Shown here in pieces: positions 1-64,000 of a stretch of 64,000 nt of DNA (its first letter is position 1; each line of letters opens with the position of its first letter). Source of the DNA: Eledone cirrhosa. Its lineage: Eukaryota. The notes beneath the pieces are model-generated. The model ran no database searches, was not told the origin of the DNA, and saw only the letters and a list, made by a program, of their open reading frames with translations. The stretch is taken from contig OZ024764.1 of NCBI GenBank assembly GCA_964016885.1, forward strand, positions 23,622,001 through 23,686,000, read 5' to 3'. The position numbers were made by a program, and so were the translations under genes.

Positions 1-393
1 AAATAAAGCAGAAGAAATTTACACATGATTTTGTAAGATCTTCATATATTGACAAAGATGATAGTAGATGGAACTACAGGAGTAGAAATATTTCCATTAT
101 TACAGGAATAACTAATCAAATAAAAACCAGAAAAATTAGATTCTTCACTGTCTGGAATATGTACAAGATGATTTTATATGTATATTAAACTTGAAGACAT
201 CTACAAAACAGTTTGTATCATCTTTAAATATAAAGAAAGACCAAAGTTGATGGAAATATATCTGGAGGAATATGTTTTAGGAATAATATTATAAATATAA
301 AGAAGAGAAATATCCATATATTGACTGAAGAAAAATATTAAAACTGTGAATTATGTGAGAAACTGAGGTCATTGATATCTTTTAGTAGGAGTT

Positions 394-2178
394 ATGTCGA
401 AAAATATAGTAAAATCACCATTCCACTGTGATATCTGTGGTAAATCATTCTCTCGTAGTAATCACCTAACTACTCACAAACGTATTCATACAGGAGAGAA
501 GCCTTATAAGTGTGATATCTGTAACAAATCATTCAGTCACAGTAGTAGCGTCAGAGTTCACAAACGTATTCATACAGGAGAAGAGCCATTCCACTGTGAC
601 ATCTGTAGTAAATCATTCTCTTGCAGAGATAGCTTAACTGATCACAAACGTATTCATACAGGAGAGAAGCCACATCACTGTGACATCTGTGGTAAATCAT
701 TCTCTTGCAGAGATAGCTTAACTACTCACAAACGTATTCATACAGGAGAGAAGCCATATCACTGTGATATCTGCGGTAAATCATTCGCTGACAGAAGTTG
801 CTTAGCTACCCACAGACGTACTCATACAGGAGAGAAGCCATATCACTGTGACATCTGCGGTAATTCATTCTCTCAGAGCAATCACCTAACTACTCACAAA
901 CGTATTCATACAGGAGAGAAGACATATCAGTGTGACATCTGTGGTAATTCATTCTCTCGTAGTGATAACCTAACTACTCACAAACGTACTCATACGGGAG
1001 ACAAACCATATCACTGTGACATCTGTGGTAAATCATTTGCTGACAGAAGTTGCTTAGCTACCCACAGACGTACTCATACAGGAGAGAAGCCATATCACTG
1101 TGACATCTGCGGTAATTCATTCTCTCGTAGTAATAACCTAACTACTCACAAACGTATTCATACAGGAGAGAAGACATATCAGTGTGACATCTGTGGTAAT
1201 TCATTCTCTCATAGTAATAACCTAACTACTCACAAACGTACTCATACAGGAGAGAAGCCATATCACTGTGACATCTGTGGTAAATCATTCTCTCGTAATC
1301 ACCTAACTCTCCACAAACGTACTCATACAGGAGAGAAGCCATATCACTGTGACATCTGTGGTAAATCATTCTCTCATAGTAATCTCCTAACTATCCACAA
1401 ACGTACTCATACAGGAGAGAAGCCATATCACTGTGACATCTGTGGTAAATCATTCTCTCAAAGTAATCACCTAACTCTCCACAAACGTACTCATACAGGA
1501 GAGAAGCCATATCACTGTGACATCTGTGGTAAATCATTCTCTCGTAGTAATCACCTAACTATCCACAAACGTACTCATACAGGAGAGAAGCCATATCACT
1601 GTGACATCTGTGGTAAATCATTCTCTCATAGTAATCTCCTAACTATCCACAAACGTACTCATACAGGAGAGAAGCCATATCACTGTGACATCTGTGGTAA
1701 ATCATTCTCTCAAAGTAATCACCTAACTCTCCACAAACGTACTCATACAGGAGAGAAGCCATATCACTGTGACATCTGTGGTAAATCATTCTCTCGTAGT
1801 AATCACCTAACTATCCACAAACGTACTCATACAGGAGAGAAGCCATATCACTGTGACATCTGTGGTAAATCATTCTCTCATAGTAATCACCTAACTCTCC
1901 ACAAACGTACTCATACAGGAGAGAAGCCATATCACTGTGACATCTGTGGTAAATCATTCTCTCGTAGTAATCACCTAACTATCCACAAACGTACTCATAC
2001 AGGAGAGAAGCCATATCACTGTGACATCTGTGGTAAATCATTCTCTCATAGTAATCACCTAACTCTCCACAAACGTACTCATACAGGAGAGAAGCCATAT
2101 CACTGTGACATCTGTGGTAAATCATTCTCTCTTAGAGGTAACTTAACCAGGCATGTGCGTATTCATACAGAAGTTTAG
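394..2178 (+). CDS. C2H2 zinc-finger protein, 21 tandem fingers, no effector domain (paralog 1)
   Basis: 594-aa ORF: 9-aa leader MSKNIVKSP, then CxxC-x12-HxxxH fingers with TGEKP linkers. Finger 11 is one residue short (SRNHL). Ends IHTEV*. Confidence 0.95.
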
Positions 2179-2382
2179 CTGTGTCAATATCAAACTCATT
2201 ACATCATACTACTACAACAAATGTGTAGATCCATCATCCTTGCTAAAACTGGGGTCAACCTTGTAGGTTTTACCTAGGACAGGGATCATAAACACCAGGT
2301 TTCCATTTTTGAAGCAGTGTTTGAAGATTTTGTGTAAATTAAAGTTTTTCACATTAAACTTTGATTTATTATACTTTAACAG

Positions 2383-3609
2383 GTAAGATATATATTTGTA
2401 TTTTTAGTAAAGGTTGGGAACTTCTGTAATTTAAACCTGCCAATAAAATGAAAACTTTTGTTGTTGCTAGTCAGACATTGGTATTAATTTTATTGTCCTG
2501 TACATTGTCTCACATATCACAGATTAAACAGATTTTAACAATATCAACAGAAATCAATAACTTGTAAGCCTAATATCTAGCTTCCATTTTAACTATTTGA
2601 TATTGTTGTTCCCCTCCTGTCTCTTCAGGTCTTTTAGATTTCAACTTCTATCTACTGTACTATTCCATCACCAAGGCAACATTCATCTGGCTGGCAGCTT
2701 ACATCAACTACAGATCTCATCAGTGGTTCACAACAAGCTGTCTGAAAGAAACTTCCAGATATCTTCTATATCATAGCTATCAATCTCCTCCTCCTTATCA
2801 TATGTACCACTCTCACAGTCCCTCTAGATCTTATATTTAACAAGGAGATCTTTTACTATCTCTACCCTTTTCTCTAGGTTGTCTTGTACCACTCTCACAG
2901 TCCCTATAGATCTTATATTTAACGGGGAGATTCTTTACTGTCTCTACTCTTTTCTCTAGGTTGTCTTGTACCTCTCTCACAGTCCCTATATATATCTTAT
3001 ATTTAACAGGGAGATTTTTTACTATCCCTACCCTTTTCTCCAGATTGTCTTGTATCTCTTTTACAGTCCCTCTAGATCTTATATTTAACAGGGAGATCTT
3101 TTACTAGCCCTACCCTTTTCTCTAGGTTTTCTTTTACCTCTCTCACAGTCCCTCTAGATCTTATATTTAACAGGGAGATCTTTTACTCTCCAACCCTTTT
3201 CTCTAGGTCGTCTTGTACCTCCCTCACAATCCCTGTAGATCTTATATTTAACAGGGAGATCTTTTACTCTCCAACCCTTCTACAGATAGTCTTGTATATG
3301 TCATTACCTCTAGATCTTACACCTCGTATCTAGTCTATGTTGAGTGGTACGTCTTTCTCCAGTAAAGGAGTTAATATTCCCAACCATCTGTCTATCCTGT
3401 TTTCTGATGAGAATGAAGTCAATCTAGTTTATCTCTTCACCTGATTGAAGTAACTAGATCAAGTAACTAGATGGTTTCCTGTAAGTTAGTGTTGCAGTGT
3501 TTGTGTCACCATGTAAGGTTTATATCTATTAATATAGAGATGTAGTAAAGTTTTCACTGTTGTATCTCTACTTTCTAAATATCTTAATAATGTTTCTCTA
3601 CTATTTCAG
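2383..3609 (+). other. Predicted 3'UTR intron (equivalents 19826-21143, 43323-44534, 56579-59065)
   Basis: Donor CAG|GTAAGA ~205 nt after the stop codon and acceptor TTTCTCTACTATTTCAG|AAT, both conserved in all four units. An AATAAA lies ~60 nt inside (2442). Confidence 0.5.
2805..3325. repeat. ~82-bp tandem repeat, ~6 copies (also 20445-20855, 43745-44260, 57125-58795 interrupted)
   Basis: Unit CTCTCACAGTCCCTCTAGATCTTATATTTAACAGGGAGATCTTTTACT...CCTTTTCTCTAGGTTGTCTTGTAC recurs every 81-84 bp. Confidence 0.92.
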
Positions 3610-4102
3610 AATATCACATGACCTTGACAAAAAAGAGTCTTTTAAAGACAACAGAAAGATGTTACATACATGTGATATAAACTTGTTTAGTCTGTGGTGA
3701 ATTATGGTGAAATATTTTTTCTGAATTGAAATAAATAACAACATTTTCCTTTTTCACTGTCTGGAATATTTACAAGATGATTTTACATTCTGATTAAATT
3801 TTGGATATTTACAAAGGAGTTTTCAAAATATTTGGATATTGACAAAGATCACATTTGGTAAAATTATGAACAATAGAAATATTTACATCAACATAGGAAT
3901 ATTTTCCAGAAGAGATAGGAAAATCATATACCACTAGTATTTGTGGTAAAGTATTCTCTCTTCTTTATATGTAGAACATCTAACTAAACACTTTAACTAA
4001 CAAACTATTGTGCTATAAAATTGACAAACTTGAGCAATGTTTAATAAATGTTACAGATTTCTCCAAACTGTCGTTTACTAACTTTAATTTGAAGCTATGT
4101 TA

Positions 4103-4340
4103 TCTATATACTACTAAAACTCTCTAATTGTGTCTTGTCTAATTTAATACAGCTAAAACAGTGCATAATGGGGAAATACTTTGAAAGGAATAAAACAATT
4201 TTTGTATAAATTGGAGCACAGGTTCCCAAGATACGGGGATTTCTGGGTACCTTGATATATATAGGGAGAGAAAGAGATAGTGTTTGTGAGAGTGAGGAGA
4301 CAGATGGAAGAGAGAGAGAGAGCTGGTGGTGTTGTTTAAT

Positions 4341-4371
<31 letters not shown>

Positions 4372-4469
4372 ACGTATGTGTATATTTTAACTAATTAAAA
4401 ATCATTTTTAAATGACTTTTAAAAAATAGTTTTAAGGGAACGTGACCCAACAGGTCCCGGGTGGTCTAG
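4103..4469 (+). mobile_element. Non-autonomous Helitron (copies 21640-22002, 45026-45384, 59562-59979)
   Basis: A|TC 5' start (TCTATATACTACTAAAA), subterminal hairpin GTGACC-caaca-GGTC(A/C)C, CTAG|T 3' end, no TSD, internal GA/TG/TA microsatellites. Confidence 0.75.
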
Positions 4470-4875
4470 TTTGTTACTAAATACTAGATATTACAGGGTC
4501 ATGTTGTTCTGGATGTGCTGGAAGAGCCATTCTATCTTGTGTGGCTCACACCAGCAGCTAGCCACCTCAGCACCTATGGTGGTATATTTATCATATTATT
4601 TATTCTTTATCATTAACATTAATATAAAAGATAATTATATATTTTTAGAGAAGAACCTCTAATTTCATATAGCTTAGGGCTTCAGTAGGTAAAGTCTGGC
4701 CCTGCTTGTCTTGTATTTTTTAGGGGAGAAGTTAGGGAATACTGTTATTGTGTGAAAGTTTTCTAAATCTTCTTCAACCACTAACATGGAGAAGATATTT
4801 CAGTAAGAAGGTTCACATCCTGACATCTATAGCTGTTAACAATGAGATTGGAATTCATTATTAAACAAATGTTAT

Positions 4876-5435
4876 ATCATCATCACTGTTTAACATCAGT
4901 TTTTTCACGCTGGCATGGGTTAGACGAGTTATCCTGTTGTAAGCAAAGCCAGGTCAGGTGATAATGTGTTGCTCCTACAGAACAAATTTTGGTTTGGTTT
5001 CTGCAGCTGGATGCCCTTCCTAGCACCAACCTTATTTACATTGAGTACTGGGTGCATTTTATCATCTCACCATCAGGACCACTTTACAGTGTAGGCTGGG
5101 TGCTTTTTGTTGTGACACATACATGACCACTTTATACTGTGGACTGGGTACTTTTTGTTGTGACACCTACACGACCCCTTTAAAGTTTGGGCTGGGTACT
5201 TTTTGTTGTCACCTACATGACCACTTTACAGTGTGGACTGGTTTCTTTTTGTCATATCACCTACATGACCACCTTATAATGTTGACTGTGTGTTCTTTAC
5301 AGTGTGGGCTGGTTTCTTTTTGTCATATCACCTACATGACCACCTTATAATGTTGACTGTGTATTCTCTATAGTGTGGGTTGGGTGCTTCTTGTCATATC
5401 TCCTACCCAACCACTTTGCAGTGTGGGCAGTGAAA
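4876..5435 (-). mobile_element. RTE-related 3' end/non-autonomous element with internal tandem repeats (also ~22410-22830, ~45790-46320)
   Basis: (CAT)n tail remnant; similar to RTE 3' ends at 13537-13790 and 58230-58512; repeated GACCACTTTACAGTGTGGGCTGGGT motif. Confidence 0.65.
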
Positions 5436-5469
5436 TATCAGTAATGCACCAGCTCCAATATTCACTAAT

Positions 5470-5975
5470 CAGAAGAAGGGAGGTAGGCATAAAAGCCAAA
5501 CTTGCTGTCTTCAATTAGGTTTTTGTGCCAACCCTTACCTATGGTCACATATCTTGGGTAATGACCAAAAGAATATGATTGGGAATACAAATGGCAGATA
5601 TGGGATTCCTCTGAAGGGTCTTTGAAGGAACGTTTCTCAATAAAGTGCATAGCTCTGAGATCAGAGAGTCACTCCAGGTGGAGCTGTTACTTCTCCTAAT
5701 TGAGAGATCACAGCTGCAATACTATGGCCATGTGGTTAGAATGTCTGAGGAAGGAATCACTGGATAGATTTTACAGGCAAAACTAACCGGCAGGAGACCC
5801 AGGGGTAGACCTCAGCAAGATGGTCACATAACATCCATGAGCTTGGCTGGTCTCTCTGGGAGATCCAGCCAGATAAGTTGGAGTGGGTTGCTTCTGACAG
5901 GACCTGTTGGGGGGAGTGTTTGAGGACTCTGCCCCCAAGACCCTCTCTGGAATAAGTGGGTTAATAAGCAGAGGT
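5470..5975 (+). mobile_element. Old RTE-clade LINE 3' fragment (also ~46360-46850)
   Basis: Degenerate translations VPTLTYGHISWVMT and GHVVRM...GRRPRGRP. Confidence 0.6.
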
Positions 5976-6263
5976 TGAGGTTACATAATCAACATCAGAT
6001 TTCCCTGCTAGCAAGGGTTTAATGAGTCTACTTCAACCAAGTAAGTACTGAAGTGAGGCTACTGATCTCCCAGACAGACCAAGGATCTGAGACTTACTTA
6101 CATAAGGTCTCATTTGCTACTGAGTGCACAGAAAAGGTTGTCATGTCTTTGTCATGATTGAAGGCTTCGCCGACACTATTGTTGGGCAAGCTTTCTATAG
6201 CTAGATGTCCTTCACATGACCAACCACATTACAGCCTGTGTTGGGTGTGTTTATCATGTAGGT

Positions 6264-8230
6264 GAGGCATAACAAACTGAGGGTTCCCCAAGGGCCACAT
6301 AGGTCACATGTGTTGTCTGAGGGTTGCACACGACAACTAAGTAGTCATTTAATAAAATATATTGCAGAAAGATTTGTTACTTAAATTTAGAAACATACAA
6401 TGTCCATACAAATGTTTTAGCAGCATTCATGAATACAAAGTAATGAAGTAGTTTGACAAAAAAATAAAATTTCACATGTCAACATATACTTGCAGATTGT
6501 AACAGCAACAAATACATTGTACACAAATAACAACAGTTGAAAACTGAACATTTATTTGCTACTATTCAACCATTTTTAGTGTTTTGTCCTGAGGCTTGAC
6601 ACTTCTTTCTGTTGACTATTTTTGGTATATCTGGCTGAAATGTCTGTACAGTTCCAACTTTAATCAGAAATGACAAGTGTTGATCAGTCAGCCTTGTTCT
6701 CTGAGAAGTTTTTGTTAAGCTAAGTACAGACTCAGTATGGGCAGTGATTTTCAGCTCTTTGCACATAAGAAAATGAATTAAATTTCATCTGACAACGGAG
6801 ACTTCCATAAGCTAAGTTTTCTAATGAAGAACTTGATGTCATCATACAACTGAGTGATGGGTTTGTTTTTACCTTGTAATTTCAAATTAAGATCAGTTAA
6901 TTGTGCAGTAATATCCATAACAAAAGCCAGATGTTGGAGCCAACTTTCATCTTTTATTTCACCTGTGTTTTGACCTTTCATCTCCAAAAACATAATTATT
7001 TCAACAAATAGAATCTTTTCAGCACTTTGTGACATGTCAACCAGCAGACTTCTGTGTAGAATGGAACATCGGTGAACTGATTATCCATATCTTCCAACAA
7101 CTGGCTGAACTGACGGTGGTTGAGAGCACGGCCTCTGATTTAGTTCACTGTCTTTTTGACCAAGCTAAGCACATGATGCAATTTTAAAATCTTTGAACAT
7201 AAATTTTGCTGATGAATAATACAGTGAAAATGTGCAAATGATGAATGTAGATATGAGTTTTCTATTTTTGTTTGTAACTTGGCAGCAACACCATTATGTC
7301 TACCAACCATATTTGCAGCACTGTCAGTAGATAAACATGCAAGTTTACTCAGATCAAAACCATGCAGACACTGCTTTACCTTCTCAAAGATGTCCTGGCT
7401 TGTTATAGTGTCATGCATGGGGACCAGTTCAATCAGTTCTTCATAAATATTAAATTCACAGTCACAGGCCCTGATGAAGAATGCAAGCTGTACTATTCCA
7501 GTGATGTCAACAGTCTCTTCAATAGCAATAGAAACATGTTCAAACCTTGATGATACAGCCTTTAACTGTTGTTTCAGATCACCTGACATTTCATTAATCT
7601 GTTCAGCAACAGTGTTCCTGGTTAATGAAATGTCTTTGAATAACTCTGCTTTCTCTGGACAATTTCAGCTGTTTTTACAAGACATTGCTTTACAAAATCT
7701 CCTTTACTGTAAGATTTCCCACTCATGGCAATCATTTGACTGAGTTCATAGCTTGCAGTAACAGAAGTGACATCCTCTTCCTGAATTAACATAAAACAGG
7801 TCTATTGCCGTGTCAAGTTAGACTTCAATTCCTTGAGTCTTGAAACACACATTGGGCCTTCATATTTATCGTAAGATTGATGGTTTGTTTCATAATGTCT
7901 TTTTAAATTGTACTCTTTTGGCGTGGAGATGTAGTTGTTACAAATTAAACAGTTTTTTTTTCTGTTCACCATTGGGCAAAAATACTGTAATTCCCACTTT
8001 TCTTGAAACACTTTCCCTTCTTCGTTCAATTTCCTTTTTCTCTTAGCTGGAGGAGCACTAACCACGTGATTAATGGAAGTTAAAAGTAGTTGACAAAATT
8101 TGCAAAAAAAAATAATTGTATCGAAAATGTTTTAAATTTTATATTACGAAAATGAAACATGCTCGCACTGTAAAAACCTTTGTGTGGGCCGCAGGTTTGC
8201 TTGCCAAGGGCCGCATGTTTGACATGTCTG
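6264..8230 (-). mobile_element. hAT DNA transposon fossil, Buster/Charlie-SPIN type (GTF2IRD2-like transposase)
   Basis: 8-bp TSD ATGTAGGT (6256-6263 and 8231-8238; central TA is typical of Buster). TIR CAGACATGTCAAACA. Fragments CLIC...NLKRHYETNH, EETVD, STDSAANM, HCIIHQ. Disrupted by stops, frameshifts and deletions. Confidence 0.9.
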
Positions 8231-8794
8231 ATGTAGGTTACCAACACTAGGGAGGGCAGCATATCCTTCAGTGTGTTCTGCTACATTAACTACCAGGAGG
8301 TCACCACATGAGACAAAGACTACATTTCAAAGAGGGGTCATAAAAGAACTAAATACAAAAGTCCTCGCAGCAAAAAAACAAATAATTGAGCTTTGGGTCT
8401 GGGTCAAGGGGGCATAAGTGCCTTAACCTGTCACAGCCGGGCCACCCTGGGTTGTGTCATCTAGGTACCAGACAGGGGTAACTAGACCATGTTGTCAACT
8501 GTCAACACCAATAGGAGTGAGGCGAGTGGGTCCCCTTGCTAGACACCATATATAAAAACGTATTTGCTAATTACTTTAATGAATAATTTGTTTCATACGT
8601 AATTATTACTTTTAACACAATAGGATTTTGTACACGTGTTTGTTTGAAAACATCTTTCAAAGAAGTATGAGACAGTCTTTTGTCGTGTTTATTATAATAA
8701 ATTACTGTATGTTGAGCTGTTTTAACTTCTCCACCTTCCATTATTTTATATTGTTTTTGTAAAAAAACGAGATCTTTTTCATATATATATATAT

Positions 8795-9008
8795 GAAGGC
8801 GTGTGGCTGAGTGGTTAGAGAATTGGATTCGAAATTGTGAGGTTGTGAGTTCGATTCCCAGACTGGGCGATTCGTTATGTCCTTGAGCAAGACATTTTAT
8901 TTCACGTTGCTCCTTCTACCTGGAGTTGCGACCGATAGATAGTATTAGCAATTGGAAAGACCAATGGAAACATTGTTTCCTCGGTCCGATTTGACGAAAA
9001 GTCGATCA
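8795..9008 (+). mobile_element. tRNA-derived SINE (copies 49972-50185, 63678-63890; minus-strand copy 28199-28362)
   Basis: Pol III A box TGGCTGAGTGG and B box GTTCGATTCC, followed by a TGTCCTTGAGCAAGACA core; flanked by (TA)n. Confidence 0.8.
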
Positions 9009-9784
9009 TAAAAAATATATATATAGAGAGAGAAACACAAACATACACTACTGTATTACATATGTCAGGGGAGACAACTCTCGTTACATCCACCCTTCTT
9101 TTTGATATACATTCATTAAATACTTTGTTCAATGGAACCTGCTTTATTTTGTGTCCTAAGTAGATTTCTGTTTAAGTATTTACGTGATTCACAATGATTC
9201 ACGTAACCAAGTTACTTACATAGAGATATATTTCACATAGAATCACAACAAATGAAAATATTAAGTCAACACTCTGTCAATCAGTCTCACATCACATGGG
9301 GTGCTGGAGTCTCCCTCTAATACTTTCTGAGACAGTCTTACCTCGAGTGATAGCAAGGCTAAGATGTTGGAACTACCAAACAGCCTCATATGTATCACCT
9401 GACACCTCGGTAAGGAGAGCTGCCAACGATAACAAGAACCTCGTTGTCAGGGACCTATCTCCTCCAAACTTCTCCAACACCCCAGACTAGAATATTCTAC
9501 TCTTTATTCCCTATCAAATATTTTTCAGTCTAGTCATTTATCTTGTATCTTGTATATGTATTTTCAAAACTAACTGTCACATTTGTGAGAACCCAGTTAG
9601 TGATGTTTTTGTCTCCCTCCCACATCCTACATGCTGTAGTAAAAGTGAGGGTCACTGCTTCCGTAGACGAACGAAATAAAAGTTAAACTACCAGTAATTA
9701 TCGGCAAAGTATTTATACCAGTCTGTGATGTTTGAGAAGCTGGGCTGCTGACAACGAAGTTGTGGTCACTGTTGGCGGCTGGCT

Positions 9785-9968
9785 TTACCGAAGTACCCGA
9801 TGACTCTTGTGAGGGTACTTAGCTGTTCTGGCGGTTTAGCCTCCATGACATGATTTTACTGAGATACCCGGTGATCTCTGTCAGGGTACTTAGCTGTTCT
9901 GGCGGTTTAGCCTCCATATGACCCGATTTACCGAAGTACCCGGTGATCTCTGTAAGAGTACTTAGCTG
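9785..9968. repeat. ~65-70-bp tandem repeat upstream of the promoter (3 copies here, 2 in other units)
   Basis: Recurring TTACCGAAGTACCCG...GTACTTAGCTGTTCTGGCGGTTTAGCCTCC. Confidence 0.8.
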
Positions 9969-10621
9969 GGCATAGGTTAAGTTTTACGTCCTCGAAAATG
10001 AAACTAGGTTTTCTGACATGTGAATGTGTTTTTTTTTTTTTACAATGAAATTTACGATACACTCTTTTGTTTATTTACAACAGGTCTCTATAGTGATATG
10101 GTGTTAATTAGTATTGCGTGTGTGATTATTTTCTCTTATATATATATGTGTGGGTGTGTATATGTGTGTATATATATGTGTGTCTGTATGTATATATATA
10201 TATGTGTTTTGTATATATATATGTGTTTGTGTCATCATCATCGTTTACATGTTTTTACCCAAATCCCTTATCATTCTCTGTCCTTCCTATGACCCGACCT
10301 TAATTTGTTTATAGTTGGTGCCAACTTTGGCAAGATATTACAAAAACATCTAAACGATGATGATGACACAAACACATATATATATACAAACACACATATA
10401 TATATATATATACATACAGACACACATATACACAGCCACACATATATATATAAGTAATAATAATCACACACGCAATACTAATTAACACCATATCACTATA
10501 GAGACCTGTTGTAAATAAACAAAGAGTGTATCGTAAATTTCATTGTAAAAAAAAACAAAAACACATTCACTTGTCAGAAAACCTAGTTTCATTTTCGAGG
10601 ACGTAAAACTTAACCTATGCC
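9969..10621. mobile_element. Foldback-type MITE with ~290-bp inverted arms
   Basis: GGCATAGGTTAAGTTTTACGTCC... and ...GGACGTAAAACTTAACCTATGCC. 8-bp TSD CTTAGCTG at 9961 and 10622. Empty site at 29838 and 51062. Confidence 0.92.
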
Positions 10622-10711
10622 CTTAGCTGTTCTATTTTAATTACATTTACTGATTTCAACTTTCATTTTTTTATTACAAACTTTACATAATTTAATTCCG
10701 TAAAATTATTT

Positions 10712-10856
10712 TTACGTCACAAAATAACTTGACCTTTGACATTGAAGCATGCGCAGTGGTGCAGTTGTCGACTTCCTGTCCACGTGTTAGTCTTCCTACA
10801 ACATCATTTAGACAACATTTCTGTAAATACTAAACACCTGAGACTATAATGTAAGT
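10712..10856 (+). promoter_or_regulatory. Predicted promoter, non-coding exon 1 and splice donor of paralog 2
   Basis: Motif cluster in AT-rich DNA: TTACGTCA (10712), TGACCTTTGACAT DR1-like (10730), GCATGCGCA NRF1-like (10747), ACTTCCTG ETS (10771), CACGTG (10781). Consensus donor AAT|GTAAGT at 10851. Conserved upstream of paralogs 2-4. Confidence 0.65.
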
Positions 10857-11384
10857 ATTATGTCTATTAATATTGTAGATTTAAGCTCACTTTTCACATC
10901 ACAAATATATATTTTCTTGTTTGTTTCATTACTGGAAATATAAAATGTTATCGTAATTATCTATATTTTACCTACCTCTAATTAATTAAAGTGAAAACTT
11001 TTGTTGTTGCTGAAAAATAAATTAACAAAACTAAATATTTAAATATTCTAAAGGTCGTTTTTATATTATGTGATGATATAATTAATATATTTTATTACAA
11101 TTGTATAAATTTACAGTAGAATAACGTTGTAAATATGTTTTAAATATATACATAAATAACATAAGTGTGTAAATAACATTATAACTTGCTGGCAATTCCT
11201 TGAGAAAGACATTACAAATATATTGTCTAAACTGTGTATAATAATATAATTTATTGAACAATAATGATAAAGGAAAGAAAAACACAGTGGGAGATGGCAA
11301 TTGACCACCAAGTGTGATAATAGGCCACACCTCACACCTTAGGGGTTAACTACACACTTTGAGGCAAGCCAACACACTAAGGTT

Positions 11385-11665
11385 TACTAAGGTGTTGAAA
11401 TAACCAGGTACCCTCACGGGTATCACCTGGTACCTCAGTAAGGTGAGGCTAAGGTGCTGAAATAACCAGGTACCCTCACGGGTATCACCTAACACCTCGG
11501 TAAGGTGAGGCTAAGGATCTGAAATAACCAGGTACCCTCACGGGTATCACCTGACACCTCGGTAAGGTGAGGCTAAGGGGCTGAAATAACCAGGTACCCT
11601 CACGGGTAGCACCTGACACCTTGGTAAGGTGAGTCTAAGGGGCTGAAATAACTAGGTACCCTCAC
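11385..11665. repeat. 62-bp tandem repeat, ~4.5 copies
   Basis: GCTGAAATAACCAGGTACCCTCACGGGTATCACCTGACACCTCGGTAAGGTGAGGCTAAGG repeated. Confidence 0.9.
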
Positions 11666-11666
11666 T

Positions 11667-12020
11667 GAAATGACTAGATTTGTAGAAAAAGTAGGGTGAA
11701 AGTATACGAAGAGATGTAGTTTCACAGATCTACTCACACCTCACGTTGGGTGGGAAATAATTATTTTTCTTAGATTTTTTTCTAGACCCCTTTTCAATAT
11801 TTTCTCTGAACCCCTTAGATACTTGCAATAGACGTTTTATTCCCCAGTATTAGGGTTAGGGTTTCCGTTTTCAGGAAGAAAAGTCGATTGCAAACATCTA
11901 AGAGGTCGAGAAATAAAATTAAGGAAAGATAATTATTTCCCAGCCAACTGGAGAAGTGTGTAGCTCTTCTAAACTCTGATAATCCTGTCTCCCACTTTAT
12001 CTACAAATCTAGTCGTTTCC
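11667..12020. mobile_element. Degenerate palindromic MITE with central TTAGGGTTAGGG
   Basis: GAAATGACTAGATTTGTAGA pairs with TCTACAAATCTAGTCGTTTC; further inverted blocks at 11745/11920-11949 and 11811/11883-11904. Confidence 0.65.
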
Positions 12021-12566
12021 TGCTACTTTGAAGGCCCTATTTATTGATAACACCACTTGTAAATCTTTGTCAACTTTTCATACGTAAATTGTGAATCAGT
12101 TATTTTTAAACAAACTATCAAAGAAGTGATCTCACAGTAACTGTGTTTGATTTAATCAACTTATTCCCCACAAAAATTGTCGACCTTGTGTCTAAATCAG
12201 AAACTATTATTAGATCTTAAATCAACCCCGTAAAGATGAAGGGCAAAGCTAACCTCGGCGGGATTTCAACCCTTTATGTTATGAGTTCAAATCCCACCAA
12301 AGTTAACTTTGTCTTTCATTCTAACGGGGTGGATAAATTAAAGTTCCAGTTATTTACTGGGGTCTGAGATATTAACGTTTGAGTAGATTCTATCTTTTGT
12401 GTGTTTGTATTTATAATCTTACTAGAACAGCTGTGACCTGTTGGGTCACGTTCCCTTTAAAAATAATTTTTAAATAATTAAAATATAGACAGACATGTAT
12501 ATAATGTAAAATGAAATTATTAGGCCCATATATATATAATTATATATATGCGTGTGTGTGTATATA

Positions 12567-13417
12567 CAGGGTGTGGACGATATTTGTTCGCAATTTTCAA
12601 CTGCTAAATTTATGCAAATTTTTTTTACTTCCGTTGTCACTCTTGTCTTCATAAAAACAGTGACTATATTTCCATTATTTATTTTCCGAATAATTGATTA
12701 TGAATAATTTTGAACCTCCAAATTTGTGGAAGAGACAGAGTTCCTCTTGGAATCCGCGCCTGGAGGACAAATAAGGACCAGAAGATCAACTCCCAGAACA
12801 ACAGGTGGCTCGCTGTCTCATCCAAAGACCTGCCCAGAGTCATGCAGACAAAGTTTCCAGCGACAACATTGGTCTTTGGTGTCATCAGCAGTCAAGGTGA
12901 CGTCAAGCCACCCCACTTCTTCCCTGAGGACCTCAAGCTGAACACCGATGGCTACATCCACGTTCTGAGCGAGGTAGTAAAGCCCTGGATCGACCAGGTA
13001 GCTGCAGGTAGGCTGTACGTGTGGCAGCAAGACCCAAGCCTGGCTGTCAGAGAACTTCGTCGACCACACTTCACCTGACATCTGGCCTCCCAGCTCGCCT
13101 GACTGCAACCCCCTCGACTTCTTTGTGTGGGGCGCAGTGGAACGAGACACCAACAGATGTAGCTGCAATACGAAAGACGATCTGAAGGCCAGGATCACAA
13201 GTGCCTTTAGGGGCCTAAGTCGGGGGACAGTGACGAAGGCCTGTAGCTGGTTCCGAGGCCGTCATCAAAGCCAATGGCGGGTTTATGGAGTGAGATCGAA
13301 AGAAAAAGTCATGAAGACAACCTGACACAAGTTTGATAAATACATCTTAAAAAATAAAACTATTGTCTTATTTTTTCCTAGACAGTAATCTTGCGAACAA
13401 ATATCGTCCGCACCCTG
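12567..13417 (+). mobile_element. Internally deleted Tc1/mariner element (maT/DD37D-like)
   Basis: TA TSD; TIR CAGGGTGTGGACGATATTTGTTCGCAA. Transposase fragments VFGVIS, WQQD, WPPSSPDCNPLDFFVW. Confidence 0.88.
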
Positions 13418-13536
13418 TATATATGTGTGTGTGTCTGTGGCCTTAATACCCTAGTCACAGACACACACACACACACACACACACAAGTAATAATTTCGTT
13501 CAACAACACCACCAGCTCTCTCTCTCTATATATATA

Positions 13537-14930
13537 TCATCATCATCATCATCACCGTTTTACGTCCCTTCTTCCATGCTAGCATGGGTCGGACAGGTTG
13601 TCCTGTTTTGGGTAGTGTCCGGTCAGCTGATTTTGTCTTGCTCATAAGGGAACTGATTCTGGCTTGATTTCTACAGCTGGATGCCCTTCCTAACACCAAC
13701 CTCATTTACAGTGAGTGCTGGGTGCTTTTTTTCCGTGGTGCCTACATGTCCACTTTACAGTGTGGGCTGGGTGCTTTTTTACCGTGGTACCTCCACAAGG
13801 GCGTGGGGGCATATTGTCTATATGCTTCAGCTTGTACCCGTGGGGTGGTCGGGTCTTCTGTATTACTGCATGACGCCAGAGGTCACGGTCGTCTGTCATC
13901 GCCTTTGAGAGGTGTAATTGGGTAAGGTTGGCTTTTATCACCTCATCCCAGGTCTTCTTGGGTCTCCCCACTCCACGGCTTCCATCGACTTCTAGTGCTC
14001 TGCACCTTTTTATGCAGCTCTCATCCTTCATACGCATCACATGTCCATACCAACGCAACCGCCTCTCCTGCACACAGCATTTGATTCCTCTTATGCTCAG
14101 TCTCTCTCTCAATTCGTTTATGCTTTGCCGTTCACGTATATTACTATTACACATCCAACAGAGCATGCAGGCTTCGTTTCTTTCTATTCTGCGTAAGTCT
14201 TCCACCTTTATCACCCAGGTCTCACTACCATGTAACATTGCTGTTCGTATGCACGCATCATACAGTCATGAACTTTTTCCATCCCGTTCTTACCCTAGTT
14301 ATTGTACTTTCCGAACACCCACCTCCGCTCCTAATTCGGTCACCTGGGTAGCAAGAGCTGTCTACTGTTTCTACAGAGCCCTCCCAGAGATTGGTGGTAC
14401 TTATTTCCTGTGGCTGTTTGCTGCTTGCTGTCCCAGCACAACTGCTACATGTGAAGCATGCTACATTCTTAATTAAGCTTCCTGAGATCCCGCTACATCT
14501 CTTGTGTACCCATTGTTTGTATTTGGGGCAGAGGACGGAGTTCCTACCTACACATTTCCCACATACTAAGCAAGGCCATTTCCCTGAGGGGATCTGGGTT
14601 CTGCTTTCTCGTCTACTTACAAAGACCTTAGTCTTTGTCAGGTTGACTTTGAGACCCTTTCTTTCTAGTCCCTGCTTCCAAGTTTGGAATTTCTTCTCTA
14701 GTTCTACCATAGAGTCAGCTATAAGTGCGAGGTCATCTGCATACAGGAGTTCCCATGGGCATCCGGTCTTAAACTCCTCCGTTATTGCCTGCAGAACTAT
14801 GATGAACAGGAGAGGGCTAAGAACAGAGCCCTGGTGGACACTGACCCGTATGCTAAATTCCTCTCTCTAGTCATTGCTAATGCTAACTCTGCTGACTGCT
14901 CCCCTATACATGGCTGGTACAGCTTTCACA
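13537..14930 (-). mobile_element. 5'-truncated RTE LINE
   Basis: (CAT)n tail; minus-strand HQGSVLSPLLF, YADD, GSETW, RRLRWYGHVMRM, GRPKKTW. Confidence 0.92.
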
Positions 14931-15076
14931 TTTCGGGGTCAACTTCCTTTCAAACTATTTTCCCATTATGCCCCGTTTTGGCTGTATTACATTAGAGACA
15001 CAATCACAGAGTTATAGGTTTATAATGTTATAGTATCATGATAGGGTAATACAGTTATTTATAGACCTGTGGTAAA

Positions 15077-15240
15077 TGTTGGTTCAGTGCACCCTAGGGG
15101 ATGTTAGTGTTGGTTCAGTCCACTCTGGGGGATGTTAGTGTTGGTTCAGTCCACTCTGGGGGGTGTTAGTGTTGGTTCAGTCCACCCTGGGGGGTGTAAG
15201 TGTTGGTTCAGTCTACCCTGAGGGGTGTCAATGTTGGTCA
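15077..15240. repeat. 31-bp tandem repeat, ~5 copies
   Basis: TGTTGGTTCAGTCCACTCTGGGGGATGTTAG repeated. Confidence 0.9.
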
Positions 15241-15264
15241 ATGATAACCTTTATAACTAGAGGC

Positions 15265-15670
15265 CTGTTGGTGAGGACAAGCTGGATGTGGTGACATCTT
15301 TCTGCTACCTGCGTGACATGTCAGCTGGAAGTGGAGCCAAGTTCACTGCCATCATGCTGTGCCACTCGACAGGTAACAAGTTTAGGCAGCTTCTCCTAAT
15401 CCTCAAGACATGCTGGCTACCATTAGATACCATGGGGCAGATTTATAACACCTGTGAGAGAAGTGTGTTGTTTCATGCCAGCGAGACCTGGGCCATGTCA
15501 TCTGACTGTCTGAATTGACTCTGAAGAAATGACAGAACTATGATCCACTGGATGTGTAGTGTGACCATTGAGGATGATGTCAGCTCAACTGAGCTCCTAA
15601 AAAAACTGCTAATCGACAACCTCAAGGATGTGTTTCACAGGAGACACATGCACTGGTATAGCCATGTTGT
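15265..15670 (+). mobile_element. Old RTE LINE fragment
   Basis: SFCYLRDM, RSVLFHASETW, L.RNDRTMIHWMC. Confidence 0.7.
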
Positions 15671-15671
15671 T

Positions 15672-18253
15672 CATTCTCTCTCAACTCATCTATGCTTGGT
15701 CGTTGATGCACATTGACATTGCACATCCAACGGAGCATACTTGCTTCATTTCTCTCCAGCCATCGCATATCCTCCACAGTTGCTGTCCATGTCTCACTAC
15801 CGTGCAGCATCACACATCTCACGCGGGCATCACCAGCCATTCGTTCTTAGGGAGAAACGCTTCTTTGTCAACAGAGGAAGCAGCTCCCTAAACGTCTTCC
15901 AACCTGTCCTTATTCTAGATACTATGGTCTCACAGCACCCTCCCCCCATGCTAATCTGATCACCTAGGTATCAGAAGCTATCAACCACCTGTAGAGCCTA
16001 CCTGCATTTGAAAAATGTGTCTATCACTGCAACTTCTACTGTCAAATTTCCCTGTACATCTACTGCATATGTAGTTTTCCCTACCTGTTAGTTTGCCTGC
16101 TATCCCACTACATTTCTTGTGTACCCAAAATCTGCATTGTGTACATTATAGAATTTATGCCAGTTCCTTTTCTACATATCGAACAAGGCCATTTCCCTGA
16201 TGGAATGACAGTTTTGTCCTCTTTTCTACTCATCAACACTTTAGTCTTAGCTAGGTTCACTCTCAGTCCTCTTGATTCCAACTGCTGTTGCAATAGCCAG
16301 AATTTATTCTCTAGCTCCTCTACTGATTCTGCTATAAGAACCAGATCGTCAGCATAGAGAAGTTCCCATGGGCAGCCAGTCTTAAACTCTTCTGTTATGA
16401 CTTGGAGGACTATAATGAACAAGAGCGTGCTGAGGACCGAAACCTGATGTACTCCTACTTGTATTCTGGAATTCCTCACTAAACTCCATGCCTACCCTCA
16501 CTTTACTGACAGCACCTCTGTACATAGCTTGCACTGTCCTCACAAACTATTCCTCTACACCTAGTTTCCTTAGGGACCACCAGATGACAGATTGGGGTAC
16601 TCTATCAAAGGCCTTCTCTAGGTCAACAAAAACTAAGTATAGTGGTTTTTTTCTCTAAGAACCTCTCTTGTAGTTGTCTCACTAAGAAGAGGGCATCTGT
16701 TTGACTCTTTCTCTAAGTTGTGCTAGTATTCTTTCTGTCACTTTCATAACCTGATCCATCAGTTTTATACCCCTATAATTACTCCCCTCCAGAACATCCC
16801 CTTTACCTTTACCTCAATTTATGAGAATACTGCTGCACCAGTCTTTGGGTATGACACCACCATATATAGCTTGATTAATGATGCATGCAACCAGTTTAAT
16901 TCCTACTTCTCTTGATGCCTTCAGCATCTCAGCAACTATCCCCAACAGTCCAGCGGACTTACCATTTTTCATTTCCTTAATTGGACCCTATAGTCATCAA
17001 TCTCAATAGCTGGTCCTTCTGTCAGGTCTACTGAATGTAGCTCCCCTCCTATTCATTCTCCACATTCATCAGTCTCTCATAATGACATTTCCAGGCCTCC
17101 TTTTTTTTGAGAATCAGTGACACTAAGTGCACCAACATCCTGATTTACACTGACACACTGCCTTGCAATGTGGATCACCGCACATCTCTGATCTCCCCAT
17201 CGCAGGACATTGGCAAACCTTCTAATCTCAGCCTCCCTGCATGTTAAGTAAACCTGACATCTAGCTTCTCTCTTAGCGGCTGTGAATCGGTCTCTACCCC
17301 TACCATTTTTCCAAGCCTTTTGTCTCTAATGGCTCTATCTACCGTGCTGTTCCACCACCAGGTCACACTCTGTCTGGTTGGAACTCTGCTCCAGCCACAA
17401 GTTTCTTCAGTAACCTGCAGTAAGTTGTCACGTAAGAAATTCCAGTTATCGTCCATGTCATAGGACTCTAAATCGTCTTCTTTTTCGTCATACACATCTT
17501 GAAGGGCTTTCCTAAATTTATATTTTAGTGAAAGGTCTTTTAGTTTCCAGACCTTCCTTTTTCAAACCTTCTTGTATGTCTCATTTTGTCTCTTGCTTAC
17601 TGAGATGTCACTAACGACTAACCTATGTTGGTGGGGTACATTGTTCCCTGGGGTATGCCTTAATATTTGACACCATCTGTCTCTCTTGCTACTTAACTAG
17701 CAAGAAGTCAATCTGTCTCATGTGCTCACCTGCTTGGTAGGTTTCTTGAAATGTTGCAAATGCTTAGTTCACTTGCATCACAAAATACAAGAAGCCTCAC
17801 TCTTTCTTCGTTTCTTGAGCCATAACCATGACCACCATGTACCCCAGTGTATCCATCCTGGAACTGTCCAACATGACCATTGAAGTCCCCTGCTATTATA
17901 ACTAGGTCTCTGTCATTGTGGTTATCTCTACTTATTCCTTTTCTACATATGGAGCAGGGCCACTTTCCTGAAGGGGTCAGGGTCTTCTCTCCTATCCATT
18001 ACCACTTTAGTTTTGGCTAAGTATATTCTCAGAACTTACCATTTCAAATTCTATATCTATAGCTGGTCATCTACATAGAGAACTTTCCATAGACAGCCAG
18101 TCTTAAACCTCTCTGTTATGGCTTGGAGAACTATGATGAACAACAGTGGGCTAAGAACTAAACCATGATGAACTCCTACCTGTACCTTCAATTCATCACT
18201 AAACACACTTTACTGACAGCTTCTCACAAGCCATTCTTCTACACCTAATTTCC
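15672..18253 (-). mobile_element. Degraded RTE LINE fragments, EN+RT (part duplicated at 35402-36027)
   Basis: Minus-strand GDFNGH, DLEKAFDRV, CPWELLYADD, GSETW; homologous to 23550-25800. Confidence 0.88.
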
Positions 18254-18257
18254 TTAA

Positions 18258-18465
18258 CCCTTTAGTATATAAACTGGCCATATCTGGCCAGAATTGTCCC
18301 ACATCTTTCTGTTCAAACTGGCCGTAACTGGTCACTTATACTTATGTTAAGGTTTTGTTCTCAAAATAATTAACATCAAAATCTCATAGATTTGATATTA
18401 TGAGAGATAAAGTATTTACTGTGAAAATATAATAGTAAATATAGAGTAATGTGAATACTAAAGGG
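18258..18465. mobile_element. piggyBac-like MITE (copy 36032-36237)
   Basis: TTAA|CCCTTTAGTAT...ATACTAAAGGG|TTAA, 208 bp. Confidence 0.8.
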
Positions 18466-18567
18466 TTAATCTGATGTCACTAATAACTACTTTTATCAGT
18501 CAGTTTAATCTAATGTCACTAATAACTACTTTTATCAGTCAGTCTAATCTAATGTCACTAATAACTA
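18466..18567. repeat. 39-bp minisatellite seed, ~2.5 copies
   Basis: Same unit as 36238-40625. Confidence 0.9.
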
Positions 18568-18689
18568 ACCTATGTTAGGCAGCACATTCTTCACCAAGGA
18601 AGGCCTTAGTATTTATTACAGTCCATTTATCAATATAGAAATATTATATGAAATTTGTACTGATGTATTACAAGTTTCTGAGTATCTTA

Positions 18690-19618
<929 letters not shown>

Positions 19619-19932
19619 CTGTATCAATATCAAACTCATTACATCATACTACAACGACACCAAATATGTAGATCCATCATCCTTGCTTAAACTGGGGTTA
19701 ACCTTGTAGGTTTTACCTATGACAGGGATCATAAACACCAGGTTTCCATTTTTGAAGTAGTGTTTGAAGATTTTGTGTAAATTGAAGTTTTTCACATTAA
19801 ACTTTGATTTATTATACTTTAACAGGTAAGATATATATTTGTATTTTTAGTAAAGGTTGGGAACTTCTGTAATTTAAACCTGCCAATAAAATGAAAACTT
19901 TTGTTGTTGCTAGTCAGACATTGATATTAATT

Positions 19933-20113
19933 CTTGTTTCTACTTTAGGCACAAGGCCAGCAATTATCCAGTGCATTACTGGTACTTTATTTTATCGACC
20001 CCGTAAGGATGAAAGGCAAAGTCAACCTCGGCGGGATTTGAACTCAGATCGTAAAGGGACGTAACTATGCTTGAAAGCATGTCGTCCGACCCTCTACCGA
20101 TACTGCCAATCCA
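19933..20113 (-). mobile_element. SINE-like insertion specific to paralog 2 (related fragments at 12150-12365)
   Basis: Absent at the equivalent site in the other units; minus-strand B box GTTCAAATCC. Confidence 0.7.
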
Positions 20114-21143
20114 TGTCCTGTACATTGTCTCAAATATCACAGATTAAACAGATTTTAACAATAACAACAGAAATCAATAACTTGTAAGCCTAATATCTAG
20201 CTTCCATTTTAACTATTTGATATTGTTGTTCCTCTCCTGTCTCTTCATGTCTTTTAGATTTCAACTTCTATCTACTGTACTATTCCATCACCAAGGCAAC
20301 ATTCATCTGGCTGACAGCTTACATCAACTACAGATCTCATCAGTGGTTCACAACAGGCTGTCTGAAAGAAACTTGCAGATATCTTCTATGTCATAGCTAT
20401 CAATCTCCTCCTCCTTATCATATGTATCATGTAGAACATCTCTGAATTTATATTTAGCAGGGAGATCTTTTACTGTCCCTACCCTTTTCTCTAGGTTGTC
20501 TTGTACCTCTCTCACAGTCCCTCTAGATCTTATATTTAACAGGGAAATCTTTTACTGTCTCTACCATTTTCTCTAGGTTGTCTTGTACCTCTCTCACAGT
20601 CCCTCTAGATCTTATATTTAACAGGGAGATATTTTACTATCCCTACTCTTTTCTCTAGGTTGTCTTGTACCTCTCTCATAGTCCCTCTAAATCTTATATT
20701 TAACAGGGAGATGTTTTACTGTCCCTACCTCTTTCTTTGGGTTGTCTTGTACCACCCTCACAGTCCCTCTAGATCTTATATTTAACAGGGAGATGTTTTA
20801 CTCTCCAACCCTTCTCCAGATAGTCTTGTATCTGTCAGTCCCTCTAGATCTTACACCTAGTATCTAGTCTATGTTGAGTGGTACGTCCTTCTCCAGTAAA
20901 GGAGTTAATATTCCCAACCATCTGTCTATCCTGTTTTCTGATGAGAATGAAGTCAATCTAGTTTATCTCTTCACCTGATTGAAGTAACTAGATCAAGTAA
21001 CTAGATGTTTTCCTGTAAGTTAGTGTTGCAGTGTTTGTGTCACCATGTAAGGTATATATCTATTAATATAGAGATGTAGTAAAGTTTTCACTGTTGTATC
21101 TCTATTTTCTAAATATCTTAATAATGTTTCTCTACTATTTCAG

Positions 21144-21511
21144 AATATCACATGACCTTGACAGAAAAGAGTCTTTTAAAGACAACAGAAAGATGTTACA
21201 TACAAGTGATATAAACTTGTTTAGTCTGTGGTGAATTATGGTGAAATATTTCTTTTGAATTGAGATAAATAACAACATATTCCTTTTTCACTCTCTGGAA
21301 TATTTACAAGGGTATTTTACATTCTGATTAAACTTTGGATATTTACAAAGGAGTTTTCAAAATATTTGGATATTGACAAAGATCACATTTGATAAAATTA
21401 TGAACAATAAAAATATTTACATCAACATAGGAATATTTTCCAGAAGAGATGGGAAAATCATTATACCACTGTAATATTTGTGGTAAAGTATTCTCTATTC
21501 TTTATATGTAG
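21144..21511 (+). pseudogene. Relic ZF coding exon (equivalents 3610-3975, 44535-44897, 59066-59433)
   Basis: Acceptor and leader are homologous to the functional exon (TTCACTGTCTGGAATATxTACAAGATGATTTTA). Mini-ORF MGKSLYHCNICGKVFSILYM* at 21449 is half a finger. Confidence 0.8.
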
Positions 21512-21874
21512 AACATCTAACTAAACACTTTAACTAACAAACTATTGTGCTATAGAATTGAGAAACTTGAGGAATGTTTAATAAATGTTACAGATTTCTC
21601 CAAACTGTCGTTTACTAACTTTAATTTGAAGCTATATTATCTATATACTACTAAAACTCTTAATTGTGTCTTGTCTGTAATTTAATACAGCTAAAACGGT
21701 GCATAATGGGGAAATACTTTGAAAGGAATAAAACAATTTTTGTATAAATTGGAGCACAGGTTCCCAAGATACAGGGTTTTCTGGGTACCTTCATAAATAT
21801 AGGCAGAGAAAGAGATAGTGGTTGTGAGAGTGAGGAGACAGATGGAAGAGAGAGAGCTGGTGGTGTTTTTTAAT

Positions 21875-21905
<31 letters not shown>

Positions 21906-22961
21906 ACGTATGTGTATATTTTAACTATTTAAAAATTATTTTAAATGACTTTTAAAAAATAGTGATAAAGGAACGTGACCCAACAGGTCCCGGGTGGTCT
22001 AGTTTGTTACTAAATACTAGATATTAGAGGGTTATGTTGTTCTAGATGTGCTGGAAGAGCCATTCCATCTCGTGAGGCTCACACCAGCAGCTAGCCACCT
22101 CAGCACCTATGGTGGTATATTTATTATATTATTTATTCTTTATCATTAACATTAATATAAAAGATAATTATATATTTTTAGAGAAGAACCTCTAACTTCA
22201 TATAGCTTAGGGCTTCAGTAGATAAAAGTCTGGCCTTGCTTGTCTTGTATTTTTTAGGGGAGAAGTTAGGGAATACTGTTATTGTGTGAAAGTTTTCTAA
22301 ATCTTCTTCAGCCACTAACATGGAGAAGATATTTCAGTAAAAAGGTTCACATCCTGACATCTATAGCTGTTAACAATGAGATTGGAATTCATCATTAAAC
22401 AAATGTTATATCATCATCACTGTTTTACATCAGTTTTTCCACGCTGGCATGGGTTAGACGAGTTATCCTGTTGTAAGCAATGCCAGGTCAGGTGACCACG
22501 TCTTGCTCCTACAGAACCTATTTTGGTTTGGTTTCTACAGCTGGATGACCTTCCTAGCACCAACCTTATTTACATTGATTACTGGGTGCTTTTTACTATC
22601 TCACCAACTAGACCACTTCACAGTGTGGGCTGGGTACTTTTTAACTTTTTGTCATGACACCTACATGACCACTTTACAATGAGTACTGGGTACTTTCTGT
22701 TGTGACACCTACTTGACCACTTTACAGTGAGTACTGGGTACTTTATGTCATGACACCTACAGTACCACTTTACAGTGTGTCCTGGGTACTTTTTGTTGTG
22801 ACACCTACACGACCTCTTTACAGTGTTGGCAGTGAAATATCTAATGCACCAGCTTCAGTCATCAGAAGATCGCTGTTTTCTATATTATAATTTTATAATA
22901 TACATATACACACACAAACACAAATATATATATATATATATAAATTTTTTTATTTTTTATA

Positions 22962-25900
22962 TGACCATGCTGCAAAATGGAGGCGCAGAGAAGGCCCTTG
23001 CGTCTAGTAAGACATCCTCTCTAGTGCTGGTGGCACAAATAAAAGCACCCAGTCCATGCTGTAAAGTGGCGCTGGTGTTAGGAAGGGCATCCAACCAGTG
23101 TATCAATGCCAAAACGCTTATCAGCACAGCAACAAATAGGAACAACAAAAAAATATGAAGACGTCGCATCTCAGAGTTGCAACACTTAATGTTGGCACTC
23201 TCACAGGTAGATCTGCTGAAATAGCGGAGATGCTGGAGAGAAGGCATGGAGATGTGTGCTGCGTGCAAGAGGTGAGATGGAGAGGTGCCTCTGCGAGACT
23301 AGTCGTAGGCAAACATCTTAGCTATAAGCTTTTCTGGGTAGGTAAGGATGATCGGTTAGGGGAGTAGGCATTTTCCTGGCTGAGAGATGGATCAATAAGA
23401 CAATAGAGGTAGTTCGAGTTAGTAATAGAATAAGCTTAGATTAGTTGTAGGCAAGAGACGACTGACAATCATCTCTGCCTATGCTCCCCAGGCAGGCCTA
23501 GGCAAAGATGAGAAAGACTGCTTTTATGAGCAACTTTTACAAACAGCCGCAATGACAGAGGACGGAGACATCGTTATGCTAGTAGGGGACTTCAATGGTC
23601 ATGTTGGACAGCTCCAGGATGGATACACTGGGGTACATGGTGAGCACAGTTACGGGTCAAGAAATGAAGAAGGAGTGAGACTTCTTGAATTTTGTGATGC
23701 AGGTCCATTGACTATTTACAACACAAACTTCCAGAAACCTGTCAATCACCTAATAACCTACAAATCTGGCAAGCACATAAGCCAGATTGACTTCTTACTA
23801 GTTAGGCAGCGGGACAGGCAGATAGTGTCTAATACCAAGGCATACCCTGGGGAAGAATGTACCCCACAGCATAGGTTAGTTGTTAGTGATATCTCAGTAA
23901 GCAAGAGATGGAATGAGACATACAGGAAGGTGTGGAGAAGAAAGGTCTGGAAGCTAAAAGACCTTTCACTAAAATACAAATTTAGGAAAGCCCTTCAAGA
24001 TGTATATGACGAAAAAGAAGACGATTTAGAGACGTATGACATAGATAATAACTGGAATTTCTTACGTGACAACTTTCTGCAGGCTACTGATGAAACTTGT
24101 GGCTGGAGCAGAGCTCCAACCAGACAGAGAGTGACCTGGTGGTGGAACAGCACAGTAGATAAGGCCATTAGAGACAAAAGACTAGCATGGAAGGCTTGGA
24201 AAAAGGGTGGGAGTAGGGAAGAATATACAGCCGCTAAGAGAGAAGCTAGATGTCAGGTGTACTTAGCACACAGGGAGGTTGAGAGTAGGAGGTTTGCCAA
24301 TGTTCTGCGACGGGAAGATCAGGGTCAATGCAAATCAGGATGTTGTTGGAGATAAATGTGTCTGGAATGATGCCGGTGTACTTAGTGTCACGAATGATCA
24401 GAAAAAGGAGGCCTGGAAATGTCATTATGAGAGACTGATGAATGTGGAGAACGAATGGGGGAGAGAGAAATTACCCTTAGTAGATCCGAGAGAGGGACCA
24501 GCTATTGAGATTGACGAATATAGGGTCCAAGAGGCAATTAAGGAAATGGAAAATGGTAAGGCTGCTGGACCATCGGGAATAGTTGCTGAGATGCTGAAGG
24601 CATCAGGAGACGTAGGCACTAAACTGGTTGCACGCATCATCAATCAGGCTATATATGGTGGTGTCATACCCAAAGACTGGTGCAGCAGTATTCTCATAAA
24701 TTGCTACAAAGGTAAAGGGGATGCTCTGGAGAGGAGCAATTATAGGGGTATGAAAGTGGCAGAAAGGATATTAGCACAACTAATTAGAGAACGGGTCAAA
24801 CTAGATGAGATGCAGTTTGGTTTTGTGCCTGGGAAGAGTACAACAGATGCCCTCTTCTTGGTGAAACAATTGCAAGAGAGGTTCTTAGAGAAAAATAAGC
24901 CACTCTACTTAGCCTTTGTTGACCTAGAGAAGGCCTTTGATAGGGTACCCCGATCTGTCATCTGGTGGTCCCTAAGGAAACTAGGTGTTGAGGAATGGCT
25001 TGTGAGGACAGTGCAAAGTTTGTACAGAGGTACTCTCAGTAAAGTTAGGGTAGGAATGGAGTTTAGTGAGGAATTCCAGATACAAGTAGGAGTACATCAA
25101 GGTTCGGTCCTCAGTCCACTCTTGTTCATTATAGTCCTCCAAGTCATAACAGAGGAGTTTAAGACTGGCTGTCCATGGGAACTTCTCTATGCTGACGATC
25201 TGGTTCTTATAGCAGAATCAGTAGAGGAGCTAGAGAATAAATTCTGGCTATGGAAACAGCAGTTGGAATCAAGAGGACTGAGAGTGAACCTAGCTAAGAC
25301 AAAAGTGTTGATGAGTAGAAAAGAGGACAAAACTCTGATTCCGTTAGGGAAATGGCCATGTTCGATATGCAGAAAAGGAACTGGCATAAATTCTATAAAA
25401 TGCACACAATGCAGATCCTGGGTACAAGAGATGTAGCGGGATAGCAGGCAAACTAACAGGTAGGGAGAAATATGTATGCAGTAGATGTACAAGGAAATTA
25501 GACAGTAGAAGTCGCATTGATAGCCACTGTTTTCAAATGCAGGAAGGTGCTATAGAAGTGGTGGATAGCTTCCGGTACCTAGATCAGATTAGCATGGGAG
25601 GAGGGTGTTTCGATGCCATAGTAACTAGAATAAGGACAGGCTGGAAGATGTTTAGGGAGCTGTTTCCTCTGCTGACGAAGAAAGGTTTCTCCCTGCGTAC
25701 GAAAGGCCGGTTTTATGATGCCTGTGTGAGCACCGCAATGCTGCATGGTAGTGAGACATGGGCAGCAACTGCCGAAATGAGACATCCTTTGGATGTGCGT
25801 GAACGACCCAGCATGAATGTTGAGAGAGAAACTGTGTCTGAGAGGGATAGAATGTAGTGTACGGGGGAGAAGACTGAGGTGGTATGGACATGTGATGCGC

Positions 25901-26143
25901 ATGGAGGATGACCGATGGGTGAAGAAGTGCCAGGAAATGCCAGTTGAAGGAAGACGTGGTAGAGGTAGACCACGAAAAACATGGGCGGGGGTGGTGAGAA
26001 CAGACCTCAGATCGTTGAAGCTCATGGTGGAGATGATGAAGGACCGTGATGAGTGGAGAGATGCTGTGCTGAATAAGACCCGTCCCACCCTTGCGAGCAG
26101 GGAATAGCGGACGTAAAATGATGATGATGATGATGATGATGAT
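22962..26143 (+). mobile_element. Near full-length RTE LINE (APE endonuclease + RT), inactivated
   Basis: ORF start at 23155. EN motifs TLNVGTL, VQEVRW, SAYAP, GDFNGH, SQIDF, PQHR; RT motifs DLEKAFDRV, HQGSVLSP, YADD; Cys-rich insert; (GAT)n tail. Has stops and frameshifts. The 5' boundary is approximate. Confidence 0.93.
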
Positions 26144-26144
26144 A

Positions 26145-28163
26145 CAGTGGTACCTTGACTTACGAGTGTCCCAACTAATCGGCTGATTTTTTGCGTTGAG
26201 TTCCAGGGTAAAATTCGGGTTGCGAGTCAGCTTCAGATGCCCCGCCACTAGTTGGTATAGCGACCGCCACAGGGAATACGATAACACCCGCCCAGCATCC
26301 CATGGCTTCGAAGAAAGTGAGGGCGAAGGACAGTTCTGAGAAGAAGAAGCAGATGATGTCTATTGAATTAAAGAAAGAAATTATAGAAAAACATGACCAA
26401 GGTGTGTGTGTAGTGGACTTGGCGAAGCAGTACGACCGTAGAACTTCTATGATATGTACCATACTGAAGTAGAAGGAGTTGATAAAGGCTATAACCCCAG
26501 CTAAGGGTGGTAAAATAATTTCTAAACAGCGGACCTCTATCCATGAAAATATGGAGAAGCAGCTCGCAAGAGATACCGTGATGAAGATTATAATATGTGA
26601 GAAGGCACGAGCTATTTACGCTGATTTGCTGCAGCAGACCCCAGGTACTTCTACGGACGAGCCAGCCATCGGCAAGCCCTTTAATGCTAGTCGGGGTTGG
26701 TTTGAGAATTTTAAAAAGAGGACCGGCATTCACTCCGTTGTCAGGCATGGTGAGGCAGCGAGCGCGGATATGAAGGCAGCTGAGGATTACCTCAAAACCT
26801 TTGCCGGAATTATAGCAGCCAAAGGATACATCCCTCAGCAAGTCTTTAACTGTGATGAAACAGGACTTTTTTGGAAGAAGATGCCAAGGAGGACTTATAT
26901 AATGGCAGAGGAGAAGAGGATGCCTGGCCACAAACCCATGAAGGATAGGCTAACCCTCGCACTGTGCCAATGCGAGCGGTGACTGTAAGATTATTTTGCC
27001 GCTCGTTTATCATTCAGAAAACTCCAGAACCTTTAAGTCACATAAGATTCTGAAAGAAAAACTGCAGTTTATGTGGAGGGCAAACCCGAGGTCATGGGTC
27101 ACCAGGAAGTTCTTTGTGGAGTGGGTGAATTTGGTCTTTGGTCCTGACGTTAAAAAATATCTCCATGAAAATAACCTACCCCTGTAAACCCTTCTTGTCC
27201 TACATAATGCACCTGCTCACTCACCCACCCTCGAAGAGTTCAAGTTTATAAAGGTCCTCTACCTTCCACCAAACACCACCCCTATCCTACAGCCCAAGGA
27301 CCAGCAGGTACCTTCTAATTTCAAGAAGCTCTTCACCAAGCACCTGTTCAGTCGCTGCTTTGAAGTGACGGGGAGCACAAACTTCACCCTTGAGAGGTCT
27401 GGAAGGACCATTATAACATCGTGATATGCCTCAGAATTATCGATATGACATGGCAGGGTCTTACAAAGAGGACCTTGACCTCTACATGGAAGAAGCTGTG
27501 GCCTGAAGTTGTGTCTAAAACAGACTTTGAAAGACTCGAACCCGAAGCGGCAGTGGTGGAGGAGATTGTACCCCTCGGTAAGTCCATGGGCCTGGACATG
27601 GATGAAGGTGACATCAACGAGCTCATCGAGGAGCACCCCGAGGAAATGACAACGAAGGAATTAAAGGAGCTACAGACACAGCAACACACGGAGTTTTTGC
27701 AGGAAATAGGTGACACAGAGGAGGTTATCTCAACAAGTGAGATGAAACAAACCTTATTAGACAGGTTTTTATTGAAAATCCCTGCAGATAAAAGTGAGGA
27801 AAGCGTGGCGAAAAGAGCAAAAATCAGCGAATAAGATTCAGTTATTCAGTTCATCCTTTCTCCTCCGTCAACATCCTCAAGTCGTCTGATCTCCAAGATA
27901 GATGCTGTACATTATACTTAATAAAACTAGTTTGTTGTAGTACATTCTATTGTATTGTTTTTTGTATACAATATTTGTCATTTATAAGTACATTTTTCTT
28001 ATTTAAAAACACGTAACAAAACAAACTGTGGTTTTTTGGGGGTCTGGAACGGATTAACGGCATTTTATTTTATTTCAGTGGGGAAAATTGATTTGACATA
28101 CGAGTAATTTAAGTTACGAGGTCCTCCACGGAACAAATTAAACTGTAAGTCAAGGTACCACAG
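26145..28163 (+). mobile_element. Tigger/pogo DNA transposon, degraded
   Basis: TIR CAGTGGTACCTTGACTTAC / GTAAGTCAAGGTACCACAG. Transposase from 26302: psq-HTH, CENP-B HTH (FNASRGWFENFKKR), FNCDETGLFWK, KDRLTL, LPPNTTPILQP. Confidence 0.92.
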
Positions 28164-29927
28164 TGTGTGTATATATATATATATATATATGAAGGAACGA
28201 TCGACTTTCGTCAAATCGGACCGAGGAAGCAATGTTTCCATTGGTCTTTGCAATTGCTAGTACTATCGGTCGCAACTCCAGGTAGAAGGAACAACGTGAA
28301 ATAAAGTGTCTTGCTCAAGGTCATAACGCATCGCCTGGTCCAGGAATCGAACTCACAACCTCAAGATATATATATATATATATAAATGAAGAATATAGAA
28401 ATTATTGTAGCAAAAAGCCAACAGTATTCCATTATATATATGTATATATGTATATATAGTATAAAAGAGAAAACACAGGTAAGCATTAAGAGAAGGATTT
28501 TATCCAGGTATTTACGACCGTTTCATTGGTAAGTGCAACCTTATATTTCTATCCTGCAAATAGCAGCCACTCAATTATAATTGTTGTTCACTGTCCAAAT
28601 TTTCAAAATAGTAAGTTACTCTTGAAATAATTCTTAATATATAGAGAAAAACATTTATTTGGAATTGTATTTACTAGTATAGAGAGAGAGGAATCAGAAG
28701 GTGAGGGGACAGACGGAATAGTATAGAGAGGGAGGAAGGGGGGAGAGGTAGGAAGTAGAGTGACAAACTGAGATGGAGGGAGGGGTAGAGGTGGCAGGAT
28801 TCTTTGGTCAGTTTTGACAGCAGACTTCATGTCGTGGAATGTAGTGAGTTAAAGAGAATTAAATTGATCATTTTTGGAGGGATGGATATATATATATATA
28901 TAGTTAAATATTAGACAGGAACAAAAAACAGGCAGTGCAAATGGTAGTTTATACCGAGAGAGAGACAGACAAACACATCTATACCCCTACTACGGTAAAA
29001 CAAAACATATGTAAGGGGAGACAACTCTCGTTACATCCCCCCTTCTTTTTGATATACGTCCTTTATATACTTTGTTCAATGGAATCTGCTTTATTTTGTG
29101 TCCTAAGTAGATTTCTGTTTAATTATTTACGAGATTCACAATGATTCACGTAACCAAGTTACTTACATAGAGATATATTTCACATAGAATCACAAAAAAT
29201 GAAAATATTAAGTCAACACTCTGTCAATCAGTCTCACATCACATGGGGTGCTGGAGTCTCCCTCTAATACTTTCTGAGACAGTCTTACCTCGAGTGATAG
29301 CAAGGCTAAGATGTTGGAACTACCAAACAGCCTCATATGTATCATCTGACACCTCGGTAAGGAGAGCTGCCAACGATAACAAGAACCTCGTTGTCAGGGA
29401 CCTATCTCCTCCAAACTTCTCCAACACCACAGACTAGAATATTCTACTCTTTATTCCCTATCAAATATATTTCAGTCTAGTCATTTGTCTTGTATCTTGT
29501 ATATATATTTTCAAAACTAACTGTCACATTTGTGAGACCCCAGTTAGTGATGTTTTTCTCTCCCTCCCACATCCTACATGCTGTAGTAAAAGTGAGGGTC
29601 ACTGCTTCTGTAGACGAACGAAATAAAAGTTAAACTACCAGTAATTATCGGCAAAGTATTTATTCCAGTCTGTGATGTTTGAGAAGCTGGGCTGCTGACA
29701 ACGAAGTTGTTGTCACTGTTGGCGGCTGGCTTTACCGAAGTACCCGATGACTCTTGTGAGGGTACTTAGATGTTCTGGCGGTTTAGCCTCCACGTGACCC
29801 GATCTTACCGAGATACCCGGTGATCTCTGTAAGAGTACTTAGCTGTTCTATTTTAATTACATTTACTGATTTCAACTTTCATTTTCTTCATTACAAACTT
29901 TACATAATTTAATTCGGTAAAAATATT

Positions 29928-30072
29928 TTACGTCACAAAAAAACTTGACCTTTGACATTGAAGCATGCGCAGTGGTCCAGTTGTCGACTTCCTGTCCACG
30001 TGTTAGTCTTCCTACAACATCATTTAGAAAACATTTCTGCAAATACTAAACACCTGAGACTATAATGTAAGT
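29928..30072 (+). promoter_or_regulatory. Predicted promoter/exon 1 of paralog 3, distal copy
   Basis: Same motif cluster, all motifs present; donor GTAAGT at 30067. Confidence 0.6.
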
Positions 30073-30816
30073 ATTATGTCTATTAATATTCTAGATTTAA
30101 GCTCACTTTTCACATCACAAATATATATTTTCTTGTTTGTTTCATTACTGGAAATATAAAATGTTATCGTAATTATCTATATTTTACCTACCTCTAATTA
30201 ATTAAAGTGAAAACTTTTGTTGTTGCTGAAAAATAAATTAACAAAACTAAATATTTAAATATTCTAAAGGTCGTTTTTATATTATGTGATGATATAATTA
30301 ATATATTTTATTACAATTGTATAAAATTACAGTAGAATAACGTTGTAAATATGTATTAAGTATTTACGCGATTCACAATGATTCACGTAGAGACCCCAGT
30401 TAGTGATGTTTTTCTCTCCCTCCCACATCCTACATGCTGTAGTAAAAGTGAGGGTCACTGCTTCCGTAGACGAACGAAATAAAAGCTAAACTACCAGTAA
30501 TTATCGGCAAAGTATTTATTCCAGTCTGTGATGTTTGAGAAGCTGGGCTGCTGACAACGAAGTTGTGGTCACTGTTGGCAGCTGGCTTTACCGAAGTACC
30601 CGATGACTCTTGTGAGGGTACTTAGCTATTCTGGCGGTTTAGCCTCCACATGACCCGATCTTACCGAGATACCCGGTGATCTTTGTAAGAGTACTTAGCT
30701 GTTATATTTTAATTTTATCACCAACACCTTACATTCTCTATTTTAATTACATTTACTGTTTTCAACTTCATTTTTTTATTACAAACTTTACATAATTTAA
30801 TTCGGTAAAAATATTT

Positions 30817-30949
30817 TTACGTCACAACAAAACATTGAAGCATGCGCAGTGGTGCAGTTGTCGACTTCCTGTCCACGTGTTAGTCTTCCTACAACATCAT
30901 TTAGACAACATTTCTGTAAATACTAAACACCTCAGACTATAATGTAAGT
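30817..30949 (+). promoter_or_regulatory. Predicted promoter/exon 1 of paralog 3, proximal duplicate
   Basis: Same cluster but the TGACCTTTG element is deleted; donor at 30944. Confidence 0.6.
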
Positions 30950-31929
30950 ATTATGTCTATTAATATTGTAGATTTAAGCTCACTTTTCACATCACAAATA
31001 TATATTTTCTTGTTTGTTTTATTACTGGAAATATAAAATGTTATCGTAATTATCTATATTTTACCTACCTCTAATTAATTAAAGTCAAAACTTTTGTTGT
31101 TGCTGAAAAATAAATTAACAAAACTAAATATTTAAATATTCTAAAGGTCGTTTTTATATTATGTGATGATATAATTAATATATTTTATTACAATTGTATA
31201 AATTTGCAGTAGAATAACGTTGTAGATATGTTTTAAATATATACATAAATAACATAAGTGTGTAAATAACATTATAAATTGCTGGCAATTCCTTGAGAAA
31301 GACATTACAAATATATTGTCTAAACTGTGTATAATAATATAATTTATTGAACAATAATGATAAAGGAAAGAAAAACACAGTGGGAGATGGCAATTGACCA
31401 CCAAACGAGGTAAACATTTTCAACTTTCCCCCTTTTTTTGCTTTGTCCGAGACAACTCAAAATATTCTTCAAGGAACAGGATTTTCCATTCGGTTGGATC
31501 GAACGGATTTTACCATTTATAATCTACGGAGAGGAATAACAGATGTTCGGAGGAAAAAAGAATTGTTTGTGGCAACAACGTAGGGAACCAACCTGGAGCA
31601 ATTGTATCACACAATTATACTTTCCTCCTTAACATACACTTAGAATTTTTCAAAATCAAACCCCCAAATATAAAATATAAATAATTATAAATGGCGAGGA
31701 ACCATCCCATCTCCTTCTTGAAATAACCTGAATCTATTTATAGTCAGGTGTGACTGAAAGGTCAATCCATACTTCCATTCTATTTCACAGAATTAGAAGC
31801 TTTGACCACTTGATAGAATTCAGGTCCAGTAATGTAATCACTCCGTAATTGTAAACATCTTGTATCACTATCATTCAGGTTTTGATTTTACTCAAGTCTT
31901 GCCCATGTTTTTTTTTTTTTTCTTTTTTA

Positions 31930-34900
31930 CACAACTTCACAATTTCGGTTTTTACTGCGGATTTACCCATGCGAACTATTACACAAACTCACAGCCTTAG
32001 ATTTTGTATTTCTAGCGTTTTTATTTTCCTTCTCTTTGCATGTTCAGTGCTCTTTCTCTCCCACTGTATTTATCTGCCTCTCACATGACCACACTTCTCT
32101 CCAAGCACTCATCATCTTCTCACTCCTTCTACACCTTCCATCCCTCCCCTTGCTCAACCCTTACTTCCTCCTCGCGCACAGCCCACCTAGGTATTCGTTC
32201 AACCCGCCGGTGGCCCGATGTTTCGACCGAACTATCACCGGCGATTGCCGATTGCTAAAGTTGCCACCACTTTAACCTAGTCCACTCTAGGTGGCGGTGG
32301 CATGCGTCGAACTACCAAGAGACCTGCTTGGTGGAACAACTAATGTGACAACCGGTCAGCCTTCGACCTCTCATTCTCCACCAACTGCAGCATGCACGAG
32401 AGGAGCTAACTTGACCCCACCTACCCTCCTCTCCTTCACGTCAGATTCCGAACGAATCCAACCCGGCCAACCACACCACCCCTACAACTGTTAGCTCACC
32501 ACCCAACTCCCGCTTTAGTCCCACCGTTAGAAGCACTGCTGTCTCCTTTACTGACTCACTCCCTTCACCGATTCCAACGCTGGCCCTCTACTGCCGGCTG
32601 TTGCCAGCCCGCCACCTGATTGCGCCCTCTGTGCTCGCACTAACCAGTACTTAAAGACAATTAAGTCACCTATGCCACGCAAGCTACCACAGAAGCTGTG
32701 TCGGCATCACCAAAGCTCAAGCCGAAAGGCTTCAACACTGGACCTGTCATCGGTGTCACTTCAGCTCTGACTATTCCGTGGGGATGACCAACACTCTACC
32801 GACGACTTTCCACAGCCCCCCCAGGGCTTCTCCAAATCAAAGCTCGTTAACCGGACCCTTAAGGGAGCTCGGAACAGCTTTGCAGGTGCCCTCTCTAATT
32901 TACTGAAAAACGTTTGCTCGTCCAACAATAGTCTGGCAGAAATTGTTTTTGTTTCCCCTCATCTCTCTTCATGTGCACAATGCGAACTCGGGTTCCCTCA
33001 AGTCCTCTCTCAAGCGGCAGTTCCAGTTGTTTGAGTCCACCCCAACCACGTCTCATCTCAGTTCGTCTCCGAGCTCGGTGTCCACCAACAGACAACCGGT
33101 AGACCTCAAGCGAGCCGTCAATGCCAAATTCAGCGAATTTGACATTAAAGGGGCTGTCCTCCCTTGCTCCATGCAACTCTGACTCTCGTGAGCGTCTGAA
33201 GGAGAAGCACCCCCAGATGATCAGCAACACTGGCCCGAACCACCAGAATACTTGAGACCGGTTTACACCACCAATTTCATCAGAAAGGCGATTTCATCCT
33301 TCCCCGCTGGGTCAGGCGCGGGAATTGACGTCCTTCATCCTCAACACCTCAAGGATGGTATCTCCTTATCGGCCGGTGATGCCGGACTCGAGCTCTTGGA
33401 GAGTCTGACTCAGTTTGTGAATCAGTGAACGTTCTCCCGTTCATCCGCCCACTGTTCTTCGGTGCGAAGCTATTTGGTCTCACCAAGCCCAACGGGGACC
33501 TGCGCCGCATTGCGGTTGGCTGCACACCTCGCCGCCTCACTGCAAAGGCGTGATTGCTGTTGGTCTCCAACCCACTGGCGGAGGAATTTTCCCCCTTCCA
33601 GCTGTGGGTGGATACCAGGTTGGGATGTGTGACTGCTGTCCACGCTGCCAGAACATTTGCCAACTTGCCCTCCTCATCCCCCAAGGTCATCCTCAAACTT
33701 GACCTCAGGAATGCCTTCAACTCCGTCAGCCGTAACATCGTCCTCGGCTCAGCAAGAGAGAGGGTCCCACAACTCTACCACTTTGCTTGGCAGGCTTATC
33801 GGGAGCCCCCCTACTTCTCTTTCAGTGACCAGATCATCACCTCTGCCTCAGGAGTCCAACAGGGTGACCCACTCGGGACCCCCCCCCCCCTCACTGGACA
33901 TTGATGACGTCAACAAGATGAGGGCTGAGTTGGACCTCAATGTCTGGTAGCTCGACGACGCCTGTTTGGGGGGAACTCTGGATATGGTTCTCGCCACTGC
34001 CAACAGGATGGTGGAGGAGCTTGGCGCCTGGGTCTCCAGATCAATAGCTCCAGATGTGAGCTCTGGATCCTCAACCACCCGGCTTCTTAACACCAACAGC
34101 TGATCGACCTGTTCGCAGAGTCCTTCCCTTCCATCACGGTCCCTCCCCCGTCAGCTTGGTGCTCCTTAGGAGCCCCAATCATAGACCTGGCCTTCGAGTC
34201 AACCATCCAATCGAAGATGGTTGGCCTTGAGCAGCTGCTGAGGAATATTGAAGATATCGAACCCCATCAAGGTTTCTTCTTACTCAGGAACTACCTGTCT
34301 ATTCCTAAGCTTCTGTATCTACTCAGGGTCAGCCCCTCTCACAGATTTCCATCCTGCCTCCAACGCTTCGACGACCTAATCTTCGAGAGACTCGAGTGTC
34401 TGGTCAATGTTAGTAAGTGTTCGTCCCTCTCTCTCCCCTGCTTCCTTTCCTCCACCCAAGCTTGCAGCATCCTCTCCTCTCCAACATGGACTAGTTCCAA
34501 CAGGGAGTTGTGTGAAGCTCTCCAGCAATGGAGTGAGTTGGGCTTGTCTCTTCCTGAGAAGGTGGAGGACAGTCGAAGTCAGAGAACTTGGGACAGGATA
34601 CGTTGGAATGCCACCTTCGACTCCCTCTTCGTCCTCTCAGATCAGTCTGCAAGGTGCCGCTTACCATCTGCCAGTGCCAAATACTCCGGTGACTGGGTCG
34701 ATGCCTTACCCGTGGCCAACGTTGGAGGCCTACTCAGCCTGGATGAACTTCGTGTCTCCATCACCCTCAGAGTGGGAGCTGACGTCTGCATGGGTTTGAG
34801 ATGTGGCTAACTCCTCGACTCCACAGGCCTCCACGGTCTTTCTTGCCGCCTGAATGCCGGCCACTTCGCCCGTCACACGGAGCTAAACTTTATTCTGAAG

Positions 34901-35368
34901 AGAGCTTTGGCCCGGGCAAACATCCCCTCAGTCTTGGAACCATCTGGGTTGTCCAGAAGTGACGGCAAAAGACCTGACGGCCTTACCCTGTGCCCCTGGT
35001 CGAGAGGCAGGTGCCTAATCTGGGACGTCACTGTTAGTGACTCCTTTGCTCTTTCCCACATCCTTGATGCTGCGGTAAGGACGAGAGCCACAGCTTCGGC
35101 AGCCGAGCGGAGTAAGACCCTCAAATACTCTGATCTGTCGGCCAGCTACATTTTTCAGCCTGTGGCTTTCGAGACGTTTGGGGGAGTCGGGCCGCTGACT
35201 GCGAGGTTCCTTTCTTGTGTGCTGGCTTGCCTCAAAACTCATTAGAGAGGTTTCCCAGTACCCCTCGTTGCTGTCTTTTGCTCTGGTGTTGGCTCCGTTG
35301 TCCACCCCTTCCTTTACATTTTCTTTAATATTGCAACATTGAAGGAATTTATCTTTCATTGTATCATC
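31930..35368 (+). mobile_element. CRE-like non-LTR retrotransposon (RT + restriction-like endonuclease), degraded
   Basis: KPNGDLRRIAVG, KLDLRNAFNSVSR, GVQQGDPLG, W*LDD, CCHC knuckle, RHTELN, KRPDG, WDVTV, AERSKTLKY, PVAFETFG. Boundaries are approximate. Confidence 0.88.
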
Positions 35369-36237
35369 CTTTATCTACAAATCTAGTCGTTTCCTGCTAC
35401 TTTGTTCCCTCGGGTATGCCTTAGTATTTGACACCATCTATCTGTCTTACTCCCTAACTAGCAAGAAGTCAATCTGTCTAATGTGTTCACCTGATTGGTA
35501 GGTTATTAGGTGGTTGGTAGGTTTCTTGAAGTGTTGCAAATGGTTAGTTCACTTGCATCACAAAATACAAGAAGCCTCACTCCTTCATCGTTTCTTGAGC
35601 CATAACCATGACCACCATGTACCCCAGTATGTCCATCCTGGAACTGTCCAACATGACCATTGAAGTCCCCTGCTATTATAACTAGGTCTCTGTCATTGTG
35701 GTTATCTCTACTTATTCCTTTTCTACATATGGAGCAGGGCCACTTTCCTGAAGGTGTCAGGGTCTTCTCTCCTATCCATTTTAGTTTTGGCTAAGTATAT
35801 TCTCAGAACTTACCATTTCAAATTCTATATCTATAGCTGGTCATCTACATAGAGAAGTTTCCATAGACAGCCAGTCTTAAACCTCTCTGTTATGGCTTGG
35901 AGAACTATGATGAACAACAGTGGGCTAAGAACTAAACCATGATGAACTCCTACCTGTACCTTCAATTCCTCACTAAACACACTTTACTGACAGCTTCTCA
36001 CAAGCCATTCTTCTACACCTAATTTCTATAACCCTTTAGTATATAAACTGGCCATATCTGGCCAGAATTCTCCCACATCTTTCTGTTCAAACTGGCCGTA
36101 ATTGGTCACTTATACTTATGTTAAGGTATTGTTCTCAAAATAAATAACATGAAAATCTCAGATTTGACATTATGAGAGATAAAGCATTTACTGTGAAAAT
36201 ATAATAGTAAATATAGAGTAATGTGAATACTAAAGGG

Positions 36238-39200
36238 TTAATCTAATGTCACTAATAACTACTTTTATCAGTCAGTTTAATCTAATGTCACTAATAACTA
36301 CTTTTATCAGTCAGTATAATCTAACGTCACTAATAACTACTTTTATCAGTCAGTATAATCTAACGTCACTAATAACTACTTTTATCAGTCAGTTTAATCT
36401 AATGTCACTAATAACTACTTTTGTCTGTCAGTATAATCTAATGTCACTAATAACTACTTTTATCTGTCAGTTTAATCTAATGTCACTAATAACTACTTTT
36501 ATCAGTCAGTTTAATCTAATGTCACTAATAACTACTTTTATCAGTCAGTTTAATCTAATCTCACTAATAACTACTTTTATCAGTCAGTTTAATCTAATGT
36601 CACTAATAACTACTTTTATCAGTCAGTATAATCTAATGCCACTAATAGCTACTTTTGTCTGTCAGTATAATCTAATGTCACTAATAACTACTTTTATCTG
36701 TCAGTTTAATCTAATGTCACTAATAACTACTTTTATCAGTCAGTTTAATCTAATGTCACTAATAACTACTTTTATCAGTCAGTATAATCTAATGCCACTA
36801 ATAGCTACTTTTGTCTGTCAGTATAATCTAATGTCACTAATAACTACTTTTATCTGTCAGTTTAATCTAATGTCACTAATAACTACTTTTATCAGTCAGT
36901 TTAATCTAATGTCACTAATAACTACTTTTATCAGTCAGTATAATCTAATGCCACTAATAGCTACTTTTGTCTGTCAGTATAATCTAATGTCACTAATAAC
37001 TACTTTTATCAGTCAGTATAATCTAATGCCACTAATAGCTACTTTTGTCTGTCAGTATAATCTAATGTCACTAATAACTACTTTTATCAGTCAGTATAAT
37101 CTAATGCCACTAATAGCTACTTTTGTCTGTCAGTATAATCTAATGTCACTAATAACTACTTTTATCTGTCAGTTTAATCTAATGTCACTAATAACTACTT
37201 TTATCAGTCAGTATAATCTAATGTAATAACTACTTTTATCAGTCAGTATAATCTAATGTCACTAATAACTACTTTTATCTGTCAGTTTAATCTAATGTCA
37301 CTAATAACTACTTTTATCAGTCAGTATAATCTAATGTAATAACTACTTTTATCAGTCAGTATAATCTAATGTCACTAATAACTACTTTTATCAGTCAGTA
37401 TAATCTAATGCCACTAATAGCTACTTTTGTCTGTCAGTATAATCTAATGTCACTAATAACTACTTTTATCAGTCAGTATAATCTAATGTCACTAATAACT
37501 ACTTTTATCAGTCAGTATAATCTAATGTCACTAATAACTACTTTTATCTGTCAGTTTAATCTAATGTCACTAATAACTACTTTTATCAGTCAGTATAATC
37601 TAATGTCACTAATAACTACTTTTATCAGTCAGTTTAATCTAATGTCACTAATAACTACTTTTATCAGTCAGTATAATCTAATGCCACTAATAGCTACTTT
37701 TGTCTGTCAGTATAATCTAATGTCACTAATAACTACTTTTATCTGTCAGTTTAATCTAATGTCACTAATAACTACTTTTATCAGTCAGTATAATCTAATG
37801 TAATAACTACTTTTATCAGTCAGTATAATCTAATGTCACTAATAACTACTTTTATCAGTCAGTTTAATCTAATGTCACTAATAACTACTTTTATCAGTCA
37901 GTTTAATCTAATGTAATAACTACTTTTATCAGTCAGTTTAATCTAATGTAATAACTACTTTTATCAGTCAGTATAATCTAATGTCACTAATAACTACTTT
38001 TATCAGTCAGTATAATCTAAAGTCACTAATAACTACTTTTATCAGTCAGTTTAATCTAATGTCACTAATAACTACTTTTATCAGTCAGTATAATCTAATG
38101 TAATAACTACTTTTATCAGTCAGTATAATCTAATGTCACTAATAACTACTTTTATCAGTCAGTTTAATCTAATGTCACTAATAACTACTTTTATCAGTCA
38201 GTTTAATCTAATGTAATAACTACTTTTATCAGTCAGTTTAATCTAATGTAATAACTACTTTTATCAGTCAGTATAATCTAATGTCACTAATAACTACTTT
38301 TATCAGTCAGTATAATCTAAAGTCACTAATAACTACTTTTATCAGTCAGTTTAATCTAATGTCACTAATAACTACTTTTATCAGTCAGTATAATCTAATG
38401 TCACTAATAACTACTTTTATCAGTCAGTATAATCTAATGTCACTAATAACTACTTTTATCAGTCAGTATAATCTAATGTCACTAATAACTACTTTTATCA
38501 GTCAGTATAATCTAATGTCACTAATAACTACTTTTATCTGTCAGTTTAATCTAATGTCACTAATAACTACTTTTATCAGTCAGTATAATCTAATGTCACT
38601 AATAACTACTTTTATCAGTCAGTATAATCTAATGTCACTAATAACTACTTTTATCAGTCAGTATAATCTAAAGTCACTAATAACTACTTTTATCAGTCAG
38701 TTTAATCTAATGTCACTAATAACTACTTTTATCAGTCAGTATAATCTAATGTCACTAATAACTACTTTTATCAGTCAGTATAATCTACTGTCACTAATAA
38801 CTACTTTTATCAGTCAGTATAATCTAATGTCACTAATAACTACTTTTATCAGTCAGTATAATCTAATGTCACTAATAACTACTTTTATCTGTCAGTTTAA
38901 TCTAATGTCACTAATAACTACTTTTATCTGTCAGTTTAATCTAATGTCACTAATAACTACTTTTATCTGTCAGTTTAATCTAATGTCACTAATAACTACT
39001 TTTATCAGTCAGTATAATCTAATGTCACTAATAACTACTTTTATCTGTCAGTTTAATCTAATGTCACTAATAACTACTTTTATCTGTCAGTTTAATCTAA
39101 TGTCACTAATAACTACTTTTATCAGTCAGTATAATCTAATGTCACTAATAACTACTTTTATCTGTCAGTTTAATCTAATGTCACTAATAACTACTTTTAT

Positions 39201-40625
39201 CAGTCAGTATAATCTAATGTCACTAATAACTACTTTTATCAGTCAGCATAATCTAATGTCACTAATAACTACTTTTATCAGTCAGTATAATCTAATGTCA
39301 CTAATAACTACTTTTATCAGTCAGTATAATCTAATGTCACTAATAACTACTTTTATCAGTCAGTATAATCTAACGTCACTAATAACTACTTTTATCAGTC
39401 AGTTTAATCTAATGTCACTAATAACTACTTTTATCAGTCAGTATAATCTAATGTCACTAATAACTACTTTTATCAGTCAGTTTAATCTAATGTAATAACT
39501 ACTTTTATCAGTCAGTATAATCTAATGTCACTAATAACTACTTTTATCAGTCAGTATAATCTAACGTCACTAATAACTACTTTTATCAGTCAGTTTAATC
39601 TAATGTAATAACTACTTTTATCAGTCAGTATAATCTAATGTCACTAATAACTACTTTTATCAGTCAGTTTAATCTAATGTCACTAATAACTACTTTTATC
39701 AGTCAGTTTAATCTAATGTAATAACTACTTTTATCAGTCAGTTTAATCTAATGTCACTAATAACTACTTTTATCAGTCAGTATAATCTAATGTCACTAAT
39801 AACTACTTTTATCAGTCAGTATAATCTAATGTCACTAATAACTACTTTTATCAGTCAGTATAATCTAATGTCACTAATAACTACTTTTATCAGTCAGTTT
39901 AATCTAATGTCACTAATAACTACTTTTATCAGTCAGTATAATCTAATGTCACTAATAACTACTTTTATCTGTCAGTATAATCTAATGTCACTAATAACTA
40001 CTTTTATCAGTCAGTATAATCTAATGTCACTAATAACTACTTTTATCTGTCAGTATAATCTAATGTCACTAATAACTACTTTTATCAGTCAGTTTAATCT
40101 AATGTCACTAATAACTACTTTTATCAGTCAGTTTAATCTAATGTCACTAATAACTACTTTTATCAGTCAGTTTAATCTAATGTCACTAATAACTACTTTT
40201 ATCAGTCAGTTTAATCTAATGTCACTAATAACTACTTTTATCAGTCAGTTTAATCTAATGTCACTAATAACTACTTTTATCAGTCAGTTTAATCTAATGT
40301 CACTAATAACTACTTTTATCTGTTAGTTTAATCTAATGTCACTAATAACTACTTTTATCAGTCAGTTTAATCTAATGTCACTAATAACTACTTTTATCAG
40401 TCAGTATAATCTAATGTCACTAATAACTACTTTTATCAGTCAGTATAATCTAATGTCACTAATAACTACTTTTATCAGTCAGTATAATCTAATGTCACTA
40501 ATAACTACTTTTATCAGTCAGTTTAATCTAATGTCACTAATAACTACTTTTATCAGTCAGTTTAATCTAATGTCACTAATAACTACTTTTATCAGTCAGT
40601 TTAATCTACTACCACTAATAACTAA
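36238..40625. repeat. 39-bp minisatellite, ~112 copies, in predicted intron 1 of paralog 3
   Basis: Unit T(T/A)TAATCTAATGTCACTAATAACTACTTTTATCAGTCAG, with 35-bp deletion variants. Confidence 0.98.
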
Positions 40626-41585
40626 CCTATGTTAGGCAGCACATTCTTCACCAAGGAAGGCCTTAGTATTTATTACAGTCCATTTATCAATATAGAAATA
40701 TTATATGAAATTTGTACTGATGTATTACAAGTTTCTGAGTATCTTATAATGTTCTTTTATTATTTCAGAATACCAGAGGACATTGGCATTAAAGAGCACG
40801 TTACATCAGACATATCCTCAACATTAACCATCTCTAATGAAAGACACTACCCATCATTTTCAAATAATTTTGAAAACACTCAACACTTTGAAGTGATTTA
40901 GTAATATAACTAAATTTCTCAGTATTAAGCTGCTATTTGGAACATAATTTTGCACAATTTCATGAAGTTACAATGGAAAGTTTTTAGATAAATATAAAGA
41001 CTGGTATGAAAAGGATAAAACACTTTTATATCAGTTGTTTCATCAACACTATTATTTAAAGATTAAAGGAAGCTGTTATACAGTACAGATACAACCTTGT
41101 TTATATAAATCTATGGGAGAAATACTGGGAAATATTTCTTGTAAACTCAATAACCCTTCTATTCTTTGCTGTCTGGAATATGTAGAAGATACAAAATAAA
41201 GCAGAAGAAATCTACACATGATTTTGTAAGATCTTCATATATTGACAAAGATGATAGTAGATGGAACTACAGGAGTAGAAATATTTCCATTATTACAGGA
41301 ATAACTAATCAAATAAAAACCAGAAAAATTAGATTCTTCACTGTCTAGAATATGTACAAGATGATTTTATATGTATATTAAACTTGAAGACATCTACAAA
41401 ACAGTTTGTATCATCTTTAAATATAAAGAAAGACCAAGTTGATGGAAATATATCTGGAGGAATATGTTTCAGGAATAATATTATAAACATAAAGAAGAAA
41501 AATATCCATATATTGACAGAAGAAAAATATTAAAACTGTGAATTATGTGAGAAACTGAGGTCATTGATATCTTTTAGTAGGAGTT

Positions 41586-43118
41586 ATGTCGAAAAATATA
41601 GTAAAATCACCATTCCACTGTGATATCTGTGGTAAATCATTCTCTCGTAGTAATCAGCTAACTACTCCCAAACGTATTCATACAGGAGAGAAGCCTTATC
41701 ACTGTGAAATCTGTGGTAAATCATTCAGTTACGGTAGTAGCATCAGAGTTCACAAGCAAATTCATACAGGAGAGAAGCCACATCACTGTGACATCTGTAG
41801 TAAATCATTCTCTTGCAGAGATAGCTTAACTGATCACAAACGTATTCATACAGGAGAGAAGCCACATCACTGTGACATCTGTTGTAAATCATTCTCTTGC
41901 AGAGATAGCTTAACTACTCACAAACGTATTCATACAGGAGAGAAGCCATATCACTGTGATATCTGCGGTAAATCATTCGCTGACAGAAGTTGCTTAGCTA
42001 CCCACAGACGTACTCATACAGGAGAGAAGCCATATCACTGTGACATCTGCGGTAATTCATTCTCTCAGAGCAATCACCTAACTACTCACAAACGTATTCA
42101 TACAGGAGAGAAGACATATCAGTGTGACATCTGTGGTAATTCATTCTCTCGTAGTGATAACCTAACTACTCACAAACGTACTCATACGGGAGACAAACCA
42201 TATCACTGTGACATCTGTGGTAAATCATTTGCTGACAGAAGTTGCTTAGCTACCCACAGACGTACTCATACAGGACAGAAGCCATATCACTGTGACATCT
42301 GCGGTAATTCATTCTCTCATAGTAATAACCTAACTACTCACAAACGTATTCATACAGGAGAGAAGCCATATCAGTGTGACATCTGTGGTAATTCATTCTC
42401 TCATAGTAATAACCTAACTACTCACAAACGTACTCATACAGGAGAGAAGCCATATCACTGTGACATCTGTGGTAAATCATTCTCTCGTAATCACCTAACT
42501 CTCCACAAACGTACTCATACAGGAGAGAAGCCATATCACTGTGACATCTGTGGTAAATCATTCTCTCATAGTAATCTCCTAACTATCCACAAACGTGCTC
42601 ATACAGGAGAGAAGCCATATCACTGTGACATCTGTGGTAAATCATTCTCTCAAAGTAATCACCTAACTCTCCACAAACGTACTCATACAGGAGAGAAGCC
42701 ATATCACTGTGACATCTGTGGTAAATCATTCTCTCGTAGTAATCACCTAACTCTCCACAAACGTACTCATACAGGAGAGAAGCCATATCACTGTGACATC
42801 TGTGGTAAATCATTCTCTCATAGTAATCTCCTAACTCTCCACAAACGTACTCATACAGGAGAGAAGCCATATCACTGTGACATCTGTGGTAAATCATTCT
42901 CTCGTAGTAATCACCTAACTATCCACAAACGTACTCATACAGGAGAGAAGCCATATCACTGTGACATCTGTGGTAAATCATTCTCTCATAGTAATCACCT
43001 AACTCTCCACAAACGTACTCATACAGGAGAGAAGCCATATCACTGTGACATCTGTGGTAAATCATTCTCTCTTAGAGGTAACTTAACCAGGCATGTGCGT
43101 ATTCATACAGAAGTTTAG
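41586..43118 (+). CDS. C2H2 zinc-finger protein, 18 fingers (paralog 3)
   Basis: 510-aa ORF, nearly identical to paralog 1 from finger 3 onward and 3 fingers shorter. Finger 1 has a His->Pro ligand change (TTPKRIH). It shares the short finger 11. Confidence 0.93.
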
Positions 43119-46100
43119 CTGTGTCAATATCAAACTCATTACATCATACTACTACAACAAATGTGTAGATCCATCATCCTTGCTAAAACTGGGGTCAACC
43201 TTGTAGGTTTTACCTAGGACAGGGATCATAAACACCAGGTTTCCATTTTTGAAGCAGTGTTTGAAGATTTTGTGTAAATTAAAGTTTTTCACATTAAACT
43301 TTGATTTATTATACTTTAACAGGTAAGATATATATTTGTATTTTTAGTAAAGGTTGGGAACTTCTGTAATTTAAACCTGCCAATAAAATGAAAACTTTTG
43401 TTGTTGCTAGTCAGACATTGGTATTAATTCTATTGTCCTGTACATTGTCTCAAATATCACAGATTAAACAGATTTTAACAACATCAACAGAAATCAATAA
43501 CTTGTAAGCCTAATATCTAGCTTCCATTTTAACTATTTGATATTGTTGTTCCCCTCCTGTCTCTTCAGGTCTTTTAGATTTCAACTTCTATCTACTGTAC
43601 TATTCCATCACCAAGGCAACATTCATCTGGCTGGCAGCTTACATCAACTACAGATCTCATCAGTGGTTCACAACAAGCTGGCTGAAAGAAACTTCTAGAT
43701 ATCTTCTATATCATAGCTATCAATCTCCTCCTCCTTATCATATGTACCACTCTCACAGTCCCTCTAGATCTTATATTTAACAAGGAGATCTTTTACTATC
43801 TCTACCCTTTTCTCTAGGTTGTCTTGTACCACTCTCACAGTCCCTCTAGATCTTATATTTAACGGGGAGATTCTTTACTGTCTCTACTCTTTTCTCTAGG
43901 TTGTCTTGTACCTCTCTCACAGTCCCTATATATATCTTATATTTAACAGGGAGATTTTTTACTATCCCTACCCTTTTCTCCAGATTGTCTTGTATCTCTT
44001 TTACAGTCCCTCTAGATCTTATATTTAACAGGGAGATCTTTTACTAGCCCTACCCTTTTCTCTAGGTTTTCTTTTACCTCTCACAGTCCCTCTAGATCTT
44101 ATATTTAACAGGGAGATCTTTTACTCTCCAACCCTTTTCTCTAGGTCGTCTTGTACCTCCCTCACAATCCCTGTAGATCTTATATTTAACAGGGAGATCT
44201 TTTACTCTCCAACCCTTCTACAGATAGTCTTGTATATGTCATTACCTCTAGATCTTACACCTCGTATCTAGTCTATGTTGAGTGGTACGTCTTTCTCCAG
44301 TAAAGGAGTTAATATTCCCAACCATCTGTCTATCCTGTTTTCTGATGAGAATGAAGTCAATCTAGTTTATCTCTTCACCTGATTGAAGTAACTAGATGGT
44401 TTCCTGTAAGTTAGTGTTGCAGTGTTTGTGTCACCATGTAAGGTTTATATCTATTAATATAGAGATGTAGTAAAGTTTTCACTGTTGTATCTCTACTTTC
44501 TAAATATCTTAATAATGTTTCTCTACTATTTCAGAATATCACATGACCTTGACAGAAAAGAGTCTTTTAAAGACAACAGAAAGATGTTACATACAAGTGA
44601 TATAAACTTGTTTAGTCTGTGGTGAATTATGGTGAAATATTTCTTCTGAATTGAGATAAATATTTTCCTTTTTCACTGTCTGGAATATTTACAAGATGAT
44701 TTTACATTCTGATTAAACTTTAGATATTTACAAAGGAGTTTTCAAAATATTTGGATATTGACAAAGATCACATTTGGTAAAAATTATGAACAATAGAAAT
44801 ATTTACATCAACATAGGAATATTTTCCAGAAGAGATGGGAAAATCATTATACCACTGTAATATTTGTGGTAAAGTATTCTCTCTTCTTTATATGTAGAAC
44901 ATCTAACTAAACACTTGAACTAACAAACTATTGTGCTATAGAATTGACAAACTTGAGCAATGTTTAATAAATGTTACAGATTTCTCCAAACTGTCGTTTA
45001 CTAACTTTAATTTGAAGCTATATTATCTATATACTACTAAAACTCTGTGATTGTGTCTTGTCTAATTTAATACAGCTAAAACAGTGCATAATGGGGAAAT
45101 ACTTTGAAAAGAATAAAACAATTTTTGTATAAATTGGAGCACAGGTTCCCAAGATTCAAGGTTTTCTGGGTACCTTGATATATATAGGGAGAGAAAGAGA
45201 TAGTGGTTGTGAGAGTGAGGAGACAGATGGAAGAGAGAGAGCTGGTGGTGTTGTTTAATAAAATGTGTGTGTGTATATATATATATATACGTATGTATAT
45301 TTTAACTATTTAAAAATTATTTTTAAATGACTTTTAAAAAATAGTTTTAAGGGAACGTCACCCAACAGGTCCCGGGTGGTCTAGTTTGTTACTAAATACT
45401 AGATATTAGAGGGTCATGTTGTTCTAGATGTGCTGGAAGAGCCATTCCATCTTGTGAGGTTCACACCAGCAGCTAGCCACCTCAGCACCTATGGTGGTAT
45501 ATTTATCATATTATTTATTCTTTATCATTAACATTAATATAAAAGATAATTATATATTTTTAGAGAAGAACCTCTAATTTTATATAGCTTAGGGCTTCAG
45601 TAGGTAAAGTCTGGCTCTGCTTGTCTTGTATTTTTTAGGGGAGAAGTTAGGGAATATTGTTATCGTGTGAAAGTTTTCTAAATCTTCTTCAACCACTAAC
45701 ATGGAGAAGATATTTCAGTAAAAAGGTTCACATCCTGACATCTATAGCTGTTAACAATGAGATTGGAATTCATTATTAAACAAATGTTATATCATCATCA
45801 TTGTTTAACAACAGTTTTTTCACTCTGGCATAGGTTAGACGAGTTATCCTGTTGTAAGCAATGCCAGGTCAGGTGACCACGTGTTGCTCCTACAGAACAA
45901 ATTTTGGATTGGTTTCTACAGCTGGATGCCCTTCCTAGCACCAACCTTATTTACATTGAGTACTGGGTGCATTTTACCATCTCACCATCACGACCACTTT
46001 ACAGTGTGGGCTGGGTGCTTTTTGTTGTGACACCTACATGACCACTTTAAAGTTTTGACTGGGTGCTTTTTGTCGTGACACCTACATGACCACTTTATAG

Positions 46101-47125
46101 TGTGGACTGGGTACTTTCTGTTGTGACACCAACATTACCACTTTAAAGTTTTGGCTGGGTACTTTTTGTTGTCACCTACATGACCACTTTACAGTGTGGG
46201 CTGGGTGCTTTTTGTCATATCACCTACATGACCACCTTATAATGTTCACTGTGTTCTTTGCAGTGTGGGTTGGGTGCTTTTTGTCATATCACCTACCCAA
46301 CCACTTTGCAGTGTGGGCAGTGAAATATCAGTAATGCACCAGCTCCAATATTCAGTAATCAGAAGAAGGGAGGTAGGCATAAAAGCCAAACTTGCTGTCT
46401 TCAATTAGGTTTTTGTGCCAACCCTTACCTATGGTCACATATCTTGGGTAATGACCAAAAGAATATGATTGCGAATACAAGTGGCAGATATGGGATTCAT
46501 CTGAAGGGTCTTTGAAGGAATGTTTCTCAATAAAGTGCATAGCTCTGAGATCAGAGAGTCACTCCAGGTGGAGCTGTTACTTCTCCTAATTGAGACATCA
46601 CAGCTGCAATACTATGGCCATGTGGTTAGAATGTCTGAGGAAAGAATCACTGGATAGATTTTACAGGCAAAACTAGCCAGGGGTAGACCTGAGCAAGATG
46701 GTCACATAACATCCATGAGCTTGGCTGGTCTCTCTGGGAGATCCAGCCAGATCAGTTGGAGTGGGTTTCTTCTGACAGGACCTGTTGGATGGAGTGTTTG
46801 AGGACTGCCCCCAAGACCCTCTCTGGAATGACTGAATTAATAAGAAGAGGTTGAGGTTACATCATCAACATCAGATTTCCCTGCTAGCAAGGGTTTAATG
46901 AGTCTACTTCAACCAAGTAAGTACTGAAGTGAGGCTACTGATCTCCCAGACAGACCAAGGATCTGAGACTTATTTACATAAGGTCTCATTTGCTACTGAG
47001 TGCACAGAAAAGGTTATGATTGAAGGGTTCTCCAACACTATTGTCGGGCAAGCTTTCTATGGCTAGATGTCCTTCACATGACCAACCACATTACAGCCTG
47101 TGTTGGGTGTGTTTATCATGTAGGT

Positions 47126-49151
47126 GAGGCATAACAAACTGAGGGTTCCCCAAGGGCCACATAGGTCACATGTGTTGTCTGAGGGTTGCACAGTGCAACT
47201 AATTATGTACACAACAACTAATTAAAGTCATTTAATAAAATTTAATATAAAAAGATTTGTTACTTAAATTTAGAAACATACAATGTACATACAAATGTTT
47301 TAGCAGCATTCATGAATACAAAGTAATGAAGTAGTTTGATAAAAAACTAAAATTTAACATGTCAACATATACTTGCAGATTGTAACAGCAACAAATACAT
47401 TGTACACAAATAACAACAGTTGAAAACTGAACATTTATTTGCTACTATTCAACTATTTTTAGTGTTTTGTCCTGAGGCTTGACACTTCTTTCTGTTGACT
47501 ATTTTTGGTATCTCTGGCTGAAATGTCTGTACAGTTTCAACTTTAATCAGAGATGACAAGTGTTGATCTGTCAACCTTGTTCTCTGAGAAGTTTTTGTTA
47601 AGCTAAGTACAGACTCAGTATGGGCAGTGATTTTCAGCTCTTTGCACATAAGAAAATGAATTAAATTTTCATCTGACAACGGAGACTTCCATAAGCTAAG
47701 TTTTCTAATGAAGAACTTGATGTCATCATACAACTGAGTGATGGGTTTGTTTTTACCTTGTAATTTCAAATTAAGGTCAGTTAATTGTGCAGTAATATCC
47801 ACAAATAAAGCCAGATGTTGGAGCCAACTTTCATCTTTTATTTCATCTGTGTTTTGACTTTTCATCTCCAAAAACATAATTATTTCAGCACTTTGTGACA
47901 TGTCAACCAGCAGACTTCTGTGTCGAATGGAACATTGGTGAACTGATTATCCATATCTTCCAACAACTGGCTGAACTGACGGTGGTTGAGAGCATGGCCT
48001 CTGATTTAGTTCACTGTCTTTGTGACCAAGCTAAGCACATGATGCAATTTTAAAATCTTTGAACATAAATTTTGCTGATGAATAATAGTGAAAATGTGCA
48101 AATGATGAATCTAGATATGAGTTTTCTATTTTTGTTTGTAACTTGGCAGCAACACCATTATGTCTACCAACCATATTTGCAGCACTGTCAGTAGATAAAC
48201 ATGCAAGTTTACTCAGATCAAAACCATGCAGACCCTGCTTAACCTTCTCAAAGATGTCCTGGCTCGTTATAGTGTCATGCATGGGGACCAGTTCAATCAG
48301 TTCTTCATAAATATTAAATTCACTGTCACAGGCCCTGATGAAGAATGCAAGCTGTACTATTTCAGTGATGTCAACAGTCTCTTCAATAGCAATAGAAACA
48401 TGTTCAAACCTTGATGATACAGCCTTTAACTGTTGTTTCAGATCACCTGACATTTCATTAATCTGTTCAGCAACAGTGTTACTCGTTAATGAAATGTCTT
48501 TGAATAACTCTGCTTTCTCTGTACAATTTCAGCTGTTTTTACAAGACATTGCTTCACAAAATCTCCTTCACTGTAAGATTTCCCACTCATGGCAATCATT
48601 CGACTGAGTTCATAGCTTGCAGTAACGGAAGTGACATTCTCTTCCTGAATTAACATAAAACAGGTCTATTGCTGTGTCAAGTTAGACTTCAATTCCTTGA
48701 GTCTTGAAACACACATTGGGCCTTCATATTTATCGTAAGATCGAGGGTTTCTTTCATAATGTCTTTTTAAATTGTACTCTTTTGGCGTGGAGATGTAGTT
48801 GTTGCAAATTAAACAGTGTATCTTTCTGTTCACCATTGGGCAAAAATACTGTAATTCCCACTTTTCTTGAAACACTTGCCCTTCTTCGTTCAATTTCCTT
48901 TTTCTCTTAGCTGGAGGAGCACTAACCATTTCAAAACCAAAAACTTTTGAAATTTTGAAAGAAAGTTTTCTGTTAATGAACTGCACGTGATTAATGGAAG
49001 TTAAAAGTAGTTGACAAAAATTGCACAAAAAAAACAATTGTATCGAAAAATTTTTAAATTTTATATTACGAAAATGAAACATGCTCGCATGTAAAAACCT
49101 TTGTGTGGGCCGCAGGTTTGCTTGCAAAGGGCCGCATGTTTGACAGGTCTG
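47126..49151 (-). mobile_element. hAT Buster-type fossil, copy co-duplicated with the gene unit
   Basis: Same insertion site and TSD (ATGTAGGT/ATGTGGGT); same ~320-bp internal deletion as 6264-8230. Confidence 0.9.
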
Positions 49152-49289
49152 ATGTGGGTTACCAACACTAGGGAGGGCAGCATGTCCTTCAATGTCTTCT
49201 GCTACATTAACTACCAGGAGGTCACCACATGACACAAAGACATTTCAAAGAAGGGTCACAAAAGAACTAAATACAAAAGTACCCACAAT

Positions 49290-49600
49290 TCAGCAAAAAG
49301 CAAATAATTGAGCTTTGGGTCTAGGTTAATGGGGCAGAAGTGCTGTGGCCTGTGGACAAGACTACAAAAGTATTCCCCCCCCCCCCCTGGACGATGGACA
49401 GTTACACCCACTGGAACAGCCACCCCAACCTCATGGGGCTCCCTCTTCAGAAGAGCCACCAACGTTCTGATCTTGCAGAGGAGCTTGGCAGTACGGGGTC
49501 CAAGTACTTCTGAGGTCTCGATGGTGACCGGTGTGAAGAGACCTACAATTGATGTCATCCCAGTTATGTTGGACTGTAATATACTGGGGTATAGAGAGGC
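49290..49600 (-). mobile_element. Old REL-endonuclease retrotransposon 3' fragment (copy ~63010-63305; mostly deleted at ~8420)
   Basis: FTPVTIETSEVLGP resembles FQPVAFETFGGVGP of the CRE-like element. Confidence 0.55.
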
Positions 49601-51152
49601 CTTAACCTGTCTCAGCCGGGCCACCCAGGGTTGTGTCATCTAGGTACCAGACAGGGGTGACTAGACCATGTTGTCAACTGTCAGCACCAATAGGAGTGAG
49701 GTGAGTGGGACCCCTTGCTAGACACCATATATAAAAACGTATTTGCTAATTACTTTAGTGAATAATTTGTTTCATACGTAATTATTACTTTTAACACAAT
49801 AGGATTTTGTACACGTGTTTGTTTGAAAACATCTTTCAAAGAAGTATGAGACAGTCTTTTGTAGTGTTTATTATAATAAATTACTGTATGTTGAGCTGAT
49901 TTAACTTCTCCACCTTCTATTATTTTATATTGTTTTTGTAAAAAAACGATATCTTTTTCATATATATATATGAAGGCGTGTGGCTGAGTGGTTAGAGAAT
50001 TAGATTCGGAATTGTGAGGTTGTGAGTTCGATTCCCAGACCGGGCGATGCGTTATGTCCTTGAGCAAGACATTTTATTTCACGTTGCTCCTTCTACCTGG
50101 AGTTGCGACCGATAGATAGTATTAGCAATTGGAAAGACCAATGGAAACATTGTTTCCTCGGTCCGATTTGACGAAAAGTCGATCATAAAAAGTATATAGA
50201 GAGAAACACAAACATACACTACTGTATTACATATGTAAGGGGAGACAACTCTCGTTACACCCCCCCCTTCTTTTTGATATACGTCAATTAAATACTTTGT
50301 TCAATGGAACCTGCTTTATTTTGTGTCCTAAGTAGATTTCTGTTTAACTATTTACGAGATTCACAATGATTCACGTAACCAAGTTACTTACATAGAGATA
50401 TATTTCACATAGAATCACAACAAATGAAAATATTAAGTCAACACTCTGTCAATCAGTCTCACATCACATGGGGTGCCGGAGTCTCCCTCTAATAATTTCT
50501 GAGACAGTCTTACCTCGAGTGATAGCAAGGCTAAGATGTTGGAACTACCAAACACCCTCATATGTATCACCTGACACCTCGGTAAGGAGAGCTGCCAACG
50601 ATAACAAGAACCTCGTTGTCAGGCACCTATCTCCTCCAAACTTCTCCAACACCACAGACTAGAATATTCTACTCTTTATTCCCTATCAAATATATTTCAG
50701 TCTAGTCATTTGTCTTGTATGTTGTATATATATTTTCAAGACTAACTGTCACATTTGTGAGACCCCAGTTAGTGATGTTTTCGTCTCCCTCCCACATCCT
50801 ACATGCTGTAGTAAAAGTGAGGGTCACTGCTTCTGTGGACGAACGAAATAAAAGTTAAAATACCAGTAATTATCGGCAAAGTATTTATTCCAGTCTGTGA
50901 TGTTTGAGAAGCTGGGCTGTGACAACGAAGTTGTTGTCACTGTTGGCAGCTGGCTTTACCGAAGTACCCGATGACTCTTGTGAGGGTACTTAGCTGTTCT
51001 GGTGGTTTAGCCTCCACATGACCCGATCTTACCGAGATACACGGTGATCTCTGTAAGAGTACTTAGCTGTTCTATTTTAATTACATTTACTGTTTTCAAC
51101 GTTATTTTTTTCTATCACAAACTTTAGATAATTTAATTCGGTAAAAATATTT

Positions 51153-51297
51153 TTACGTCACAAAAAAACTTGACCTTTGACATTGAAACATTCGCAGTGG
51201 TGCAGTTGTCGACTTCCTGTTCACGTGTTAGTCTTCCTACAACATCATTTAGAAAACATTTCTGTAAATACTAAACACCTGAGACTATAATGTAAGT
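51153..51297 (+). promoter_or_regulatory. Predicted promoter/exon 1 of paralog 4
   Basis: Same cluster with the NRF1-like site mutated to ACATTCGCA; donor at 51292. Confidence 0.6.
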
Positions 51298-52279
51298 ATT
51301 ATGTCTATTAATATTGTAGATTTAAGCTCACTTTTCACATCACAAATATATATTTTCTTGTTTGTTTCATTACTGGAAATATAAAATGTTATCGTAATTA
51401 TCTATATTTTACCGACCTCTAATTAATTAAAGTGAAAACTTTTGTTGTTGCTGAAAAATAAATTAACAAAACTAAATATTTAAATATTCTAAAGGTCGTT
51501 TTTATATTATGTGATGATATAATTAATATATTTTATTACAATTGTATAAATTTACAGTAGAATAACGTTGTAAATATGTTTTAAATATATACATAAATAA
51601 CATAAGTGTGTAAATAACATTATAAATTGCTGGCAATTCCTTGAGAAAGACATTACAAATATATTGTCTAAACTGTGTATAATAATATAATTTATTGAAC
51701 AATAATGATAAAGGAAAGAAAAACACAGTGGGAGATGGCAATTGACCACCAAACGAGGTAAACATTTTCAACTTTCCCCTTTTTTTGCTTTGTCCGAGAC
51801 AACTCAAAATATTCTTCAAGGAACTGGATTTTCCATTCGGTTGGATCGAACGGATTTTACCATTTATAATCTACGGAGAGGAATAACAGATGTTCAGAGG
51901 AAAAAAGAATTGTTTGTGGCAACAACGTAGGGAACCAACCTGGAGCAATTGTATCACACAATTATACTTTCCTCCTTAACATACACTTACAATTTTTCAA
52001 AATCAAACCCCCCAAATATGAAATATAAATAATTATAAATGGCGAGGAACCATCCCATCTCCCTCTTGAAATAACCTGAATCTATTTATAGTCAGGTGTG
52101 ACTGAAAGATCAATCCATACTTCCCTTCTATTTCACAGAATTAGAAGCTTTGACCACTTGATAGAATTCAGGTCCAGTAATGTAATCACTCCGTAATTGT
52201 AAACATCTTGTATCACTATCATTCAGGTTTTGATTTTACTTAAGTCTTACCCATGTTTTTTTTTTTTTTTTCTTTTTTA

Positions 52280-53168
52280 CACAAACTCACAATTTCGGTT
52301 TTTACTGCGGATTTACCCATGCGAACTATTACACAAACTCACAGCCTTAGATTTTGTATTTCTAGCGTTTTTATTTTCCTTCTCTTTGCATGTTCAGTGC
52401 TCTTTCTCTCCCACTGTATTTACCTGCCTCTCACAAGACCACACTCCTCTCCACGCACTCATCATCTTCTCACTCCTTCTCCACCTTCCATCCCTCCCCT
52501 TGCGCAACCCTTACTTCCTCCTCGCGCACAGCCCACCTAGGTATTCGTTCAACCCGCCGGTGGCCCGATGTTTCGACCGAACTATCACCGGCGATTGCCG
52601 ATTGCTAAAGTTGCCACCACTTTAACCTAGTCCACTCTAGGTGGCGGTGGCATGCGTCGAACTACCAAGAGACCTGCTTGGTGGAACGACTAATGTGACA
52701 ACCGGTCAGCCTCCGACCTCTCATTCTCCACCAACTGCAGCACGCACCAGAGGAGCTAACTTGACCCCACCTACCCCTCCTCTCCTTCACGGCAGATTCC
52801 GAACGAATCCAACCCGGCCAACCACACCACCCCTACAACTGTTAGCTCACTACCCAACCCCCGCTTTAGTCCCACCGTTAGAACCACTGCTGTCTCCTTT
52901 ACTGACTCACTCCCTTCACCGAATTCCAACGCTGGCCCTCTACTGCCGGCTGTAGCCAGCCCGCCACCTGATTGCGCCCTCTGTGCTCGCACTAACCAGT
53001 ACTTAAAGACAATTAAATGTCACCTATGCCACGCAAGCTACCACAGAAGCTGTGTCGGCATCACCAAAGCTCAAGCCGAAAGGCTTCAACACTGGACCTG
53101 TCATCGGTGCCACTTCAGCTCCGACTATTCCGTGGGGATGACCAACACTCTACCGACGACTTTCCACA
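52280..53168 (+). mobile_element. 5' part of the same CRE-like element, truncated at the minisatellite
   Basis: Near-identical to 31930-32814; intact PHD-finger reading frame at 52973-53110. Confidence 0.85.
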
Positions 53169-53177
53169 ACTCCGACG

Positions 53178-54074
53178 ACTTTTATCAGTCAGTTTAATCT
53201 AATGTCACTAATAACTACTTTTATCTGTCAGTTTAATCTAATGTCACTAATAACTACTTTTATCTGTCAGTTTAATCTAATGTCACTAATAACTACTTTT
53301 ATCTGTCAGTATAATCTACTGCCACTAATAACTACTTTTATCAGTCAGTATAATCTACTGCCACTAATAACTACTTTTATCTGTCAGTATAATCTAATCT
53401 CACTAATAACTACTTTTATCAGTCAGTATAATCTAATCTCACTAATAACTACTTTTATCAGTCAGTATAATCTAATCTCACTAATAACTACTTTTATCAG
53501 TCAGTATAATCTACTGCCACTAATAACTACTTTTATCTGTCAGTATAATCTAATCTCACTAATAACTACTTTTATCAGTCAGTATAATCTAATCTCACTA
53601 ATAACTACTTTTATCAGTCAGTTTAATCTAATGTCACTAATAACTACTTTTATCAGTCAGTATAATCTAATGTCACTAATAACTACTTTTATCAGTCAGT
53701 ATAATCTAATCTCACTAATAACTACTTTTATCAGTCAGTATAATCTAATCTCACTAATAACTACCTTTATCAGTCAGTATAATCTAATCTCACTAATAAC
53801 TACTTTTATCAGTCAGTTTAATCTAATCTCACTAATAACTACTTTATTAGTCAGTTTAATATAATGTCACTAATAACTACTTTTATCAGTCAGTATAATC
53901 TAATGTCACTAATAACTACTTTTATCAGTCAGTATAATCTAATGTCACTAATAACTACTTTTATCAGTCAGTTTAATCTAATGTCACTAATAACTACTTT
54001 TATCTGTCAGTATAATCTACTGCCACTAATAACTACTTTTATCAGTCAGTTTAATCTAATGTCACTAATAACTA
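53178..54074. repeat. 39-bp minisatellite, ~23 copies, in predicted intron 1 of paralog 4
   Basis: Same unit, enriched in AATCTCAC and TACTGCCAC variants. Confidence 0.97.
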
Positions 54075-55035
54075 ACCTATGTTAGTCAGCACATTCTTCA
54101 CCAAAGAAGGCCTTAGTATTTATTACAGTCCATTTATCAATATAGAAATATTATATGAAATTTGTACTGATGTATTACAAGTTTCTGAGTATCTTATAAT
54201 GTTCTTTTATTATTTCAGAATACCAGAGGACATTGGCATTAAAGAGCACGTTACATCAGACATATCCTCAACATTAACCATTTCTAATGAAAGACACTAC
54301 CCATCATTTTCAAATAATTTTGAAAACACTCAACACTTTGAAGGGATTTAATAATATAACTAAATTTCTCAGTATTAAGCTGCTATTTGGAACATAACTT
54401 TGCACAATCTCATGAAGTTACAATGGAAAGTTTTTAGATAAATATAAAGACTGGTATGAAAAGGATAAAACACTTTTATATCAGTTGTTTCATCAACACT
54501 ATTATTTAAAGATTAAAGGAAGCTGTTATACAGAACAGATACAACCTTGTTTATATAAATCTATGGGAGAAATACTGTGAAATATTTCTTGTAAACTCAA
54601 TAACCCTTCTATTCTTTGCTGTCTGGAATATGTAGAAGATACAAAATAAAGCTGAAGAAATTTACACATGATTTTGTAAGATCTTCATATATTGACAAAG
54701 ATGATAGTAGATGGAACTACAGGAGTAGAAATATTTCCATTATTACAGGAATAACTAATCAAATGAAAACTAGAAAAATTAGATTCTTCACTGTCTGGAA
54801 TATGTACAAGATGATTTTATATGTATATTAAACTTGAAGAGATCTACAAAACAGTTTCTATCATCTTTAAATATAAAGAAAGACCAAGTTGATGGAAATA
54901 TATCTGGAGGAATATGTTTTAGGAATAATATTATAAACATAAAGAAGAAAAATATCCATATATTGCGAGGAGAAAAATATTAAAACTGTGAATTATGTGA
55001 GAAACTGAGGTGATTGATATCTTTTAGTAGGAGTT

Positions 55036-56322
55036 ATGTCGAAAAATATAGTAAAATCACCATTCCACTGTGATATCTGTGGTAAATCATTCTCTCGTAG
55101 TAATACCTTAGCTACCCACAAACGTAGTCATACAGGAGAGAAGCCATATCCCTGTGACATCTGTGGTAAATCATTCAGTCACCGTAGTAACTTAACTACT
55201 CACAAACGTATTCATACAGGAGAGAAGCCTTATAAGTGTGATATCTGTAACAAATCATTCAGTCACAGTAGTAGCGTCAGAGTTCACAAACAAATTCATA
55301 CAGGAGAGAAGACACATCACTGTGATATCTGTAGTAAATCATTCTCTTGCAGATATAGCCTAACTACTCACAAACATATTCATACAGGAGAGAAACCATA
55401 TCACTGTGACATCTGTGGTAATTCATTCTCTCAGAGTAATAACCTAACTACTCACAAACATATTCATACAGGAGAGAAACCATATCACTGTGACATCTGT
55501 GGTAAATCATTCTCTCATAGTCATCACCTAACTACTCACAAACATATTCATACAGGAGAGAAACCATATCACTGTGACATCTGTGGTAAATCATTCTCTC
55601 AGAGTCAGCACCTAACTACTCACAAACGTATTCATACAGGAGAGAAACCATATCATTGTGACATCTGTGGTAAATCATTCTCTCATAGTAATCACCTAAC
55701 TACTCACAAACATATTCATACAGGAGAGAAACCATATCACTGTGACATCTGTGGTAAATCATTCTCTCAGAGTCAGCACCTAACTACTCACAAACGTATT
55801 CATACAGGAGAGAAACCATATCATTGTGACATCTGTGGTAAATCATTCTCTCATAGTAATCACCTAACTACTCACAAACATATTCATACAGGAGAGAAAC
55901 CATATCATTGTGACATCTGTGGTAAATCATTCTCTCATAGTAATCACCTAACTACTCACAAACGTATTCATACAGGAGAGAAACCATATCACTGTGACAT
56001 CTGTCGTAAATCATTCTCTCAGAGTATTCACCTAACTACCCACAAACGTACTCATACAGGAGAGAAGCCATATCACTGTGACATCTGTGGTAAATCATTC
56101 TCTCATAGTCAATACCTAACTACTCACAAACGTATTCATACAGGAGAGAAGCCATATCCCTGTGACATCTGTGGTAAATCATTCTCTCATAGTCAATACC
56201 TAACTACCCACAAACGTACTCATACAGGAGAGAAGCCATATCCCTGTGACATCTGTGGTAAATCATTCAGTCACCGTAGTAACTTAACTACCCACAAACG
56301 TACTCATACAGGAGTACTCTGA
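55036..56322 (+). CDS. C2H2 zinc-finger protein, 15 fingers; terminal 16th finger lost by frameshift (paralog 4)
   Basis: 428-aa ORF. The out-of-frame remnant SDSSTLTKHVCIHTEV* follows at ~56318-56368. Confidence 0.92.
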   Translation: MSKNIVKSPFHCDICGKSFSRSNTLATHKRSHTGEKPYPCDICGKSFSHRSNLTTHKRIHTGEKPYKCDICNKSFSHSSSVRVHKQIHTGEKTHHCDICSKSFSCRYSLTTHKHIHTGEKPYHCDICGNSFSQSNNLTTHKHIHTGEKPYHCDICGKSFSHSHHLTTHKHIHTGEKPYHCDICGKSFSQSQHLTTHKRIHTGEKPYHCDICGKSFSHSNHLTTHKHIHTGEKPYHCDICGKSFSQSQHLTTHKRIHTGEKPYHCDICGKSFSHSNHLTTHKHIHTGEKPYHCDICGKSFSHSNHLTTHKRIHTGEKPYHCDICRKSFSQSIHLTTHKRTHTGEKPYHCDICGKSFSHSQYLTTHKRIHTGEKPYPCDICGKSFSHSQYLTTHKRTHTGEKPYPCDICGKSFSHRSNLTTHKRTHTGVL

Positions 56323-56845
56323 CAGTAGTACCTTAACCAAGCATGTGTGTATTCATACAGAAGTTTAGCTGTATCAATATCAAACTCATTACATCATACT
56401 ACCACAACAACAACAATTGTGTAGATCCATCATCCTTGCTAAAACTGGGGATAACCTTGTAGGTTTTACCTATGACAGGGATCATAAACACCAGGTTTCC
56501 ATTTTTGAAGCAGTGTTTGAAGATTTTGTGTAAATTAAAGTTTTTCACATTAAACTTTGATTTATTATACTTTAACAGGTAAGATATATATTTGTATTTT
56601 TAGTAAAGGTTTGGGCATTATGTAATTTAAACCTGCCAATAAAATGAAAATTGTTGTTGCTAGTCAGACATTGATATTAATTCTATTGTCCTGTACATTG
56701 TCTCAAATATCACAGATTAAACAGATTTTAACAATAACAACAGAAATCAATAATTTGTAAGCCCAATATCTAGCTTCCATTTTAACTATTTGATATTGTT
56801 GTTCTCCTCCTGTCTCTTCAGGTGTTTTAGATTTCAACTTCTATC

Positions 56846-56944
56846 ATCATCATCATCATCATCACCGTTTTACGTCCGTTCTTCCACGCTAGCATTGGCC
56901 AGAGGTCACGGTTGTAATACAGAGGTGTAATTGGGTACGGTCGG
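56846..56944 (-). mobile_element. 99-bp RTE-derived insertion
   Basis: (CAT)n tail; TSD CTTCTATC at 56838 and 56945; empty site in the other units. Confidence 0.8.
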
Positions 56945-57344
56945 CTTCTATCTACTGTACTATTCCATCACCAAGGCAACATTCATCTGGCTGACAGCTT
57001 ACATCAGCTACAGATCTCATCAGTGGTTCACAACAGGCTGTCTGAAAGAAACTTCCAGATATCTTCTATGTCATAGCTATCAATCTCCTCCTCCTTATCA
57101 TATGTATCATGTAGAACATCTCTGAATTTATATTTAAGAGGGAGATCTTTTACTGTCCCTACCCTTTTGTTAGATTGTCTTGTACCTCTCTCACAGTCCC
57201 TCTAGATCTTATATTTAACAGGGAGATCTTTTACTGTCCTTACCCCTTTTGTTAGATTGTCTTGTACCTCTCTCACAGTCCCTCTAGATCTTATATTTAA
57301 CAGGGAGATCTTTTACTATCCCTACGCTTTATTTAGGTTGTCTT

Positions 57345-58512
57345 ACATGTGGCCGGTGCTCTGGTGCAATAAGTAGCAGCAAGTGCCCACGAAATACTAG
57401 CTCTTTCAACTGCGCAGAGGGCTCTATAGAAATAGTGGACAGCTTCCGTTACCTGGGTGACAAAATCAGCAGTGGGGGAGGGTGCTCCGAAAGTACAGTA
57501 GCTAGAGTCAGAACTGGATGGAAAAAGTTCAGAGAGCTTATACCACTATTAGCCGCTAAAGGGTTCTCCCTAAAAATGAAAGGCAGGTTGTATGATGCCT
57601 GCATACGAACAGCAATGTTGCATGGCAGTGAGACCTGGGCATTGTGTGCAGAGGATATACGCAGACTAGAGAGGAATGAAGCTTGCATGCTCCGCTGGAT
57701 GTGTAATAGTAATATACGCGAACGGCAAAGCATAAACGAACTAAGGAAAAAATTAGAAATAAGAGGGATCAGATGTTGTTTACTCGAGAGAAGGCTACGT
57801 TGGTATGGTCACGTGATGCGCATGAAAGACAACAGCTGTATAGCAAAGTGCAGGGCAATAAAGATAGACGGTAGGCACGGAGTAGGCAGACCCAGAAAAA
57901 CCTGGGACGAGCTGATAAATTCCGACCTCACACACTTACACCTCTCCAAGACAATGTCACTGGACTGAGAGCTTTGGCGGTACTCAGTAATAGAGAAGAC
58001 CCGTCTTACCTAAATACAAAGTAAAACCTACTACAGTCAGTAGGCATCTCTAACAAAATACAACCCCGTCCCACCACCCCCACCCCATCCACACCGCCCC
58101 TTTCAATGTAAAGTTATGTTGGTGTCACAACATCCAGGCCGAAACGAATGAGATCGTGTAGGTCTCACGACAAAAAAAAACACAGTCCACGCTGTAATAT
58201 GACCGTGTAGGCAACACGGTAAAAACCTCCCAGTCCCACACTGTAAATGTGGTTGGTGTTAGGAAGAGCATCCAGCTGTAGAAAACCAGCCAGACAGTCC
58301 ACGCTGTAATGTGGCCATGTAGGCAACACGGTAAAAACCTCCTAGCCCCACACTGTAAATGTGGTTGGTGTTAGGAAGGGCATCCAACTGTAGAAAACCC
58401 GCCAGACAGTCCTATGCGAGCAAGACAACCACTCTTGCCTCAAGTGGGAAAACTCCCGTCCAAACCCATGCAAGCATGGAACATGGACGTTAAACGATGA
58501 TGATGATGATGA
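57345..58512 (+). mobile_element. 5'-truncated RTE LINE inserted in the 82-bp repeat
   Basis: ORF 57435-57968 (GSETW, RRLRWYGHVMRM); (GAT)n tail; TSD TGTCTT. Confidence 0.92.
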
Positions 58513-60539
58513 TGTCTTGTACCTCTCTCACAGTCCTCTAGATCTTATATTTAACAGGGTGATATTTTACTATCTCTACCCTTTTCTCTAGGTTGTCTTG
58601 AGCCTCTCTCACAGTCCCTGTAGATTTTATATTAAACAGGGAGATGTTTTACTGTCCCTACCCTTTTCTCTAGGTTGTCTTGTACATCTCACAGTCCCTG
58701 TAGATCTTATATTTAACAGGGAGATCTTTTACTCTCCAACCCTTCTATCTCCAGATAGTCTTGTATCTGTCAGTCCCTCTAGATCTTACACCTAGTATCT
58801 AGTCTATGTTGAGTGGTACGTCCTTCTCCAGTAAAGGAGTTAATATTCCCAACCATCTGTCTATCCTGTTTTCTGATGAGAATGAAGTCAATCTAGTTTA
58901 TCTCTTCACCTGATTGAAGTAACTAGATGGTTTCCTGTAAGTTAGTGTTGCAGTGTTTGTGTCACCATGTAAGGTTTATATCTATTAATATAGAGATGTA
59001 GTAAAGTTTTCACTGTTGTATCTCTACTTTCTAAATATCTTAATAATGTTTCTCTACTATTTCAGAATATCACATGACCTTGACAGAAAAGAGTCTTTTA
59101 AAGACAACAGAAAGATGTTACATACAAGTGATATAAACTTGTTTAGTCTGTGGTGAATTATGGTGAAATATTTCTTCTGAATTGAGATAAATAACAACAT
59201 TTTCCTTTTTCACTGTCTGGAATATTTACAAGATGATTTTACATTCTGATTGAACTTTGGATATTTACAAAGGCGTTTTCAAAATATTTGGATATTGACA
59301 AAGATCACATTTGATAAAATTATGAACAATAGAAATATTTACATCAACATAGGAATATTTTCCAGAAGAGATGGGAAAATCATTATACCACTGTAATATT
59401 TGTGGTAAAGTATTCTCTCTTCTTTATATGTAGAACATCTAACTATACACTTTAATTAACAAACTATTGTGCTATAGAATTGACAAACTTGAGGAATGTT
59501 TAATAAATGTTACAGATTTCTCCAAACTGTCGTTTACTAACTTTAATTTGAAACTATATTATCTATATACTACTACTAAAATTCTGTGATTGTGTCTTGT
59601 CTGTAATTTAATACAGCTAAAACAGTGCATAATGGGGAAATACTTTGAAAAGAATAAAACAATTTTTGTATAAATTGGGGCACAGGTTCCCAAGATACGG
59701 GGTTTTCTGGGTACCTTCATAAATATAGGGAGAGAAAGAGATAGTGGTTGTGAGAGTGTGGATTGAAAAGGAGAGATAGAAGGAGATGGAAGGAAAGGGG
59801 AAGAGAGAGACAGAGACCTGGTGGTGATGTTTAATAAAATGTGTGTGTATATATATATATGTGTGTCTATATATATATATGTCTATATTTTAACTATTTG
59901 AAAATTATTTTTAAGTGAACATGATTTTAGAAAAAATAGTTTTAAGGGAACGTGACCCAACAGGTCCCGGGTGGTCTAGTTTGTTACTAAATACTAGATA
60001 TTAGAGGGTCATGTTGTTCTAGATGTGCTGGAAGAGCCATTCCATCTCGTGAGGCTCACACCAGCAGCTAGCCACCTCAGCACCTATGGTGGTATATTTA
60101 TTATATTATTTAATTTGCTGTTGATCTCAGTTACCACTTTCACCATTATCCAATCCCTTAGCTGTCACCATGTTTTATCAAATGTTCAACCATACTGTTG
60201 TCACCAATCTAGTAAATATTCAATCTCTCAGCTGTCACCTAATTTTAAATGTTCCACCATCCTGTTGTCACCTATCTGTAGTAGATATTCCATCTATCAT
60301 CTGCCACTAGTTTCTTGTAAGTACTGAAGTGAGGCTACTGATCTCCCAGACAGACCAAGGATCTGAGACTTATTTACATAAGGTCTCATTAGCTACTGAG
60401 TGCACAGAAAAGCTTGTCATGTCTTTGTCATGATTGAAGAGTTCTCCGACACTATTGTCGGGCAAGCTTTCTATGGCCAGATGTCCTTCACATGACCAAC
60501 CACATTACAGCCTGTGTTGGGTGTGTTTATCATGTAGGT

Positions 60540-62868
60540 GAGGCATAAGAAATTGAGGGTTGCCCAAGGTCCACATAGGTACAACTAATTATGTACACGA
60601 CAACTAATTATTCATTTAATAAAATATATTGCAGAAAGATTTGTTACTTAAATTTAGAAACATACAATGTACATACAAATGTTTTAGCAGCATTCATGAA
60701 TACAAAGTTATGAAGTAGTTTGACAAAAAACTAAAATTTCACATGTCAACATATACTTGCAGATTGTAACAGCAACAAATACATTGTACACAAATAACAA
60801 CAGTTGAAAACTGAAGATTTATTTGCTACTATTCAACCATTTTTAGTGTTTTGTCCTGAGGCTTGACACTTCTTTCTGTTGACAATGTTTGGTATGTCTG
60901 GCTGAAATGTCTGTACAGTTCCAACTTTAATCAGATGACAAGTGTTGATCAGTCAGCCTTGTTGTCTGAGAAGTTTTTGTTAATTTCATGAAGGAAAATA
61001 ACTGTCCACTCACATAGGCAGAACCAAACATTGCCATAATCTTTGTGACAAACTTTCTGATGTTAATAAACTTTTCAGGAAGGTATGAAAAGAAACCAGG
61101 TATCCCCACTACAAGATACTTTGTTCTGAGTGTAGAATCTGACTGCATTTCCAATAGTTCCATCTGCAGGCATTCTTCTGCCTTCATCAAAGGTGAATGG
61201 TGCTGAGAATAATGTAAACTGATGTTCAAAAAATGAGAAATCACAAAATCTTTCTTGAAATTTCTTTAACAACAATTCCAGGTGACTGTCATACTTAGCT
61301 AGGCTAAATACAGACTCAGTATTGGCAGTGTTTTTCAGCTCTTTGCACATAGGGAAATGAACTAAATTTTCAGCTGACAACGGAGATTTCCATAAGCTTA
61401 GTTTTCTAATGAAGCACTTGATGTCATCATTCAACTGATTGATGGGTTTGTTTTAACCTTGTACTTTCAAATTAAGATCAGTTAATTGTGCAGTAATATC
61501 CACAGCAAAAATCAGGTGTTGGAGCCAACCTTCATCTTTTATTTCATCTGTGTTTTGACCTTTCACCTCCAAAAACATAATTATTTCAACAAATAGAATC
61601 TTTTCAGCACTTTGTGACATGTCAACCAGCAGACTTCTGTGTAGAATGGAACATCGGTGAACTGATTATCCATATCTTCCAACAACTGGCTGAACTGACG
61701 GTGTTTGAGAGCACGGCCTCTGATTTAGTTCACTGTCTTTGTGACCAACCTAAGCACATGATGCAATTTTAAAATCTTTGAACATAAATTTTGCTGATGA
61801 ATAATACAGTGAAAATGTGCAAATGATGAATCTAGATATGAGTTTTCTATTTTTGTTTGTAACTTGGCAGCAACACCATTATGTCTACCAACCATATTTG
61901 CAGCACTGTCAGTAGATAAACATGCAAGTTTACTCAGATCAAAACCATGCAGACCCTGCTTGACCTTCTCAAAGATGTTCTGGCTTGTTATAGTGTCATG
62001 CTTGGGGACCAGTTCAATCAGTTCTTCATAAATATTAAATTCACAGTCACAGGCCCTGATGAAGAATGCAAGCTGTACTATTCCAGTGATGTCAACAGTC
62101 TCTTCAATAGCAATAGAAACATGTTCAAACCTTGATGATACAGCCTTTAACTGTTGTTTCAGATCACCTGACATTTCATTAATCTGTTCAGCAACAGTGT
62201 TCCTTGTTAATGTCTTTGAATAACTCTGCTTTCTCTGGACAATTTCAGCTGTTTTTACAAGACATTACTTTACAAAATCTCCTTCACTGTAAGATTTCCC
62301 ACTCATGGCAATCATTCGACTGAGTTCATAGCTTGCAGTAACAGAAGTGACATTCTCTTCCTGAATTAACATAAAACAGGTCTGTTGCTGTGTCAAGTTA
62401 GACTTCAATTCCTTGAGTCTTGAAACACACATTGGGCCTTCATATTTATCGTAAGATTGATGGTTTGTTTCATAATGTGTTTTTAAATTGTACTCTTTTG
62501 GCGTGGAGATGTAGTTGTTGCAAATTAAACAGTGTATCTTTCTGTTCACCATTGGGCAAAAATACTGTAATTCCCACTTTTCTTGAAACACTTGCCCTTC
62601 TTCGTTCAATTTCCTTTTTCTCTTAGCTGGAGGAGCACTAACCATTTCAAAAACAAAATCTTTTGAAATTTTGAAAGAAAGTTTTCTGTTAATGAGCTGC
62701 ACGTGATTAATGGAAGTTAAAAGTCGTTGACAAAATTTGCCCCCAAAAAATAATTGTATCGAAAATGTTTTAAATTTTATATTACGAAAATGAAACATGC
62801 TCGCACTGTAAAAACCTTTGTGTGGGCCGCAGGTTTGCTTGCCAAGGGCCGCATGTTTGACATGTCTG
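60540..62868 (-). mobile_element. hAT Buster-type fossil, most complete copy
   Basis: TSD ATGTAGGT at 60532 and 62869. Retains the C-terminal region (MFGSAYVSGQLFSFMK) that the other two copies lack. Confidence 0.9.
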
Positions 62869-64000
62869 ATGTAGGTTACCAACACTAGGCAGGGCAGCAT
62901 GTCCATCAGTGTCTTCTGCTACATTAACTACCAGGAGGTCACCACATGAGACAAAGACCAAAGACTACATTTCAAAGAAGGGTCATAAAAGAACTAAATA
63001 CAAAAGTCCTCGCAGCAAAAAACAAATAATTGAGCTTTGGGTCTAGGTCAAGGGGGCAGAAGTGCTGTACCCTGTGGATAAGACTGCAAAAGTATTCGCC
63101 CCGGACAGTGACACCCACTGCAATAGCCACCCCAACCCCATGGGACTCCCTCTTCAGAAGGGCCACCAATGTTCTGATCTTACAGAGGAGCTCGCCCGTA
63201 CAGGGTCCAAGTACTTCTGAGGTCTCGATGGTGACCAGTGTGAAGAGACCTACAATTGATGTCATCCCAGTTATGTTGGACTGTAATATACTGGGGTATA
63301 GAGAGGCCTTAATCTGTCTCAGCCGGGCCACCCAGGGTTGTGTCATCTAGGTACTAGACAGGGGTGACTAGACCATGTTGTCAACTGTCAACACCAATAG
63401 GAGTGAGGCGAGTGGGTCCCCTTGCGAGACACCATATATAAAACGTATTTGCTAATTACTTTAATGAATAATTTGTTTCATACGTAATTATTACTTTTAA
63501 CACAATAGGATTTTGTACACGTGTTTGTTTGAAAACATCTTTCAAAGAAGTATGAGACAGTCTTTTGTAGTGTTTATTATAATAAATTACTGTATGTTGA
63601 GCTGTTTTAACTTCTCCACCTTCTATTATTTTATATTGTTTTTGTAAAAAAACGAGATCTTTTTCATATATATATATGAAGGCGTGTGGCTTAGTGGTTA
63701 GAGAATTGGATTCGGAATTATGAGATTGTGAGTTCGATTCTCAGACTGGGCGATGCGTTATGTCCTTGAGCAAGACATTTTATTTCACGTTGCTCCTTCT
63801 AGCTGGAGTTGCGACCGATATATAGTATTAGCAATTGGAAAGACCAATGGAAACATTGTTTCCTCGGTCCGATTTGACGAAAAGTCGATCATAAAAAATA
63901 TATATAGAGAGAGAGAGAAACACACAAACATACACTACTGTATTACATATGTCAGGGGAGATAACTCTCGTTACATCCCCCCTTCTTTTTGATATACGTC

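What the first reader, a model, noticed from the sequence alone, without database searches (positions are those of the whole stretch)
18466..18612. The 39-bp minisatellite appears to be born from LINE endonuclease coding sequence
Seen: the last repeat runs into AATGTCACTAATAACTAACCTATGTTAGGCAGCACATTCTTCACCAAGGAAGGCCTTAGTATTT. Its reverse strand reads NTKAFLGEECAA*HRLVISDIRL, matching RTE endonuclease NTKAYPGEECTPQHRLVVSDIS at ~23831-23896. About half of the unit is therefore antisense RTE EN sequence. The array starts exactly at the TTAA TSD of a piggyBac-like MITE. The seed (~2.5 copies) and expanded states (~112 and ~23) coexist at equivalent positions, a snapshot of satellite birth.
Basis: partly seen in the sequence, partly recalled or inferred. 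Interest (0 to 1): 0.75.

Follow-up and report, generated by a model that had tools for sequence, protein, structure and literature searches.

The report
Satellite grown from LINE endonuclease relics
A 39-letter DNA repeat made largely, and likely wholly, from pieces of dead jumping genes sits at the same spot in about 190 copies of a zinc-finger gene, where it runs from one unit to likely thousands, so one genome shows a tandem repeat at every size from trace to satellite; the process itself is a known one.

Summary
The array runs without a break into an 87-bp antisense RTE endonuclease fragment (79% over 62 nt to the window's RTE, E 2.7e-10; 76/87 to a closer subfamily). 24 of the 39 bp are RTE. 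The other 15 bp match 14/15 the coding linker of a second RTE relic 2.3 kb away (0 of 62 other RTE linkers come under 4 mismatches), so the unit is likely all LINE and probably a chimera. The TTAA edge is not a true target duplication: the MITE joins two RTE TTAA sites about 1.08 kb apart. The locus is one of about 190 paralogs in a C2H2 zinc-finger cluster; parsed arrays hold 1-202 units, and three sampled intervals indicate 64, 83 and over 141 kb. Short arrays are scattered over the paralog tree in 11 haplotypes, so the 2.6-copy state is not shown to be a surviving seed, and the 23-copy array is a deletion product. TE-derived satellites, also from LINE ORF2, are known; the replicate series and the chimeric unit are what add interest.

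The parts
17935..18257 (-). Reverse-transcriptase part of the RTE relic, with internal gaps; ends at a TTAA in the LRKLG motif
   Evidence: blastn to the window RTE (91% over 34, 84% over 131, 71% over 103 nt) and to the closer subfamily
18254..18469 (.). piggyBac-like MITE (18258-18465, 11-bp inverted ends) between two TTAA sites that lie about 1.08 kb apart in intact RTE
   Evidence: same MITE family in the same RT TTAA of an unlinked RTE copy with both flanks intact (L196)
18466..18567 (+). 39-bp array X-Y-X-Y-X: X = 24 bp (18466-18489, 18505-18528, 18544-18567), antisense end of RTE endonuclease; Y = 15 bp (18490-18504, 18529-18543)
18545..18631 (-). 5'-truncated RTE endonuclease piece, continuous with the last X
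   Evidence: 76 of 87 columns match the majority of 24 copies of a closer subfamily, best copy 78 of 87; 59 of 87 to the window RTE
18632..18711 (+). Intron end and likely splice acceptor (AG at 18710-18711) of the zinc-finger module
   Evidence: conserved in distant zinc-finger modules L236, L238, L239, which have no RTE hit upstream; splicing is inferred, no RNA laid
18923..19615 (+). C2H2 zinc-finger ORF, 230 aa
   Evidence: Pfam zf-C2H2, 7 stretches, E 9.7e-49
20241..21030 (-). Second, older RTE relic holding the 82-bp minisatellite (20448-20853) as an internal expansion; 20825-20839 is the best match to Y
   Evidence: profile hits on both sides of the array, E 1.1e-30 and 5.1e-36; Y match 14/15; outgroup copy L237 reads in frame through this place
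36239..40624 (+). Paralogous array, 113.6 copies, same MITE and RTE edges
   Evidence: flanks 1.8% from the short copy
53178..54074 (+). Paralogous array, 23 copies, left side removed by a deletion into inserted GC-rich sequence
   Evidence: same junction in L021 and L024
23429..25857 (+). Frameshifted RTE-type LINE used as local reference
   Evidence: Exo_endo_phos_2 E 1.2e-4 (below Pfam's cut-off) and RVT_1 E 8.2e-28; homologs named CFDP2-like

Best explanation
The 39-bp repeat consists of 24 bp from the end of the endonuclease region of an antisense RTE LINE fragment plus 15 bp likely copied from a neighbouring RTE relic, and it was multiplied with its zinc-finger module into about 190 loci whose arrays differ in length from one unit to likely thousands. 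Steps: (1) shown: a 5'-truncated RTE lies antisense about 80 bp upstream of the likely acceptor. (2) inferred: a short template switch to the second RTE relic and back made X-Y-X. (3) shown as structure, inferred as event: about 1.08 kb of RTE between two TTAA sites was replaced by one MITE (recombination between two MITE insertions, or a deletion from a MITE end), which fixed the left edge inside a unit. (4) shown: the module was duplicated in tandem, paralogs now 2.7% apart. (5) inferred: unequal exchange and conversion within and between arrays spread derived units inward, left RTE-like alleles at the MITE edge, and moved lengths both up and down; arrays of 1-3 units are slow states. No function is needed or shown.
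For: RTE match and continuity with the flank. Y: 14/15 to 20825-20839, same orientation, 12 bp past the place homologous to X; 0 of 3000 shuffles match that 850-bp piece so well, 21 of 3000 anywhere in the masked window; best match in 62 other RTE linkers has 4 mismatches; the 30-bp context of that match was listed only on C25 (first 100 of 209 matches). RTE-like alleles sit at the MITE edge: X allele 50 of 128 first units against 6 of 2395 others, Y allele 35 of 118 against 332 of 2442 (paralogs are not independent). Subfamily carries TTAA at the RT site in 9 of 14 copies shown, and L196 has the MITE there. 185 exact right edges. 128 parsed arrays 1-202 units, median 11. 19 of 20 probes in four long gaps are array. 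Of 28 pairs with flanks within 0.5%, 8 of 8 short-short pairs have equal length, 3 of 18 longer pairs.
Against: Y also aligns to the direct continuation of the closer subfamily (about 12 of 15 with two indels; p 0.0015-0.06 against background, 0.035-0.17 against shuffles), so a plain duplication is open. The Y match was noticed after the fact, and the switch needs an 11-12 bp skip with little microhomology. The locus differs from the sampled subfamily at 11-12 of 87 sites, 6 of 12 shared with the neighbour relic, so the exact parent is not in hand. No intermediate (X only, or MITE-free) was found. The paralog tree is star-like, 38 of 93 inner branches open, unrooted. Long arrays were sampled, not read through, and rest on one assembly.
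Confidence: 0.65

Rival explanations
1. Y is the diverged direct continuation of the same RTE copy; the unit arose by plain slippage between short direct repeats (Haber-Louis type), with no second donor.
For: In the closer subfamily a 5-bp word stands just before X and again 42 bp on, where Y would end; anchored alignment of Y to 24 continuations beats background at p 0.0015-0.06; 6 of 60 sampled RTE loci carry an internal tandem repeat, two of them with 8 and 27 copies.
Against: Needs about three substitutions and two indels in 15-17 bp, and leaves the 14/15 match to the neighbour relic to chance; the locus does not have the 5-bp word before X.
Confidence: 0.25
2. The MITE caused the birth: X-Y-X was made in one repair event at a MITE end, together with the deletion.
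For: All 128 parsed arrays with an intact left side begin at the MITE TTAA; no MITE-free site found; the edge unit keeps RTE-like alleles.
Against: A piggyBac-type end can join only at TTAA and X holds one, so the coincidence is expected under any order; RTE-derived arrays form without a MITE (82-bp array, L209, L059). The order of events is not resolved here.
Confidence: 0.15
3. The 2.6-copy array at 18466 is a never-expanded survivor of the founding state. This is a claim about this copy and can hold together with the best explanation.
For: It has the RTE-like first X and an RTE-like last X; its five-member clade is uniformly 2 Y and its nearest longer relative is 1.65% away.
Against: The same two ends bound longer arrays (L151, L102, L120); 11 haplotypes among 23 short arrays are built mostly from variants common inside long arrays; L175/L179 (2 units) lie 0.35% from a 7-unit array; a 1-unit state exists twice with different alleles (L029, L113). 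In 88 loci chosen by position, 10 have 3 units or fewer.
Confidence: 0.35
4. The unit is an independent, widespread satellite and the RTE likeness is chance.
For: One 55-bp copy lies outside the cluster (L072); 12,957 of 13,057 matches were not listed.
Against: E 2.7e-10 and 5.4e-16; continuity with an RTE flank; no listed match on C1-C24 but the orphan; sampled long arrays plus ordinary loci roughly account for the total.
Confidence: 0.01

Closest known systems
SINE-derived satellites (sSat) of squamates, PMC10702118 (abstract and Discussion read)
   Same: Tandem array whose terminal unit runs on into the parent element; loci from a few to about 1000 units; seen as stages of satellite emergence.
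   Different: Parent is LINE ORF coding sequence; all loci descend from one event through segmental duplication of a gene module; unit likely has two donors; sizes likely exceed 3,600 units.
TE-derived human minisatellites, PMC3389668 (passages)
   Same: Unit similar to, and overlapping, a TE; 7,276 cases, 23% of minisatellites and satellites there; start by local duplication, later expansion.
   Different: That survey explains 6% of starts by known mechanisms; here a specific donor for the second part can be pointed at.
Satellites with LINE ORF2 sequence: PROsat, Pvc 20, chicken HinfI from CR1, as reviewed in PMC9659126 (passages)
   Same: Satellite sequence derived from LINE coding region.
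   Different: In the passages seen these are similarities of a monomer part to a LINE; a retained parent flank and a paralog series are not described there.
MITE-borne satellites (Xstir, miDNA4, bivalve HindIII), PMC9659126 (passages)
   Same: A MITE next to a growing tandem repeat.
   Different: Here the unit is outside the MITE and owes it no sequence; the MITE only bounds it.

Membership tests
TE-derived tandem repeat | Unit has significant similarity to a TE | tested here: met
TE-derived tandem repeat | Array continuous with, or overlapping, the parent TE copy | tested here: met
   last X runs into 18568-18631; RT part lies beyond the MITE
TE-derived tandem repeat | Whole unit is TE sequence | tested here: inconclusive
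   24 bp certain; 15 bp match RTE two ways
RTE-clade LINE (parent) | APE endonuclease followed by reverse transcriptase in one reading | tested here: met
   window reference copy: Pfam hits, endonuclease hit below curated cut-off; non-LTR RTs best in PDB; CFDP2-like homologs (the CFDP2-RTE link is recalled)
RTE-clade LINE (parent) | RT phylogeny places it in the RTE clade | not tested
   no reference set of LINE clades on hand; the label RTE rests on the features above and on recall
piggyBac-type MITE | TTAA on both sides, short inverted ends starting CCC, dispersed copies | tested here: met
   36 listed junction matches outside the cluster (not fetched); L196 read
piggyBac-type MITE | The two TTAAs are a duplication of one target | tested here: not met
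   they map about 1.08 kb apart in RTE
piggyBac-type MITE | Autonomous partner with matching ends | not tested
   not searched
Haber-Louis minisatellite origin | Short direct repeats flank the first unit | tested here: inconclusive
   5-bp repeat in the subfamily, not in this locus
Satellite DNA | Arrays of tens of kb or more | tested here: met
   probes in three intervals: 6 of 6, 5 of 5, 6 of 7 are array; continuity between probes inferred
Satellite DNA | Heterochromatic state | not testable with these tools
   no chromatin data
Founding seed state | Short state basal, one ancestral haplotype | tested here: inconclusive

The most novel reading that the evidence does not exclude
The unit is a chimera stitched from two different LINE relics by one template switch, its two-unit founding haplotype still survives in some paralogs, and the zinc-finger cluster holds about 190 replicate runs of the same repeat from 1 to over 3,600 units inside gene introns: a natural experiment in which birth, growth to satellite and collapse, and their effect on the host genes, can be measured in one genome.
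Probability: 0.3. Interest if true: 0.72.

Novelty: new variant of a known kind. Interest (0 to 1): 0.52.

Why it matters
How a minisatellite starts and how it becomes a satellite is usually argued from one locus or from a consensus. Here the donors are still attached or nearby, and gene duplication has made about 190 replicates with identical flanks and lengths over more than three orders of magnitude. That allows direct tests of length-dependent mutation, polarity, edge retention of old alleles and exchange between paralogs, and of whether kilobases of repeat 150 bp from an acceptor silence a zinc-finger gene. It changes no principle: TE origin of satellites is established, and no function is shown.

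Tried and rejected
X-only locus: 0 matches. MITE-free junction: 0 matches. Neither shows absence. RTE copy with X followed by Y-like sequence: 1 match, an array variant; strict pattern on old copies, weak test. The linker of the exact parent subfamily was not sampled, which leaves Y's origin open. The protein search was out of frame and is disregarded; the DNA tests stand. The first tree (122 rows) had long branches from insertions; it was replaced by a projected alignment of 102 of 122 rows (20 dropped for under 500 aligned columns). Idea that the two RTE relics are one ancient insertion: their flanks are homologous (74%), but the pieces are of different subfamilies (50 of 87) and three distant modules have no RTE, so independent insertions are preferred. 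Orphan L072 as read-through from the SINE-in-array loci L160/L167: orientations disagree. Run X6 covers the intron but not Y: a part without cover, no evidence. Contig depth was not used as copy number. No RNA holder listed. The octopus genome paper of 2015 is not held; its remark on 70-90 bp repeats near C2H2 genes is recalled only. Paper searches with no hit; listings show no title on this repeat. Supplements were not read.

Full report
Setting. The window is G000:C25:23622001-23686000 of a 3.0-Gb genome, likely an octopod (inference from the tandem C2H2 cluster and homolog names). It holds repeated modules of 15-20 kb, each with an 84-bp finger array, an 82-bp minisatellite and the 39-bp repeat. 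The ORF at 18923-19615 has 7 Pfam zf-C2H2 stretches.

Observation. The sequence, translation and three arrays are as described. The reverse strand of 18552-18613 matches the window's RTE-type LINE at 79% over 62 nt, E 2.7e-10, and 0 of 200 shuffles reach the score. A profile of 30 unlinked copies gives E 5.4e-16. A closer subfamily (30 loci fetched) extends the piece to 18545-18631; 76 of 87 columns match the majority of the 24 copies with a readable X. The array is X-Y-X-Y-X with X 24 bp and Y 15 bp; X is the end of the endonuclease region.

The left edge. Left of the MITE lies the RT part of an RTE in the same orientation. The TTAA at 18254 is the subfamily's own site in the LRKLG motif (9 of 14 copies shown), and an unlinked copy, L196, has the same MITE family in that site with both flanks intact. 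The TTAA at 18466 is inside X. About 1.08 kb of RTE between them is gone. So the MITE marks a deletion and the two TTAAs are not one duplicated target. Whether the deletion came after the first duplication or with it is not resolved: no X-only locus and no MITE-free site was found.

Origin of Y. Two alignments exist. To the direct continuation of the closer subfamily Y aligns at about 12 of 15 with two indels (p 0.0015-0.06 against background, 0.035-0.17 against shuffles, four alleles tested). To the second RTE relic in the same module it matches 14 of 15 without gaps at 20825-20839, same orientation, 12 bp past the place homologous to X; 0 of 3000 shuffles do as well in that piece, 21 of 3000 anywhere in the masked window; 62 other RTE linkers have 4 or more mismatches. 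An outgroup copy of that relic (L237) reads in frame through this place, so the segment is LINE coding sequence. Its 30-bp context was listed only on C25 (first 100 of 209 matches). I put about 0.85 on Y being RTE and 0.6 on the neighbour relic as donor. The alleles of X and Y that resemble RTE are enriched in the unit next to the MITE (50 of 128 against 6 of 2395; 35 of 118 against 332 of 2442; shared descent inflates the test), as expected if edges escape homogenisation.

The paralog series. 185 exact right edges were counted; the 100 listed lie at C25:19.1-22.6 Mb, and other lists extend the cluster to 23.9 Mb. I parsed 128 arrays with both edges: 1-202 Y copies, median 11; among 88 chosen by position, median 13.5 and 10 with three or fewer. 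Flanks differ by 2.7% at the median (102 rows). The unit has 13,057 matches; of the 100 listed, 99 are in the cluster and one is a 55-bp orphan beside a SINE on C3. Probes across long gaps show array in 6 of 6 (83 kb, about 2,100 units), 5 of 5 (64 kb, about 1,650), 6 of 7 (over 141 kb, over 3,600) and 2 of 2 (over 20 kb); continuity between probes is inferred. TE insertions and deletions interrupt several arrays; the window's 23-copy array is such a deletion product.

Seed or contraction. Short arrays need 10 changes on the flank tree, at least 4 forced by starred branches (unrooted, bootstrap unsettled). The 23 arrays with one or two Y fall into 11 haplotypes made mostly of variants common in long arrays; L175/L179 are 0.35% from a 7-unit array. 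The ends of the 18466 array recur as ends of arrays of 5, 9 and 11 units. Against this, its clade is uniformly short, 1.65% from any longer array, and keeps RTE-like ends. Seed: about 0.35. Contigs of runs X5 and X8 hold a 69-bp piece over the unit with one difference (the size a collapsed 39-bp tandem would give; inference), X7 bridges MITE and array, X5 bridges RT part and MITE. If those labels are other species, the structure predates their split.

Not a one-off. The 82-bp minisatellite is an internal expansion of the second relic with both RTE flanks in order. Of 60 sampled RTE loci, 6 hold a tandem repeat on the RTE match, among them 66 bp x 8 (L209) and 50 bp x 27 (L059). An earlier unchecked note on this genome reached the same view elsewhere.

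Comparison. TE-derived minisatellites are common (PMC3389668, passages), LINE ORF2-derived satellites are on record (PMC9659126, passages), and squamate SINE-derived satellites show the same anatomy of an array running into its parent (PMC10702118, abstract and Discussion). C2H2 expansion in octopuses is known (PMC6279123, passages). Searches for this case found nothing (listings 21, 46, 53), within a library that lacks most subscription journals.

Verdict. Real, LINE-born, a variant of a known kind. Interest 0.52.

Noticed in passing
window 20448-20853, 2803-3279, 43743-44217, 57128-57344, 58513-58788; L237: 82-bp minisatellite is wholly an internal expansion of an antisense RTE endonuclease-RT linker; about 15 copies at L237, 16 Mb away. 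It may be the 70-90 bp repeat recalled from the octopus genome paper (not verified).
   Followed up: partly
L209:1005-1529 and L059:1842-3203: Independent RTE-derived arrays of 66 bp x 8 and 50 bp x 27 or more from the endonuclease region.
   Followed up: partly
L072 (G000:C3:262.36 Mb): 55 bp of the 39-bp repeat abut a SINE 96.7% identical to the SINE at window 19934-20113; possibly a templated insertion.
   Followed up: partly
L160, L167, L109, L121, L035: SINE or other TE insertions inside arrays.
   Followed up: no
window 21058-21500: Decayed second zinc-finger module, 74% like 18625-18739, with a remnant of one finger; every repeat unit seems to be a live plus a dead module.
   Followed up: partly
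L196: The same MITE family inserted in the same RT TTAA of an unlinked RTE copy.
   Followed up: yes
window 5035-5288, 22644-22825, 45992-46239: 48-bp repeats also seen in SINE-like tails at other loci (L051, L059, L069, L072).
   Followed up: no
window 15077-15238, 11387-11665, 9784-9968: Further short arrays (31, 62, 71 bp) of untested origin.
   Followed up: no
window 18466-18567: Each unit holds branch-point-like words about 150 bp upstream of the likely acceptor; any effect on splicing is untested.
   Followed up: no
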